Shown here in pieces: positions 1 through 64,000 of a stretch of 64,000 bases of DNA. Each line of letters starts with the position of its first letter. Positions within the stretch are counted from its first letter, which is position 1. A program made the translations under genes and the position numbers. A model generated the notes under the pieces. The model did not search any database. It saw only the letters and a program-made list of their open reading frames with translations, and was not told the origin of the DNA. The stretch is from Bacilli bacterium (GTDB taxonomy: Bacteria > Bacillota_I > Bacilli_A > RF39 > UBA660): contig JAFSVF010000024.1 in assembly GCA_017450205.1 (NCBI GenBank), positions 7,996 to 71,995 on the forward strand, given 5' to 3'.

Positions 1-9311: not shown

Positions 9312-9983
9312 CTATAACATTTTATTAATTGTATTATTAAGTATTTTGTCTCTATTAGCATCATAAGTAATATGAACATCTTCTTTTCTTAAAGGATTAT
9401 AGTGTTCTACTAAAACAGAATAACCTTCTTTGCATAATGGACTAGTTATTTCTTCAAAAACTTCTTTAGGTAATTCAGTAATTAGAGGTGTCATTTCGCC
9501 ATTTATTTCAGTTGGGATTGTTGCATCAAACAAATAATATTTATCATTTATATCAAGTAAATTATAGGCGTGTACCTCTGATTTTCCATTTTTTATAATT
9601 TCACTAGCTTTATAATAACTTTTATATCCTAAGTTAATTAATAAATTTTGAGCAAGCATAGCTCTTTCAACACACATAGCACTATTTTGACCTTTTAAAT
9701 TAGATACTTTACCCATTTCTACATGATCATAAGCAATAGAATCTTGATCTGGATAATTATCCATCCTAGAATCAATGTTAGAATAATCTCCAAAATAATC
9801 ACAAACAGTATTAAAAACTTCAGTAGCTACTAATGGAAAATCATTACTATTAAGTTTTGATATTCTTTCTTTTAAAATTTTATAAGCATCGCTAACATCT
9901 CCCATTACACAAGGAACAATATCAGCTATACCTGTCTCAATTAATACTTCTTGATCAGTAAATTCTCTATCATATGAGGACAT
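9312..9983 (-). CDS. hypothetical protein, possible transglutaminase-like Cys-His-Asp fold
   Basis: Start moved to M17 (TAGGAGGAATT-ATG). SAMCVERA ... EVHAYNLL ... YLFDAT gives a Cys/His/Asp order like transglutaminase-like proteases. Confidence 0.4.
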   Translation of the reverse strand: MSSYDREFTDQEVLIETGIADIVPCVMGDVSDAYKILKERISKLNSNDFPLVATEVFNTVCDYFGDYSNIDSRMDNYPDQDSIAYDHVEMGKVSNLKGQNSAMCVERAMLAQNLLINLGYKSYYKASEIIKNGKSEVHAYNLLDINDKYYLFDATIPTEINGEMTPLITELPKEVFEEITSPLCKEGYSVLVEHYNPLRKEDVHITYDANRDKILNNTINKML

Positions 9984-10036
9984 AATTCCTCCTAAATAAG
10001 ACCTACCTACATGATTACAACCAATATACATATATA

Positions 10037-10429
10037 TTACTCTCCCTGATATTTTCTTTTTAATTTTTTTAATTCTTCAGTATACCATTCTTTATTTTCA
10101 GCTAATTCTTCTTCTTCTAATTTTTTATCTTCAGGATCAGTTGAATTTTTATATTTTTCTCTAATCATCAATTCTCTTTCATATATAATAATAGATAACT
10201 TTTGCTCTTCTTTTTCAAACAAATTTCCTTCATAAAAAGATATAGCAATATCCATTAAATTACCATTAGTTAATTCCTCTGGTTTATGTTTTTGCAGTTC
10301 TATCAAATAATCTTTATAACTAATTTTATGATCTTTTAAATAGACAATGACTGCTGTAATAGTTTTTTTATTAATCTTTAATTCAGTTAAAAACTCAGTA
10401 AGTTTTTTTCTATCATTTCCAAATTTCAT
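10037..10429 (-). CDS. hypothetical protein
   Basis: 130-aa ORF in the operon context. No motif recognised. Confidence 0.4.
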   Translation of the reverse strand: MKFGNDRKKLTEFLTELKINKKTITAVIVYLKDHKISYKDYLIELQKHKPEELTNGNLMDIAISFYEGNLFEKEEQKLSIIIYERELMIREKYKNSTDPEDKKLEEEELAENKEWYTEELKKLKRKYQGE

Positions 10430-10441
10430 ACTTCACCTCTT

Positions 10442-11326
10442 TTAATGATGATGATGGTGATGATGACTAGCACCTACTTCAACATGACATTCAATATCAT
10501 CACATGCTTCTTCTTCAGTTTCTAATATTGCATGACTTATATTAAATTCAAGTAATTCCTTACGTATTTGTTTTTTTACTTTAGTAATATCTTTAGCTTT
10601 AGATACAATGTGCATAGTAGCATAATTATTTATTCCATCCATACTCCAAACATGTATATGATGAATATCATCAATATCTTTTATTTCTAACAAATGCTCT
10701 TTTAATTCATCAATATCAATACTACTTGGAGTTTTTTCTAAAAATAAATCTAATACTTCTTTCATATTATTAAGTGAATGAACTAATATAAATAAAGCTA
10801 CACCAATAGACATTAGTGAGTCTAAAACTCTGATATTGGTAAAATTCATAATAATAGCTCCTACTAAAACTATTACCCAACCTAAGACATCTTCTAACAT
10901 GTGTAGATTAACAGCTTTTTGATTAATTGATTCACCATCTCTAGTAACATAAGCAGCAATAAAATTTAAAATAACACCTATTACAGCAAAGACAATCATA
11001 CCTTGATAGTTAATATCTACAGGATTTAATAGTCTTTTAAAAGCTCCATAAATAACTAGTATAGATCCTACTAAAAGAATCGTTGTAGTAATTACTCCAC
11101 CTAATACTGAATATCTAGTATAACCATAAGTATATTTTTTATCAGCATGTTTTTTACTTTTCTTCTCTAAAAAATAAGATATACCAATCGATAAGGCATC
11201 TCCAAAATCATGGATTGAATCAGATATAATAGCTACTGAATTAGTAAATATACCTCCAAAAAATTCAATCACTGAAAATGAAAGATTTAGTATAAATGCA
11301 ATTAATATATTTTTCTCAGTCTTCAT
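10442..11326 (-). CDS. cation diffusion facilitator (CDF) metal efflux transporter with His7 tail
   Basis: Start moved to M11 (AAGGAG SD). Six TM helices, SDSIHDFGD, HMLEDVLG and a ZT-dimer-like C-terminus ending in HHHHHHH. Confidence 0.85.
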   Translation of the reverse strand: MKTEKNILIAFILNLSFSVIEFFGGIFTNSVAIISDSIHDFGDALSIGISYFLEKKSKKHADKKYTYGYTRYSVLGGVITTTILLVGSILVIYGAFKRLLNPVDINYQGMIVFAVIGVILNFIAAYVTRDGESINQKAVNLHMLEDVLGWVIVLVGAIIMNFTNIRVLDSLMSIGVALFILVHSLNNMKEVLDLFLEKTPSSIDIDELKEHLLEIKDIDDIHHIHVWSMDGINNYATMHIVSKAKDITKVKKQIRKELLEFNISHAILETEEEACDDIECHVEVGASHHHHHHH

Positions 11327-11336
11327 AAGAATCTCC

Positions 11337-11537
11337 TTAATTATCATTTTTTTCAATAATTATTTCATTAAAATCAGAGTCATTATTTAAAATAGTTAAA
11401 TCATCAATATGAATATGATTATTTTTATTATTACTTTCTATTAAAGTAGAAATTAATCTATTTAATTCTTGTAAATCAGTACTATCACCAGTAATTACTA
11501 AACTATTAGAATTTTTCTTTACTAATAATCCATTCAT
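11337..11537 (-). CDS. small hypothetical protein
   Basis: 66-aa ORF ending 10 nt before the CDF start. No motif recognised. Confidence 0.3.
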   Translation of the reverse strand: MNGLLVKKNSNSLVITGDSTDLQELNRLISTLIESNNKNNHIHIDDLTILNNDSDFNEIIIEKNDN

Positions 11538-11643
11538 CCAATCACTCCAATACTAATAATTATCTTCTATATAAGTATATCATATTATTTTAATAATTTA
11601 CTAAAGGTTTACAAAAAAAGATATCAAAAGATATCTTTTATTT

Positions 11644-12084
11644 TTAATTTACTTCGCAAGGATATTCATACTCTACAGTATAATCATTAATATTATACGA
11701 ATGATCACTGAACCATTTTTCAGCATGTGCTTTAGCAGCAGCTTGATTATTACAATCAGATATTGCAATTATAATAGTTAATGATTTATCACTATTAACA
11801 TATGGGTAAAAAGCAAAGTCGTCTTCTTCAACATTTAATAAATCATTATATATTTCATAACTATCTAATATTTTGTCTTCTTCAGTTTCAGTGTTATTCA
11901 AGTTGTCACATACCTCATGCATTTCTTCTTCAGTATCAAAACTATAAGTAATATTATTTTCAGAATCATAGCATGAATATTCATTCTTCTTAGAATTATT
12001 AAAAACAAAGAATACTATTATAACAAGTACAAATGTAGTTATAAATATTAATAATGGAATTATGGTCTCTTTATTTTTCATCAT
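11644..12084 (-). CDS. membrane-anchored hypothetical protein, translationally coupled to 12081-13055
   Basis: Start moved to M9. AAGGTGG SD, and the ATG overlaps the upstream TGA (ATGA). Confidence 0.5.
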   Translation of the reverse strand: MMKNKETIIPLLIFITTFVLVIIVFFVFNNSKKNEYSCYDSENNITYSFDTEEEMHEVCDNLNNTETEEDKILDSYEIYNDLLNVEEDDFAFYPYVNSDKSLTIIIAISDCNNQAAAKAHAEKWFSDHSYNINDYTVEYEYPCEVN

Positions 12085-13055
12085 TTTACCCACCTTATAA
12101 GTTGACATAATTTCATACTAGCATTAGAACGAGCAGAATAATTAATCATTGTAGAACACCTTGTCTTTTTACAAGTTGTTGTAAATCTATGGCCTCCATC
12201 AAATACTACAGCACTACCTGTTTTTTGATCAACGCTATAGATTGAAAAAGTATGAGCTTTTACTCCGATAATATCACCAGGCAGAATCATTCCCTTTTGA
12301 ATTGCTGTTTTAACGCTCATAGTACAATTAAACTTATATTGTTTTGTATAATTAGTAATTGGCCCACTATATCCTTGAAAGCCACCATAACCTACTGAAT
12401 TTAAAGTTTTATGCTTTCCAATCGCATCAGTAACACACCAATTTGTAGGTACAACACAAGTTGTAGCAACCAATTTTCTATTTTGAGCAGCTTTTATAGC
12501 TTCAGCCCATGTCTTTTTAGAATCACCATAATTGTATTCTACTGGAGGTTGATATTTAGCAATAGCATCACTCAGTCTTCTAGAATTATTATAACAACTA
12601 GTTAAAAACTTATTACAATACTCTAAATTACCACATGAAGTAACTTGCATATCGTCAGCAGAACCACTGCCACCTCCACTACCAACCTCATACCCTGATG
12701 GATCAGAAATAATTGACTGTTGCTCATCAGTATATGGATTAATATATGAAGCATTTGTATCTGGTTTAGTAATATCGCCTTTCCAACAAGCACTAATTTC
12801 AGATTTATCATCAACAAGTGCCATTGCGGCATTAATAATAGTTGGAATCATAAATAAGACTACTAAAGCCACTACACTATTCCATATTTTCTTAGGAGTT
12901 TTTTTATTTTCTGGTTCTCTTAACATTTGAATAATATTAATAGTTAAACTAATAATTGCAAGAATTGGACCAACTATCCAAACTAAAGTTAAAAAATTCT
13001 TAAAGAAATATAAAAAACTTCCAAGTACTACATTATTACACTCCATAAGTATCAT
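12081..13055 (-). CDS. 2-TM protein with C-terminal papain-fold (CHAP/NlpC-like) candidate domain; paralogue of 32542-33789
   Basis: The N-terminal [15 protein letters not shown]...VALVVLFMIP aligns with the 415-aa paralogue. C-terminal TTCVVPTNWC ... PGDIIGVKAHTFSIYSVD gives a Cys...His pattern. Confidence 0.5.
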   Translation of the reverse strand: MILMECNNVVLGSFLYFFKNFLTLVWIVGPILAIISLTINIIQMLREPENKKTPKKIWNSVVALVVLFMIPTIINAAMALVDDKSEISACWKGDITKPDTNASYINPYTDEQQSIISDPSGYEVGSGGGSGSADDMQVTSCGNLEYCNKFLTSCYNNSRRLSDAIAKYQPPVEYNYGDSKKTWAEAIKAAQNRKLVATTCVVPTNWCVTDAIGKHKTLNSVGYGGFQGYSGPITNYTKQYKFNCTMSVKTAIQKGMILPGDIIGVKAHTFSIYSVDQKTGSAVVFDGGHRFTTTCKKTRCSTMINYSARSNASMKLCQLIRWVK

Positions 13056-13114
13056 AAAATCACACTTTCATTATCAAAATTTTATCATAATAATAATCAG
13101 ATAACAATAAACAA

Positions 13115-14572
13115 TTATCCATCTATATACTCACTTTCACAGGTTATATTAATTTTTAAGTCTTTTAAAGCCCTCATATCTGTCCCGGTAACTAAATATG
13201 TAGCATGTGCTTCACAGCCATTTAAATTAGGCAATTTTGACATTGCTTTAGCCGCGATAGGATTAGTAACTGAACATACACTAAGAGCAATAAGAACTTC
13301 TCTTAGACTTAATCTATCACCGGTACCCATAGTATGTTTTAATTGTAATATTGGTTCTAATATTGTTGGACTAAGTAGATAAATATCATCAGGTATTTTA
13401 CTTAAAAACTTAATAGCATTTAAAACAACAGCTCCAGCAGGAGTAAGTAAATCTGTTTGCTTACCAGTAATTATTTTTTTATTTACTTTAATTGCAATTA
13501 CTGGAAGTCCATTTTCTTTTTTCTTTTTATCTAAAGCTGGTTTTATTACATCTAAATACATCTCATCAATATTTAATTCATTCATTAATAATTTTATTTT
13601 CTTATAAGTACTTTGATCACATAATCCCATCTTATAGTTATTTAATTCATTATAGTATCTTCTAACTATTTCTTTTTTACAAGCTTCTTCAACTATACTT
13701 TCATCTGTAATACAAAAACCAACCATATTAACTCCCATATCTGTAGGAGAACAATAAATATCTTTATTAGATACTTTTCTTAAAATACTTTGTAAAATAG
13801 GAAATGTTTCTATATCACGATTATAATTAACTGCAGTAATACCATATTTTTCTAGATGAAAAGGATCAATCATATTAACATCATTTAAATCAGCAGTAGC
13901 AGCTTCATAAGCTAAATTAATTGGATGTTTAAGCGGTAAATTCCAAACTGGGAAAGTTTCAAATTTTGCATAACCAGCATTAACTCCTCTTTTATTTTCA
14001 TGATAAATTTGAGAAAGACAAGTAGCTAATTTACCAGATCCAGGTCCAGGAGCATTAACAAGTATTAAAGGTTTAGTTGTTTCAATATACGAATTAGCCC
14101 CATAACCTTCTTCACTAACAATCATATCTACATCAGTAGGATATCCTTTAGTTGCAGTATGAACATACGTCTTAATTCCATTTCTATTAAGTTTATTAAT
14201 AAATTTATCAACACTAACTTGATTTTTATATAAAGTAATGACAACACTATTTACAGAAAATCCCATTTTCTTAGATTTATTAATTAAAGATAGTGTTTCT
14301 TGATCATAAGTAATACCATATTCTCCTCTGGTTTTATTCTTTTCAATATCACCAGCATTAATACAAAAGATAATTTCTAAGTCATCTTTTAATTCTTGAA
14401 ACATACTTATTTTTACATCACTCTTAAAACCAGGTAGTATTCTACTTGCATGAGAATCATCAAATAATTTACCACCTACTTCAAGATATAATTTATCAAA
14501 TAATTTAAATCTTTCTTTAATCTTTTTACTTTGTATTTTTACATATTTAGCATTATCAAAACCTTTTTTCAT
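13115..14572 (-). CDS. DUF1846 (UPF0371) family protein
   Basis: 485 aa. N-terminal FDNAKYVKIQSKKIKERF and the overall length match the UPF0371 family as I remember it. Confidence 0.75.
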   Translation of the reverse strand: MKKGFDNAKYVKIQSKKIKERFKLFDKLYLEVGGKLFDDSHASRILPGFKSDVKISMFQELKDDLEIIFCINAGDIEKNKTRGEYGITYDQETLSLINKSKKMGFSVNSVVITLYKNQVSVDKFINKLNRNGIKTYVHTATKGYPTDVDMIVSEEGYGANSYIETTKPLILVNAPGPGSGKLATCLSQIYHENKRGVNAGYAKFETFPVWNLPLKHPINLAYEAATADLNDVNMIDPFHLEKYGITAVNYNRDIETFPILQSILRKVSNKDIYCSPTDMGVNMVGFCITDESIVEEACKKEIVRRYYNELNNYKMGLCDQSTYKKIKLLMNELNIDEMYLDVIKPALDKKKKENGLPVIAIKVNKKIITGKQTDLLTPAGAVVLNAIKFLSKIPDDIYLLSPTILEPILQLKHTMGTGDRLSLREVLIALSVCSVTNPIAAKAMSKLPNLNGCEAHATYLVTGTDMRALKDLKINITCESEYIDG

Positions 14573-14606
14573 ATTATACTCCTTACTATATTAATTATAA
14601 CACAAA

Positions 14607-14626
14607 AAACGGTCAATTGACCGTTT
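14607..14626 (-). terminator. rho-independent terminator
   Basis: Palindrome AAACGGTC-AATT-GACCGTTT with a T-run on the minus strand. TGTTATAAT -10 at 14594-14602 follows for the DUF1846 gene. Confidence 0.7.
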
Positions 14627-14648
14627 ATTATTATATTCAGAAACTTCA

Positions 14649-14840
14649 CTATTTATCTTCATCATCTTCATTTGAAAGTGCTGTCCCTATACATAAACCC
14701 ATACATAAACCAACTGATAACCACATAGGTAAATTATTTGTTGCAGCACCTAATCCAGCTCCAATTGACATACCTAGGCACATACCAATTGCAATTGCAC
14801 TATTATCTTTTTCTTCTTTCTTTTTTTTGTTCTTTTTCAT
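14649..14840 (-). CDS. small glycine-zipper membrane protein
   Basis: Start moved to M6 (AGAGG SD). GMCLGMSIGAGLGAA and GLCMGLCIG repeats. Confidence 0.45.
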   Translation of the reverse strand: MKKNKKKKEEKDNSAIAIGMCLGMSIGAGLGAATNNLPMWLSVGLCMGLCIGTALSNEDDEDK

Positions 14841-14847
14841 AAAACCT

Positions 14848-15987
14848 CTATTCACTCTTAGTAAATTTTTCTTCTAATAATCGTACTGGGTAAGATTTAT
14901 CAGTCATTAAAGTAGATATAGATAAATCATTATGTATATTATAAATAATTTCAGCTAAATATTCTGATACATCACAAATATGTAACCATTTTTCATCTTT
15001 ATATTCTTCAGGTATATATGAAAGATTAGTAGTATATACTCCCGATAGTTTCTTTTCTTCATATAATTCTTTAAATTTATCAATTCCTCTAGTAAATAAA
15101 GCATATGTTACACAGACATAAGTATGGGAAACTCCATATTTATTTAATTCTTCAATACAATCAAACATACTTCCACCAGAAGATATCATATCATCACTTA
15201 TTATAGCAGTATATCCTTCTAGATTTTTATTTCCAGTATAATCATGACTAATAACTGGATATTTACCATCAACTAAATTATTATAATCTCTCTGTTTTAC
15301 AAAGCCACCAGCTTCTCTATGAATAAATTTAGAATTAAATGAATTTAAATAAACATTTCTTCTTCCTGTAGCGCCATTATCTGGAGCAACAAAAACTATT
15401 TTCTTTAATCTGTTTTTTGATAGATCATTTATTAAATTCTCTAAAATAGAATTAGTTGGATAAAAATTATTAAATTCCATATTACGTATAGCATGTTCTA
15501 CACCTTGATCATGAGCATCAAAAGTAATAAAACCTCTTACTCGACTCAAATTATCTATTTCCCATAAACTAGCTCCACATAATAAATTCTCTCTTGTATT
15601 CCTTCTATGTTGTCTACCAGCATATAGTAATGGCATAACAACATTTATATTATCAGCATGAGCATTACATGCACCAATACCATCTTTTAATTGAGTAAAT
15701 AAATCATTTGGAGAAGCATGATTAATAAATCCATGCATTTTATATTCTAGTGAATAATTACCTATATCAGTTAATAAATACAAATCCATACTTCTTACTG
15801 TTTCATTAATTTCAATCTTCTGATGTCCATCTTCGAAGAATAACTCCTTAAAATCAATTTGAAATGTATATTTTTCCGGATCTAAATTATACATTTTTAG
15901 CAGATGTTTATCTACCTTATCCCCTAATTCTTTAGCACTTGAGAAAACCATTAATCGTAAATTGTCCTTATTAATCTTTTTTTTCAT
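14848..15987 (-). CDS. ribose-phosphate pyrophosphokinase-like protein (long form)
   Basis: Start moved to M5 (GGAGGG SD). DAHDQG, VAPDNGATGR and a SDDMISSGGS PRPP-binding loop. Confidence 0.7.
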   Translation of the reverse strand: MKKKINKDNLRLMVFSSAKELGDKVDKHLLKMYNLDPEKYTFQIDFKELFFEDGHQKIEINETVRSMDLYLLTDIGNYSLEYKMHGFINHASPNDLFTQLKDGIGACNAHADNINVVMPLLYAGRQHRRNTRENLLCGASLWEIDNLSRVRGFITFDAHDQGVEHAIRNMEFNNFYPTNSILENLINDLSKNRLKKIVFVAPDNGATGRRNVYLNSFNSKFIHREAGGFVKQRDYNNLVDGKYPVISHDYTGNKNLEGYTAIISDDMISSGGSMFDCIEELNKYGVSHTYVCVTYALFTRGIDKFKELYEEKKLSGVYTTNLSYIPEEYKDEKWLHICDVSEYLAEIIYNIHNDLSISTLMTDKSYPVRLLEEKFTKSE

Positions 15988-16063
15988 TATACCCTCCACA
16001 TAAATAAGTATAACATAATATTAAAAAATGAAAAGACTAAAAACTTAGTCTTTAACATCTTAA

Positions 16064-17551
16064 TTACTTAGAAATATGATTTTCATTTTCTATAATATTC
16101 TCATTTTCAGCAATAATTTCACTATACTTTTTAGCAATGAATTTACTCATCGCTTTAAAAGATATTGCTTCTTTCCAATCAAATCTATAATGATCTGGTT
16201 TTTTTAAACTATCTTTATTGTCATACATAACCCAATAACCACTGTTATCTGGGAACCAACGACCGTGTGTAAAAGAATTACGTATCCTATCAGAATTATA
16301 TGTTTTATTACCGATAGTCACTTGTTCATTTTCATCTATAAAGTTTTCAAATACATAATTATAGTAATTTACTAATGCTTCTTGTTTTAAGTAGTTTGTA
16401 TCATATACAGTTTGTATGAACATATTTCGTTCTTCTTCATCTAACTCTACAAACATATTCATTATTTTATAAACTTCGTCGCCTTTATATAAACTATCTA
16501 AGATACTCTTTTGTTTTTTACTGAAAACTTGATTCTTGTTAGTTGACCCATTAATTAGAAGAGATACTAAATGAAGATTATTCTTTTCTCTTCCAAGCGG
16601 AATGGTTTTTAACGCTTCATATTCAAAAAATTCTTCCATTATTACTCCAGTTATAGATTTAACATTTGCCATGTCGGTATTCTTGTCGGTTATATACTTT
16701 AGTCTATTTAATGACAAGACTGCATTTGCCTTTTCTTTCAATGCGTTATATATAACTTTTTTTTGTAAAACATCTAGATTAATTCTTTCTGTTTTTCTAA
16801 TAAATTTTGCTTTCTCAGCATGATAATCATCAAAATTCTTATCAACGTTTCCTTTTATATGAGCTTTTATTACTTTATCTCTATCTTGAGTTTTCATTTG
16901 ATTAAATAAATCATATTTATAATATGTTGTATAAATTGTCTTCTTTAGTAAATCTAAAACACTTCCAGTTTTGTAATTTTTAACTGGTTCAGAATCAAAA
17001 TCAACACCTGAAATATTAACAAGTTTAGAACGATGTGTACAAAAAGCAGATACCATTAATAGGTTTGCTACACCCAATTCAACTTCAAAAGGAACATTTG
17101 TCCCTTGATTTGGGCCTTTAGAAGCAATAGTATTATTTAATTTTATTTTAAGTTTTGAATTATCTCCATCAATATGCATTTTATATAAATCGTTTTTACT
17201 ATGCGCAAGAGCATTTCTAATATATGTAACAATATCTCTTTCAGTAAAGTTTTCAAAACATTTTTTATTTATGTCTGAACTAGTATCAAGAAAATGTGAT
17301 GCTTCATCCAATGATACTCCTTCTAAGCCTTTCTCGAATGTATCTTTAAAATAAAACAATAACATTGAAGTACTATAAAAGGATTTTACTATCATCATTA
17401 CATCATAATCATCTATAGTTAATGATGTATCATTATTCATTAAATATCTAGAAAAAGCTTCGTAAAGAGAAATATCTTTATCTATACTCATTTCTAATAC
17501 TGATGCATATACTCTAAGACATTCTACTATTTTATACTTATCTAATTCCAT
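16064..17551 (-). CDS. two-HEPN-motif protein (candidate RNase)
   Basis: Start moved to M4 (AAAGGA SD). YIRNALAHS is encoded at 17201-17218 and RIRNSFTHGRW at 16265-16282. That gives two R-N-x3-H motifs about 310 aa apart. Confidence 0.55.
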   Translation of the reverse strand: MELDKYKIVECLRVYASVLEMSIDKDISLYEAFSRYLMNNDTSLTIDDYDVMMIVKSFYSTSMLLFYFKDTFEKGLEGVSLDEASHFLDTSSDINKKCFENFTERDIVTYIRNALAHSKNDLYKMHIDGDNSKLKIKLNNTIASKGPNQGTNVPFEVELGVANLLMVSAFCTHRSKLVNISGVDFDSEPVKNYKTGSVLDLLKKTIYTTYYKYDLFNQMKTQDRDKVIKAHIKGNVDKNFDDYHAEKAKFIRKTERINLDVLQKKVIYNALKEKANAVLSLNRLKYITDKNTDMANVKSITGVIMEEFFEYEALKTIPLGREKNNLHLVSLLINGSTNKNQVFSKKQKSILDSLYKGDEVYKIMNMFVELDEEERNMFIQTVYDTNYLKQEALVNYYNYVFENFIDENEQVTIGNKTYNSDRIRNSFTHGRWFPDNSGYWVMYDNKDSLKKPDHYRFDWKEAISFKAMSKFIAKKYSEIIAENENIIENENHISK

Positions 17552-17596
17552 TCCGATCATCCTTTAGGTTATTATTTTTACTAATTCATTATAACA

Positions 17597-17631
17597 TAAA
17601 AAGAGTAATCTTAAAATAAACTACTCTTTTA
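17597..17631 (-). terminator. rho-independent terminator after the 2H gene
   Basis: Minus strand AAAAGAGTAG-loop-ACTCTTTTT, followed by TGTTATAAT (17588-17596) for the HEPN gene. Confidence 0.6.
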
Positions 17632-17639
17632 TTGATTTC

Positions 17640-18086
17640 TTATCTCAACACCTTTTGTTTTTCATATGATGGTTCATTTAGACCATCTATAAAGAAGCCA
17701 AACTTTCCACTTATTTCAAATGGCTCAACTAATTTATTGAAATCTAAATAGCAAGTGTTGACAGCTTTACCTTTCTCAGATAAAGACATTGTAATATGTG
17801 GTACTTTTAAAATGCCGTTTTTATCATAATTTCTAAAATATTCTCTAAATTCCTGAGGAATTATAATTCTATATCCTGTATTATCTTCATCTTGTCCATG
17901 TCCATCCACTAGTACTGTTCCAGTTTCACCTACTATTTCATTAAATCTAATTATATCTTCATGTGAAGGTTTATATCCGAATGTACAGTGAAAAGATCTT
18001 GGGCTTCTTATAAGTCGTATTGGTTCTAATCTAATTAGTTTTTGTTCTTCTTCGCCTGTAAAAAACAGTCCCGTAAAACGTATCAT
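17640..18086 (-). CDS. small 2H-phosphoesterase superfamily candidate
   Basis: Start moved to M8 (AAGGGGTGAAGG SD). FHCTFG has His at 17988-17990 and PHITMS has His at 17796-17798, giving two H-x-T-hydrophobic motifs 64 aa apart. Confidence 0.5.
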   Translation of the reverse strand: MIRFTGLFFTGEEEQKLIRLEPIRLIRSPRSFHCTFGYKPSHEDIIRFNEIVGETGTVLVDGHGQDEDNTGYRIIIPQEFREYFRNYDKNGILKVPHITMSLSEKGKAVNTCYLDFNKLVEPFEISGKFGFFIDGLNEPSYEKQKVLR

Positions 18087-18109
18087 ACCTTCACCCCTTA
18101 ACGCCACAC

Positions 18110-18138
18110 ATTATACCATATTTTGGGTGATTTGTCAA
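18110..18138 (-). promoter_or_regulatory. near-consensus sigma-A promoter for the 2H gene
   Basis: Minus strand TTGACA, a 17-nt spacer ending in TGG, then TATAAT. Confidence 0.7.
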
Positions 18139-18218
18139 TTTGAATGACACTTAGCTTCTTAATTATATTATTTCTTATCACTTTTTATTTCTGCTTTATT
18201 CTAATACTTATTTATGAC

Positions 18219-19127
18219 TTATACATCTAAAAGTGCTAATATAATTACCCCAATAAGTACTAGAAATATACAACCATATTCTTTTTTGGATAGTTTTTCT
18301 TTTAAAAATACTCTTGATAATAACATAGATAATACACAATAACTACCAATAATAGGAGCAGCTACAGTAGAATTACCACTCATTGCAGTTACATAGAATA
18401 TTTCTCCAGCTGTTTCAAATAAAGCAGCAGCTAGTTTTACTTTTTCTTTAATAATAGAAAAGTTTTCTTTCTTTATTTTTAAATAGATAAATGTAACCAA
18501 GCCATATAAAGCAAATGTGTATTCATATGCAATTAAAGAAGCAGTCTCTCCAATTAATTCTAATTTATCTAAATAAATTCCATCTAAAAAAGTACCTAAT
18601 CCATCAAGTAAACAATAACCTAAAGGAAAAAGTATAGTTAAAGTTAATATTTTTTGAAAAGTATTCTTTTTATTAAATTCTTTTCTTTCTTTTTTATTTT
18701 CATTTAAACCAATAATAGATAAACAAATAATTCCTATAAAAATAGAAACCAATGCTATATAGAATGGAAAATCATAATGTTCTTTAAAGAAAATAATAAA
18801 TAATAAAGCTACTATAACACCACTAGTATTCTGAATAGGACTAGAAATAGATAATTCTAAATATTTAAGACCTCTATAACCAATTACCATACTAGCAATA
18901 TAACAAAATGATACTGGCAAATACTTAATAATATCTAGTATTTGAATATTAGTATGAGTAGTAAGTAATAAGTATGTACCATGAATACCCATTACTAGAC
19001 CAACCATGATACCAGTCTTTAAATGATTTCTATTACCTTCTCCTCTATTTCCTAATTTATAAAATAAATCAGCAATTCCCCAAAATAAAAATGTTAATAA
19101 TGTAGCTATAGCTTGCATATCTTTCAC
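18219..19127 (-). CDS. DMT/EamA-family transporter
   Basis: About 10 TM helices with duplicated EamA-like halves. Confidence 0.7.
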   Translation of the reverse strand: MKDMQAIATLLTFLFWGIADLFYKLGNRGEGNRNHLKTGIMVGLVMGIHGTYLLLTTHTNIQILDIIKYLPVSFCYIASMVIGYRGLKYLELSISSPIQNTSGVIVALLFIIFFKEHYDFPFYIALVSIFIGIICLSIIGLNENKKERKEFNKKNTFQKILTLTILFPLGYCLLDGLGTFLDGIYLDKLELIGETASLIAYEYTFALYGLVTFIYLKIKKENFSIIKEKVKLAAALFETAGEIFYVTAMSGNSTVAAPIIGSYCVLSMLLSRVFLKEKLSKKEYGCIFLVLIGVIILALLDV

Positions 19128-19171
19128 CCATAAGAATTATAACATAAAAAAATAATAAAATTATAATTTTA

Positions 19172-19651
19172 CTATTTCTTTAATATATATCCTTTATCTT
19201 TTACCATATTCATAAATGCTTCTTGCCAGGTATTAAATATTGCCGCATATTTAAGAGAATCTTGGGATTCTTTTCCTTTTAAATATTCCTGTACTTTCTC
19301 ATTTAAATATGGCTCAAATTCTTCATAAATAGAATTATCTATACTTAATCCATTACCAAATCCCATATATAAATGTTTATATTTACCATTATATAACTCA
19401 TCTTTAAGATGCTTCAAAGTATCTAACCACTTAGGAAACTGATTCAATGCGTCGTCATATGAAATATCTACTTTTTGTCCTTCTTTTCTATACATCCAGC
19501 CATCTAATCGATATATCTTATATTCATTATCTTGCCTAATAATAAATGTCGAACCATCTTCATCCCCCATTCTTCCAGGATTAGTAATGAACATGACATC
19601 ATCTTCATTAATTTTTAGAAACTCTTCTTTTGAAATTTTATGTTCTACCAT
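19172..19651 (-). CDS. hypothetical protein
   Basis: 159-aa ORF. No motif recognised. Confidence 0.4.
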   Translation of the reverse strand: MVEHKISKEEFLKINEDDVMFITNPGRMGDEDGSTFIIRQDNEYKIYRLDGWMYRKEGQKVDISYDDALNQFPKWLDTLKHLKDELYNGKYKHLYMGFGNGLSIDNSIYEEFEPYLNEKVQEYLKGKESQDSLKYAAIFNTWQEAFMNMVKDKGYILKK

Positions 19652-19765
19652 TAAATCACCTACTATATTATTAAATTCTTAAATCAAATATTATATATTG
19701 CTGTTAAATTACTTTTCTTTTCATAATTATCTCCTTATAATTATTAGTTTACAACACTATATATA

Positions 19766-20269
19766 TTAATCAGTAGAGGATGCAAGTATTATTACATATC
19801 TATTCAATAATTTATCATAAATTGATATAGCAGCAGCACCCCACCATTCTAAACCATCATCAAAATAATTAGACCATTCCACATTCCAGTCATATATTTC
19901 TAAATTATCTTTTCCTTTAGGAAATAAAATATTATTTATTTTAATAAAATCTTCTATTTTATAATTTGTCTTATGAGGTGGATCTAGAAATAAAAACCAA
20001 TATGGTCTTTTGTATCCATTATCTATATTTTTTCTTTCTTTTTCATAATCTTTTGGTAATTGAAATAGTTCTTTTGGATCAATTTCTTTATATAACATTT
20101 TATCTTTATCTATTGTTATAAAATCATCGTCTTCTTTTATTTTATTCATAGCATATAACAAAACATCTTTATGATTTAAGTTGCTTTCTATTATAAAATA
20201 ATTTAGCACACATCTATTATACTTTTTATATTCTATAAAGAATGGATCATTTATTAATTCTTTAATCAT
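19766..20269 (-). CDS. hypothetical protein (last gene of the rlmD-remnant array)
   Basis: 167-aa ORF preceded by remnant F and an AAGGATG SD. Confidence 0.45.
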   Translation of the reverse strand: MIKELINDPFFIEYKKYNRCVLNYFIIESNLNHKDVLLYAMNKIKEDDDFITIDKDKMLYKEIDPKELFQLPKDYEKERKNIDNGYKRPYWFLFLDPPHKTNYKIEDFIKINNILFPKGKDNLEIYDWNVEWSNYFDDGLEWWGAAAISIYDKLLNRYVIILASSTD

Positions 20270-20297
20270 TTTTTCACATCCTTATTTTATCTCTTCT

Positions 20298-20415
20298 TAA
20301 ATATAGTGATATTTTCGTAATGCATGTCCTAGGACGAAGAACATATCATCAACCCTCGTTCTAAGTCAACAGAAGTTATTCTTAAACACCTAGAACCATA
20401 CCATTTCTAGGGTGA
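20298..20415 (-). pseudogene. decayed copy F of an rlmD/rumA 3' end
   Basis: Minus strand ..TTGACTTAGAACGAGGGTTGATGATATGTTCTTCGTCCTAGGACATGCATTACG.. aligns base-for-base with copy B over most positions. Reads YVLRPRT.., then decays. Confidence 0.5.
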
Positions 20416-20440
20416 AGATAATATCAATATCATTAAATTA

Positions 20441-20449
20441 ATTATAGCA
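20441..20449 (-). promoter_or_regulatory. extended -10 (TGCTATAAT) upstream of remnant F
   Basis: Follows the hairpin AGCAGAGTAAAATCTGTTTTTT. Confidence 0.4.
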
Positions 20450-20652
20450 TACAAAAAACAGATTTTACTCTGCTTTTTATATAACTATTAATTACATTTC
20501 AATTATTACTGTTTCATCTTTTAAATATTTCAAATTTCTTATTTTTATTTACTCTATTAATGATAATGTTAATATCTATATGTTAATTGATTCTTTAGAA
20601 TTATATAAACATAAAAAAAACTACTATTTCTAGTAATTCTTTTTTCATATTA

Positions 20653-21303
20653 TTAAATACTTCTTCCTTCTATTTTAGTATCAGGTTCTTCACTATTTTC
20701 ATTAATCATTTCTCTTAAATCACTATTTAGCATAGCTTCTAATTCTTTAGAAGGAGAATCAATTATTCCAGCAGTTATGGTATAACCCCTACCTTCATGT
20801 ACAATTTTTTGATCAGAAATTCCCTTTTTAGGACTTATTTTACATGCTTTTTCTATATCAACTGGAACTCCTCTTCTTAATAACTCTTCAATAATAGGAA
20901 ACTTACTATCAATGGTAGTGTAATTATCTCCAGTTCTTATAATTTTAGCAAAAGTAGGAGATAATGTTTCATAATGATCAAATATACTTTCAGCACTGTT
21001 ATATATAGTATCATCAGTATATTTTAATGCTTCTTCACGAGAGATTTCTGCGCCATTATTTTGTGCATATTCCATTAGTTTATTTGCCACTAAATCTCTA
21101 TCAGGCATTTTTTCACTTAACGTGTAACCAGTATTTGAATCATGAATTACACAAACACCTAAATTAGCTGCTATATCTTTAAGATCCTTTCCTGGCTGTG
21201 AACAAACACATTCCATAAAATAATTAATCAAGTCTAAATCTATATCTTCAAGATTAGTTGAGCCTGAATGTATATACCATTCTGGGTTTTTATAATATCC
21301 CAT
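20653..21303 (-). CDS. hypothetical protein (array cassette)
   Basis: 216-aa ORF with an AAAGGAGGAA SD. Confidence 0.45.
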   Translation of the reverse strand: MGYYKNPEWYIHSGSTNLEDIDLDLINYFMECVCSQPGKDLKDIAANLGVCVIHDSNTGYTLSEKMPDRDLVANKLMEYAQNNGAEISREEALKYTDDTIYNSAESIFDHYETLSPTFAKIIRTGDNYTTIDSKFPIIEELLRRGVPVDIEKACKISPKKGISDQKIVHEGRGYTITAGIIDSPSKELEAMLNSDLREMINENSEEPDTKIEGRSI

Positions 21304-21408
21304 ATATATATTCCTCCTTTACATTATTATAAATAGTATTTCATTATTTTACAATCACTTTTTCATGACTATTAAATTCTTCTTTCATCATTTGATAAAT
21401 TTTATTTC

Positions 21409-21480
21409 TTTCTTCCTTTGTAAAACTGTGATGGACTCGTAGTGGCTTGACCATGGTTGTTTGCGTATTAAGAATAATTG
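21409..21480 (-). pseudogene. decayed copy E of the rlmD 3' end (internally deleted)
   Basis: CACTACGAGTCCATCACAGTTTTACAAAGGAAG encodes HYESITVLQRK. The 5' part AATACGCAAACAACCATGG matches copy C (GATACGCAATCAACCCTGG). The middle ~70 nt is missing. Confidence 0.6.
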
Positions 21481-21482
21481 AT

Positions 21483-22388
21483 TCACTTTTTTTCTTCTAA
21501 GCTTTTTCTAAATTCTACCTCAAATTCATTTATTGAAGTATATCTATTATTTCTATCATAATTTGTAGCCTTTAATAGCACATTATATGTTTTAGTATTT
21601 AATTCAAATTCTTCTAAATCATTAGGAATAAACATCCCTATTTCATATCTTTTATCATTATTACTTACATTGCTAAATATATCAAAAATAATTGCTCCTA
21701 GAGTAAATTCATTTGTTAATTCATCAATAGTTGCCCCTAACTCATTTTCTTCAGGAGCTTTAAGTCTTTTAGTACCATAATAATCTTTTCCTAAATCATT
21801 TTTAGTTGGAAGTTTTCTAAATAAATCTATATCACAAAAAGTTGCTTCTTCTTTTTCAAAATTATAAATGATACTACTATCATAGAAATCTACAGCAACA
21901 TATCCAGCATTAATAAATGTTTCAAAAAAAGAAAATAGTTTATATACAACATCTAATCTTTTACTAATCTCTAATTTTTTAAATTTTTGTATAGGTGTTA
22001 TTAAAGTTGAATCATTTTTATACTTTTCAAAATTCCAATGATCAAATAAACACTCTCCATCCGCATATTCAAATATAACTGCAAAGAATTCATTAATATC
22101 AAACGAATCTATATACTTAATCAAATTTTGATGATGAATACTTTTATATTTTTCTACTGCATCTTTTAATAAATCTATTGACTCTTGTTCTGAAATTTCA
22201 GCTTCTACCGTTTTAGCTCCAGCTATTTTTATAAAATACTTCTTATTATCTTTCTGAACCCCAAATGATATGCATCCACTTCCAGTTTCATCTATTACTG
22301 AAAAAACAATTCCATAATCATTTATCCAGGAAAAATCTTGATATTCTTTTAATTTAAATTCTATATTATCTATTTTACATTTAACCAT
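21483..22388 (-). CDS. protein-kinase-like fold protein (degenerate catalytic motifs)
   Basis: Start moved to M36 (GAAAGGAAATAATT-ATG). ETGSGCISFG, FIKIAG, a VDFYDSSIIYN loop, CDIDLF and a LKAPEE (APE-like) motif. Confidence 0.45.
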   Translation of the reverse strand: MVKCKIDNIEFKLKEYQDFSWINDYGIVFSVIDETGSGCISFGVQKDNKKYFIKIAGAKTVEAEISEQESIDLLKDAVEKYKSIHHQNLIKYIDSFDINEFFAVIFEYADGECLFDHWNFEKYKNDSTLITPIQKFKKLEISKRLDVVYKLFSFFETFINAGYVAVDFYDSSIIYNFEKEEATFCDIDLFRKLPTKNDLGKDYYGTKRLKAPEENELGATIDELTNEFTLGAIIFDIFSNVSNNDKRYEIGMFIPNDLEEFELNTKTYNVLLKATNYDRNNRYTSINEFEVEFRKSLEEKK

Positions 22389-22390
22389 AA

Positions 22391-22530
22391 TTATTTCCTT
22401 TCTAATACCGTGACACTCTCGCAATGGGTTGTACTTGTACGATCGCCATGTCAAAAAATAGTGTTCTTGTACGATGACATAGTGACAACACATATTCTAC
22501 TCAGGGTAGTTCTTGTATGATTGCTATGTC
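22391..22530 (-). pseudogene. decayed copy D of the rlmD 3' end with internal sub-duplications
   Basis: CATTGCGAGAGTGTCACGGTATTAGAAAGGAAATAA encodes HCESVTVLERK*. GACATGGCGATCGTACAAGTAC recurs as GACATAGCAATCATACAAGAAC and as GTCATCGTACAAGAAC. Confidence 0.65.
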
Positions 22531-22606
22531 ATTTTTTAATTACATATATATGACTCTACTTTAATTATAATACACACATTCAGCACAACTCATATACAGA
22601 AATAAT

Positions 22607-23467
22607 TTATATGATTTTTTCTTTTTTAAGATAATCCTCAAGTATTTTAATGTTATCATTAATATTATCCTTTTCTTCCGGATCTTCTACTGAAATATAA
22701 CTTATAGTTATTAATAAATTATTATATTTAATAACATAATATTTATTGAATTCAACTACTTTATGTACATATTCACTTACTTCACCATTAGCATTCTTAT
22801 AATTATTTAAAAATTTATAATCATCCTCTTCTACATATTTACATTCACTCACATAATCATCATCAATGCTATTATTTCCATTTTCATATTCATATATACG
22901 AATTGTAAAACCATAGTTACTAAACAAAACCCCATTCTTATAATTCTTTACTGCATCAGTATTATTATGTGTTAAATTATACCAACTATATTCATCATCA
23001 TTATCATATAATTTAATAATATTATATAAGAGTTTTTCACAATCATTCTTATTTTTGTCTGGATATATTTCTTTAGCTGTATATTTATATTTATTATTAT
23101 CATTTTTTTCAAACAAATATTTTTTACCATTAACTTTAACTATACTACCTTGATATTCAATATTTAACTTTTCATTACCATTTGCATCATAATAAATATA
23201 TTTTTCAGGCCATAAACCAGATGATTTATTACTATTACCATATTCACCATATAATCCATTTAAGATAAAATCATCATTTCTTCTTCCCTTAATATACAAG
23301 TCATTTAAATCTACGTTAACCAGTTTAGATAGATCTTGATATTCAACAACATTATTTGCTTTATACATAAATAATATAAAACATATTATTAAGAAAAAGC
23401 CACCTATTCCTCCCATTAATAAATATTTAATTTTTCCGTTACTATTTTCTAAATTATTCATTTTCAT
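22607..23467 (-). CDS. membrane-anchored hypothetical protein (array cassette)
   Basis: 286 aa with an N-terminal TM helix. Rich in N, Y, K and D. Confidence 0.5.
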   Translation of the reverse strand: MKMNNLENSNGKIKYLLMGGIGGFFLIICFILFMYKANNVVEYQDLSKLVNVDLNDLYIKGRRNDDFILNGLYGEYGNSNKSSGLWPEKYIYYDANGNEKLNIEYQGSIVKVNGKKYLFEKNDNNKYKYTAKEIYPDKNKNDCEKLLYNIIKLYDNDDEYSWYNLTHNNTDAVKNYKNGVLFSNYGFTIRIYEYENGNNSIDDDYVSECKYVEEDDYKFLNNYKNANGEVSEYVHKVVEFNKYYVIKYNNLLITISYISVEDPEEKDNINDNIKILEDYLKKEKII

Positions 23468-23478
23468 TTCTCCTTTTT

Positions 23479-23621
23479 TTATTCTTTCTTTCTAAAATTG
23501 CGATGTCCTCGCAATGGGTGGACACCTATTCAGGAATAGATCATTTAACCATGTTTCATATTTAAAAACATGTTCCTATACATAAAACTGCCAGGGTTGA
23601 TTGCGTATCAGGAACATATGC
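23479..23621 (-). pseudogene. decayed copy C of the rlmD 3' end (near full ~143 nt)
   Basis: CATTGCGAGGACATCGCAATTTTAGAAAGAAAGAATAA encodes HCEDIAILERKN*. The upstream part is interrupted by stops. Its length equals the last ~47 codons of intact rlmD. Confidence 0.65.
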
Positions 23622-23640
23622 TTTTTTCATTTCTAATTAT

Positions 23641-23649
23641 ATTATAACA
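23641..23649 (-). promoter_or_regulatory. extended -10 (TGTTATAAT) upstream of remnant C
   Basis: Directly after the hairpin AAGCAGATGAAAAAAATCTGCTT that follows the HTH gene. Confidence 0.5.
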
Positions 23650-23700
23650 TACAAAAGCAGATTTTTTTCATCTGCTTAGTTGTTCTTAAAAGAGAAAACA

Positions 23701-24330
23701 TTACGATTGTTTATTTTTTGTTAAGACTTTCTTATGCCAACATTTTTTGTTACAATTCGGACATTTCATTCGCCATATGCCACCTTTAGTTATTCCACTA
23801 ATACCAAAAAACATTTGATTAAAAGTTGGAATATATTGGTGCTTACATTCTTGGCATTCATAATATCCTGTTTTTCGGATGATATTAAGATTGTATACTC
23901 CGAATAAAAGCAACATTACTAAAGCAAGTGCCATAATTGTGTTTCTTATTTCCATAGGCATTTCAATAAGTATTGTTGAAAGAACTATTAATAAATATAT
24001 AACAACTCCAAGAAATGTTATGATTCTATTTAAAATAAGAATTTTCTTATTTTTGCTTTCTATTTCACGCCTCATCTCTAAAAGATTTTCCTCTGCTTGT
24101 TCATTGTAAGATTCTTTTATAATTTTCTTTGCTGATAATAGTTCATTGACATTAATATCAAGCAACTTACATAACTCTAACATAATTCCAGCATCAGGCA
24201 TAGATCTTCCATTTTCCCAATGTGAAATTGCTCTATCAGTAATATTTAGTTTCTTAGCTAATTCTTGTTGAGTCATATTTTTTTCTTTTCTTACCTTAGC
24301 AATAAATTTTCCTATTTTTTCTTGATTCAT
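23701..24330 (-). CDS. membrane-tethered XRE-family HTH protein with C-terminal CxxC...CxxC zinc-ribbon
   Basis: Start moved to M8 (GGAGG SD). MTQQELAKKLNITDRAISHWENG HTH, two TM helices, then CQEC..CPNC. Confidence 0.7.
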   Translation of the reverse strand: MNQEKIGKFIAKVRKEKNMTQQELAKKLNITDRAISHWENGRSMPDAGIMLELCKLLDINVNELLSAKKIIKESYNEQAEENLLEMRREIESKNKKILILNRIITFLGVVIYLLIVLSTILIEMPMEIRNTIMALALVMLLLFGVYNLNIIRKTGYYECQECKHQYIPTFNQMFFGISGITKGGIWRMKCPNCNKKCWHKKVLTKNKQS

Positions 24331-24429
24331 AATTATACCTCCTCTATTCAAAATTGATTATAATATAAAAATTACTAATTGTATCCACAGTGTTAGTAGA
24401 GTTTCAAATAATTTTAATATGCACTATTA

Positions 24430-24448
24430 TATGAAAATGTTTTTCATA
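24430..24448. promoter_or_regulatory. candidate operator palindrome upstream of the HTH gene
   Basis: TATGAAAA-TGT-TTTTCATA, a perfect 8-bp inverted repeat. Confidence 0.25.
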
Positions 24449-24484
24449 CTAATTATGACCTATTCCCTATAACATAGTTAAATA

Positions 24485-24527
24485 CTAAAAAATCCCTTTT
24501 TTTAATTATTTTTAGCAAAAAGGGATT
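24485..24527 (-). terminator. rho-independent terminator just after remnant B
   Basis: AATCCCTTTTT-loop-AAAAAGGGATT followed by TTTTT on the minus strand. Confidence 0.65.
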
Positions 24528-24557
24528 ATAAATATTTTTAAATAATATAACTTTTCC

Positions 24558-24690
24558 TTATTTTTCAATGGTTTTACGACATAGTACTGATACAGTTTCA
24601 ACATGCCCTGTCCTGGGGCGAAGAACATATCGTTTAACCTAGTTCTAGGTCAATAGAATATGTTTCCCAGTACAAGTTTTAACAATTACA
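24558..24690 (-). pseudogene. decayed copy B of an rlmD/rumA 3' end
   Basis: In the frame ending at TAA it reads YVLRPRTGHVETVSVLCRKTIEK*. The intact gene ends NMFPRTYHCESIVVLERK*. A 5-nt insertion after GATATGTT shifts the frame, and there are stops upstream. Confidence 0.7.
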
Positions 24691-24693
24691 TTT

Positions 24694-25224
24694 TTATTTT
24701 CCAAAAGAACATAGTGAATTTCCTTTTTCAGAAACATAACAATTCCAATAACTATAACCAACTTCTACATAACCATTTTGAAAAGCGTTGGCATACATTC
24801 CATAAGCACTACAATGAATATTGGTATCTGAAATTGTACAATTATTACTATCAAATATTTTTAATAAAACATTTTTATTATGTTCATAATATGATGAATC
24901 AGCTCCTTTTAATGAAACCATATTATTATCAATAATAAATTCAACATAACTTTCTTTTACAATATCATTTTTTATAATGTGCTTATAATACATTTTCTTA
25001 TTGTTAAAATCTTTTATAGCAACTTCACTTGACTTGTATTGTTTTATACTACTTGGAATTTTTTTACCAATTGTAATCAGCTTATCACAATGATCTTTTC
25101 CTTCACAATAGTTTATTGTATATATAGTACCAGTAAAACCATTTTTTTCACTTTTTCTATTATATAGAAATATTATTATTGAAATTAATACTATAATTGT
25201 TATTATAATAATTATTTTCTTCAT
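24694..25224 (-). CDS. membrane-anchored Cys-containing hypothetical protein (first cassette)
   Basis: 176 aa with an N-terminal TM helix. Its ATG lies 2 nt after the rlmD stop, and its SD (GAAAGGAAG) is formed by the last rlmD codons. Confidence 0.5.
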   Translation of the reverse strand: MKKIIIIITIIVLISIIIFLYNRKSEKNGFTGTIYTINYCEGKDHCDKLITIGKKIPSSIKQYKSSEVAIKDFNNKKMYYKHIIKNDIVKESYVEFIIDNNMVSLKGADSSYYEHNKNVLLKIFDSNNCTISDTNIHCSAYGMYANAFQNGYVEVGYSYWNCYVSEKGNSLCSFGK

Positions 25225-25226
25225 CT

Positions 25227-26327
25227 TTACTTCCTTTCTAAAACTACGATGGACTCACAATGATATGTCCTGGGAAACATATTAACTGGAGTTACTTCTA
25301 ATATATCAAAATTAGTATTTAATTCATTTAAATCTCTTGACAATGTAGCTGGATCACATGATACATAAATTATTTTTTCAGGATTAATTTCTATTAAATA
25401 CTTAATTGTCTTAGAATCAAGTCCTGCTCTTGGAGGATCTATAATTACTAAATTAACATCTTTAAAAGTATCAATCTTATTCTCTACTTTATCACAAATA
25501 AAACTTATATTATTAGTATTATTTAATTCAATATTTCTATTCGCATCTTTAATATTAGATTCACTATAATCTATTCCAATAACACTATCTACTAAATCAC
25601 TAATATATATTCCTATAGTACCAGTACCACAATATAAATCCAAACAATTAGAATACTTCTTATTAATAGATTTTCTAACTAAATCATATAATTCTTTAGT
25701 TAAATATTTATTTACTTGAAAGAATGAATCTATAGATAAATAATATTTCTTATCTCCAATACTAGTAATAATAGAATTATTACCATTCATTAACACCTCA
25801 CTACTATCATTACTACTTCTAATTACTATTTCATTACTATCTGCTTTAATATTCTTAATATTATTATTAATTACTTTATCAAGTAATAAACAATTATCAA
25901 TAGGAATAATATTCTTAGTACCTTTAGCAAAGTATCCTATTTTACCTTTACTTTTATGAAAAGTAACTTTATTACGATAGTTATTTTCCGGTCCAGAGAT
26001 AATACTATTTACTTTTACATTTAATTTACCTATATGATTTAATAAATCTTTTACTTTTTCTTCTTTGAAAAGATTTTCTTTTTCATAACTTAAATGTCTT
26101 AAACTACAACCACCACATAAATCATAATAAGGACAATCTACTTTAATTCTATCTTTACTAGGTTCAATAATAGATACTACTTTAGCTTCTATATATTTAG
26201 ACTTTTCTTTAATTATATCTATATCTACTATTTCTCCAGGTAAGGCATTCTCAACAAAACAAATTCTATTATTAAGATATGTAATACCTCTACCAAAATT
26301 ATCTAGTTTTTCTATTTTAACTCTCAT
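25227..26327 (-). CDS. rlmD: 23S rRNA (uracil-5)-methyltransferase, RlmD/RumA family
   Basis: TRAM-like N-terminus, CPYYDLCGGCSLRH Fe-S cysteines, a DLYCGTGTIG SAM motif and IDPPRAG. Start moved to M7 because the TATAAT box overlaps the first ATG and GAGGGA precedes M7. Confidence 0.85.
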   Translation of the reverse strand: MRVKIEKLDNFGRGITYLNNRICFVENALPGEIVDIDIIKEKSKYIEAKVVSIIEPSKDRIKVDCPYYDLCGGCSLRHLSYEKENLFKEEKVKDLLNHIGKLNVKVNSIISGPENNYRNKVTFHKSKGKIGYFAKGTKNIIPIDNCLLLDKVINNNIKNIKADSNEIVIRSSNDSSEVLMNGNNSIITSIGDKKYYLSIDSFFQVNKYLTKELYDLVRKSINKKYSNCLDLYCGTGTIGIYISDLVDSVIGIDYSESNIKDANRNIELNNTNNISFICDKVENKIDTFKDVNLVIIDPPRAGLDSKTIKYLIEINPEKIIYVSCDPATLSRDLNELNTNFDILEVTPVNMFPRTYHCESIVVLERK

Positions 26328-26400
26328 ATTATCCCTCAAAAACATTATAGCATAAATACATATAAATATAATTAGTATCCATACTAATAATGGTGATTTT

Positions 26401-27495
26401 ATGCCTTTATTTAGTAAACTTGGTAGAAATATATCTACTGTTACTTCAGAATTATCATTAGCAGGTCCTAAAGATAGTTTTACTGAAATATATGATACTA
26501 ATCTAGGATTAATAAAGAAAAGAATTACTAGTACTAAATTAAAACTAAAAGAATTAAATATAGGTAAATATACTAATACAAAAGTAGGAATATTATATAT
26601 AGATGATATTTGTAAAGAAAGTATTATTAATCATGTAACTAATAGATTATCTAAAATAGATATAGATGGAATTATTGATTCTAGTTACTTAAAATATTCT
26701 TTAGAAAATAAATTTAATTTATTCCCTACTATAATACTTACAGAAAGGCCTGATAAATGCTCTATGGCCTTACTTGAAGGAAAAATCATAGTATTAGTCG
26801 ACAATAGTTGTTTTGCTCTAATATTACCTAGTTTTTTTATTGATTTCTTTCATACAACAGATGACTATTATCAAAAATCAATTAACACTAGTTTTATTAG
26901 AATAATTAGATTATTAGCTTTTATAATAGCTATATTTATTCCAGCTCTTTATATTTCAGTAACGACTAGAAACTATAATTTAATACCTCTACCATTATTA
27001 TTAATGTTAAAAGCCGGAAGAACCTTTGTACCTTTTCCAGCTTATATAGAAGCTTTATTTATGATTATATGTTTTGAAATATTAAAAGAATCTGACTTAA
27101 GAATGTCTAATACTAGTGGATCAGCCATTTCAATCTTAGGTGGATTAATACTAGGAGATGCTGCAGTAGCAGCTGGTATAGTATCACCTATAATGATTAT
27201 AATAATAGCTATATCATCAATTGCTGGTCTAATATTTACTTCTATTGAATTAAGTAATACTCTAAGAACTTATAAGATACTTTTATTAATATTAAGTACT
27301 TTTCTAGGAATATATGGAGTTTATATAGGATTAGTAATTTTAATCTATAATATTTTAACTACTAAAATATTTGGATACAGTTACTTGTCATTAGATAAAA
27401 ATGAACTTAAAGATTCTATTATTAAATTAGATACAAATATTAAATATCGTAATTCTAAATTAACTAATAATATTAAGAGAGGTAGTTTAAAATGA
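26401..27495 (+). CDS. spore germination protein, GerA-family A subunit (N-terminally short)
   Basis: GPKDSFTEIYDTNLGLIKKRI and a C-terminal multi-TM region typical of GerAA/GerKA. It is about 120-130 aa shorter at the N-terminus than typical members. Confidence 0.6.
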   Translation: MPLFSKLGRNISTVTSELSLAGPKDSFTEIYDTNLGLIKKRITSTKLKLKELNIGKYTNTKVGILYIDDICKESIINHVTNRLSKIDIDGIIDSSYLKYSLENKFNLFPTIILTERPDKCSMALLEGKIIVLVDNSCFALILPSFFIDFFHTTDDYYQKSINTSFIRIIRLLAFIIAIFIPALYISVTTRNYNLIPLPLLLMLKAGRTFVPFPAYIEALFMIICFEILKESDLRMSNTSGSAISILGGLILGDAAVAAGIVSPIMIIIIAISSIAGLIFTSIELSNTLRTYKILLLILSTFLGIYGVYIGLVILIYNILTTKIFGYSYLSLDKNELKDSIIKLDTNIKYRNSKLTNNIKRGSLK

Positions 27496-27839
27496 AAAAA
27501 ATAATATTATTAATATTTATACTAATTCCATTATTATTTATAAAAATACCAAAATATAAAGAATTAAACCATTTAATAATTATTGAAAAAATTGGATTTG
27601 ACTGCTCTAATAATACTATTTATTTAAAAGAAATTATTCCTTTAAAAGATGATAATGGTATTGAATATAAGTATATAATACATAAATATAATAATAATTT
27701 TAATAGTCTATTGAAGAATGATAAATATTATTTAAATAAAGACGTATTAATTACTAATTGTTCTAAGTATAAAAATAGTAGTTTTAAAAAAATTATTAAT
27801 GTTAAAAATATAAAAAAAGAATTAAGCAAAAATACTTAA
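27492..27839 (+). pseudogene. Ger(x)C-like lipoprotein N-terminal fragment
   Basis: 115 aa. KYKELNHLIIIEKIGFD resembles the ELNxLxIVxxIGID start of GerAC proteins, which are usually about 370 aa. No B subunit is present. Confidence 0.35.
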
Positions 27840-27845
27840 TTCTTT

Positions 27846-28748
27846 TTAATTTCCATTAGTATCAGTATTAGCTGTATCAATATAAATATTTTCTCCATCA
27901 GAAGTAAGAATAATAGTTCCTTGTTTATCAGTTCTATATACTATTGTACCTATACTTTCTAATTTATTTAATGTTATACCATGAGGATGATGATAATCAT
28001 TGTCTTTACCTACTGATATAACTGCATATTCTGGATTAACTTGTTTTAAAAACTGTGCTGATGAAGCATCACTAGATCCGTGATGGGATACTTTTAAAAC
28101 ATCACTTTTTAAATCTTTATCTAATATTCTTAATTCAACATTTTTTGTCGCATCTCCAGTAAATAAATAACTTGTATTTTTAAAATCTAATTTTACTACA
28201 ATAGAAGTATCATTTAAATCTTCTTCATCTTTACTAATCCAAATTATTCTAAATTTAGCATCTCCTACTATAAAAGTATCATCAATTTTAGGTACTTCCC
28301 AACTAATATTTTTATTATTTAATGCATCTATTACTTCAGTAAAAGTTAAATAATCACTACTAACATCAGGCATATAATAATGGTCAATATCAAAGTTATT
28401 AATTATATAATCCATTCCACCTATATGGTCTTCATGTAGATGTGTCCCAATTACATATTTAAATTTAGTAATACCTAAGTCTTTAAAATATTTAACTAAC
28501 TTTAAGCCATCTTCATTATTACCAGAATCTATTAATACATACTCTGAATTATTTTTTATTAAAATACAATCAGCTTCTCCAACATCAAAAAAGTATATTT
28601 TAAATTCATCTTTATCATTTAATATAACTTTTTTCTGATTATCTTTCTTATTAGATTGATAATAATTATTTATATCTGAACCATAGGCAACATAAAAAAA
28701 TAAAAGTAAAAATAATATTGTGAATAAACTACTAATAAATCGTTTCAT
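27846..28748 (-). CDS. membrane-anchored MBL-fold hydrolase (ComEC C-terminal-domain-like)
   Basis: Start moved to M28 (TAGGAGG SD). HLHEDHIGG, TGD and SHHGS motifs. Confidence 0.7.
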   Translation of the reverse strand: MKRFISSLFTILFLLLFFYVAYGSDINNYYQSNKKDNQKKVILNDKDEFKIYFFDVGEADCILIKNNSEYVLIDSGNNEDGLKLVKYFKDLGITKFKYVIGTHLHEDHIGGMDYIINNFDIDHYYMPDVSSDYLTFTEVIDALNNKNISWEVPKIDDTFIVGDAKFRIIWISKDEEDLNDTSIVVKLDFKNTSYLFTGDATKNVELRILDKDLKSDVLKVSHHGSSDASSAQFLKQVNPEYAVISVGKDNDYHHPHGITLNKLESIGTIVYRTDKQGTIILTSDGENIYIDTANTDTNGN

Positions 28749-28806
28749 ATTACCTCCTATATTTAGAATATCATATTTTAAGAAAAAAATAAAAGACCGA
28801 AGTCTT

Positions 28807-29514
28807 TTATAAATCCCATTCAAATTCAAGATGATCTTTATCTACGAACCCAGATCTAGTTTCACATTTAAATTCTTTCTTAAGCACTTCTTCTAATTCC
28901 TTCATAGCAGCAAGTACTTTATCATCATTAAACCCTTTAAATCCATCTATTGGGAAGAAAACATATTCAGTATCTTTATCAATCATACCTTCTCTACTTT
29001 GTCTCCATGCCCATCTTCTAGTTCTAACTTTATTATCAACTACATAGACTAATTCATTTTCTTCTAATTTCTCAGGAACATCTGATCCCATTGGAGTAAA
29101 TGTATCTTCATCTACTGCAAAGCGTAATTCAATATCATTTTTACTTAATCCTAAATTATGAGTTCCCATAGGTAATGTATATTTTAATGAAATAGCATTA
29201 TTTAAATTAACTAATGGATTAATATGTGGAACATCTCTTCCTTTAGAAATACTATTTACCATTGCTTCTACTGAACATTGAAATTTATTAGGATTAATTC
29301 CAACTTTTTGAAATCCCTCACGATAAGGAATTACTCTTGGATCTTCTTTAGCTTTTACTTCTGAAAATTCTTTTTTAGCTGCAGACATAGATTCTTCTAA
29401 CATTTTATCAATATTTTTATATTCTTTAGAATTATCAATTCCTTTGGCAACAACTACTCCTATAAATAAATCATCTAGTTTATCGAACACTTCTTTTTGT
29501 ACTATAAATTTCAT
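28807..29514 (-). CDS. B3/B4 tRNA-binding-domain protein
   Basis: 235 aa. The N-terminus MKFIVQKEVFDKL..IGVVVAKGIDN and the length match B3_4-domain (COG3382) proteins as I remember them. Confidence 0.55.
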   Translation of the reverse strand: MKFIVQKEVFDKLDDLFIGVVVAKGIDNSKEYKNIDKMLEESMSAAKKEFSEVKAKEDPRVIPYREGFQKVGINPNKFQCSVEAMVNSISKGRDVPHINPLVNLNNAISLKYTLPMGTHNLGLSKNDIELRFAVDEDTFTPMGSDVPEKLEENELVYVVDNKVRTRRWAWRQSREGMIDKDTEYVFFPIDGFKGFNDDKVLAAMKELEEVLKKEFKCETRSGFVDKDHLEFEWDL

Positions 29515-29562
29515 AAGTACCTCCTAACAATATATTTATTATAAATATTGGTTTTTGAAAAA

Positions 29563-30705
29563 TCAATCATTTTGTTTTCTAAATGGCAAATCTTGAAAAG
29601 TTCTACTAGTAATCTTAAACATATTAGATAAGAAATCTTTTAATTCCTCTTTTTTTACATTACCAAAACATTTAATAATTAACATAATAAACTCTGTTAA
29701 AACTTTCTTAGTATGACTATTCATATCTTTTGATTTTGCTATTAAGTTAAATAAATTTCTCTTCTTAGTTTTAATATCTAAGATACTAGTTACATTAGCT
29801 TCTTTTAAAATATAGTCTAAGTTATTTATAAAATTCTGTTTATCTTCTTTGTTATATTTACTAAACCATTTTTTTATTGAAACATCTAATTCTTGAGAAA
29901 AGTCAGACAATTTAGTTTTAATAAACTTATCTTCATCTATTTCCCAATAAACTATATTATGTGCCAAAATACTTTTACTGGTTGCACTAACTACATAATT
30001 ATTTGAATTATTTAAAAACAATCCAACTAATGAATAATTAGGAATAATATGCGTATATTTAGATTTAATATATGAATAACGAACAGATTTATATTCATTA
30101 TCTAATAAACCCGGACCATCTGCATTAATTATTTCTACTATTTTACTTCTAACCATCGCATTTGCATACATACTAGCTACTAATGCAAGATTACCACCTT
30201 TAGAATGACCACCTACAATAAGTGATTGGTTTTTAAAAGTAAAATGCTTATTTAAATACTTAATAGCTAACTTCTGAGAAATAGTAGGAAACTGGTATCC
30301 TAGTATAAAATCTTCTCTCCATCCACTAAATAAAGAATCAGTACCTTCAAATGAAACAAAGACTTGATTTGGTAAATATTCAATTGAAACAACTCCAAAT
30401 TGTACTTCATCATTACCAATATATTCATAATTATATAATTTACAATCCATGTATCTTTTCTTATTTCTTAGATACTTTAATAGCTTATTACCTTCTTTGA
30501 TTGCGATAATATTTATATCTTTACCAGGATGTAATTCTAAGTATTGTTTACCAGCTTCGGCAATTGTTAAACAAAGATCATCTTCAAATACTTTCTCTAA
30601 ATTAGCATACGATAAAAAAGAAAAAATAACTTTATCAACTTGATTAAATTCCTTTTCATCAAATGTATAATCTCCATATTTATCAATATATTCATAAATA
30701 TTCAT
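29563..30705 (-). CDS. alpha/beta hydrolase, DUF2974 (Mbeg1-like) family
   Basis: GGHSKGGNLA nucleophile elbow. Confidence 0.6.
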   Translation of the reverse strand: MNIYEYIDKYGDYTFDEKEFNQVDKVIFSFLSYANLEKVFEDDLCLTIAEAGKQYLELHPGKDINIIAIKEGNKLLKYLRNKKRYMDCKLYNYEYIGNDEVQFGVVSIEYLPNQVFVSFEGTDSLFSGWREDFILGYQFPTISQKLAIKYLNKHFTFKNQSLIVGGHSKGGNLALVASMYANAMVRSKIVEIINADGPGLLDNEYKSVRYSYIKSKYTHIIPNYSLVGLFLNNSNNYVVSATSKSILAHNIVYWEIDEDKFIKTKLSDFSQELDVSIKKWFSKYNKEDKQNFINNLDYILKEANVTSILDIKTKKRNLFNLIAKSKDMNSHTKKVLTEFIMLIIKCFGNVKKEELKDFLSNMFKITSRTFQDLPFRKQND

Positions 30706-30765
30706 ATTATCACCACAAAAATATTATAACATAGATATAAAAAAAAGAATTCCTAATTTGAAATT

Positions 30766-31668
30766 CTAATTATTTAAATATTTAACAGCTTCAGTAGCAG
30801 CGATTGCACCATCAGCTGTAGCTGTAACCAATTGTCTTAATTCTTTATTTCTAGTATCACCAGCTACAAATATTCCTGGTATATTTGTATGACAGCTTTC
30901 ATCTGCAATAATATAACCAGCTTCATCAACATTAATTAAATTTTTAAAGTTTTCATTTTCTGGTACTTTACCAATTGCGATAAATAAACCTTTTACTGGA
31001 ATATTTTTAGTTGAACCATCTTTATTAGTAACTTCAATAGATGCTAATGATTCATCTGCAATTAGTTTAGTTACATTACTGTTATAGACAAACTCAACAT
31101 TATCTTGTTCTTTTAATTTTTCAACTACAGATTGATCTCCACGAAATTGATCACGTCGATGAATTAAATATACCTTATTAGCAATACTAGATAAATACAA
31201 AGCATCTTCAAGAGCTGTATTGCCACCACCTACTACAGCGACATCTTTCTTTTTAAAGAAATTACCATCACAAGTTGCGCAATAAGAAATACCTTTTCCA
31301 ATTAAATCGTTTTCATTTTCTAATCCTAATTTACGATTATCGGCACCAGTGGCAATAATAATTGTTTTTGCTTGATAAGTATTTTTACTTGTCATTACTT
31401 CTTTATATTCATTTTTATCAATTATTTCAGTAACTTTTTCATATTTTATTTCAGCTCCTAAATCAATAACTTGATTATACAATTTAGTTGCAAAATCAAA
31501 TCCAGATATATGAGCTTCAACAGGATAATTTTCAATGTCTAAAGTATTAATAATTTGTCCTCCATAAGTAATTGCTTCTAAGATTAAAACGCTTTTTAAT
31601 GCTCTTTTACCATAGATAGCAGCAGTCATACCAGCAGGACCTGCCCCAATAATTATAATATCATACAT
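30766..31668 (-). CDS. trxB: thioredoxin-disulfide reductase
   Basis: GAGPAG, the CATCDG redox motif and GGGNTA. Confidence 0.9.
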   Translation of the reverse strand: MYDIIIIGAGPAGMTAAIYGKRALKSVLILEAITYGGQIINTLDIENYPVEAHISGFDFATKLYNQVIDLGAEIKYEKVTEIIDKNEYKEVMTSKNTYQAKTIIIATGADNRKLGLENENDLIGKGISYCATCDGNFFKKKDVAVVGGGNTALEDALYLSSIANKVYLIHRRDQFRGDQSVVEKLKEQDNVEFVYNSNVTKLIADESLASIEVTNKDGSTKNIPVKGLFIAIGKVPENENFKNLINVDEAGYIIADESCHTNIPGIFVAGDTRNKELRQLVTATADGAIAATEAVKYLNN

Positions 31669-31669
31669 A

Positions 31670-31978
31670 TTAATTACCTATAAATTTTTCTAAATCTTCT
31701 TTAGAAATCATTCCAACATTTCTTTTTACTTCTTTTCCCTCATTTAATATAACTAAACAAGGAATTGAGCTAACTTGATATTTATCAGCTAATTCATCAT
31801 TATCATCAATATCTACTGAAACAACTTTTATTTTATCAGTTGCTGCTATTTCCTCTAAAATAGGAAACATCATTTTACATGGACCACACCAAGTAGCATT
31901 AAAATCAATTAAAACGGGCTTATCATTATTTAATACTTCTACTTCAAAATTATCATTAGTAACTTTAACTATTTCCAT
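31670..31978 (-). CDS. trxA: thioredoxin
   Basis: 102 aa with WCGPC. Confidence 0.9.
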   Translation of the reverse strand: MEIVKVTNDNFEVEVLNNDKPVLIDFNATWCGPCKMMFPILEEIAATDKIKVVSVDIDDNDELADKYQVSSIPCLVILNEGKEVKRNVGMISKEDLEKFIGN

Positions 31979-31987
31979 TCGAACCTC

Positions 31988-32524
31988 CTATAGTAATTTC
32001 AAAATATCTTCTTCCATCTTTTTAGGATCATAAGTTGGACTATATCTCTTAATTACATTACCTTCTTTATCAATTAAAAATTTAGTAAAATTCCATTTTA
32101 TATCATTCTTTTCTTTACAAGTTGTACTAATTTTCATAATTGCTTTCATTGACATTTTGTTTTTAATACCTTCGATTTCATCTTCTAAATTACTACTCTT
32201 TAATAATTTAAATAATTCATCAGCAGTATCTCCATTAACATCTATTTTTTTCATTTGATCAAACTGGGTTTGATATTTTGCAGTACAAAATTCATGAATT
32301 TCATTATCATCTCCAGGTGCTTGATGACCAAATTGATTACATGGAAAATCTAATATTTCTAAACCTTTATCATGATATTTTTCATATAGATATTCTAATC
32401 CTTCATATTGTGGAGTAAAACCACAACCAGTAGCTGTATTAACTACAACCACAACCTTTCCTTTTAAATTACTTAATGCGTAATCCTCTCCAGATCTTGT
32501 TTTTACTAATAAATTATAAATCAT
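31988..32524 (-). CDS. glutathione peroxidase family protein
   Basis: [19 protein letters not shown] and WNFTKFL. Confidence 0.85.
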
Positions 32525-32541
32525 ATAATTTCTCCTAAAAA

Positions 32542-33789
32542 TTATTTTAAATCTATTACTCTTATTATTGCAGCATTTTTTAATTTTTTGCTCATCTTAT
32601 GAACTGCTTTATGGTTACGAGAACCAGTCAAGCCACTACCTGTTTCATATGCTGTAAATGTCTTTTTCTTATAATCTACTTCACCTACAAATGATACGTG
32701 ATACCAACCACTTGATGACCATGAATTTGGATTATTAAGATTAATTGGATTATCAAACCATTCAATTATATCACCCGGTTTTATTTCTTCATAATTAGTA
32801 ATTATTTTATTAGTTTTAGCTTTAGCTAATCCTGAAAAATTCGCAGAAGAATTAACGGCAGTTCTACCAGTACCAAAAATACCAGCTTTATAATAAACCA
32901 TATCCGTTGTCCAATTACAACATGTAGTCATATTGATTTCACCTTTATTTGAAATTAATCTATCAAAGTGTGTTCGATCAGACAAACCGTCTTGAGTGTG
33001 TAATAATTGATCAGGATAAAAGGCATCAGAAGTAGCAGAACTAGGAAGTTTACCTTGTCTTATTTTAGACATAGGCTGGCACCCGCCACCCCATTTACAA
33101 TACTTTCCATCATCACCATTATAGTAATCAAATCCATACATAACTATCATTCCTAAAACATATTCAGCAACTTGTTGAAATTCATAGACAGTAGTTACTT
33201 TTGGCTGCTCACCATAATACTTAGAAAAATAGCCTCCTAAACTTTTCATATACTTATCAAAGCCACCATATGAGTTAATTACATTATTAAATGTATAATA
33301 ATTAAAATCATTCATATGCCTTTCTACTATATGAATAGTATCACAAGAAAATTGAGCCTTAATATGTTTACTTTTACAACTAAAGTTTAATTGGCGGAAA
33401 GTTCCTTCTTCATAAGCTGTAGGATCAACGACTATTGGAGTATTATCTGTATCATTGACCTTGATATATTCAACATATAATTCTGGTTTAGTAGCATTAT
33501 TATAACATTTAGTAATTTCTGTACTATTACCAATTAAACTCATAACTACTGTAACAAATAATGGAATAAAGAATACGATGACTAGAGCTTTAACTGCGTT
33601 ACCAAGTTTCTTTATTAATTTATTATCATCAGGTTTATTCATTAATTGAAAAAACAATATAGTAAGACTAATAATAGCTAAGATTGGAGAAATAATTAAA
33701 ATAAGCTTTATAATATTTTTGGTAATATATAAAATAGAATTCAGATCTGCACTATTACATAAATTCTGGGTATCAACAAGTAGCATCAT
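32542..33789 (-). CDS. 2-TM protein with C-terminal papain-fold (CHAP/NlpC-like) candidate domain; paralogue of 12081-13055
   Basis: [25 protein letters not shown]-terminus. TTCCNWTTD ... PGDIIEWFD ... [11 protein letters not shown]. Confidence 0.5.
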
Positions 33790-33861
33790 AATATCACTCC
33801 ATTCTCTTTCATTCTAGCATAATATTGCTTTTTTTGCACTAAAAAAGCATACAACGTATGC

Positions 33862-34398
33862 TTATAATTCAATTATTGTAGGTTCATGATTTACATTAGG
33901 TAAAAATACATTAATCAAATCTGAAGTTTTAATTTTTATATGTCTTGTATTTTCTCCAGTATTACATCCAAAATACTCATCATCAGCTACTTCTTTATCA
34001 ATAGCTACTTTTACCTTGCCTTCATTATCATTTACAACACTCATTACTGTAGCACTACCTGGAACTACTCCTAGTATTGCTTGCATATCTTCAGCTTTTG
34101 CAAAAGATACTCTAGAACATCCCATTTTATCTCTAAATAGTTTAGAATCAAATCTTTTATCTGCTGGTAAAACAACTAAATAAAACTGTGTCTTTTTATC
34201 ATTACAAACTATTATAGTCTTTCTAATTTCAGTACCTAACTTTTTATCTATTTCAAGACATTCTTCCATTGATTCAACTGTATCATTATCTACTCTATTA
34301 AATTCAATAGATAATTCATTTAATTTTTCATAAACTTTCTTTTCTAAATCACTAGTATAACTAGTTGGCATTTCATTTAAAATATCGCTAATATACAT
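33862..34398 (-). CDS. YbaK/ProX-type aminoacyl-tRNA deacylase domain protein
   Basis: 178 aa. The pattern ..YLVVLPADKRFD..LGVVPGSATVMS.. resembles prolyl-tRNA-synthetase-associated domain proteins. Confidence 0.55.
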   Translation of the reverse strand: MYISDILNEMPTSYTSDLEKKVYEKLNELSIEFNRVDNDTVESMEECLEIDKKLGTEIRKTIIVCNDKKTQFYLVVLPADKRFDSKLFRDKMGCSRVSFAKAEDMQAILGVVPGSATVMSVVNDNEGKVKVAIDKEVADDEYFGCNTGENTRHIKIKTSDLINVFLPNVNHEPTIIEL

Positions 34399-34578
34399 AA
34401 ACCCTCCTATTAAAAATCTATTATTTTAGGTTCTTCAGTAAATGATGAAATTACTGCATGTCCTGATTCAAAATATAAGACAATTGTATTATCATCATTT
34501 TCATCATACGTATTTCTCAATTCGATTTTATCATAATTTATATAAAATAACAAACAAAAAGTCACGCATAATGTGTGA

Positions 34579-34980
34579 CTATTTAATTACCATAACTTTG
34601 GTATCGCTTCCAGATTTCATTTCGATCAATTCATTGACTGGATCTATATGAGTATATCCAAAATCTTTTGGCATTTTTGCTACAGGCAAACTATCACCAA
34701 ATATTTCTTTTTGACTAGAAACAAATTCAAGAACTGCTTCTTTACCTCTAACATTATCATGTACCCCTACACCCTCTAATTCTGGATATAAAGATAAAAT
34801 ATATGGTCCAACTAAATCCGCAACTCTAGGTATTTGATGTGTATATATTGAATCATTTACAATATATTTTAATGCGTTCTGTATATCTTTCATCTCAGCA
34901 TACATTCTATAAGTAGTAAGTGATAGTATTATTCCTAAATCAAACCATCTTACTTCTTCACTGATATTTTGATTTTCCAT
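34579..34980 (-). CDS. hypothetical protein
   Basis: 133-aa ORF with a CAGGAGGG SD. Confidence 0.45.
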   Translation of the reverse strand: MENQNISEEVRWFDLGIILSLTTYRMYAEMKDIQNALKYIVNDSIYTHQIPRVADLVGPYILSLYPELEGVGVHDNVRGKEAVLEFVSSQKEIFGDSLPVAKMPKDFGYTHIDPVNELIEMKSGSDTKVMVIK

Positions 34981-35037
34981 ACAAACCCTCCTGTTGCTAT
35001 ATTATAGTACAAGTTTATTTATATTTCAATTGTATAA

Positions 35038-35061
35038 CAAAAAAACAGCTGAATAGCTGTT
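35038..35061 (-). terminator. terminator of the tRNA pair
   Basis: ACAGCT-ATTC-AGCTGT hairpin followed by TTTTTTG on the minus strand. Confidence 0.6.
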
Positions 35062-35071
35062 TGTTTTTAAT

Positions 35072-35155
35072 TGGTGCGAGTAACAGGAGTTGAACCTGCA
35101 CGTCTAAGACACTAGATCCTAAGTCTAGCGCGTCTGCCAATTCCGCCATACTCGC
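35072..35155 (-). tRNA. tRNA-Leu (anticodon UAG), CCA encoded
   Basis: Minus strand GCGAGTATGGCGGAATTGGCAGACGCGCTAGACTTAGGATCTAGTGTCTTAGACGTGCAGGTTCAACTCCTGTTACTCGCACCA. Cloverleaf with a long variable arm. The anticodon loop is CTTAGGA. Confidence 0.9.
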
Positions 35156-35161
35156 TTGTAA

Positions 35162-35238
35162 TGGTGGACCCTATAGGACTCGAACCTATGACCGCCCGGT
35201 TATGAGCCGGATGCTCTAACCAACTGAGCTAAGGGTCC
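35162..35238 (-). tRNA. tRNA with CAU anticodon (Met by anticodon; body resembles lysidine-type tRNA-Ile2), CCA encoded
   Basis: Minus strand GGACCCTTAGCTCAGTTGGTTAGAGCATCCGGCTCATAACCGGGCGGTCATAGGTTCGAGTCCTATAGGGTCCACCA. The 1-72 pair is G-C, so it is not an initiator. The 5' half is close to the tRNA-Ile2 sequences I remember. Confidence 0.85.
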
Positions 35239-35248
35239 GTGCTATTTA

Positions 35249-35277
35249 ATAATAGCATAAATTAGACTTTGTTGCAA
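35249..35277 (-). promoter_or_regulatory. promoter of the tRNA pair
   Basis: Minus strand TTGCAA, a 17-nt spacer ending in TGC, then TATTAT, about 10 nt before the tRNA 5' end. Confidence 0.55.
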
Positions 35278-35306
35278 CCAAAATGTTAAAAAAATAGAGA
35301 TTAACT

Positions 35307-35726
35307 CTATTTATTTAACATATTTAATAAATTGATTTTAAACATATCTTTTTCTGGATTTGTTTTAGAAATCATTACACCTTTGTATGTAGATAACTCA
35401 GCTCTATGCCCTTCATCTAAAATACCTTCTGGAGTAATATTAGTTAAAAGAATAATATTCTTCTCAGTATATACAGTATAGTGTAATACAATTGGACCAT
35501 GAACTTTTTTAAATAATTCATCAGTTGGTAATTGTAATTCATAACTTACAGTTTTATCTTTGTCATTACGATTAACTTCTTCACCTAAAAACTTACCACT
35601 ACGTAATTCTGGATAATAAGTAAATGTTAATTTCTTGTAAGCTAACATATTATACTTTCTTACTGATCTTTCTTTTTTTCTAAAATCATTTTCATCAAGA
35701 TACTCAAATATATAACCATTTTTCAT
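35307..35726 (-). CDS. hypothetical protein
   Basis: 139-aa ORF. No motif recognised. Confidence 0.45.
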   Translation of the reverse strand: MKNGYIFEYLDENDFRKKERSVRKYNMLAYKKLTFTYYPELRSGKFLGEEVNRNDKDKTVSYELQLPTDELFKKVHGPIVLHYTVYTEKNIILLTNITPEGILDEGHRAELSTYKGVMISKTNPEKDMFKINLLNMLNK

Positions 35727-35847
35727 ATATATTCAACCCCCTATAAGTTTGAATCCCCACTGTACCTTCAATGTGTATACATTATACCACAAATGTTGTT
35801 TATTGTCAATTATAATAATAAAAAAGATAAAAGAAATTTCTTTTATC

Positions 35848-38094
35848 TTATTTATGTAACTCTTTAGCATCTTCATCTTCATTATCAGATGTATTTGCCA
35901 TTTCTTCAACGAAGTCATTAACAATTTTTTCATTAGTTGCTCTGTTAGAAGCTGCAGGAGCAGGAGTTTCAGCTTTTGGTGCTGCTTTAGGCTCTTCTTT
36001 TGGAGCCTCAGTTTTTGGTGCTTCTGCTTTTGGTTGTTCAGCAGGAGCGGCAGCCTTAGGTGCAGCTTGTTTTTCTCCTTCTTCATCAAACTTCTTACCA
36101 GTTTCATTTGGATCTGGTAAATCATCTTCAGTCTTAACATCACTATCATCAGTAGTAATATTTTCTACAGAATCATTTAAGTTACCTTGATCATCTTTAT
36201 GTTCATCATCAAATGTAACATTATGATCACCAAAGTCTGATTCATTAACTGGAGTTGTAGGTTGTTGTTCTTCTGCAGGCTTACCTTCATTTTCTTCTTT
36301 AATTTCTTGATTATGCTCAATTTTATCATTAGCATCTTCAATTTTATCTTGAAGGTCTTCCTCTTCTTGTTTGATTTCTTCTTGAATCTCATCAGCTTTT
36401 TTGTCTTCTTCGTCTTGCATATCTTGACGAGTTTCTTCTGCCTCTTTTTCTGCTTCTTCTTTAGCCTCTTCGTTTTCTTTTTCTATTTTTTGATCGATTT
36501 TATCTTTTTCTTCATCTGGAATTTCTTTTTCTGTACGAGTTTCTTCAGTTCTTGTAGTTGTCTTTGTCTTCTTCCATGATCTAGTACGTGTATATGTTTT
36601 AGTAGTATAGTATACTGATCCAACATAATATCCTTCTTCATCCAAACTAAATTTACCATTTACTATTTCTTGGAATCTATCTAATGCAGATAACTCTCTA
36701 TGTGCATCATCGATATTATAAGCACCTTTATTAGTTAAATCCTTAATCATAGCACTTTCATATTGATCATATCTTGGATTAGTTTTATCACTATTACTAA
36801 TTGCACCCATAGTAATTTGTTGAATTATTTCAAATTTAGCTTCTGCAACATTGCATAATCCTAAATCATTGAAATAATCTATTTCACCTTTAGCAACGCC
36901 AACATTTCCATTTAAAATAATTTCAATTAATTCTTCCTTAGATAATTCATTAACATTAATATCACCTAAGAAATATGCAGTAACTGCTCCTTGTAATGTT
37001 TCATCTACTTCTAAGTTTTGGAATAACATTTCAGAAGCAGCAACAATTGGTGTAATTGCTAACTTATATGATTCAATTTTAGCATGTGCACCTGAGTGAG
37101 ATATACCAACTTCACGTTCATCTGGATTGATTGGGAAATCAGATAACAACTCACTATGCATTTCATTAACAATGGCAATTTGCTCATCACCAGTTGCTTC
37201 TTTAGCTCTTAAGAATAAATTATGATATTTTTCATAGAAAGCTTTTCCTTCTTCATCAATAATAAGACCACTCATATCAACTGGATGCTCTCTATCTTCA
37301 ATAACGTGAGCTCCCATTAATTGTAATGTAGCTGTCTTATAATCGCTATCTAATTCTGCTGCAGTAATTGCCTTACCATTAAATATAGCTTTAATTTCTT
37401 CTGGTGTAAAATCATTATAAGCTTGAGATAAAGCTACTACTTCTTCAAAGGATAAAGCTGCTCTAATATCTTTATCTTCTTCTAAGTAATTTTCAGCAAA
37501 ATCTACATTATAGCCATATAAAGCATCATGTACTCTTTGCATTTCAGCTTTTTGAGCTTCATTATTTGTTACTTCAAGTAATTCTTCATATGTATAACTA
37601 TCATAAAAATTATTATCGTTTTCTACTTCTTCACTAGTAGTAGTTGAATTCTTGCTTGAGAAAATATTATTAGCAACATCTCCACTTTTAGCTATTTTAG
37701 ATAATCCATACACAGATGCTCCTAAACCAACTACACCAGCAACAAATCCAGCAGCTACTCTAAGATTAAATGGAATCTTTTTCTTTTTCTTTTCAGACTT
37801 AACTTCTCTTTTAGCAAAAACTTCATTTAAATCAATATTATTTGTTTCTTCTTCAACAAAACTATGTTTTTCTTTTAAATCCTTTTTAGATCTTTCAAAG
37901 AAAATAATATCATTGTTTCTTAAATTAGAAGAAGTCATTTTTCTTTCTAAAGCTGTTTTTGCAGCTAATCTTTTAGCATCTTCATAAGATACTATTTCTC
38001 TACTACCATCAGTATAGAAAACGCATGCTTGTTTTTCATTATTTTCAGTATCTTCATTAAAGAAGAATACTATTTTTTCAACATCTATTACCAT
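35848..38094 (-). CDS. single-pass membrane protein with helical ectodomain and acidic / Ala-Pro-Lys-rich C-terminal low-complexity tail
   Basis: 748 aa. TM helix VAAGFVAGVVGLGASVYGL. The C-terminus carries E/K/D-rich runs and AAPKAAAPAEQPKAEAPKTEAPKEEPKAAPKAETPAPAAS. GGGGGA SD. Confidence 0.6.
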   Translation of the reverse strand: MVIDVEKIVFFFNEDTENNEKQACVFYTDGSREIVSYEDAKRLAAKTALERKMTSSNLRNNDIIFFERSKKDLKEKHSFVEEETNNIDLNEVFAKREVKSEKKKKKIPFNLRVAAGFVAGVVGLGASVYGLSKIAKSGDVANNIFSSKNSTTTSEEVENDNNFYDSYTYEELLEVTNNEAQKAEMQRVHDALYGYNVDFAENYLEEDKDIRAALSFEEVVALSQAYNDFTPEEIKAIFNGKAITAAELDSDYKTATLQLMGAHVIEDREHPVDMSGLIIDEEGKAFYEKYHNLFLRAKEATGDEQIAIVNEMHSELLSDFPINPDEREVGISHSGAHAKIESYKLAITPIVAASEMLFQNLEVDETLQGAVTAYFLGDINVNELSKEELIEIILNGNVGVAKGEIDYFNDLGLCNVAEAKFEIIQQITMGAISNSDKTNPRYDQYESAMIKDLTNKGAYNIDDAHRELSALDRFQEIVNGKFSLDEEGYYVGSVYYTTKTYTRTRSWKKTKTTTRTEETRTEKEIPDEEKDKIDQKIEKENEEAKEEAEKEAEETRQDMQDEEDKKADEIQEEIKQEEEDLQDKIEDANDKIEHNQEIKEENEGKPAEEQQPTTPVNESDFGDHNVTFDDEHKDDQGNLNDSVENITTDDSDVKTEDDLPDPNETGKKFDEEGEKQAAPKAAAPAEQPKAEAPKTEAPKEEPKAAPKAETPAPAASNRATNEKIVNDFVEEMANTSDNEDEDAKELHK

Positions 38095-38106
38095 AATTTA
38101 TTCCCC

Positions 38107-40149
38107 CTACTTTTGTTTTTTGTTTCCTGTTTTAACCCAACCATTATTAAGTAATGTTAAGTCATTTTCAGTACTCCATCTATATTTAGTTATTGCTCCA
38201 CTAATTAAATCTCTAGTCTTTGTACTTTGATAACAAACAGTACCATATAAAGGTTCTCTTCTAGTAGCTTTATCAGTTACAGTTACATAACCATAAATTG
38301 GTATTGTTTTATATACATATTCACCACAACTAGCTTCTGTAGTTGTTGTTGTACTAGATGATGTAGAAGTTGAAGTAGAACTTGTTACATTACCAGGTGT
38401 AGTTGTAGAAGATACACTACTTAATCCACCTACATATGTATATGAATCATAATAATAATTAGGTAATGTTTGACAAGTATCTGAACAATTACTATAGTCA
38501 GCACCTACAAATTTATAACTCTTTGATGCTGTATCAGATGGTGGATTTTTATAACTTGCTCTACCATTATATACCCAAGATCCAGTTGAATGTCTTGTTA
38601 CTGATGTAATTGTATCAGTTTCAGTATATGTAGTAGTTGTCTTTGTAACATAGATTGTCTTATTAATTTCTACATAATTATATTTAGAACATGATTTCTT
38701 TGTATAAGATCCAGTTCTTCTTAATTCAGATCTTTCTCTTGCATAAGTTTTATCATATTCACCAATTTTTTGTTTTTGTTTATAGATTTGTAATTTTCTT
38801 AAACAATTAACATCACTGTTACTACAATTAATTTCTTTAGTAGCACAGTCAGTCTTTGCCCAAGCACTCCAATCTGTCCAATTTGAGAACTCTGCATCCT
38901 TAGTCTTTTTATACTCATATAAGTATTCTATTTCTGGTTCACAGGCTTTCTTGTAAGCTTCATAAGAAACTACATTACCTTTGTCATCATACCATTTACC
39001 ATCGAACTTACCACAATAGTGATGTTCTTCTTGACCACAGGCTTTCTTATAAGCTTCATAAGAAACTACATTACCTTTATCATCATAGTATTTTCCATCA
39101 TATTTAACACAATAGTGTTTTTCTTCAGGAATAGTACAATCTTTTTCATACTTCTCTTTTGTTGTTACTTTTCCATCACTATCATAATATTTACCATTAT
39201 AGTATACACAATAGTGATGTTCTTCAGGTTCACAAGCTTTCTTATATTTTTCATAAGAAACTACATTACCTTTATCATCATAGTATTTACCATCATATTT
39301 AACACAATAGTGTTTATTTTCAGGTTTATCACATACTTTCTTATATTCTAAGTATGAAACAACTTTACCCTTATCATCATAATATTTACCATCATGTTTA
39401 ACACAATAATATTTCTTATCTGGTTTTGTGATACATTGTTTCTCATATTCTGCTTTAGAAACAACCTTACCATTTTTATCATAGTATTTACCATTTTTAT
39501 ATTGACATTTTACTGTTACATGAATAACAGGTGTAACATCCTTTGGTGGATAATAAACTCCATTATCAATATAACCCTTTATTGGTACATAACTTGTTAC
39601 TGTTGATCCTTTAATAGGAACATTAGTAGTTAATTGCTTTTGACATAGTGCTCCTTCACAATATGTGTAGCAACCTAGATGAACTAGAATATAATCTTCT
39701 CTTTCACTATCTTTTAAGTTAACTTTTAGAATATATTCATCATCAACTTTAGTTATTTTTACATAACTCTTTTCAACATCACAAGCTTTATTATTCTTAT
39801 CTATTAATGCAATGATAATTTTCTTACCAATCATATCACTTAATGTCATAGTATCTGAATCACCTACATTTTTAGGTAATCTTTCATCTGTATAATATGA
39901 TATAGCAGCATTTTTCATCCTCTCTAAGTTGTCTGCAAAAATTTGTGATGTAAGTGCACTAATTCCAGTAGTATCACAAGTACTAGTAGTGCAAGCTTTT
40001 CCATCTTTATTGTTATAGTTAACTACTGATGGTTTCATAAACTTAGGTAGTAACCAACACAATAAAAAGACAAATATTATAACTAGAATTAGTTTTAATA
40101 TAAAGTCTCTAATTGGAAAACCTCTTCTTTCATAATCATTTACGTGCAT
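38107..40149 (-). CDS. membrane-anchored protein with six Cys-bracketed ~32-aa repeats and a Ser/Thr-rich region
   Basis: Start moved to M16 (GAGGGGAG SD). TM helix ILKLILVIIFVFLLCWLL, then repeats and an STTTPGNVTSSTSTSTSSSTTTTTE stretch. Confidence 0.6.
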   Translation of the reverse strand: MHVNDYERRGFPIRDFILKLILVIIFVFLLCWLLPKFMKPSVVNYNNKDGKACTTSTCDTTGISALTSQIFADNLERMKNAAISYYTDERLPKNVGDSDTMTLSDMIGKKIIIALIDKNNKACDVEKSYVKITKVDDEYILKVNLKDSEREDYILVHLGCYTYCEGALCQKQLTTNVPIKGSTVTSYVPIKGYIDNGVYYPPKDVTPVIHVTVKCQYKNGKYYDKNGKVVSKAEYEKQCITKPDKKYYCVKHDGKYYDDKGKVVSYLEYKKVCDKPENKHYCVKYDGKYYDDKGNVVSYEKYKKACEPEEHHYCVYYNGKYYDSDGKVTTKEKYEKDCTIPEEKHYCVKYDGKYYDDKGNVVSYEAYKKACGQEEHHYCGKFDGKWYDDKGNVVSYEAYKKACEPEIEYLYEYKKTKDAEFSNWTDWSAWAKTDCATKEINCSNSDVNCLRKLQIYKQKQKIGEYDKTYARERSELRRTGSYTKKSCSKYNYVEINKTIYVTKTTTTYTETDTITSVTRHSTGSWVYNGRASYKNPPSDTASKSYKFVGADYSNCSDTCQTLPNYYYDSYTYVGGLSSVSSTTTPGNVTSSTSTSTSSSTTTTTEASCGEYVYKTIPIYGYVTVTDKATRREPLYGTVCYQSTKTRDLISGAITKYRWSTENDLTLLNNGWVKTGNKKQK
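38935..39513 (-). repeat. tandem coding repeat, 6 units of ~96-99 nt
   Basis: The consensus unit is HYCVKYDGKYYDDKGNVVSYEAYKKACEPEE. The units are also highly similar at the DNA level. Confidence 0.85.
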
Positions 40150-40190
40150 ATTTCCGAACTCCCCTCTGTTCACATGTAGTTGATATAATA

Positions 40191-40214
40191 ACAAAAAAAC
40201 CTTGAAAAGTCAAG
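40191..40214 (-). terminator. terminator after the Smr gene
   Basis: CTTGA-CTTT-TCAAG hairpin followed by GTTTTTTTG on the minus strand. It overlaps the TGA stop. Confidence 0.5.
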
Positions 40215-40470
40215 ATTTTTTTCTAATAGATACAATTGTCATACCATCATTAAAGTTATCAATATGAAATTCTTCAACAAATTTATTTGCTCGTAATGTA
40301 CTTTGAGTAGTCTTTTTTATAATACCTGTACCATTCCCATGAATAATAATCACTTTTTTATTCTTTATTTTATAATTATCATAAATAAAATCATTTATAA
40401 GAATTCTAGCATAATCACGATCATATCCATGTAAGTCTAAAGTAGGTAAATTACTATATAGCTGTATCAT
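40210..40470 (-). CDS. Smr-domain protein
   Basis: 86 aa with LDLHG and IIHGNGTG motifs. Confidence 0.7.
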   Translation of the reverse strand: MIQLYSNLPTLDLHGYDRDYARILINDFIYDNYKIKNKKVIIIHGNGTGIIKKTTQSTLRANKFVEEFHIDNFNDGMTIVSIRKKS

Positions 40471-41350
40471 AATTTACAACTTCATCCAATAATGGTATTG
40501 AATATCGAGAACCAATTCTAGTTACTGAGATAGCTGATGTAATTGAAGCAAATTTAATAGTATCAAGTAATGAATAACCATTAGCCATAAAATATGTAAA
40601 TGCTCCATGAAAAATATCACCAGCACCAGTAGAATCTAATGCTTTAACACTTATTGATGGAACAATTTGTAAAACACCATCAATTTCAGTATAACTACCA
40701 GCAGCCTCCAAAGTAATTATAATATTAGTTTCAAAATACTCTTTTAATTCATTATATATTTTTTCTAATTCATCCAAATTATTAATATCAATTTTTTTAT
40801 TAGTAAATTCTTCTGCAAAATCTTTAGAACATACTAAATAAGTTACTTTTTTTCCTAAAGCTCTAGTATCATCATTTAATCGTCCAGCATCTAAAACGCT
40901 TAAAGCCCTAGGATTACTATCTAATAACTCATGAGCTGATTCTGGATGTTCTCCATCAATTAAAATAACATCAGCAGGTATACAAAGTGATTTAGATAGT
41001 TTTCTAACCGCTTCATCTTTTGCTGATAAAACAGTCCTAGAACCTTTGCTCATATTAGCAATGATATAACTACTAGTTGTCATATGATTTTCCATCTTCT
41101 CAATATATGAAGTATCAGCACCTATATTCTTAAATTCCTCAATTATTTGATCTGCATAGTAATCATTACCAACTACAGAAGCCATTGTTACATTCATTCC
41201 CCATTTGGCTAATAAATATGCTCCATTAGAAGCAGGTCCACCACCACACTCTATATGATGATCTAAACGATATTTAATATTTTCAATAGGATATTCTTTC
41301 ATTGGTAAAGTAGTATCAAAAGTTGAATGTCCAACACAAACTACCTTCAT
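40454..41350 (-). CDS. PfkB-family carbohydrate kinase
   Basis: Start moved to M4 (GAGGTGG SD). GGGPASN and DSTGAGDIFHGAF. Confidence 0.8.
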   Translation of the reverse strand: MKVVCVGHSTFDTTLPMKEYPIENIKYRLDHHIECGGGPASNGAYLLAKWGMNVTMASVVGNDYYADQIIEEFKNIGADTSYIEKMENHMTTSSYIIANMSKGSRTVLSAKDEAVRKLSKSLCIPADVILIDGEHPESAHELLDSNPRALSVLDAGRLNDDTRALGKKVTYLVCSKDFAEEFTNKKIDINNLDELEKIYNELKEYFETNIIITLEAAGSYTEIDGVLQIVPSISVKALDSTGAGDIFHGAFTYFMANGYSLLDTIKFASITSAISVTRIGSRYSIPLLDEVVNYDTAI

Positions 41351-41452
41351 AAATTCCACCTCAATAATATTATATCAAATAAATATTAATACTTCTAAAA
41401 ATCAAATTAATTATTTGTAAATTGACAAAGAAAAAAGCTATTGCTAGCTTTA

Positions 41453-42112
41453 TTACGATAACTTTTTAGAAAGATATAAGAATGGAGTATCACAAAGTGC
41501 AATAACTATTTCAATAATTGTCGTTGTAGTTGCAATTGAAATAATTACAGACATAGGAAATATTCCAATAAATGCCAAGGTATTGAAGAAATAGTTTTCA
41601 ATACAATTACAAGCTATTGTAGACAAATTATTTCTTAACCACATCTTTTTAGGATATTTATCTTTTAACTTATTATAGATATGAATATCTGCCATATTAC
41701 TTATAAAGAACATTATCATACTAGCACTAATAGTTCTAATACTAATACTAAATAAAGTCTTCATTGCATCATTAACAACATCATCAGCACTAGGAATAAA
41801 TAATAATGTAAGTTGAGTAACAATAATAAATGTAATGCCACTAAAAATACTTATATAAACTCCCTTCTTAGCATCTTTTTTACTATACTTTTCTGACATA
41901 ATATCAGTTGCTAAGAAAGTAGATGCAAATAAAACATTTCCTAAACTAGTTGTAAAATTAAACACACCAATCATTTTACAAACAGTTAAATTAGCAAGTA
42001 TAGTTGCAATACTAAGCCAAACATATAATCCTTCTTTTTTAAATAGTTTTTCTATCAATACTACTAAACTAAAAGTTACAATAATATTAATAAACCCAAA
42101 TAAAATATTCAT
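41453..42112 (-). CDS. queuosine-precursor transporter (YhhQ/DUF165, VUT family)
   Basis: 219 aa, 6 TM helices. The N-terminal pattern resembles YhhQ-type proteins. Confidence 0.7.
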   Translation of the reverse strand: MNILFGFINIIVTFSLVVLIEKLFKKEGLYVWLSIATILANLTVCKMIGVFNFTTSLGNVLFASTFLATDIMSEKYSKKDAKKGVYISIFSGITFIIVTQLTLLFIPSADDVVNDAMKTLFSISIRTISASMIMFFISNMADIHIYNKLKDKYPKKMWLRNNLSTIACNCIENYFFNTLAFIGIFPMSVIISIATTTTIIEIVIALCDTPFLYLSKKLS

Positions 42113-42120
42113 AAAAATCT

Positions 42121-42160
42121 CCTTCCCTTTTTTATACTAGGATGTGTAGGTTAACTAGTA
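42121..42160 (-). promoter_or_regulatory. candidate preQ1-I riboswitch in the 5' leader of the transporter gene
   Basis: Minus strand TACTAG-TTAACCTACACATC-CTAGTA-TAAAAAAGGGAAGG. This is a 6-bp P1 stem, a CTACAC-containing loop, and an A-rich tail running into the SD. TATAAT lies just upstream at 42171-42176. Confidence 0.45.
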
Positions 42161-42234
42161 CTAGATAATTATAATATATATTTTGCAAATATCAAGTATT
42201 TTAATAAAAAAGACTAGGTTTTCCTAATCTTTTT

Positions 42235-42741
42235 CTATTTTAAATCACGATCATAACACTTTCCACCTTGTGACTCATATACACTCTTAATTTTTTCAAA
42301 GTCTTCTGGCGGAGTATTCATAAACACTGTTTCATCATTTAATTCGCAAATTGCCATTACACTACGAAACCCATCATATTTTTTGTTGCTTTCTTTGTTG
42401 GAAATTAATTTATTAAGAGTTAAAAATATCAATATCAAGAAAACAGACACGAGCAAAACAGATAGTAGCATTCCTAACATAATTCGATTTAATTTAAGCA
42501 TATTGTGATTGCTCTTATTAGTTTTATCCAATAATACATCTTTTAAATCATTATCAACCAATTCATCTAAACTAATATTAAATATATTAGACAATTCTTT
42601 AGCTTGTTTTAAATCAGGACTAGATTCATTTAATTCCCAATTACTTATTGTTTGTCTAGTAACACCTATCTTTTCAGCTAGCTTTTCTTGTGACAATTTC
42701 ATTTCTTTTCGAAGTTCATAAATTCTATTACCAATTGGCAT
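42235..42741 (-). CDS. membrane-tethered XRE-family HTH protein
   Basis: Start moved to M6 (GAGGAG SD). LSQEKLAEKIGVTRQTISNWE HTH followed by one TM helix. Confidence 0.7.
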   Translation of the reverse strand: MPIGNRIYELRKEMKLSQEKLAEKIGVTRQTISNWELNESSPDLKQAKELSNIFNISLDELVDNDLKDVLLDKTNKSNHNMLKLNRIMLGMLLSVLLVSVFLILIFLTLNKLISNKESNKKYDGFRSVMAICELNDETVFMNTPPEDFEKIKSVYESQGGKCYDRDLK

Positions 42742-42792
42742 ATTATCACTCCTCATAAAAAGTATAGCACATTTATCAAGTAAATAATAGAT

Positions 42793-43359
42793 TTACTTTA
42801 GTTTTATATTATGCTTTTTTAAATACATTTCTGGTTTTCCAATATTAAGTTCTTTTGATACTTTAATATTTAATTTATCAATAAATGTTTGAATCTCACT
42901 CTTTATTTGTTTTACATCAACATCATCAGTAGTACAATATTCTACTTCCATAAACAAACCTAAATCTTTAACATTTTCAAGTACTATCTCATAATCATTA
43001 TATTTATAAGCTTCTTTTAAATTATCTATTTCAATAAATTTCTTTAAACCCAATTTAGTAAAAATTTCTCTTAATATTTCGATACTTTCAATATTCGTTT
43101 CATATTCATTAGAATATAGCCATTTTCCATTATCAAAAACATCATCTTTATATGTAATACTATACTTATCGTTAACAGTTCTTAATCTTAAACAATGATT
43201 TATTTGATTATCTTTATCTGGTTTTAAAGTATTTCTTTTAGGATCATAATAGTATTCATCTACTGTTCTTTTTAGACCTAGATATTCAAATTCACTAAAT
43301 TTCTTCTTAATACTATCAATACTTTCATATACTTCTACTAATATTTCTATTTCTTTCAT
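42793..43359 (-). CDS. CYTH-domain protein (CyaB/triphosphate-tunnel family)
   Basis: N-terminal KEIEILVEV, then CLRLRTV..YSITYK and a late FMEVEY. Confidence 0.55.
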   Translation of the reverse strand: MKEIEILVEVYESIDSIKKKFSEFEYLGLKRTVDEYYYDPKRNTLKPDKDNQINHCLRLRTVNDKYSITYKDDVFDNGKWLYSNEYETNIESIEILREIFTKLGLKKFIEIDNLKEAYKYNDYEIVLENVKDLGLFMEVEYCTTDDVDVKQIKSEIQTFIDKLNIKVSKELNIGKPEMYLKKHNIKLK

Positions 43360-43361
43360 AT

Positions 43362-44003
43362 TTACCTCTTTGAAAACTCCTTATTTACCTTTGGCATTTC
43401 TTTATCAAATCTAACAATCTTTTCTACCATTATGTTTTGTTCTTTACAAAGTTCTTCATACTTATCATCCCAGGATAAATTATATGCTTCCTTTATATTA
43501 AAGTTAAGTTTATCTAACCAATCTTTAATAACTTCTTCAGCTACTTTAGTACTACTTTTATTCTCTATTTCAATACATAAACCAAAGGGATATTCATCAA
43601 GAACTATTTCAACATCTTCATTCTTATATACTGAACGATATCTTTCATAACTTTCTACAAGTTCTAAATGTAAAACTTTTTCTAATATTAAACATAAATT
43701 ATCATACTCTTCAGGATTAATTGATATTTCTATTTCCTCCTCATTATGAATTAACTCATTACTGTTTAATCTTTTTTTCCATGTAATCATACATTTAGAA
43801 ATACTATCTCCAATAGTTTTACGAACCCTAAAGCGACCATCTATATCTTTACTATAAAAATCATATTCTTTCATTGGATGATTATATTGATCAGTAATTT
43901 CATAAAAACGTCCTTGAAATTCAAGTTCTTTAAAAGTATCTAAGTATTTAATAATATTATCTTTACTAGTACTAGAATAATAAAATCTAACTTCTGTTTC
44001 CAT
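43362..44003 (-). CDS. CYTH-domain protein (second, divergent copy)
   Basis: N-terminal ETEVRFYY, then RFRVRKT..CMITWK and GLCIEIE. Its stop lies 2 nt from the next CYTH start. Confidence 0.5.
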   Translation of the reverse strand: METEVRFYYSSTSKDNIIKYLDTFKELEFQGRFYEITDQYNHPMKEYDFYSKDIDGRFRVRKTIGDSISKCMITWKKRLNSNELIHNEEEIEISINPEEYDNLCLILEKVLHLELVESYERYRSVYKNEDVEIVLDEYPFGLCIEIENKSSTKVAEEVIKDWLDKLNFNIKEAYNLSWDDKYEELCKEQNIMVEKIVRFDKEMPKVNKEFSKR

Positions 44004-44026
44004 GTAATCACCAAGTACATTATAAC

Positions 44027-44050
44027 ATAAAAAACGACATATAGTCGTTT
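44027..44050 (-). terminator. terminator after the metallophosphoesterase gene
   Basis: AAACGAC-TATAT-GTCGTTT hairpin followed by TTTT, then TGTTATAAT. Confidence 0.65.
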
Positions 44051-46081
44051 TTAATAAATCCCATGTTTAATTTCTAATTTCTTTACTTTGTGTCTATCTT
44101 TTCCAGCTTCATCCCATATATCATTATGATCAAATATTATTGCTTCTGGTTCAAAGTATTGAATATTTCCCTTTTTATCAGAATATACTTTCATGAAGTA
44201 TCCACCCATATTATTAACTAAACCTTGTTTTTGTTGGAACTGAGTTTTAGCACATAATGCAGGTACTTCAAGACATTGAATATTACGATAAACAAAAGCA
44301 TATTCTTTGTGATAATGTCCTATTAATAATACTTTTGGTTTAATATGAGACTCTAAAATATCAATTCTCTTTTGGGGTTTATATGATAGCCCTAATGCAG
44401 AACCACCACCTGGATGATCAAGGACATATTTAACTTTATCAATTACATATTCACCAGTATCTTGTCCTAAGAAAACCATATCTTCACTACGACATTTACC
44501 TACCCATTTATTAACGGTAGCTTGACCATTCTTATAATGTGATTCATCATGACTTCCTAAAATATAATAAGTAACTATACCATCAACGTATGGGTACATA
44601 TCAACTACATATCCAACTTGTTCATCAAAACCATGTAGAAATTGTTGTCTTGGATTTTCTTTTCTATCTGGATAATTACCATCAGTCATATCCCCAACGT
44701 GGAAAGCAATTTTTACGCCTCTATTATATGCCTCTTGATATAGTGCATTTAATAAGTGTAGTTGCTGATGAATATTACCAAAATGTGTATCAGATACAAC
44801 TAATATTTCATTTTCAGTTAGCTCTTCTAAACCTGGTTTATTCATTGATAGTGATCTTTGATAATTCTTTTTAAAGACCATTTCTTTTCCAACCTGAACA
44901 ATATCTACATTTTTATTACAACTTTCCCAAATTAATAATAAACCTTGTAATTCTTTATAACTAATATGAAACTTATCCATAAAAGTATCAATAGACATAC
45001 CATTCTTTACATACTTAAGTAATTTCAAAGCAGATTGAATACTAGCACTATCCATATCAGGTAATTTCTTACTTTTATTAATAGAAATACTAGTACCTTT
45101 ATAATCATCTTTTTTAGTTACATAATATGGTGAATCAATAGCTGTAATTGTATCTAATTTACCATTCTCTTTAACTTTTAAAGTAACATACCAAGCACCA
45201 ATAGTATTAGCATATCTTTTAGCTTCCATTTCTTTATCAGTAGCACACACACTTGGGGTAGAAATAAATTTAATATCACGATAAGTGTATTTTTCCATTT
45301 GTAGTAATCCACCATATAATACAACATCTGGTTTATCTTCACTACGATAAGCATCTGCTGTTTGTTGAGTACGACAAGAAGCTGTATAAGTCTTACTAAG
45401 TTTAGTACTCATTACTTGCATCTTTACTCTATCAATATCAATATTACAAGTATCTTCACCTAAATAAATCATATCAGGCCTTTGATCGGCAATTCTTTGA
45501 CCTATATTAATTTTATTTTTAGTCATATGTTTCTTATCCAATTTACCAGAAATAAAATATGTATTAATTCCTTCTACTTTTGGATAATTAGCTACAATGT
45601 AATCAATTTGTGCTTGGGTATCATCAATAAAATTAGTTTCTGTATCAGTTATTGGTCTTAAACCTGCAGAAATATTACCACAAACAATAACATTATGAAT
45701 ACCTTGTTCTTGAGCTTTTTTATAAATATCATTTAAGATACCCAATTGTTGTGATTTAGAACCTAGTCTTACATCAGATATAGCTACAAATTTAAATTCA
45801 TTATTCTCATCAGTTTCAAATTTATAATGACTAACTTCTTGTTTTGTGGGATCTCCTTGATTAAGTAAGTGAAAACCATCATCATATTCTTTAACTATGA
45901 TATTGAATCCACTATCTCGTAAATCTTGTACTAATCCTAGTATTTCAAGACGAGTTAAATCAAACGTATCAACTACTTGATCAATATTTTTTTCTTTTTT
46001 AATAAATTCTAATAGTTGATCAATAACTTCTTTTGAATATTCACATTGATTTTTGTCTTCAAAACTTTCTATCCTTTCCAT
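44051..46081 (-). CDS. internally duplicated wHTH + calcineurin-like metallophosphoesterase protein
   Basis: Start moved to M11 (AGGGAGGA SD). The C-terminal half has VSDTHFG, HVGDMTDG, GSHDESH and GHYH. The N-terminal half has the degenerate equivalents ISDVRLG and VCGNISAG. Confidence 0.6.
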   Translation of the reverse strand: MERIESFEDKNQCEYSKEVIDQLLEFIKKEKNIDQVVDTFDLTRLEILGLVQDLRDSGFNIIVKEYDDGFHLLNQGDPTKQEVSHYKFETDENNEFKFVAISDVRLGSKSQQLGILNDIYKKAQEQGIHNVIVCGNISAGLRPITDTETNFIDDTQAQIDYIVANYPKVEGINTYFISGKLDKKHMTKNKINIGQRIADQRPDMIYLGEDTCNIDIDRVKMQVMSTKLSKTYTASCRTQQTADAYRSEDKPDVVLYGGLLQMEKYTYRDIKFISTPSVCATDKEMEAKRYANTIGAWYVTLKVKENGKLDTITAIDSPYYVTKKDDYKGTSISINKSKKLPDMDSASIQSALKLLKYVKNGMSIDTFMDKFHISYKELQGLLLIWESCNKNVDIVQVGKEMVFKKNYQRSLSMNKPGLEELTENEILVVSDTHFGNIHQQLHLLNALYQEAYNRGVKIAFHVGDMTDGNYPDRKENPRQQFLHGFDEQVGYVVDMYPYVDGIVTYYILGSHDESHYKNGQATVNKWVGKCRSEDMVFLGQDTGEYVIDKVKYVLDHPGGGSALGLSYKPQKRIDILESHIKPKVLLIGHYHKEYAFVYRNIQCLEVPALCAKTQFQQKQGLVNNMGGYFMKVYSDKKGNIQYFEPEAIIFDHNDIWDEAGKDRHKVKKLEIKHGIY

Positions 46082-46183
46082 ATTTTCCTCCCTAAAAAAA
46101 GTGGCACTCATAGTGTCACTTTATAAATATAAAAGATTAAGTTTTTCACAGATAACATTTTTCATATCATTAACCTACTCTCT

Positions 46184-46211
46184 AGTATAATCTTATCATT
46201 AATGATATCAA
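46184..46211 (-). promoter_or_regulatory. candidate promoter with overlapping palindromic operator
   Basis: Minus strand TTGATA, a 16-nt spacer, then TATACT. The perfect palindrome TATCATTAATGATA (46194-46207) overlaps the -35 and spacer. Confidence 0.3.
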
Positions 46212-46285
46212 ATGCAAACTGAATTCAAGTTTTTTGACAATATTTTACGTTTTTCCACAATGTGTTATTTTTTTCTTTACATTAT

Positions 46286-46792
46286 CTATTTTACAAATTT
46301 AGATAAATCTTTTATTTTTTTATAACATTTAACATTTGGTTGTTGCCAACTATCATAATCATCATCATTATAATCAAAGAAGATAGGATGACCATTATGT
46401 GCAGTCCATTCATCTAAATTCTTTAAACAATCATCTACTAAAATATTACCTTCCGCATCCACTACGTCACACTTTCTCAAAACATAAGGTACTAAGATAA
46501 CACTCTGCATTATTCCTTGATCTCTAATCCATTTAATTTTTGAAGAACCTTCGTTCGTTAAAGAATGAATTTTAGTTAGAATAAAACTCTTATTTGGATC
46601 CATGTTTTTTAAGTAATATACTGAATCATTCATTATTTCAGAACATTTTAAAATATACTCCCAATCAGCTGCTTGAATATATTTAATTTTTTCACTTTCA
46701 GGAAGTAAATGTCTATCAGGATTCTTCCTCCACTCTTTAAATAATAAACCCTCAGTGTCTAAAATAACACCGTCAAAATCAATATATAACAT
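46286..46792 (-). CDS. HAD-superfamily 5'(3')-deoxyribonucleotidase-like protein
   Basis: The DFDGV (DxDxV) motif at the N-terminus and the 168-aa size. Confidence 0.5.
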   Translation of the reverse strand: MLYIDFDGVILDTEGLLFKEWRKNPDRHLLPESEKIKYIQAADWEYILKCSEIMNDSVYYLKNMDPNKSFILTKIHSLTNEGSSKIKWIRDQGIMQSVILVPYVLRKCDVVDAEGNILVDDCLKNLDEWTAHNGHPIFFDYNDDDYDSWQQPNVKCYKKIKDLSKFVK

Positions 46793-46872
46793 AACCTTAC
46801 CTCCCCAAATAAGACTTACAAATTAATTGTATCATATTTTTATTTTCAAAGCTATTTTATTATAAGCAAATT

Positions 46873-48480
46873 CTATACAGATAAACTATTAAAATCTTCA
46901 ACACTTTTATAACTCAAGTATAAATATAAACATAAATCAATAATAATATACGCTCCTGTAAGTATTAATAATATTAAACTAATACTTAGAACTTTAATCA
47001 TTTTTATAATTAACATTATATTCCCTAATAACAATAACATTCCTAGCATAACTGATATAAATGAACTAGTACTTTGTTTTACCACTTCAGTACTATTCTC
47101 AGCATCTAATTTAGGAAACTTTAAATTAATAATTAGCCCAATAAAATGTGAAACTAATGGTACTAGTACCGATAACAATAATAGTAATATCATTTCAATA
47201 AGCTTTATTTTTAATCTTACAAATAATATTATATCTCCTAATAATAATATTGGAGTTGTAATAATTAAACAAGCATATATCTTAGCCATTAAAATAGTTT
47301 TAGTTTTAACAGGTAATGACTTAAGAATATTAATATTTCTTCCTTCTAAACTAATTAAAGAATTAGTAATTGAAGTCATAAAACTAGCAAATAATAAAAG
47401 TAATAAAATTATTAATGATGTTTGATTTAGTGTGTTAGTTTGAAAAGCTTCTTTATATATAGAAAGTACACTATCATATTTTATGGAAGTATAAATACTC
47501 ATTATTAAGAATAACACTAATCCAAATCCAGCATTAATAATAAATACAGGTATCTTAAAAAACATATTTAATTCTTTTTTTATCAATGACATACTAGCTG
47601 GCTTAGATTTAATTACAATACTACTTATTTTTACTTTCTTAGTAGTTGCAATACTTTTAAGTCTAGAATTTATTTTAAAATATACTTTACTTAAAACAAA
47701 AATCAATAAAGCAAATAATCCAATATTAATAGCAATAAATACTAATAAATCTTTTATATTAAAATTAGTAACTAAATTAGCATAAACTCCTGCAGGATAA
47801 TAAATTTTAGATATCATATCATTAATACTAGTAGCATGTTTAGCAACATATTCATAAAAATTATCCATATAATATGAAATAAGTAGTACTAGTAATAATA
47901 CTAACATAGTAGAAACTATCTGAATAAAATTTTTAAATTTAAATCTACTGGCCAAACTAGAAATTATAACTCCAATAATGCATGAAATAACAATTGGAAT
48001 TATAGGTAATAAAATTATCATGACAAAACTTGTTAAAAAGAATGTCCATTCAATGCTCTCAGCCCATCTTAAATAAGCAGCTATTAATGGTATTATAAAT
48101 AAAGAATTAAATAGTAATTCAAAAATATAAAACTTAAATACTCTAACGAAGACAATTGTACTTCTTTTAATAGGTAAAGATAATAATAACTGATCATCTT
48201 TACAGTTAAATAATAATGGCCCACTCTTATAAACTCCTTCTATTAATGTCATAATAGAAGTTATAAAAACAAATAATGATAGTACAATATATTGTAAATG
48301 CATTGGAGCAACTTTTTCGAAGATAAGATGTGCATTACTCCATATAGCAAACATAAATGCTAGTGATAAAAATACTGGTATAAAAATCTTCTTAAAACCT
48401 GTAGCGTGTTTTTGATTAACTTTAAAAATATTCATATCACTAGTCATACATGCTCTAATTAGTGAATATAACTTTTTCAT
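46873..48480 (-). CDS. ABC exporter permease (multi-TM)
   Basis: At least 10 TM helices. Its start overlaps the stop of the ATPase gene. Confidence 0.55.
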   Translation of the reverse strand: MKKLYSLIRACMTSDMNIFKVNQKHATGFKKIFIPVFLSLAFMFAIWSNAHLIFEKVAPMHLQYIVLSLFVFITSIMTLIEGVYKSGPLLFNCKDDQLLLSLPIKRSTIVFVRVFKFYIFELLFNSLFIIPLIAAYLRWAESIEWTFFLTSFVMIILLPIIPIVISCIIGVIISSLASRFKFKNFIQIVSTMLVLLLVLLISYYMDNFYEYVAKHATSINDMISKIYYPAGVYANLVTNFNIKDLLVFIAINIGLFALLIFVLSKVYFKINSRLKSIATTKKVKISSIVIKSKPASMSLIKKELNMFFKIPVFIINAGFGLVLFLIMSIYTSIKYDSVLSIYKEAFQTNTLNQTSLIILLLLLFASFMTSITNSLISLEGRNINILKSLPVKTKTILMAKIYACLIITTPILLLGDIILFVRLKIKLIEMILLLLLSVLVPLVSHFIGLIINLKFPKLDAENSTEVVKQSTSSFISVMLGMLLLLGNIMLIIKMIKVLSISLILLILTGAYIIIDLCLYLYLSYKSVEDFNSLSV

Positions 48481-49187
48481 TTTACATCCTCTAAGTCCAT
48501 GAATACTTTTTCAAGTGACTTATCTCCCTTAATTTCTTTCATACTACCACTTTTAATAAGTTTTCCTTCCTTGATAATAGCTACTCTAGAGCATAGTTTT
48601 TCAGCAACATCTAAGATATGAGTAGAATAAAATACTACTTTGTTTTCTTTAACCATTTCGTTTAAAACTTCTTTCATATCAAATACAGCTTTTGGATCTA
48701 AACCTACAAAAGGTTCATCCATAATAAGATATTTAGGATCATGAGCTAAAGCTGAAATTAAGACAATTTTTTGTTTCATACCATGCGAATAACTATCGAT
48801 AGTATCATTTAATTTATCTTCCATTTCAAATAACTTAGCATATTTTTTAATATTCTTTTCTCTAGTCTTAATGTCTACATCATACATATCACAAATAAAA
48901 TTAATATAATCAATAGCTTTCATATGCTCATATGTTTCAGGATTATCTGGTACATAAGCCATTAACCTCTTACATTCAACTGGATTATCTTTAATAGATA
49001 TTCCATCAATTAAAACATCTCCAGAATCAAAATCATGAATACCTACCATCGATTTAATAAGTGTTGTTTTACCAGCACCATTATGTCCTATAAAAGCGAA
49101 TATATCTCCGTCGTTAACAGTAAAAGAAACATTATCTACTGCTTTCTTAGAACCATACTTTTTAGTTACATTTTTAATTTCTATCAT
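48477..49187 (-). CDS. ABC transporter ATP-binding protein
   Basis: Walker A GHNGAGKTT, the signature YSHGMKQK, and Walker B LIMDEP. Confidence 0.9.
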   Translation of the reverse strand: MIEIKNVTKKYGSKKAVDNVSFTVNDGDIFAFIGHNGAGKTTLIKSMVGIHDFDSGDVLIDGISIKDNPVECKRLMAYVPDNPETYEHMKAIDYINFICDMYDVDIKTREKNIKKYAKLFEMEDKLNDTIDSYSHGMKQKIVLISALAHDPKYLIMDEPFVGLDPKAVFDMKEVLNEMVKENKVVFYSTHILDVAEKLCSRVAIIKEGKLIKSGSMKEIKGDKSLEKVFMDLEDVK

Positions 49188-49218
49188 AATATCCCTCTAT
49201 TTCTACAACAAGTATAGC

Positions 49219-49248
49219 ATAAAAAAGACTAGATTTATCTAGTCTTTT
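49219..49248 (-). terminator. terminator after the B-repeat protein gene
   Basis: AAGACTAGA-loop-TCTAGTCTT hairpin with a T-run. Confidence 0.7.
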
Positions 49249-49249
49249 A

Positions 49250-51580
49250 TTATTCTTCTACTATAATACGCATATCGGAAATAGTTCCAGTAAAGAATCT
49301 ATCAGGTTGATGAGAACTATTATATATACCACCAAAACTACAGTTATCTGCGAAATATTGATTTAAAATCCAACTTGATTGGTTATAAAGTTCTGTTGTA
49401 GTTCCATTACCATCTTTATCAGTATAAGAGAAATATACTATACCATCTCTTCTTTTGAAAACCATTTCAACTGGAACTTTATTTGTTGAAATTGCTGGAA
49501 GTTTAGTTGAAGAGCCAGCATTATTCCATTTATATTGTGGAATCATGTTAGTCCTACTATTACTTTCAAATCTTACATTAAATCCTGGCCATTTGTTGTT
49601 AGACTCATCTTTACAGTTTAGTATAGTTGCTTGCGTATATACAGATATAACAGTATCAGCAACTGATGTAACAGTAAATCTAATTTCAAAATCCTTATTC
49701 ATAGTAGTATTATCAGAATATAAATTAACTCCAGTATCAATAAATGTATTTACAGTACCATCGAATACATGATCACCAGCTTGTTCAAATTCAGTTTTTA
49801 AGAAGATTGCATATAATGTAATAATCTCATCTTCATCAGAAGCAAGATTTAGAATTGTATCTTCATCTTCATACCATGTTCCACTACCATCTGATTCAGT
49901 ATTCCAACCAAAGAATCCATAACCAGTCTTGGTAAATTCTAACGGTTTTATTGTTGTTTCTTCATTAAACAATATTTCTTGATCTGTCATTGTTCCACTG
50001 CTACCATTAGCATCAAAATGTAAGTAGTAGTATCTTATCTTTTCCCATTGAGCATATAAGTCAACAACATCACCATCATTAGCAATATCTGTTATTTGCT
50101 GTTTATTAGTATAACTTGTACCACTTCCATCAGGTTCAGTATTCCAACCTGCAAATGTATAGTGGACTGGATCTTTTTCATATTCTTTATCATTCAAATT
50201 AACAGTTTTTCCAACTTCAACTACTTGATCAAGCATCATACCAGTACCACCATTAGCATGGAATTTAATCGTATATGCAGGTCTATCAATTAATTCTACA
50301 CGCATTTCTGAAAGAGCACCTTTAAGCGCACGCTCAGGTTTCACAACCTGTCCTCCAAATGTAGCAGTAACATCAAAAAATTTATTAAAATTACTATAAT
50401 CTTGATAATTTACAAATGTAACTCCATTATCCAAACTATATGAGAACAGACCATTCTCCTTCTTCAAAATAATTTTAGCTCCAGGATTTACAGTAACAGC
50501 GGTATTTTTCTTGTGATTTTTATCATTACCATTGGCATTTACATTGAAACTATTTTGAAACCAACGGAATTGAACACCTGGGTATGGATCAGCAGTTTCT
50601 TCCATATCGGCAAACAAGACTGCACGATCAACATTATCATTAGCAAAACTATCTATCCTAAATTCTACAATAAAGTCTTTACCCGAATTAAAGGCACTAA
50701 ATAGAGCTATATCAGAATCAATAAGGTGATCAGCATTAAATACCTCAGAATCTTCTTGATAAAAGAACACTTTATTCCATCTAGCATATAGAGTAACATC
50801 ATGATCTGGTGCATATTGTTCATTTACTTGATTCTCAAAAGTAGGTTCTGTATACCATCCTACTAATTCATAATCATAAGTACAACCATCCGCAATACGA
50901 TCTCCAGTTGAACCTGTACAATCATTATATGAAACATTAGGCAAGTAATTAATTGGTTCATCATTATTAACTACTCTAGTTTCATTAGGATCCCCATTAT
51001 TAAGTACATATGTTACTTGATAAGTATCAGTATATATAGGTCCAATAGTAGTATCTTCTTCTAAAGTAAATTCATAAATGCGATTTGTATTATTATTAGA
51101 CCACTTAATAAAGTTATTACCATTCCCATCATCAGCATCTGCTTCTAAATGGATAGTAGTACCATAGTAATATCTTCCTGCTGGTGTACTAGTACTAGCA
51201 TTAACATGCTGAGGATTGGTAATTATTAAATCATATTGATTTCTAGTATATAAATATGTAATTACGGTATTTTGGAAACTATTAAGTGTTACTGTCTGAG
51301 TAGCTGGAGCAGTAAATCCAGGAAGCTGAGCTGATGTTAAAGTCGCAGGTGTTACTGTTGTTCCTAAAGTAACTTCATAATTCTCAGTAAAATAATCACT
51401 ATATGTAGTTCCATCTATATTCATTGTTTTATGAACTACTGTATAAGTAGTTTTATCTTTAACTGATAGTGTATTAACTGCTGGTGAAGTAGTCATCTTA
51501 AAGTATCCATAAATACCCGTAATAAAAAGAGATAACGCCATGAAAACACATAAACCTACAAAAAGTTTAAATCTTCTCAT
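49250..51580 (-). CDS. secreted Listeria/Bacteroides-type B-repeat (Flg_new) protein with SipW-type signal peptide
   Basis: Start moved to M4 (AGAGGTG SD). GYFKMTTSPAVNTLSV follows the TM helix. Repeats include YTIKFHANGGTG..FAGWNTEPDGSGTSY and FDANGSSGT..FFGWNTESDGSGTWY. Confidence 0.65.
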   Translation of the reverse strand: MRRFKLFVGLCVFMALSLFITGIYGYFKMTTSPAVNTLSVKDKTTYTVVHKTMNIDGTTYSDYFTENYEVTLGTTVTPATLTSAQLPGFTAPATQTVTLNSFQNTVITYLYTRNQYDLIITNPQHVNASTSTPAGRYYYGTTIHLEADADDGNGNNFIKWSNNNTNRIYEFTLEEDTTIGPIYTDTYQVTYVLNNGDPNETRVVNNDEPINYLPNVSYNDCTGSTGDRIADGCTYDYELVGWYTEPTFENQVNEQYAPDHDVTLYARWNKVFFYQEDSEVFNADHLIDSDIALFSAFNSGKDFIVEFRIDSFANDNVDRAVLFADMEETADPYPGVQFRWFQNSFNVNANGNDKNHKKNTAVTVNPGAKIILKKENGLFSYSLDNGVTFVNYQDYSNFNKFFDVTATFGGQVVKPERALKGALSEMRVELIDRPAYTIKFHANGGTGMMLDQVVEVGKTVNLNDKEYEKDPVHYTFAGWNTEPDGSGTSYTNKQQITDIANDGDVVDLYAQWEKIRYYYLHFDANGSSGTMTDQEILFNEETTIKPLEFTKTGYGFFGWNTESDGSGTWYEDEDTILNLASDEDEIITLYAIFLKTEFEQAGDHVFDGTVNTFIDTGVNLYSDNTTMNKDFEIRFTVTSVADTVISVYTQATILNCKDESNNKWPGFNVRFESNSRTNMIPQYKWNNAGSSTKLPAISTNKVPVEMVFKRRDGIVYFSYTDKDGNGTTTELYNQSSWILNQYFADNCSFGGIYNSSHQPDRFFTGTISDMRIIVEE

Positions 51581-51599
51581 ATACATCACCTCTTTCTAA

Positions 51600-52091
51600 T
51601 CAACAAGCTATTTTATTTTTTTTCTTTTTAGTATCATCACCAAATAGCATTCCTACAACAAATAGTAATACAACACAAGTGATTAATACTATTTTTCCTC
51701 TAGTAGATTGAAAAGCCATTACAACATAACCAACTTTAGGAATCCAAAATATATTTTTTCCTACATAATTATTAGCTGTAACTACCCCATCATCCACTCT
51801 TTTATTATTATCTCCTTTAGTTATAATTCCATCTTTATTAATTTTATCAACTCGATGTGTAACTAAAGTGCCATCATCTAATTTGAAAGCAATTACATCT
51901 TTCTTTTTTATTTCTTGAACATCCACTTTTTTATTTATAAAACATAAACTACCTGTTTTAATAGTAGGTTCCATAGATCCAGAAAGAATCACATATGGAA
52001 CTATACCGAATAGATATAAGACAAGAAATATTCCTCCAACGACAATAATTAATGTCGTTAAGACATTAATTATCTTCTTTATTATTTTCAT
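51600..52091 (-). CDS. sipW: signal peptidase I, SipW (archaeal/ER) type
   Basis: 163 aa with SGSMEPTI, THRV and GDNN. Confidence 0.8.
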   Translation of the reverse strand: MKIIKKIINVLTTLIIVVGGIFLVLYLFGIVPYVILSGSMEPTIKTGSLCFINKKVDVQEIKKKDVIAFKLDDGTLVTHRVDKINKDGIITKGDNNKRVDDGVVTANNYVGKNIFWIPKVGYVVMAFQSTRGKIVLITCVVLLFVVGMLFGDDTKKKKNKIAC

Positions 52092-52097
52092 AAATTA

Positions 52098-52712
52098 TTA
52101 ACTGAAGCTAACTTCTGTCCAAATTCCACTTGGAGTAGTAGCTGTTAATCCAGTAGTTTGTACACCATAACCAGTAACAACTACGTTTTTGTTTCCATCT
52201 AATCCAGTCTCGTTTCCAGTTATAGTACTATTAAGAGATACACTAGTAAATACTGCTGGTGTTGCAGAACCAGCTGCTAATGAAGTCATTGCAGAAGAAG
52301 TTCCATAGTTATAAACCTTAGTTGCAACTCCACTAGTACATACACCATCAGTCATTAGATTCCATCCACTTCCAATTGTATTTAATGTAAATATTTCTTC
52401 AGGAGTAGCATCAGTCGTACAAGGTATTGCAACCTTTGCATATACATATGCAGGAGCTGTTGCACTATCATTAGTAATTACTGGGTCCTTTGCAATTTCT
52501 TGATCAGGAACAATATTTTCAGCGGCATCAGGTACACCATCACTATCATTATCTGTAGTAACCCAATGATCCTCAGATAAAGTAATATCTACATTACCTA
52601 CTGTAAATGTATTTGTTTTAGTATCAGTATCAGTAAAATATGCAATTGCTCCTCCTACTGCAACTATAGCTAATAAAACAATTGCAGAAATAATAGTTTT
52701 TTTCTTATTCAT
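52098..52712 (-). CDS. TasA/camelysin-like secreted protein with SipW-type signal peptide
   Basis: GGAIAYFTDTDTKTNTFTVGNVDITL. Confidence 0.7.
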   Translation of the reverse strand: MNKKKTIISAIVLLAIVAVGGAIAYFTDTDTKTNTFTVGNVDITLSEDHWVTTDNDSDGVPDAAENIVPDQEIAKDPVITNDSATAPAYVYAKVAIPCTTDATPEEIFTLNTIGSGWNLMTDGVCTSGVATKVYNYGTSSAMTSLAAGSATPAVFTSVSLNSTITGNETGLDGNKNVVVTGYGVQTTGLTATTPSGIWTEVSFS

Positions 52713-52713
52713 A

Positions 52714-53904
52714 TTAAATCCTCTTTTCCTTGTATTTTTTATTATTTATTTTTCCATATATTAGAGTAACTATAAACCCTAATGTTGAAAGTAAAAATAC
52801 TGTTATAGACCAATCAAATTTAAAATCTCCTGTAGCAGGATTACTACTATTATCAGGGACTGGAATATTATCTTTATCGCTGTTACCATCAGTTTCATCA
52901 TCACTATCTTCATCATGTTGTTCAACAGTATCATAAGAAAACTTCCATAATATTTTAGTAAACAATCTGCTGTAATCATTATCAGCATCACTAGGGAAAG
53001 ATAATTCAATCTCATATGAATCTCCTTCATTTTCATTAAATATTCCTAGATTATGCTTTGATTTATCAGCAAGATTACTATCTACTAACATTTCATCACT
53101 ACTATTTCTGATAATTAATTTTATCTTTCTTAGTAGTGCTATTTCATCCTGACTTAGTTCATCATAATCAATAGCTAAATAATACTTGTTTTTATTCTTA
53201 CTACTATTCAGTATTTTGACAATTTCATTCATTCTATCTCCAGGAAGTATATTTCCTAAATTATCGAAGAATCCATCATCTAGAACAATATGATTTTTAG
53301 TATCATCTTCATAAATTACTGAAGATTCTCCATCATAATCAATGTCATATGTTCTATCTATACTTTCTTTTATTTCAACATTATCCCAGTTACCATCAAA
53401 ATTTCTAGCTTGTATAGCATCTACCACAATATGAATAACAACTTTCTTTCCGTTATATTCAGATGATAAATTAGGAATAGATACCTTGTTAAATAAATCA
53501 ACTGAAGCATTCTTTTCAAAGATAGAATCATAATAGTAATATTCACCTTTTTTAGTCCAAGAAGAATAATTACCAGTAACATAATCTACTACTGAAAAAC
53601 TGTCATCATCAATAGTATAAGTAAATTTAGCTCTTATATAACATTCGATGCCGAGATTATTAACTCTAGGAATCAAAACAATTTCATCACCAGGTGAAAC
53701 ATGTTTACCATCCTCATCAAATAATTCATTATTTTGATTATATTCTTTTATTTCGATATCAACAGAACTGGTAGATAAACCATTCTCAATATCACTCATT
53801 TCATCTTTTAACGCATAAATACCAGATATGCACATTATTAAAAAGAATATTATTCCTACTATAAATAATCTCTTCTTATTTACACAATATCCAACCACCT
53901 CCAT
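52714..53904 (-). CDS. surface protein with SipW-like N-terminal signal and C-terminal NPATG sorting signal
   Basis: N-terminal GIYALKDEMSDIENGLSTSSVDIEI. The C-terminus has NPATG (52828-52842), a hydrophobic helix and a KKYKEKRI tail. Confidence 0.6.
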   Translation of the reverse strand: MEVVGYCVNKKRLFIVGIIFFLIMCISGIYALKDEMSDIENGLSTSSVDIEIKEYNQNNELFDEDGKHVSPGDEIVLIPRVNNLGIECYIRAKFTYTIDDDSFSVVDYVTGNYSSWTKKGEYYYYDSIFEKNASVDLFNKVSIPNLSSEYNGKKVVIHIVVDAIQARNFDGNWDNVEIKESIDRTYDIDYDGESSVIYEDDTKNHIVLDDGFFDNLGNILPGDRMNEIVKILNSSKNKNKYYLAIDYDELSQDEIALLRKIKLIIRNSSDEMLVDSNLADKSKHNLGIFNENEGDSYEIELSFPSDADNDYSRLFTKILWKFSYDTVEQHDEDSDDETDGNSDKDNIPVPDNSSNPATGDFKFDWSITVFLLSTLGFIVTLIYGKINNKKYKEKRI

Positions 53905-53974
53905 TATGATAGTCTATTAGCATTCTACTATGTATTAATTATATAAAAAAAAGGAAAGATTTTCAACCACCAAT

Positions 53975-54664
53975 TCACTTTTTTCTATACCCATGAACTA
54001 CAAGTCTATCGATATTATTTGCACTGCATGTAGATATAGTAATAATCTGTGAATTTTCATTTATTTCTTCCTTAAAATTAATTTGGCTATTTTTTTTAAA
54101 TTTATCAATTTTTTTTGCTAAATTATTATAATTTGGTTGATTATAAATATCTTTAACTGAAGCCTTATAAACCGAAAAAATAGTATATGTTAAAACTTCT
54201 TTTTCTGTTACAAAAATTATTTCATTAGCATTATTTTTATAAAATTCTTTATCAAATAATAAATCAATCGAACCAAACATACTATCATCATGACGATGAT
54301 GACCATAAATTATTATATTTTGATCACCTAATTTATTTTGATAATCCATAAAAATCCATCCTGCACTATTATAATTATGTTTAAAATCATGATTCAAATA
54401 ATAATTATTATCACTATGTTGAACAACAGGATAATTAATTTTAGTTCCTGGTACTATTAACCATCCTATAGTCTCAGGATTATCTTTTAAAATATCAGAG
54501 TTTAAATAATAATTATCTTTTTTTATCGTTAAATGTTTTTCTTCTTTATTTCTTATACTATTAGTTTTTTTATTTTCTGATAACCAAGACATTAGAAAAG
54601 AACCTGATATTAACATAAAAACAATAAAAGTAATTAATATCAACATATATATTTTTTTATTCAT
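53975..54664 (-). CDS. srtB: class B sortase
   Basis: GWLIVPGTKINYPVVQHSDNNYYLNHDF, IIYGHH and ITISTCS. Confidence 0.8.
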   Translation of the reverse strand: MNKKIYMLILITFIVFMLISGSFLMSWLSENKKTNSIRNKEEKHLTIKKDNYYLNSDILKDNPETIGWLIVPGTKINYPVVQHSDNNYYLNHDFKHNYNSAGWIFMDYQNKLGDQNIIIYGHHRHDDSMFGSIDLLFDKEFYKNNANEIIFVTEKEVLTYTIFSVYKASVKDIYNQPNYNNLAKKIDKFKKNSQINFKEEINENSQIITISTCSANNIDRLVVHGYRKK

Positions 54665-54782
54665 ATCATCATCTCATTTTAATAATTATAACATAAAAAA
54701 GCAGATATTAATCTGCTTATTTAATTTCTCTACTTTCACTTACTTTAATCTCAACAAAAGCAATATAAAAAGATTAGGTCAT

Positions 54783-55664
54783 CTAATCTTTTTTTGATTC
54801 TACTGCCAAACATATTAAAGCACAAATCATAATTATTAAACTAATTATGAATGTCATAGTAATCTCTTCTTTATAGATTAATATTGCGAGTATTACTCCA
54901 AATACAGGACTAAAAGAAAAGATTATAGTTGATTTGTTAGCTCCTAAATACTTAGTAGATAATGCATAAGATAAAATACTTAATCCATAGGAAAAGAATC
55001 CAAATACAATTAATTCTAAATAATTTAGATAAAACTCTCCTTTTAACAAAACAATTATTAGATATAATATTGAAACTGAAAAACACTTTATACCAGTAAA
55101 GAATGCAGGTTCTTTAGAACTAATTAAAGCTGTAATATTATTTTCAATTCCCCAAAATAGACATGCACCAATTACCAAAAGTGAGCTTATACTTATACTA
55201 CTATATGATCCAGATTTAAAATTTAATATAAAGCAACCTATTATCATTAACATAATACTTACTAATTCATTATTTTTAATAGGTTCTTTAAATACTAGAT
55301 AAGCAACAATAGCAGTCATTATAATTTCAAAGATTGATAATAATGAAACTAAACTTGCATTTACTACTTTAACAGCTTCAATAATTAAAAAAGAAGCTAA
55401 TAACTCACAAACAACTATTAATACTACTTTAGGGACTTCTTTCTTAGTAATTTTACTTTGATTAATTCTTTTCGAATTCTTAGTAAAAGAATGAATAATA
55501 AACAATCCTAGTCCAGCACCTAAATACATTAAAAATAAAATCATTTCTGATGACATTGATTCTATATATTTTTTCTCTATTATGACATTAAAGGCATATA
55601 ATAATGCTGAAATAATAGCCAAGACCAATCCAATCTTACTTATATCTTTCTTTCTAAGTTTCAT
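54783..55664 (-). CDS. DMT/EamA-family transporter
   Basis: 10 TM helices. Confidence 0.7.
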   Translation of the reverse strand: MKLRKKDISKIGLVLAIISALLYAFNVIIEKKYIESMSSEMILFLMYLGAGLGLFIIHSFTKNSKRINQSKITKKEVPKVVLIVVCELLASFLIIEAVKVVNASLVSLLSIFEIIMTAIVAYLVFKEPIKNNELVSIMLMIIGCFILNFKSGSYSSISISSLLVIGACLFWGIENNITALISSKEPAFFTGIKCFSVSILYLIIVLLKGEFYLNYLELIVFGFFSYGLSILSYALSTKYLGANKSTIIFSFSPVFGVILAILIYKEEITMTFIISLIIMICALICLAVESKKD

Positions 55665-55718
55665 ATATGCACCTACTCTAATAGTATTATAACAAAAAAA
55701 GACTAGAAAACTCTAGTC

Positions 55719-56276
55719 TTACTTTTTCTTTACTAAATATTTAGCTAAATCTTTATAAGCGTCTTGACTCCAAAATTCCCATCTTGCTTCATCTTCAAAA
55801 CAACCTAATGTTTGATTTTCTCCTTCTGGAATGAATACAAAATCCCAACTCCATCCATAAGTACCAGATTTCTTAGTATCTATTGTTCCTTTAGTAAGTC
55901 CTTCAAAAACAACTGGTTCTTTTCCTGGCTCACAATAAGCAATTGATTCTTTAAAATAAGCACTTCTGTCTTCAATACCTTCCATTAATTTAAGTAATCC
56001 ATCTACATCAATTGTATCTTCTGCATAGTGTGTATATACACCTGGGAATCCATTTAAAGCATTTACAAACAATCCAGAATCATTCTTTAATACCGGTTTA
56101 TTTAATTGTTCTGCAGCCCATTTAGCTGAATATTTTGAAACCTCAGTTACATCATCTGCCTGAATCTCTGGAGTTTCCATTTTTACATTATCAACTTCAA
56201 AACCCAGTGGCTCTAAAGCATGCCTAGCAGACTCTAATTTAGCCCAATTGCCAGTTACATATGTTATTTTTTTCAT
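55719..56276 (-). CDS. non-canonical purine NTP pyrophosphatase (Ham1/ITPase family)
   Basis: VTGNWAKL, EIQ, DSGLFVNALNGFPGVY and WDFVFIPEG. Confidence 0.8.
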   Translation of the reverse strand: MKKITYVTGNWAKLESARHALEPLGFEVDNVKMETPEIQADDVTEVSKYSAKWAAEQLNKPVLKNDSGLFVNALNGFPGVYTHYAEDTIDVDGLLKLMEGIEDRSAYFKESIAYCEPGKEPVVFEGLTKGTIDTKKSGTYGWSWDFVFIPEGENQTLGCFEDEARWEFWSQDAYKDLAKYLVKKK

Positions 56277-56301
56277 ATTGTCACCTCTATTTTTTTAATT
56301 A

Positions 56302-58188
56302 TTAATAAGTAGTTCCTCCCCACTCTACAGCAGTAAAACCTTTTCTATCAAAAGTAGTTAATTTTTCTTCTTTAATCTGAGTTTTCTTGTTTACTTTCTT
56401 AATATGAATTACTATTCTCAATAATGAGTCAGGTTTTGGATTCATACTAACCTTTGAATATGAATTTCTTTCATCAGTTAATTCAAAATACACTAAACTC
56501 TTTTTGTTTTTTTCTAAAATAGGTAACCAATACATAATAAATTCATTTCTTTCTTTGTCATTCAAACCAATATAAGATAGTTTTTCTTCTAAAAAGTCTA
56601 TTGCCTTATCGGCAGTTACATAAAAACCTTCATTAAAATCTACAGTATGAATTTTTTGCTCATCCCAATATAATGCGTAGTAATACTTTCCTTTTTTATC
56701 ATAGATACTACCATCACGTTTAACAAAAACATCCCAACCATTATTATATTTTGGATACGTAGTTTCTAAGACACTAGGATCTTCAAAAGTAATATTCATA
56801 TTAGTATCTTTTTCAGGATATAAATATAGTATTGGTTTTGATATACCAGCGCAGTCTCTTTTTTCAGTTGAACCTTTTTTAGTAATCAAATCATAACTAA
56901 ATTCTATACACTTTGCTGACTGTTGATCTTCAGATATTTCTACTTTAATTTTATCAACATTTGAACTCGTTACATGTAAATGATCAACATTATACTCACC
57001 AAAATCATATAATTCGTCACCATTAATTAATACTAGCTTAATATGTTTATTCTCTTTAATAATTGCATATGAGTTATTCATCGCTGCATATACACTTTCA
57101 ATCTTATTGTTACTTAAAAACTCTTTTCCGTCCAAACTAAATAAATGCCCACGATTATCTTCTAAAGCAATTAATAATTCATTTTGCATTATTAATCGTT
57201 TATATTTAATTGGAATAATCTCTTTACCTGTTGATATATCAATTACTCCATATTTTTTGTCTTTAACTACCGCAACATTTCTATTACGTAATGTTTCAAT
57301 AGAAAAATGCGGTCCACTGGTTCCACAATTTTGAATAAATGGAGCCAAATCATCATAACCAACATTACTAATATATTTTTTATTAGTCATATCATATAAA
57401 TAATATAATTTATTCTTATATACTGCAGCATTAGTTGTTGAAATATATCCATTTTCTTTATATAAATATACTCCTTCAACCCCATCTTCTTGAACTGCAT
57501 TTTTTTCTTCTTTAATATCTATTAATTGCATAATATAGTTTTTATCCATGTAATATAAGTATTTGTTACTAATTATAGATGGAGAATCATTAGGATTTAC
57601 ATCTATTTTAAACCTATGTATTTTCATATTCTCAGTATCTGTTGGTTTATTGAAAGAAAAATAAGAATAATTAAAATCATTAATAGATTCATACACCAAA
57701 ATAGTATCCCCTTCTACCTTAACTTCACTTTTAGTTACTACATTTTCTTTCTTTGTACCATAAGTTATTGATGTTAATTTTCCATTTATTTTACATTTAT
57801 TTAAATAAACAGTTCCATCTGTATAAGCTTCATTTTCTTCGCAAGATATTTTACTTGTAGGTTTTACATTACTCTGTAATTCAGATATAGTCAGATAATT
57901 CTCTGTCCTAATATAATGCTCCATATTTTCTTTTTCTAGACTCAATCCATATTCATACAAAGCACTTTTTTCAGCATTACGTAAAAGCTTTTCCTCCTGC
58001 TTTATTGTTCCTGATAAAAGCAATTTGTTATGATTGTTATCTTTTTTTTCTAAGATAAATAATGTCACTATAATAACAACCGAAACAATTAATGCAATAA
58101 TTATTAAAGTATTCTTATCTAATTTCCTTTTAGTAGTTTTTTGATTAGCCTCATCAACTAAAACCATTTTTTCTTCTGAATCATTCAT
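56302..58188 (-). CDS. membrane-anchored protein with WG/KWG-like repeats
   Basis: N-terminal TM helix. KYGVIDISTGKEIIPIKYKRL-type repeat. Confidence 0.4.
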   Translation of the reverse strand: MNDSEEKMVLVDEANQKTTKRKLDKNTLIIIALIVSVVIIVTLFILEKKDNNHNKLLLSGTIKQEEKLLRNAEKSALYEYGLSLEKENMEHYIRTENYLTISELQSNVKPTSKISCEENEAYTDGTVYLNKCKINGKLTSITYGTKKENVVTKSEVKVEGDTILVYESINDFNYSYFSFNKPTDTENMKIHRFKIDVNPNDSPSIISNKYLYYMDKNYIMQLIDIKEEKNAVQEDGVEGVYLYKENGYISTTNAAVYKNKLYYLYDMTNKKYISNVGYDDLAPFIQNCGTSGPHFSIETLRNRNVAVVKDKKYGVIDISTGKEIIPIKYKRLIMQNELLIALEDNRGHLFSLDGKEFLSNNKIESVYAAMNNSYAIIKENKHIKLVLINGDELYDFGEYNVDHLHVTSSNVDKIKVEISEDQQSAKCIEFSYDLITKKGSTEKRDCAGISKPILYLYPEKDTNMNITFEDPSVLETTYPKYNNGWDVFVKRDGSIYDKKGKYYYALYWDEQKIHTVDFNEGFYVTADKAIDFLEEKLSYIGLNDKERNEFIMYWLPILEKNKKSLVYFELTDERNSYSKVSMNPKPDSLLRIVIHIKKVNKKTQIKEEKLTTFDRKGFTAVEWGGTTY

Positions 58189-58250
58189 TATACCTCTCCT
58201 ATTCTATTTAAAAATATTATATCATACAAAATCAATTATTGCTTTCTATA

Positions 58251-59144
58251 TTATGAATTATTTTTTCTTATTTTTATAATATCATCTTCTTCCAATTCTC
58301 CTATTAATAAAGAAGACTTAGGATTATGTTTATTATAATTATCATTTACTTGTTTTTCATCAAAGTTAGCATAACAATACTTACAAAAATGTTTACAAGA
58401 ATTATATACCCCTATATCAGCCATTTCTATACATTTACATGGTACATTCTTTCTAGCATTCCATTTCTTATATATTTTACCAGTTAATTTAAAAGCTAAT
58501 TCTTTAGACATACATTCATCTTTAATGAATCCATATTCAGTTAAATCTCTCTCTTCTGCACATGTATGAACTACTATATTATGTTTTCTTGCACTTTCAC
58601 TAAAAGATGTACCGATAGTTTTATAATCATTATCAGCAAATTTTCTATATTTTAATATCTTATAATTCTTTCTAACATTCTTATAATCATCGATAAAAGA
58701 AATTAATATTTTATTAGTATATCCATCTAATAAATTACACAATTTATCAAAAGCTTTAATATGATAATCTAAATTATATTTATCATTTAAAAGTATAGGA
58801 TCATATCTAATAACTATATTTTCTTTACCTATCATTTTAGATAGTTTTTTTATTGCTTCAATAATATCTTTTTTATCAGGTAAGTTTGGTTCTATATCTT
58901 TATTATAAGAAGTTAATGTAATATGAAAATACATCTTCTTATCAATATCTTTTATCTTATCTAATATTGGTATAGGATTCTTAGTACAAAAGAATAATAA
59001 ATCTACGTCATTAAACATTATTCTACTTACCATTTTAGGATTAAATGGATTTCTAACATCAACAAATCCTTCTTTTAAACGATTAATCAACCAATCCGAA
59101 TAGAATGCGACTATATCAGTTCTACCACTTATATTTAAAATCAT
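58251..59144 (-). CDS. DUF1848-family protein
   Basis: The track start is TTG. The ATG at M7 gives MILNISGRTDIVAFYSDW, like DUF1848 N-termini. There is a C-terminal Cys cluster. Confidence 0.55.
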   Translation of the reverse strand: MILNISGRTDIVAFYSDWLINRLKEGFVDVRNPFNPKMVSRIMFNDVDLLFFCTKNPIPILDKIKDIDKKMYFHITLTSYNKDIEPNLPDKKDIIEAIKKLSKMIGKENIVIRYDPILLNDKYNLDYHIKAFDKLCNLLDGYTNKILISFIDDYKNVRKNYKILKYRKFADNDYKTIGTSFSESARKHNIVVHTCAEERDLTEYGFIKDECMSKELAFKLTGKIYKKWNARKNVPCKCIEMADIGVYNSCKHFCKYCYANFDEKQVNDNYNKHNPKSSLLIGELEEDDIIKIRKNNS

Positions 59145-59164
59145 ATAATCACATCCTTTCAAAC

Positions 59165-59617
59165 TTATCTTTTCTTATAAATAATTAATTCGGGATTAGA
59201 AACATTTTCTCCATATTCAGATACAAGTAAAAATTCCATATTAGCAACTATTCCAAAATATCTTTTATTACTATCATCAGAAAATTCACATTCTATTTGA
59301 TTACCTAGATATGTTTCTTCATCAGTTAAAAACTTGATTTTTTCTCCATTAGGTAAACGGTACTCTAAATTAACAAATAATCCATGTAATGGATATAAAT
59401 CTTTTATTTCGTTCATTCCGGCAATATTTAAATCATTAAATTCATTTATTATTTGCTTTTTCATTTCTGTAAAACTATCATTACCCCCAACTTCAATGTA
59501 TTTAGCAATCCAACACTTTTTACCAAATGGACAACCATTTGTATTTTTACAACCTTTACATTTATCACTTTTAAAAAGTTCACATTCGTTACAATTCGCA
59601 CCACATATTGCTTCCAT
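59165..59617 (-). CDS. Cys-rich DUF3795-like protein
   Basis: CGANCNECELFKSDKCKGCKNTNGCPFGKKC. Confidence 0.5.
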   Translation of the reverse strand: MEAICGANCNECELFKSDKCKGCKNTNGCPFGKKCWIAKYIEVGGNDSFTEMKKQIINEFNDLNIAGMNEIKDLYPLHGLFVNLEYRLPNGEKIKFLTDEETYLGNQIECEFSDDSNKRYFGIVANMEFLLVSEYGENVSNPELIIYKKR

Positions 59618-59689
59618 ATAATACCTCCATATACTTAATACACTATTACAATAAGTATTACAAGTCTTGATTATTATAGGTATTTATGC

Positions 59690-60172
59690 TTATAACTTCT
59701 TAATAGTAGTAAGCATTCTTGCATGATAACCCTTTTTAAAATAAAACTTCAATGCATTATCATTATATCCAAATACATCTACTATTGAATATTCACACTC
59801 TACTGATTTAAAATAGTCCTCTATTTTATCAATTAGTAATTGTCCTACTCCAGTACTTCTAATTTTAGAAGTAACTACTAATTCAGTAATTTCTCCTATT
59901 TTAGGACATTTATAGTCCAAATAATCATATGGATCATATTTCCTAATAATTCCCATGATTAAGCCAATAGCTTTATTATCTTCAATAGCTAAATAGCATT
60001 TACCATTATTTTCTTTTACTTCAGTTAAATCAAGTAAAGCCATCTTTTCTCTATATTCAGGATGAAGATGATCTAAATGATCTTCATCTATAGATATAAT
60101 ATATTCTTCTAGTTCAACAAGTAAATCTCTTACATCTTCTAAATATTTATTTTCATATTCAATTATTTCCAT
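59690..60172 (-). CDS. GNAT-family N-acetyltransferase
   Basis: RSTGVGQLL acetyl-CoA binding motif. 160 aa. Confidence 0.8.
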   Translation of the reverse strand: MEIIEYENKYLEDVRDLLVELEEYIISIDEDHLDHLHPEYREKMALLDLTEVKENNGKCYLAIEDNKAIGLIMGIIRKYDPYDYLDYKCPKIGEITELVVTSKIRSTGVGQLLIDKIEDYFKSVECEYSIVDVFGYNDNALKFYFKKGYHARMLTTIKKL

Positions 60173-60226
60173 ATTATCACCATCTAAATTATAACATAAA
60201 AAGACTAGATAATATCTAGTCTTATA

Positions 60227-62791
60227 TTAAAACCATTCCCCATATTTCTTAATATATATCTTCTTAACTACTTGAGCAATTATTCCATATAGTATTACAA
60301 ATCCAATTAAATATAAATAATAAATTCCTGGTAGTAATACAAAGTTAAATCCTGTAGTAAAGCTTAATAACATTGGTACTGTAATAGTCGCAACTAATGT
60401 TAAGAATGTTAATAGTAATAGTATATTACTTGGTCTTGATTTAGTAATATGATTTGTTCTGATATAGAAAATCATAAATGTTTCAGTAACTATACATTCA
60501 ATGAACCATGCTGTTTGAAAGAATGCTTGTAATTCAATTGAATTGTATTTTAAGATAAACCAGAATACTATAAAGGCCACCACATCAGTAATTGATGAAA
60601 TAACTCCAAATATTACCATAAATCTACCTATAGATTTAATATCCCATTTTCTTACTTTTCTAATAAAGCTTTCATCTACATTATCATAAGGTATACCTAT
60701 CTGTGATAATTCAACTATAAAGTCTTGAATAAGCATTTGAATTGGTAATAATGGCAAGAATGGTAAAAAAATACTAGCAATTAAAATACTAAAGACATCT
60801 CCAAAGTCTTGACTTAAAGCAAGCTTCATATATTTTAAAATATTACCATATACTTTTCTTCCTTCAATCACACCATTATGAATAACTTCCAAGTTTTGTT
60901 CAAGAAGAATAATATCACTTGATTCTTTAGCAATATCTGTTCCTCCATCAACACTAATTCCAACATCTGATACAGTTAACGCAGGAGCATCATTTACTCC
61001 ATCACCCATATAACCTACTGAATGACCATTCTTTCGAAGAATAGAAACAACTCTTTCCTTTTGCATAGGATTCATTCTAGCAAAAATATCTACTTCTTCT
61101 ACAACTTTTCCTAGTTCGTAATCATTTAATTCTTCTATTTCTTTACCAGTCATTATCTTACTCTTTATACCAACAGCATTACAAATACTTTTAGTAGCAA
61201 ATGCGTTATCACCAGTAAGAATCTTAATATCTACTCCATATTCTTTTAATTCCTTTATAGTTACTTCCGCAGATGGTTTAGGAGGATCAAGAAAGGCAAT
61301 TAAACCAACTAAAGTAAAATCTTTTTCATCTTCTACATCAAAGACATCTATACCATTATATTCAGGTTTAATAGCAAGAGCAATTACTTGCATTCCATCT
61401 TTAGCTAGTTCTTCTGCGTTCTTATTAACTTTTTCTATTATTTCTTTATTTATTGGTACTTCTTTTCCATTAACACGAGCCATATCACATACTTTAGTTA
61501 TTTCTTCTAAAGCACCTTTAGCAATAATTCTATATTTATCATGATGAGTAACAACTATAGAAGATCTTTTTCTAATATAATCAAATGGTATCTCATCAAT
61601 CTTTTTATAATTAGAAATATCTACATTATGACTTTTAGCATATTGAATAATAGCTTTATCAACTATGTTCTTATATCCAGTACTTAAATAACTATTAACA
61701 TAGGCACATTTAAGTACATAGTCATCATGTTCTCCATCAACATTAATATATTTTTGTAATTCAATATTATTCTTTGTAAGAGTACCTGTCTTATCAGTAC
61801 ATAATGTATCCATAGAGCCTAAGTTTTGAATTGACTTAATACTCTTAACCAAAGTGTTCTTTTTAGCAAGTGATTTGCTTCCTTTAGTTAAATTAACATT
61901 AACTATCATTGGAAGCATACTAGGAGTAATACCTACCGCGACTGATAGTGCAAAAAGAATTGCTTCATTCATATTTCCACGAATCATTCCATAGATGATA
62001 AATACTAGTATACAGATAATTACCATGCATTTAATAAGAAGACCTGTAATATGATTCATACCTTTATCAAAAGTAGTTTCTTCTTTAACAACTTCCTTTT
62101 TCTTATTCATGTTTCCAATAAATGTATCAAGTCCAGTTTTAACAACAATACCTTTACCTTGACCACTTATAACATTACAGCCCATTAAACATATATTATT
62201 AATTTCAATTGGATCAGTAGAATCACTTTCAATATTAATATTCTTTTCAACTGCTGCACTCTCACCAGTAAATGATGATTGATTAATAAATAAGTCTTTA
62301 CTTTCAAATAAATATAAATCAGCAGGAATAACACTACCAGCACTTAAAGTAATAATATCTCCATAGACTACTTTTTCTTGTCTTACTTCTTTTTGTTTTC
62401 CTCCTCTTATTACATCAGTAAATATTCTTATTTGTTCTTTTAGTTTTTCATTAAATCTATATGTAGAATAATCTTGAGTAAATCTAATAATAACACTTAT
62501 TAAAGTAATACCAAGTATAATAAAAGCTCCAATTCTATCATCGGTAATAAAATCAATTGCTGCTAAAAGAATAAGTATTAAAACAAATTTATCTTTTAAT
62601 GCTTCTATAATAAAAAACAATGGTGTTTTTTTCTTTCTATTAGTCGCAATATTTTCTCCATATTCTTCTAATCTTTTAGTAATTTCATTCTTATTTAATC
62701 CTTCTTCATTAGTCTTAAAGAAATCCATTATTTCTTCTTTACTTTTATTTGATAAATCTTTATAACTTAGTTCAGTATTCACGATTATCAC
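60227..62791 (-). CDS. mgtA: magnesium-translocating P-type ATPase
   Basis: CTDKTGTLT, TGDN and MGDGVNDAPAL with MgtA-like topology. The true start may be the in-frame GTG at 62782. Confidence 0.85.
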   Translation of the reverse strand: MIIVNTELSYKDLSNKSKEEIMDFFKTNEEGLNKNEITKRLEEYGENIATNRKKKTPLFFIIEALKDKFVLILILLAAIDFITDDRIGAFIILGITLISVIIRFTQDYSTYRFNEKLKEQIRIFTDVIRGGKQKEVRQEKVVYGDIITLSAGSVIPADLYLFESKDLFINQSSFTGESAAVEKNINIESDSTDPIEINNICLMGCNVISGQGKGIVVKTGLDTFIGNMNKKKEVVKEETTFDKGMNHITGLLIKCMVIICILVFIIYGMIRGNMNEAILFALSVAVGITPSMLPMIVNVNLTKGSKSLAKKNTLVKSIKSIQNLGSMDTLCTDKTGTLTKNNIELQKYINVDGEHDDYVLKCAYVNSYLSTGYKNIVDKAIIQYAKSHNVDISNYKKIDEIPFDYIRKRSSIVVTHHDKYRIIAKGALEEITKVCDMARVNGKEVPINKEIIEKVNKNAEELAKDGMQVIALAIKPEYNGIDVFDVEDEKDFTLVGLIAFLDPPKPSAEVTIKELKEYGVDIKILTGDNAFATKSICNAVGIKSKIMTGKEIEELNDYELGKVVEEVDIFARMNPMQKERVVSILRKNGHSVGYMGDGVNDAPALTVSDVGISVDGGTDIAKESSDIILLEQNLEVIHNGVIEGRKVYGNILKYMKLALSQDFGDVFSILIASIFLPFLPLLPIQMLIQDFIVELSQIGIPYDNVDESFIRKVRKWDIKSIGRFMVIFGVISSITDVVAFIVFWFILKYNSIELQAFFQTAWFIECIVTETFMIFYIRTNHITKSRPSNILLLLTFLTLVATITVPMLLSFTTGFNFVLLPGIYYLYLIGFVILYGIIAQVVKKIYIKKYGEWF

Positions 62792-62847
62792 ATCCTAAAA
62801 TTAATTATAGCATAATTATCAAATAAAAAAGACTAATATATAGTCTT

Positions 62848-63780
62848 TTACTCTTCAAATTTAACATTTACACTTTTATCACCTAAATTAGGTAAATTAT
62901 CTATATGACCTATCTTAGTATAACTATATGGTGTATCAAATGATTTATAAAATATAACTAAGCAACTATTATCAAATAACATTACATCTCCCTGTTCAAT
63001 ATGACCTGGGTTATATGAATCTACTGGAAAACTACTAGATAAATAAACATATTTTTCATTTCCATTTAATTCTTCCATTTTTGTTTCGAAAGGTGCCAAT
63101 TCAACTAACTTTTTAGCTGCGGCATTATCTTCTAAATTTAAAGTATATTCTTTATCTTCTATTATTACTTTCATTTTACTAGTCTCCTTATTTAAAGTTT
63201 TCATTTCTATATTACTTCTATCTACAAAATCTATAATTTCATGCTCACTAGAATTAGAAGCAAATCTTTTTCCATCTTTAATAGTTAATTTTGAATTATA
63301 TTTTCTCAAGTCACTTACACTTCCACTTATATCACTACTTCCAGATGTACAAAATGGAAATATAACTTTATCAGTAAAATCATATGTATCTAATAGTGTT
63401 AAAATAATTTTGGGATTTGTACCCCACCAAATTGGATATCCTAGATAGATAACATCATACTTACTAATATCAATTTTATTTTTAATTTTAGGTCTGGCTT
63501 TTGGATCATTTTGTTCTCTATTAGCTCGACAATCATTATTATAATCTAAGTCTTTATCTTCATATTTATCTTTAGGAACTATTTCAATAATATCACTATT
63601 AGCTTGTTTAGCTATTCTCTTTGCAATCTTTTCAGTTGTACCTGTTGCTGAAAAATATATAACTACAGAATCACTATTTGAATTTACTTCTTCTTTTTTT
63701 GTTTCTTTAACTTCTTTTTTATTAATGCAACCAGTAATCACAAGTGATAATACTAGTATACTTACCACAAGTTTTTTCAT
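62848..63780 (-). CDS. lipoprotein with flavodoxin-like domain fused to a cyclophilin-like-fold domain
   Basis: Lipobox LVITGC, then VVIYFSATGTTEKIAKRIA (flavodoxin), then a C-terminal ~110-aa beta-rich domain. Confidence 0.55.
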   Translation of the reverse strand: MKKLVVSILVLSLVITGCINKKEVKETKKEEVNSNSDSVVIYFSATGTTEKIAKRIAKQANSDIIEIVPKDKYEDKDLDYNNDCRANREQNDPKARPKIKNKIDISKYDVIYLGYPIWWGTNPKIILTLLDTYDFTDKVIFPFCTSGSSDISGSVSDLRKYNSKLTIKDGKRFASNSSEHEIIDFVDRSNIEMKTLNKETSKMKVIIEDKEYTLNLEDNAAAKKLVELAPFETKMEELNGNEKYVYLSSSFPVDSYNPGHIEQGDVMLFDNSCLVIFYKSFDTPYSYTKIGHIDNLPNLGDKSVNVKFEE

Positions 63781-63789
63781 ATAAACCTC

Positions 63790-64000
63790 CTAATCACTCA
63801 TATCTATATCAAGTGTAATATTAATTTTATAGTCTTTGTATTTGTTTTGAATCTCATCATATATTTCTTTATATACTTCTTCTCTATTTTTAATTTTAAA
63901 ATCAACTATTATATCAAAACTAATAAACTTATCTTTAAAATCGATATAAAATCCATGCATTTGTAATATACCTTTATGAGCAAATACTATTTTAGATATT
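63790..64000 (-). CDS. C-terminal part of a CDF-family transporter (5' end outside window)
   Basis: My own translation gives ..AHKGILQMHGFYIDFKDKFISFDIIVDFKIKNREEVYKEIYDEIQNKYKDYKINITLDIDMSD*. This resembles the cytoplasmic dimerisation domain of CDF proteins. Confidence 0.45.
   Translation of the reverse strand, partial: ISKIVFAHKGILQMHGFYIDFKDKFISFDIIVDFKIKNREEVYKEIYDEIQNKYKDYKINITLDIDMSD

Follow-up and report, generated by a model that had tools for sequence, protein, structure and literature searches.

We identified a gene on the reverse strand of a 64-kb stretch of bacterial DNA (the window) that encodes a protein with two RNxxxH motifs, hereafter the two-motif protein. Read from its first ATG, the open reading frame occupies positions 16064..17560 (-) and encodes 498 amino acids. 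The second ATG is the start found in homologues and in NCBI record MBQ3298298.1, and a Shine-Dalgarno sequence (AAAGGA) lies 9 nt upstream of it. Translation from this ATG gives 495 amino acids, in agreement with the approximate length given in a preliminary description of this DNA. Residue numbers for the motifs (R115, H120, R427 and H432) follow the 498-amino acid form. The same description had reported both motifs, and each lies at exactly the position it gave (Table 1). These are the only two RNxxxH sequences in the window's 57 open reading frames of at least 150 amino acids (18,394 amino acids in total). About 0.015 such sequences would be expected by chance per 495 amino acids, and the probability of two or more is approximately 1e-4.

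Table 1. Positions of the two-motif gene, its predicted parts and neighbouring features in the window.
Feature	Position	Strand	Remarks
Two-motif gene, coding sequence	16064..17551	(-)	Stop codon included; 495 amino acids; MBQ3298298.1, 'hypothetical protein' from a Bacilli MAG
Predicted N-terminal domain, residues ~4-180	17021..17551	(-)	Helices, motif 1, three-stranded beta insert, helix 164-177
Motif 1, YIRNALAHS	17201..17218	(-)	R115-N116-A-L-A-H120; putative N-terminal HEPN catalytic motif
Predicted middle helical region, residues ~181-295	16676..17020	(-)	Least conserved; 44-60% identity to the sister-species orthologue
Predicted C-terminal domain, residues 296-498	16067..16675	(-)	IP..GxEK loop (P321), helical insert, motif 2, beta meander with D447, long final helix
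Motif 2, RIRNSFTHGRW	16265..16282	(-)	R427-N428-S-F-T-H432, then G-R-W; putative C-terminal HEPN catalytic motif
Extended -10 promoter-like element, TGTTATAAT	17588..17596	(-)	Read directly from the sequence
Terminator-like hairpin with U-run	17599..17630	(-)	Ends the upstream 148-amino acid gene; -11.8 kcal/mol, z = -4.05
Terminator-like hairpin with U-run	16025..16061	(-)	Directly after the two-motif stop codon; -11.5 kcal/mol, z = -4.0
Upstream open reading frame	17640-18086	(-)	148 amino acids; 155 from an upstream GTG
Promoter before the upstream open reading frame	18138-18110		Perfect TTGACA-17-TATAAT
prs-like gene, downstream	14848-15987	(-)	379 amino acids; ribose-phosphate diphosphokinase-like
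Variable region upstream of the two-motif start codon	~17552-24700
Short intergenic stubs	19680-19732, 20283-20426, 24591-24664
324-amino acid protein	12081-13055	(-)	N-terminal T4SS_pilin match
695-amino acid open reading frame	38107-40194	(-)	Tandem repeat at 38939-39494

By its flanking signals, the two-motif gene is a monocistronic unit. The promoter-like element TGTTATAAT precedes it, and was missing from a consensus promoter scan because no good -35 element is present. Terminator-like hairpins lie on both sides of the gene, and the intergenic gaps (64-88 nt) are filled by the promoter and terminator signals. The preliminary description had called the gene stand-alone, with its own promoter; these signals are consistent with both statements, and there is no antitoxin gene nearby. 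The G+C content of the two-motif gene (26.3%) is close to the window mean (26.5%), and composition thus gives no support to a recent horizontal transfer into the host genome.

The open reading frame directly upstream encodes a 148-amino acid product with two H-x-T motifs (FHCTFG and PHITMS) that resemble the signature of 2H phosphoesterases. The substrates of 2H phosphoesterases are 2',3'-cyclic phosphates, which HEPN cleavage leaves as its end products. Searches of Pfam, PHROGs and PDB gave no match to the product of this open reading frame. We rejected it as an obligate partner of the two-motif protein, since the sister species and one of the two strain configurations lack it. The downstream prs-like gene encodes a product that is longer than typical Prs and has a weak PRTase-CE match, and it is linked to the two-motif gene in all three lineage configurations. 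Farther away, a 324-amino acid protein has a T4SS_pilin match of 24.6 bits, below the 26.6-bit cut-off, in surroundings that are otherwise housekeeping. A 695-amino acid open reading frame contains a tandem repeat with a 96-99 nt unit (~5.6 copies, 74% matches) and would encode a repeat-containing protein.

We identified nine relatives of the two-motif protein in a first homologue search (40-98% identity), and both motifs are invariant in all nine. A profile search of 1.84 billion cluster representatives (clusters at 50% identity) returned 94 proteins at E <=0.001. Nearly all full-length matches have 418-601 amino acids, and both motifs are present. A second database search seeded with a 76-member alignment returned just the nine relatives already found, and phage, plasmid and IMG/VR records contained no relative. 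These proteins form a small family of ~420-600 amino acids whose hosts are very AT-rich Bacilli of gut and rumen. Nine members (P0024, P0026, P0029, P0031, P0045, P0049, P0067, P0081 and P0099; 540-601 amino acids) constitute a subgroup in which motif 2 lies near residue 380-400 and is followed by a C-terminal extension of ~170-200 amino acids, for which no family match was obtained.

The family is unnamed in the library copies that we searched. Scans of the query and 76 relatives against Pfam, NCBIfam (release 20), PADLOC (2.0) and PHROGs (4) gave no match above threshold. Sequence and profile searches of the PDB with the two-motif protein likewise gave no match, and full-text literature searches found no paper on the family.

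Conservation was measured in an alignment of 76 full-length relatives with identities to the query as low as 15% and a mean column identity of 19%. Only five columns are invariant (R115, H120, R427, H432 and D447), and five more are at least 90% conserved (D73, N116, Q266, P321 and R434). Each member carries the form R-[N/D]-x3-H twice per chain. Both motifs agree family-wide with the HEPN criterion of Rx4-6H with a polar residue after the arginine, and with the canonical form, in which R is followed by a polar N or D and then x3-H (PMC3710099). Invariance of the motif arginines and histidines across relatives this divergent is the pattern expected of catalytic residues. The preliminary description had named a lack of conservation among homologues as a refuting outcome, and the motif residues proved to be conserved.

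A full-length AlphaFold (AF2) model of the two-motif protein was obtained with a pLDDT of 80.5 and a pTM of 0.85, and a model of the C-terminal domain (residues 296-498, from 88 sequences) reached a pLDDT of 93.3. In the full-length model, R115 and N116 lie at the end of a helix (residues 107-119), with H120 directly after it. R427 and N428 end a helix in both models (residues 423-431), and H432 again follows directly. Each motif is succeeded by a short beta meander and a long helix, and D73 lies in a helix upstream of motif 1. In HEPN domains the motif is found at the end of helix 3, entering the loop to helix 4; one of the upstream helices has a conserved acidic residue, and helices 2 and 3 are often separated by inserts (PMC3710099). 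Both motifs of the modelled protein occupy this canonical position, at a helix end leading into a loop.

Searches with Foldseek gave no match for the full-length model in PDB and BFVD or for the C-domain model (pLDDT 93) in PDB, and so did not confirm the HEPN fold. The preliminary description had proposed structure prediction and Foldseek comparison as a check. Both motifs were placed at helix ends, as in HEPN domains, and no structural match was found in PDB or BFVD. Foldseek also failed to connect Cas13an with Cas13 (PMC12165695), and its silence on the two-motif protein therefore carries little weight. We propose that each motif-bearing domain probably adopts a HEPN-type fold. An internal duplication was not demonstrable, as profile-profile alignment of the N-terminal and C-terminal halves (hhalign) covered 8 motif columns and nothing more.

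A HEPN family named pEK499_p136 (Pfam accession PF18736) is the only one with detectable profile similarity to both halves of the protein, and this similarity is weak. The query has no match to PF18736 at the 26.6-bit gathering threshold. One of the 76 members, P0005, has a sub-threshold match in the motif-1 region (22.7 bits), and faint precomputed matches to this family are also listed. We built a pEK499_p136 family profile from WP_000528932.1 of plasmid NC_013122. Alignment with hhalign gave P=0.003 for the N half and P=0.0015-0.003 for the C half (up to 0.0035 across both halves), compared with 0.2-0.5 for reversed controls, the C-half control being at 0.2, and at probabilities of only 10-18%. 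In both halves the alignment keeps its register over the motif, the strands that follow and the final helix. With the motif masked out, a marginal signal was left in the C half only (P=0.011).

Several other known families were considered as relatives and rejected. Searches against eleven Cas13an sequences (truncated at 400 residues) gave no more than 5 bits with hmmsearch, and with hhalign 15 columns confined to motif 2. Neither the window nor any of 23 related loci contained a CRISPR-like array, and the window contained no cas genes, just as the preliminary description had stated for the vicinity of the gene. With no array and a similarity limited to the motif, a relationship to Cas13 or Cas13an was not supported. 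Abi_2 (Pfam accession PF07751) had no match in the query or in the 76 members, and no match to the abiF RNA motif (RF03085) or any other Rfam family was found near the gene in the window or in nine related loci. These results, together with the presence of two motifs per chain, argue against an AbiD/AbiF identity. The suggestion in the preliminary description that the protein may be related to the AbiD/AbiF-to-Cas13 lineage was not supported. The PADLOC model for PD-T7-3 (DARNA) had no match in the query or 76 members, and a DARNA identity was rejected even though the overall plan is alike. Yoon et al. described twelve AFDB clusters of one-chain double-HEPN proteins, of which two are bacterial and have no CRISPR link. 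Both bacterial 'intramolecular HEPN dimer' clusters (Table S2 of Yoon et al.) gave motif-level matches only and were rejected as kin. One-chain double-HEPN proteins outside CRISPR are thus already known, and HEPN toxins are a well-known kind.

We found an orthologue of the two-motif gene at the same locus in a sister species (locus L016), again upstream of the prs-like gene. Between the window and this locus, protein identity is 95% for the prs-like product and 65% for the two-motif protein. The two genes have similar dS (0.73 for prs-like, 0.87 for two-motif), whereas the dN of the two-motif gene is eight times higher (0.231 versus 0.028). The corresponding dN/dS values are 0.04 for the prs-like gene and 0.27 for the two-motif gene, and the latter indicates purifying selection. 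The motif regions and the N-terminus are best conserved between the orthologues, and residues 251-300 are least conserved.

Synteny with the sister species stops exactly at the two-motif start codon. Within the same species we found two upstream configurations, one with an EamA gene and the 148-amino acid gene and the other with a UvrD helicase gene, and the link to the prs-like gene is kept in both. The upstream boundary of the two-motif gene is a strain-variable breakpoint. Comparison of three loci (L025, L026 and L016) delimits a variable region upstream of the start codon, where the sister species has other genes. Three short intergenic stubs from the window recur between different genes in the sister-species locus.

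We sampled thirteen distinct genomic neighbourhoods of the family, including the window, all at loci with a G+C content of 24-28%. In seven, markers of mobile elements or toxins lie no more than two genes away from the family member: tyrosine integrases and a Mob_Pre relaxase; a serine recombinase and ToxN; MazEF; HTH and Bro-N genes; integrase remnants and a Fic/DOC gene; integrases and ParA; and a Fic/DOC gene with a winged-helix domain. The other six, among them the window, contain housekeeping genes, and two distant members both lie downstream of rplM-rpsI. No conserved partner gene was found among the sampled contexts. A type II toxin-antitoxin pair was rejected, as the neighbours differ in every sampled context and are mutually dissimilar, and terminator-like hairpins flank the gene.

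Toxin-type genes lie beside relatives in four loci (L030, 8866-9861; L033, 7279-8250; L008, 6469-6972; L019, 602-1176). Relatives directly adjoin Fic/DOC genes in two independent loci, MazEF is adjacent in another, and ToxN lies next to a relative across a 357-nt gap. Such loci resemble small islets of toxin or defence genes in the genomes of AT-rich Bacilli.

We propose that these proteins constitute a new family of single-chain RNases with two HEPN domains, likely acting as conflict or defence toxins, and give this reading a probability of roughly one half. RNase activity is predicted from the two motifs. The preliminary description had named the protein a candidate defence RNase, and a role in defence or conflict is plausible because relatives adjoin integrase, ToxN, MazEF, Fic and Bro-N genes; the evolutionary rate of the gene points in the same direction.

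On this proposal, two divergent HEPN-type domains in one chain would each supply one R-[N/D]-x3-H motif. The most likely activity would be endoribonuclease cleavage that requires no metal and yields 2',3'-cyclic phosphate ends. Both motifs are probably needed for it, since both are invariant. For the active-site geometry we infer two possible arrangements. The two motifs of a chain may meet in a single intramolecular site, the arrangement of Cas13 and Cas13an, or each motif may join its counterpart from another subunit of a homo-oligomer, the arrangement of DARNA, Csm6 and AbiF. The protein would use no guide RNA, RNA antitoxin or dedicated partner gene. This suggests self-inhibition that is released by a trigger; until then, either the variable middle region or the oligomeric state would presumably keep the protein inactive. 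The fast-evolving middle region would be the natural candidate for a sensor of this trigger. The most likely role would be that of an abortive-infection-type conflict or defence toxin. A narrower proposal, which we advance only tentatively, is that the family may represent an independent, non-CRISPR lineage of compact double-HEPN RNases with one intramolecular site, in which each protein would contain its own sensor and act by itself as an RNase of abortive infection or stress.

A serious, if rather improbable, rival to the defence role is that the protein is a lineage-specific housekeeping RNase of small-genome, AT-rich Bacilli that functions in the maturation or turnover of rRNA, tRNA or mRNA. 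The gene is chromosomal and of native G+C content, keeps its synteny with the prs-like gene in both strain configurations and in the sister species, and combines a dS near that of this neighbour with a dN/dS of 0.27. The position of two distant members just downstream of rplM-rpsI and the lack of an antitoxin or partner gene also fit this reading, and housekeeping functions are known for eukaryotic HEPN RNases such as Las1. Against it, the family is rare (94 clusters among 1.84 billion representatives), the dN of the gene is approximately eight times that of the neighbouring gene, and its upstream boundary is a strain-variable breakpoint. Relatives also occur as cargo beside integrases and next to ToxN, MazEF and Fic genes.

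We consider it comparably unlikely that the motifs do not form an active RNase and that the family consists of catalytically inert or differently acting helical proteins, such as scaffolds that bind nucleotides or nucleic acids in the manner of the AbiA HEPN domain, or of proteins with a non-HEPN fold. Foldseek gave no HEPN match even for the model with a pLDDT of 93, no family model scores above threshold, and inactive HEPN domains such as that of AbiA exist (PMC13064643). Yet the motif arginines and histidines are among the sole invariant residues down to 15% identity, with N or D after the arginine, and the missed link between Cas13an and Cas13 reduces the weight of a silent Foldseek search. 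Very improbable, in our view, is an RNA-regulated or RNA-guided relative of the AbiF/Cas13an/Cas13e lineage whose small RNA is encoded nearby or elsewhere in the genome. Its appeal lies in the match between the sizes of these proteins (418-601 amino acids) and those of Cas13an (429-577 amino acids), in the two HEPN motifs per chain and in the resemblance of motif 2 to the second Cas13an motif. It is opposed by the lack of a CRISPR-like array in the window and 23 related loci and of RF03085 or another Rfam match near the gene, by the short flanking gaps, which are taken up by promoter and terminator signals, by a Cas13an profile similarity that ends at the motif and by the count of Abi_2 matches (0 of 76).

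In many immune systems, among them Cas13, Csm6, RNase L, AbiF, ApeA and DARNA, the killing module is a HEPN RNase, and for nearly all of these enzymes the active site arises on dimerisation. Proteins that unite two HEPN domains in one chain are rare outside CRISPR and have been proposed as the starting point of Cas13 evolution. The two-motif family is of Cas13an size and was undetected by sequence libraries and Foldseek. Gut and rumen Bacilli are poorly studied, and the family could provide from them a new defence system made of one gene, an example of a HEPN enzyme that regulates its own activation, or a compact scaffold for RNases. If the two motifs do form one intramolecular site, the family would also represent a second natural case, beyond type VI CRISPR systems, of the domain fusion that has been proposed as the initial step towards Cas13. 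If the protein is instead a housekeeping enzyme, it would represent an unusual bacterial use of HEPN chemistry.

The two-motif proteins share features with several characterised HEPN systems. pEK499_p136 proteins, which are encoded on plasmids and in defence neighbourhoods (PMC3710099), have an R-N/H-S-x-A-H motif at a helix end that is followed by beta strands and a final helix, and they also have a conserved hydrophobic stretch and then Pro-Lys/Glu upstream of the motif. In contrast to the two-motif protein, they are ~160 amino acids long, contain a single HEPN domain and are mostly from Proteobacteria; the two-motif protein is three times longer and has two motif-bearing domains.

AbiD/AbiF, of the type III toxin-antitoxin kind, is likewise a HEPN RNase toxin of Firmicutes that has an R-N-x3-H motif and is tied to mobile elements and phage defence. 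AbiF has one motif per chain, acts as a homodimer and is neutralised by an upstream non-coding RNA (RF03085). The gap upstream of the two-motif gene is 88 nt, and no such RNA was found there.

Cas13an, a miniature type VI CRISPR effector, also combines two different HEPN domains and motifs in one chain of similar length. In both families G-G/R and then an aromatic residue succeed the second motif (IRNSFxHGRW in the two-motif family and IRNxxAHGGxF in HEPN2 of Cas13an). Cas13an genes adjoin CRISPR arrays and the protein binds a ~60 nt crRNA, whereas neither an array nor a conserved RNA was found at the two-motif loci scanned. Like the two-motif family, Cas13an was missed by Foldseek and by HMM searches that started from known Cas13 proteins.

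DARNA (PD-T7-3) is a single-gene abortive-infection system of 456 amino acids that is mostly helical, has no antitoxin gene and is held inactive by its own structure. Its N-terminal HEPN motif, R117-x4-H122, lies at nearly the same position as R112-H117 of the two-motif protein (495-amino acid numbering). A single HEPN motif is present in DARNA, its C-terminal domain is non-catalytic, and its sites arise from dimers that are part of a dodecamer, whereas members of the two-motif family carry a second invariant motif.

Follow-up and report, generated by a model that had tools for sequence, protein, structure and literature searches.

The region downstream of rlmD in the window, by which we mean the whole 64-kb stretch of Bacilli DNA analysed here, is quite likely an array of small integrative cassettes that carry attachment sites for large serine recombinases (LSRs) of a family directed at rlmD/rumA. 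The array comprises six units, all on the minus strand, as is rlmD. Intact rlmD encodes a RumA-type 23S rRNA uracil-5 methyltransferase (25227-26345, minus strand; Pfam TRAM and tRNA_U5-meth_tr), probably starts at 26327 rather than at the called 26345, and is on record in its 366-aa form in 24 contigs. GerA-family and unrelated genes lie upstream of it. At the other end, the EamA transporter gene (18219-19127, minus strand; Pfam EamA) marks where the variable region ends, because conserved synteny with relatives resumes there: two of the related loci or contigs compared with the window (designated by L-numbers), L001 and L058, re-align with it from about 19186-19152 onward.

A first-pass annotation of this DNA quoted the intact rlmD end exactly and noted five displaced rlmD ends on the same strand, with one gene between consecutive copies; all of this held up, but the length and anatomy we measured differ from the decayed ends of ~143 nt (47 codons) that it described. 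We scanned the window and related loci (1.14 Mb) in six frames with a 10-residue PSSM of the tail at a threshold of 12 bits and found 173 matches on the strand that encodes rlmD and none on its complement. The sole stray match (L024:4544, upstream of rlmD) is weak at 14.7 bits; the others are rlmD ends or lie downstream, and all displaced tails (118/118) are downstream of rlmD on its own strand. A tblastn search of the window with the last 70 aa of RlmD returned copies D, C, B, and E as its best four non-self matches, all on the rlmD strand and covering the last 11-15 residues. These copies match the rlmD end above chance, with PSSM scores of 31.5 (B), 21.3 (C), 31.9 (D), and 18.9 (E) bits, and nucleotide comparison with the window's own rlmD tail gave z = 12.6 (C), 7.6 (D), and 16.3 (E) against shuffles. 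The 110 nt upstream of each CAT resemble rlmD no better than shuffles do (z -0.1 to 1.3). The rlmD-derived part is only the last 12-16 codons, starting at the His codon CAT, and the ~100 nt upstream of each tail is an attP-type LSR arm, not decayed rlmD. Describing the copies as broken by stops or frameshifts was mistaken, because the upstream DNA forms a conserved element in its own right; what repeats is a recombinase arm with a short tail, not a long, decayed stretch of the gene. Of 114 displaced tails, 108 keep a stop in frame at 11-15 codons past the His codon, and the codon-position entropy of displaced tails (0.86/0.64/1.19) resembles that of intact tails; displaced tails remain usable.

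The cassette nearest rlmD, c1 (24606-25262, 657 bp), includes the present rlmD tail, HCESIVVLERK and a stop (25227-25262), which travels with the c1 gene and accompanies it behind other arms in L054, L078, L063, and L074. The last codons of this tail, GAAAGGAAG, are the ribosome-binding site for the c1 gene, which encodes a 176-aa secreted protein (24694-25224) and is followed by a class-1a arm (24606-24693). Copies that are 90-100% identical and share the end points of c1 were found in L001, L054, L063, L065, L066, L074, and L078, the last with two in tandem, and c1 occurs in at least 10 loci overall. Cassette c2 (23517-24605) starts with tail B, HVETVSVLCRKTIEK and a stop (24558-24605), followed by its own leader, a gene for an HTH/membrane/zinc-ribbon protein (23701-24351; Pfam HTH_3), a terminator-like hairpin, and a class-2 arm (~23517-23620) that is 92% identical to an arm in L006; a 94% identical copy of c2 in L072 is followed there by a different cassette. 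Cassette c3 (22427-23516) consists of tail C, which begins HCEDIAILERKN (23481-23516) and has lost the usual in-frame stop, a 286-aa membrane-protein gene (22607-23467), and a class-3 arm (~22427-22533) with three ATCRTACAAGNAC repeats spaced 32 and 78 nt apart. The first-pass reading of copy C was mis-framed, the in-frame reading being HCEDIAILERKNKKRRNENE and a stop. An 84% identical copy of c3 is present in L058, and class-3 arms also occur in L023, L053, and L069.

Cassette c4 (21445-22426) combines tail D, HCESVTVLERK and a stop (22391-22426), a kinase-like gene (21483-22388) with a weak Pfam Pkinase match, and a truncated arm of which only the fused first and last repeat is left (21445-21482). 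Its copies in L053 and L069 are 97.3-97.6% identical, start exactly at CAT, and have a full arm of the 'TDTDTT' class. Cassette c5 (20323-21444) carries tail E, beginning HYESITVLQRK (21409-21444); this junction is probably dead, because the tail begins with CAC and is without a stop at the usual place. The internal deletion formerly assigned to copy E falls inside the arm, not inside the rlmD copy. A 216-aa gene (20653-21303) and a class-1c arm (~20323-20424) complete c5, which like c2 has its own leader and terminator-like hairpin. Copy F, read from the sequence as HYENITIFKKR and a stop (20287-20322, CAT at 20322), is a decayed tail that does stand behind an arm with homology to others of class 1, but it falls below the protein PSSM threshold. 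Behind it lies the last recognisable unit, c6 (19766-20286), with a 167-aa gene taken from the ORF list (19766-20269); arm and tail scans gave no match downstream of c6.

Alignments with relatives show that cassettes have been exchanged between genomes, at junctions exact to one codon. A 351-bp cassette is 99% identical between L001:11735-12085 and L014:18706-19056, its identity running from one CAT to the next and no further, between unrelated flanks. Window c1 is 99.4% identical to its L066 copy exactly from CAT, against 76.8% for the adjoining 500 nt of rlmD, and c4 is 97.6% identical to its L069 copy, against 74.9% for rlmD. Arrays are polymorphic rather than invariant: in L054 the rlmD end, c1, and arm are 99-100% as in the window, with one extra cassette. 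A given tail and gene can follow arms of more than one class, and a given arm can precede more than one tail. The 83 fully bounded cassettes have a median length of 780 bp, and one contains an LSR. Units of 0.35-1.1 kb are stacked up to seven deep, with the RlmD C-terminus restored in frame; in 55% of bounded cassettes at most 20 nt separate the tail's stop from the start of the gene, and conservation of the arms equals or exceeds that of the cargo gene. The exact one-codon junctions, the array polymorphism, and the matching recombinase family found next to such arms in related contigs support the earlier proposal of repeated site-specific insertion, with incomers bringing replacement ends. 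In the contigs examined with an identical RlmD, neighbouring genes are largely as in the window (24/24), so there is no turnover at the strain level. The window array looks quiescent judging from its sequence, because 64 kb hold no LSR, two junctions (E and F) are degraded, and neighbours are stable. The sequences compared showed neither an excised circle nor an empty site; like the lack of strain-level turnover, this counts against the main reading.

The attB-type left half-site within rlmD, AATATGTTTCCCAGGACATAT (25263-25283, minus strand; codons N-M-F-P-R-T-Y), was delimited by ATGTT spacing and an identity break, and immediately precedes the crossover CA of the rlmD His codon (25262-25261). 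Identity with the window breaks exactly at the end of this half-site in L066 and L069. Arms form several classes, all of them built from three direct repeats with constant spacing, and their autocorrelation peaks only at shifts of 32-33 and 78-79 in all classes. The arms of at least five classes share one end point, down to the nucleotide within the codon, and the core shared at junctions is CA(T) only. The distance between ATGTT and CA is 13 nt in 44 of 48 distinct intact rlmD ends and 18 nt in 41 of the 43 arms that contain ATGTT. In LSR attP half-sites the outer zinc-ribbon motif is 5 bp farther out than in attB (PMC3783163), and the two distances reproduce this published shift, for ATGTT-containing arms only. 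Junctions read by eye showed no dif-like 11-6-11 site. For canonical LSRs, an attP of ~50 bp suffices, and attL- or attR-like sites are not recombined without a directionality factor. The three repeats and interchangeable right half-sites found here are not accounted for by that behaviour and count against our main reading.

No LSR was found in the 64-kb window, as the first pass had also observed, and a screen of 47 related genomes with only two seed sequences found none up to 10 kb from rlmD, which weighs against the main reading; the same screen detected no tyrosine recombinase in the window or near any related array. The matching recombinase family was found in related contigs (L079 and L084-L100), where arms are physically linked to LSR genes, the same arms lying directly beside them. 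In L079 a 597-aa protein combines Resolvase, Recombinase, and Zn_ribbon_recom domains, and ~10 nt separate the stop codon of its gene from the class-1c arm that follows, with CAT and a tail next; the DNA after this arm is 100% identical from CAT to the first cassette of the seven-cassette array in L069. The closest solved structure to this LSR is 3g13, the catalytic domain of a 'putative conjugative transposon recombinase' (E = 1e-58), and the LSR matches the TnpX N-terminal domain only at E = 2e-6. LSR genes followed by arms in related contigs encode ~598 aa; the homologues P0010, P0006, P0019, and P0007 each precede a three-repeat arm, CA, and tail, and one identical pair of LSR and arm precedes tails that differ between contigs. 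In L090-L093 a complete 8.06-kb LSR element is bounded by the His codon of rlmD on one side and by a displaced tail on the other; in L090, attL is at this codon and the old tail accompanies attR. One rlmD element carries a TnpV homologue. The arm beside the L100 LSR is 94% identical to that of an LSR-less MFS cassette in L006, and the arm beside the L079 LSR is 80-87% identical to many LSR-less cassette arms, including that of window copy F (c5 arm, 80% over 102 nt). Only arm classes 1 and 5 are linked to an LSR; classes 2, 3, 4, and 'TDTDTT' have no LSR tie so far. The metagenome sample is biased, having been seeded with a class-1 motif. Both points count against the main reading. Because LSRs are present in related contigs and none is in the window, we regard the window cassettes as non-autonomous relatives of rlmD LSR elements.

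We suggest that the LSR family targets the conserved ...MFPxTxH/VE... codons at the rlmD/rumA end. Each cassette comprises a 36-48-nt tail re-encoding the last 12-16 RlmD residues, with its final codons serving as the cargo ribosome-binding site; one gene, rarely an operon, oriented as rlmD; and a ~100-nt attP-type left arm whose three direct repeats end 4 nt before the crossover CA. A circle, with the arm joined to tail and gene, would integrate at the rlmD junction and give rlmD a new tail, while the old tail, now behind the incomer's arm, would shift one place downstream. Repeated integration would build an array with the newest cassette nearest rlmD. LSR-less cassettes may be moved by an LSR in trans, or in cis from a co-resident element, and proximal cassettes may be transcribed from rlmD.

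There is a small but real chance that the arrays are a fossil record only, with units that are remnants of separate 8-20 kb LSR elements internally deleted to one gene, and small cassettes that never move. Full LSR elements do integrate at the rlmD His codon, decay is a standard route to cis-mobilizable elements (PMC5704250), and the degraded junctions E and F, the lack of an LSR in the window, and the stability of arrays among contigs with identical RlmD would all fit. However, small cassettes (c1, c4, and the 351-bp unit) recur with identical end points at different array positions, and the c1 tandem pair, the near-absence of LSRs from short bounded cassettes, the closeness of gene to tail, and the conservation of arms make a uniformity not expected from independent deletions. 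On the narrower matter of descent by decay from an autonomous ICE or IME, the observations point both ways: cassette arms are homologous to those of LSR elements, yet no partly decayed backbone intermediates were seen, and the L006 MFS cassette has no match to the cargo of L100.

Homology-anchored import, which the first pass had offered as leaving the same footprint, would have DNA acquired from relatives recombine via rlmD at one side and conserved tails or arms at the other, reshuffling cassettes with no site-specific enzyme. We consider it improbable: it fails as the main mechanism because identical cassettes stand behind non-homologous arms, with the junction always at the same CAT and at least five arm classes ending at one nucleotide of one codon, and it gives the LSR linkage and 5-bp offset no role. 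Tails are indeed short conserved repeats, and in c1 and c4 the opening ~18 nt of the tail are mosaic though the gene is identical, as expected from exchange or conversion; some other exchange process therefore also acts, and homologous exchange may be behind it. Still less probable is an integron-like system, in which a tyrosine recombinase acts on folded single-stranded sites with the arms as attC, or host Xer acts on dif modules. Cassettes are co-oriented, compact, and mostly promoterless-looking, arrays hold no recombinase, and arms fold with a modest excess over shuffles (mean z -1.2 versus -0.5 for controls), but the two-seed screen found no tyrosine recombinase near any array, arm repeats are direct rather than inverted, the common core is no more than CA(T), and serine recombinase genes immediately precede arms. 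We give hardly any credence to ancient local duplication of the rlmD end without mobility, which would account for the repeated tails and nothing further, since array content and order differ between relatives and identity, ~75% on the rlmD side of the junction, leaps to 97-99% beyond it.

That LSRs target rumA, and that elements accrete in tandem, is already known; in the literature we found no description of arrays of miniature cassettes that lack an LSR and share one orientation. In streptococcal ICEs/IMEs (Ser_4 group) and in C. difficile CTn5, a single serine integrase targets rumA, as the first pass had stated for streptococci, with the integrase gene at the element end beside attR and integration swapping the rumA 3' end (PMC4701971, PMC5357655). 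The cassettes share this target gene family, the fixed orientation of insertion in the 3' part, and the exchanged gene end. The ICEs/IMEs, however, span 10-100 kb with transfer/mobilisation genes, whereas the cassettes measure 0.35-1.1 kb and are without integrase, the LSR being encoded in related contigs and not in the window element. Those elements are described as disrupting or frame-shifting rumA, unlike the in-frame restoration seen here, and their attR lies within the integrase gene, whereas in L079 the arm follows the LSR stop codon. For CIMEs of the ICESt1/ICESt3 type, as for the cassettes, movement by the integrase of a related element is proposed (PMC5704250), and they are likewise att-flanked units without recombination or transfer genes, piled at one site at a gene's 3' end. 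They are decayed islands with tyrosine integrases, however, and do not have the uniform single-gene format, a ribosome-binding site in the replacement gene end, or multi-class three-repeat arms.

Tn4451/Tn4453 (TnpX), like the cassettes as we picture them, are small elements that use an LSR and excise as circles, but they have a GA crossover and loosely defined targets and are not rlmD-specific. TnpX acts in both directions without a separate factor, and the rlmD cassette system may need two-way recombinase action of this kind. SCC/SCCmec elements use large serine recombinases to integrate at the 3' end of the rRNA methyltransferase gene orfX (rlmH) and, as here, build tandem arrays in which repeat-bounded pseudo-elements without a recombinase occur. 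The Enterococcus cassette chromosome is the enterococcal counterpart (PMC6222049). SCC elements are multi-gene, from kb to tens of kb, and no replacement coding tail with a ribosome-binding site, as present in the cassettes, is described for them; their recombinases are Ccr enzymes, and their target is rlmH, not rlmD.

Integrons likewise hold ordered, compact, co-oriented, mostly promoterless single-gene cassettes, each ending in a recombination site, with insertion at one fixed proximal site and displaced cassettes kept as a reservoir; integron-type orientation and compactness are present in our arrays. Integrons use the tyrosine enzyme IntI and folded attC hairpins, whereas the enzyme here would be a serine recombinase acting on double-stranded sites of direct repeats, and the platform is a housekeeping gene end with no adjacent integrase gene. 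An integron would have an IntI-type gene with adjacent attI and Pc, but the two-seed screen of the window and related loci found no tyrosine recombinase, and the arms are three direct repeats rather than attC inverted-repeat hairpins with R/L boxes; nor did reading the junctions by eye show 28-bp dif-like XerC/XerD sites, the core being CA(T) flanked by direct repeats. The stack of one-gene cassettes behind rlmD looks like an integron based on another enzyme family.

Displacement of the rlmD 3' end is lineage-wide and far from chance. In the window, whose G+C content is 26%, the intact gene (25227-26345, minus strand; TRAM and tRNA_U5-meth_tr domains) has the C-terminus NMFPRTYHCESIVVLERK before its stop, as quoted in the first-pass annotation, and every gene from there to an EamA transporter gene (18219-19127) lies on the same strand. 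The four best non-self tblastn matches in the whole window to the last 70 RlmD residues were the displaced ends D, C, B and E reported in that annotation, and the matches of B-E were on the rlmD strand and limited to the last 11-15 residues. Among 47 loci around rlmD homologues taken from species-representative genomes, the sources being uncultured MAGs from gut and rumen that carry labels such as Bacilli, Erysipelotrichaceae and Mollicutes, displaced ends were found in L001, L005, L006, L010, L014, L016, L021, L030, L037, L039, L040 and L047, invariably downstream of rlmD and co-oriented with it. A scoring matrix of 10 residues from the His of ...TYH, built on intact ends and run in six frames over all loci (1.14 Mb), placed 173 matches with 12 bits or more on the strand of rlmD (55 intact and 118 displaced) and none on the opposite strand; the sole upstream match (L024:4544, 14.7 bits) was weak and stray. 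Window copies B, C, D and E scored 31.5, 21.3, 31.9 and 18.9 bits, and copy F (HYENITIFKKR and a stop, CAT at 20322) fell below the threshold, yet a recognisable arm, as described next, precedes it.

At all junctions compared, similarity to rlmD starts at the His codon CAT and extends 36-48 nt to the stop codon, forming what we call the tail. The long decayed gene ends first proposed did not survive comparison with shuffled sequences: the 110 nt upstream of the five window copies gave z of -0.1 to 1.3 against rlmD, while tails C, D and E gave z = 7.6-16.3 against the rlmD tail. We therefore rejected the copies as 143-nt rlmD fragments, since their upstream arms resemble rlmD no more than shuffles do. 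These arms, ~100 nt of attP-type DNA, fall into several classes common to distant genomes; the class-2 arm of the window is 92% identical to one in L006, a locus whose RlmD is 52% identical in protein. Every arm class contains three direct repeats of ~20 nt each, the last stopping 4 nt before CAT, and arm autocorrelation over 28 junctions peaked only at shifts of 32-33 and 78-79. Arms showed only a modest structure excess in a test of attC-like folding, on which attC-like folded sites were rejected.

Displaced tails are still usable as gene ends. The in-frame stop 11-15 codons past the His is retained in 108 of 114, and their variation falls mostly at third codon positions, as in intact ends. 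The final tail codons (GAAAGGAG/GAAAGGAAG) read as a putative ribosome-binding site, and the following gene begins no more than about 20 nt from the tail stop in 55% of cases. Tail C (23454-23516) has lost the usual stop and reads in frame as HCEDIAILERKNKKRRNENE before a stop, into the start of the next gene; the ERKN-stop ending previously given for it was a frame slip. The arm of the fourth window cassette, c4 (21445-21482; copy E of the first-pass annotation), retains repeat 1 of the 'TDTDTT' class joined directly to the final ~12 nt of the arm, and the c4 cassette in L053, L069 and L058 carries a full arm of this class.

The core common to the junctions is CA(T) only, which is compatible with a 2-bp crossover. 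The distance from CA to ATGTT (the Met-Phe codons) is 13 nt in 44 of the 48 distinct rlmD ends and 18 nt in 41 of the 43 arms with this motif, and the same +5 offset is present in a complete element on contig L090. A zinc-ribbon-domain motif 5 bp nearer the centre in attB than in attP is a hallmark of serine integrase sites (PMC3783163), and the junction geometry fits a large serine recombinase (LSR). A phmmer screen of the window and 49 loci, with two seeds, gamma-delta resolvase and XerD, found no serine or tyrosine recombinase in the window or, for 47 genomes, up to 10 kb from rlmD, and Pfam likewise revealed none over 21 kb around rlmD, upholding the earlier statement that none is visible in the window. 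Pfam searches of cassette proteins from L006, L014, L001 and L005 returned cargo functions only.

Recombinases adjoining arms were found on other contigs. A metagenome scan using the class-1 repeat as query, and so biased toward class 1, returned 32 contigs, with a tail following the motif in 32/32. A gene on contig L079, for a 597-aa protein combining Resolvase, Recombinase and Zn_ribbon_recom domains, stops ~10 nt short of a complete class-1c arm, after which come CAT and a tail. Its homologues number in the thousands, and the four viewed in context (P0010, P0006, P0019 and P0007) are each followed by a three-repeat arm, CA and a tail. Across contigs, the same recombinase-plus-arm unit joins differing tails and downstream genes, as expected for the right junction of an integrated element. 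A complete 8.06-kb element (L090-L093) runs from the His codon of a 460-aa RumA-type gene to a displaced tail. Besides the recombinase it has ParB-like genes, TnpV, a DpnII restriction-modification system and a DUF2806 gene. In L098 this rlmD/RumA-type site holds another element, one with a type III restriction system.

Arms beside recombinases are homologous to those of recombinase-less cassettes, a cassette being a tail, usually one gene, and an arm. The recombinase-adjacent arm of L100 matches that of an MFS cassette in L006 at 94% over 101 nt, and the L079 arm matches many arms of recombinase-less cassettes at 80-87% over ~116 nt and that of window copy F at 80% over 102 nt, and is also homologous to the inner two repeats of copy B. 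Starting at CAT, the sequence 3' of the L079 arm and cassette 1 of the seven-cassette L069 array are 100% identical, so an element with a recombinase has entered an array of this kind at the position nearest rlmD. Arm class tracks recombinase clade in the cases seen (L079, class 1c; P0006, 1b-like; P0007 and P0010, class 5 types), four arm classes being so far without a tied recombinase. Two other origins were considered and rejected: the L006 MFS cassette as a deletion derivative of the L100 element, as only arm and tail match, and a phage origin, as five arm motifs scanned in IMG/VR gave nothing bar two chance 17-mer matches (L050, L051).

Cassettes recur in distinct genomes with exact boundaries. 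One of 351 bp, comprising a tail, a 68-aa ORF and an arm, is 99% identical between L001:11735-12085 and L014:18706-19056 from one CAT to the next, with unrelated flanks on both sides. At least ten loci contain the first window cassette, c1 (25262-24606), with unchanged end points and 90-100% identity, placed after rlmD or after an arm of another class. Between L066 and the window, identity is 76.8% over the final 500 nt of rlmD and 99.4% over c1, which starts exactly at CAT; c4 of L069 is 97.6% identical where rlmD is 74.9%, and is the seventh cassette there, preceded by a different arm class, versus the fourth in the window. L054 matches the window at 99-100% over the rlmD end, c1 and arm, with an additional cassette before a c2-like unit. 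The first-pass annotation had set mobility against an array invariant and syntenic in all relatives, and at species level and above arrays are not invariant; at strain level, 24 of 24 contigs with identical RlmD hold largely the same neighbouring genes as the window. A tandem pair of c1 copies was also present (L078:103-1023), 94.7% and 98.9% identical to the window, both complete with tail and arm.

Over their first ~18 nt, tails are mosaic with respect to the cassettes they belong to, which points to a likely second process, conversion or homologous, short-patch exchange between tails. For c1, gene and arm are 100% identical among the window, L066 and L063, and the first 17 tail nucleotides differ at 4 positions (25246-25262 versus L066:11361-11380 and L063:322-340); the c4 tail is likewise mosaic, with 5 of 23 differences in its first 19 nt. 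Recombinase-less cassettes themselves, judging by their exact recurrence, were probably moved by a recombinase in trans, or in cis by accretion.

We tentatively suggest, as a possibility about which we remain somewhat doubtful, that the whole is a functional integron analogue evolved on an LSR and working as follows. The rlmD end would be the fixed entry site and the three-repeat arms the cassette-borne sites. Each cassette would bring an in-frame spare RlmD C-terminus with a ribosome-binding site, so that the first-placed cassette would be co-expressed with rlmD and rlmD never broken. As the right half-sites would all be equivalent tails, integration would regenerate both entry site and arm site, and through this regeneration an LSR supplied in trans could carry out reversible, factor-independent exchange. 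Canonical serine integrases treat such an arm-tail junction as an attR-like site needing a directionality factor; since tails are interchangeable as right half-sites, this LSR clade may act in both directions or rely on an unseen factor.

The window array itself looks inactive, given an internal deletion in the E arm, the abnormal start or reading of E and F, the lack of an arm after its 167-aa gene and the absence of a nearby recombinase. Promoter-like sites in the array were no commoner than in shuffles, and the scan found one terminator-like hairpin. An element of ~35 nt, AAGCAGA...TCTG(C)TTTTGTATGYTATAAT, immediately precedes the arm in both c2 and c5 (minus strand, 23641-23677 and 20441-20476). 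It combines a terminator-like hairpin with a TGnTATAAT of extended -10-like type after it, and could stop transcription of the cargo and start it again through the junction. Directly after the 167-aa gene, 'gtgttgtaaactaataattataaggagataattATG' (19725-19765) resembles the 3' part of a tail (..AAGGAGATAAnnATG) and may be a further, armless relic junction before a 159-aa gene.

Bounded cassettes (n=83) had a median length of 780 bp, and 1/83 held a recombinase. Two operon-sized cassettes with cargo resembling core metabolism (L014:12831-17280 and L075:76-7713) have tail and arm junctions of the same kind at their ends, one encoding a three-subunit FeFe hydrogenase and the other two NrdD-type reductases, an activase and a thioredoxin-reductase-like gene. 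Proteins of 270-325 aa with an ORF6N (KilA-N-like DNA-binding) domain lie inside or end arrays in four genomes (L001:12452-13384, L006:15629-16447, L014:11780-12658 and L076:13274-14248). PADLOC defence annotation gave weak kinase and HTH matches only, with a kinase-like cassette protein (21483-22388) weakly matching the defence kinases mad6 and PD-T4-6; the LSR elements integrated at the rlmD/RumA-type site encode restriction systems and a PemK toxin. Next to rlmD and divergent from it is a GerA-family spore-germination gene (26401-27495), so the low-GC, uncultured source organism may be a spore former, despite some relatives being labelled Mollicutes or Tenericutes.

Integrons have a fixed entry site and ordered, tiny, promoterless cassettes, and here the rlmD end is the proposed fixed entry site. 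Classical integrons are rare in gut and rumen Firmicutes. SCC elements at rlmH are a further analogue. The rumA gene is the primary site of single serine integrases of streptococcal ICEs and IMEs and of C. difficile CTn5, with the integrase gene adjoining attR and the rumA 3' end exchanged (PMC4701971, PMC5357655, PMC5704250), and tandem accretion of integrase-less 'CIMEs' is an established concept (PMC5704250). In the literature we found no LSR-based cassette arrays or multi-repeat attP sites described; nor did we find described the miniature single-gene format, an in-frame replacement tail with a putative built-in ribosome-binding site, arrays of up to seven such units, or the three-repeat arm.

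If our proposal is true, Firmicutes of the gut and rumen evolved the integron design independently, with a serine recombinase as its enzyme. Enzymology and genome engineering would have an interest in the several natural arm classes that share one conserved attB as target, in the three-repeat attP and in the possibly reversible exchange. Among the cargo are whole metabolic modules (FeFe hydrogenase, anaerobic ribonucleotide reductase) along with transporters, NUDIX and HD enzymes and possible defence genes, and given this range we suggest that the locus may be a main path by which these low-GC, uncultured bacteria of gut and rumen adapt to their niches.
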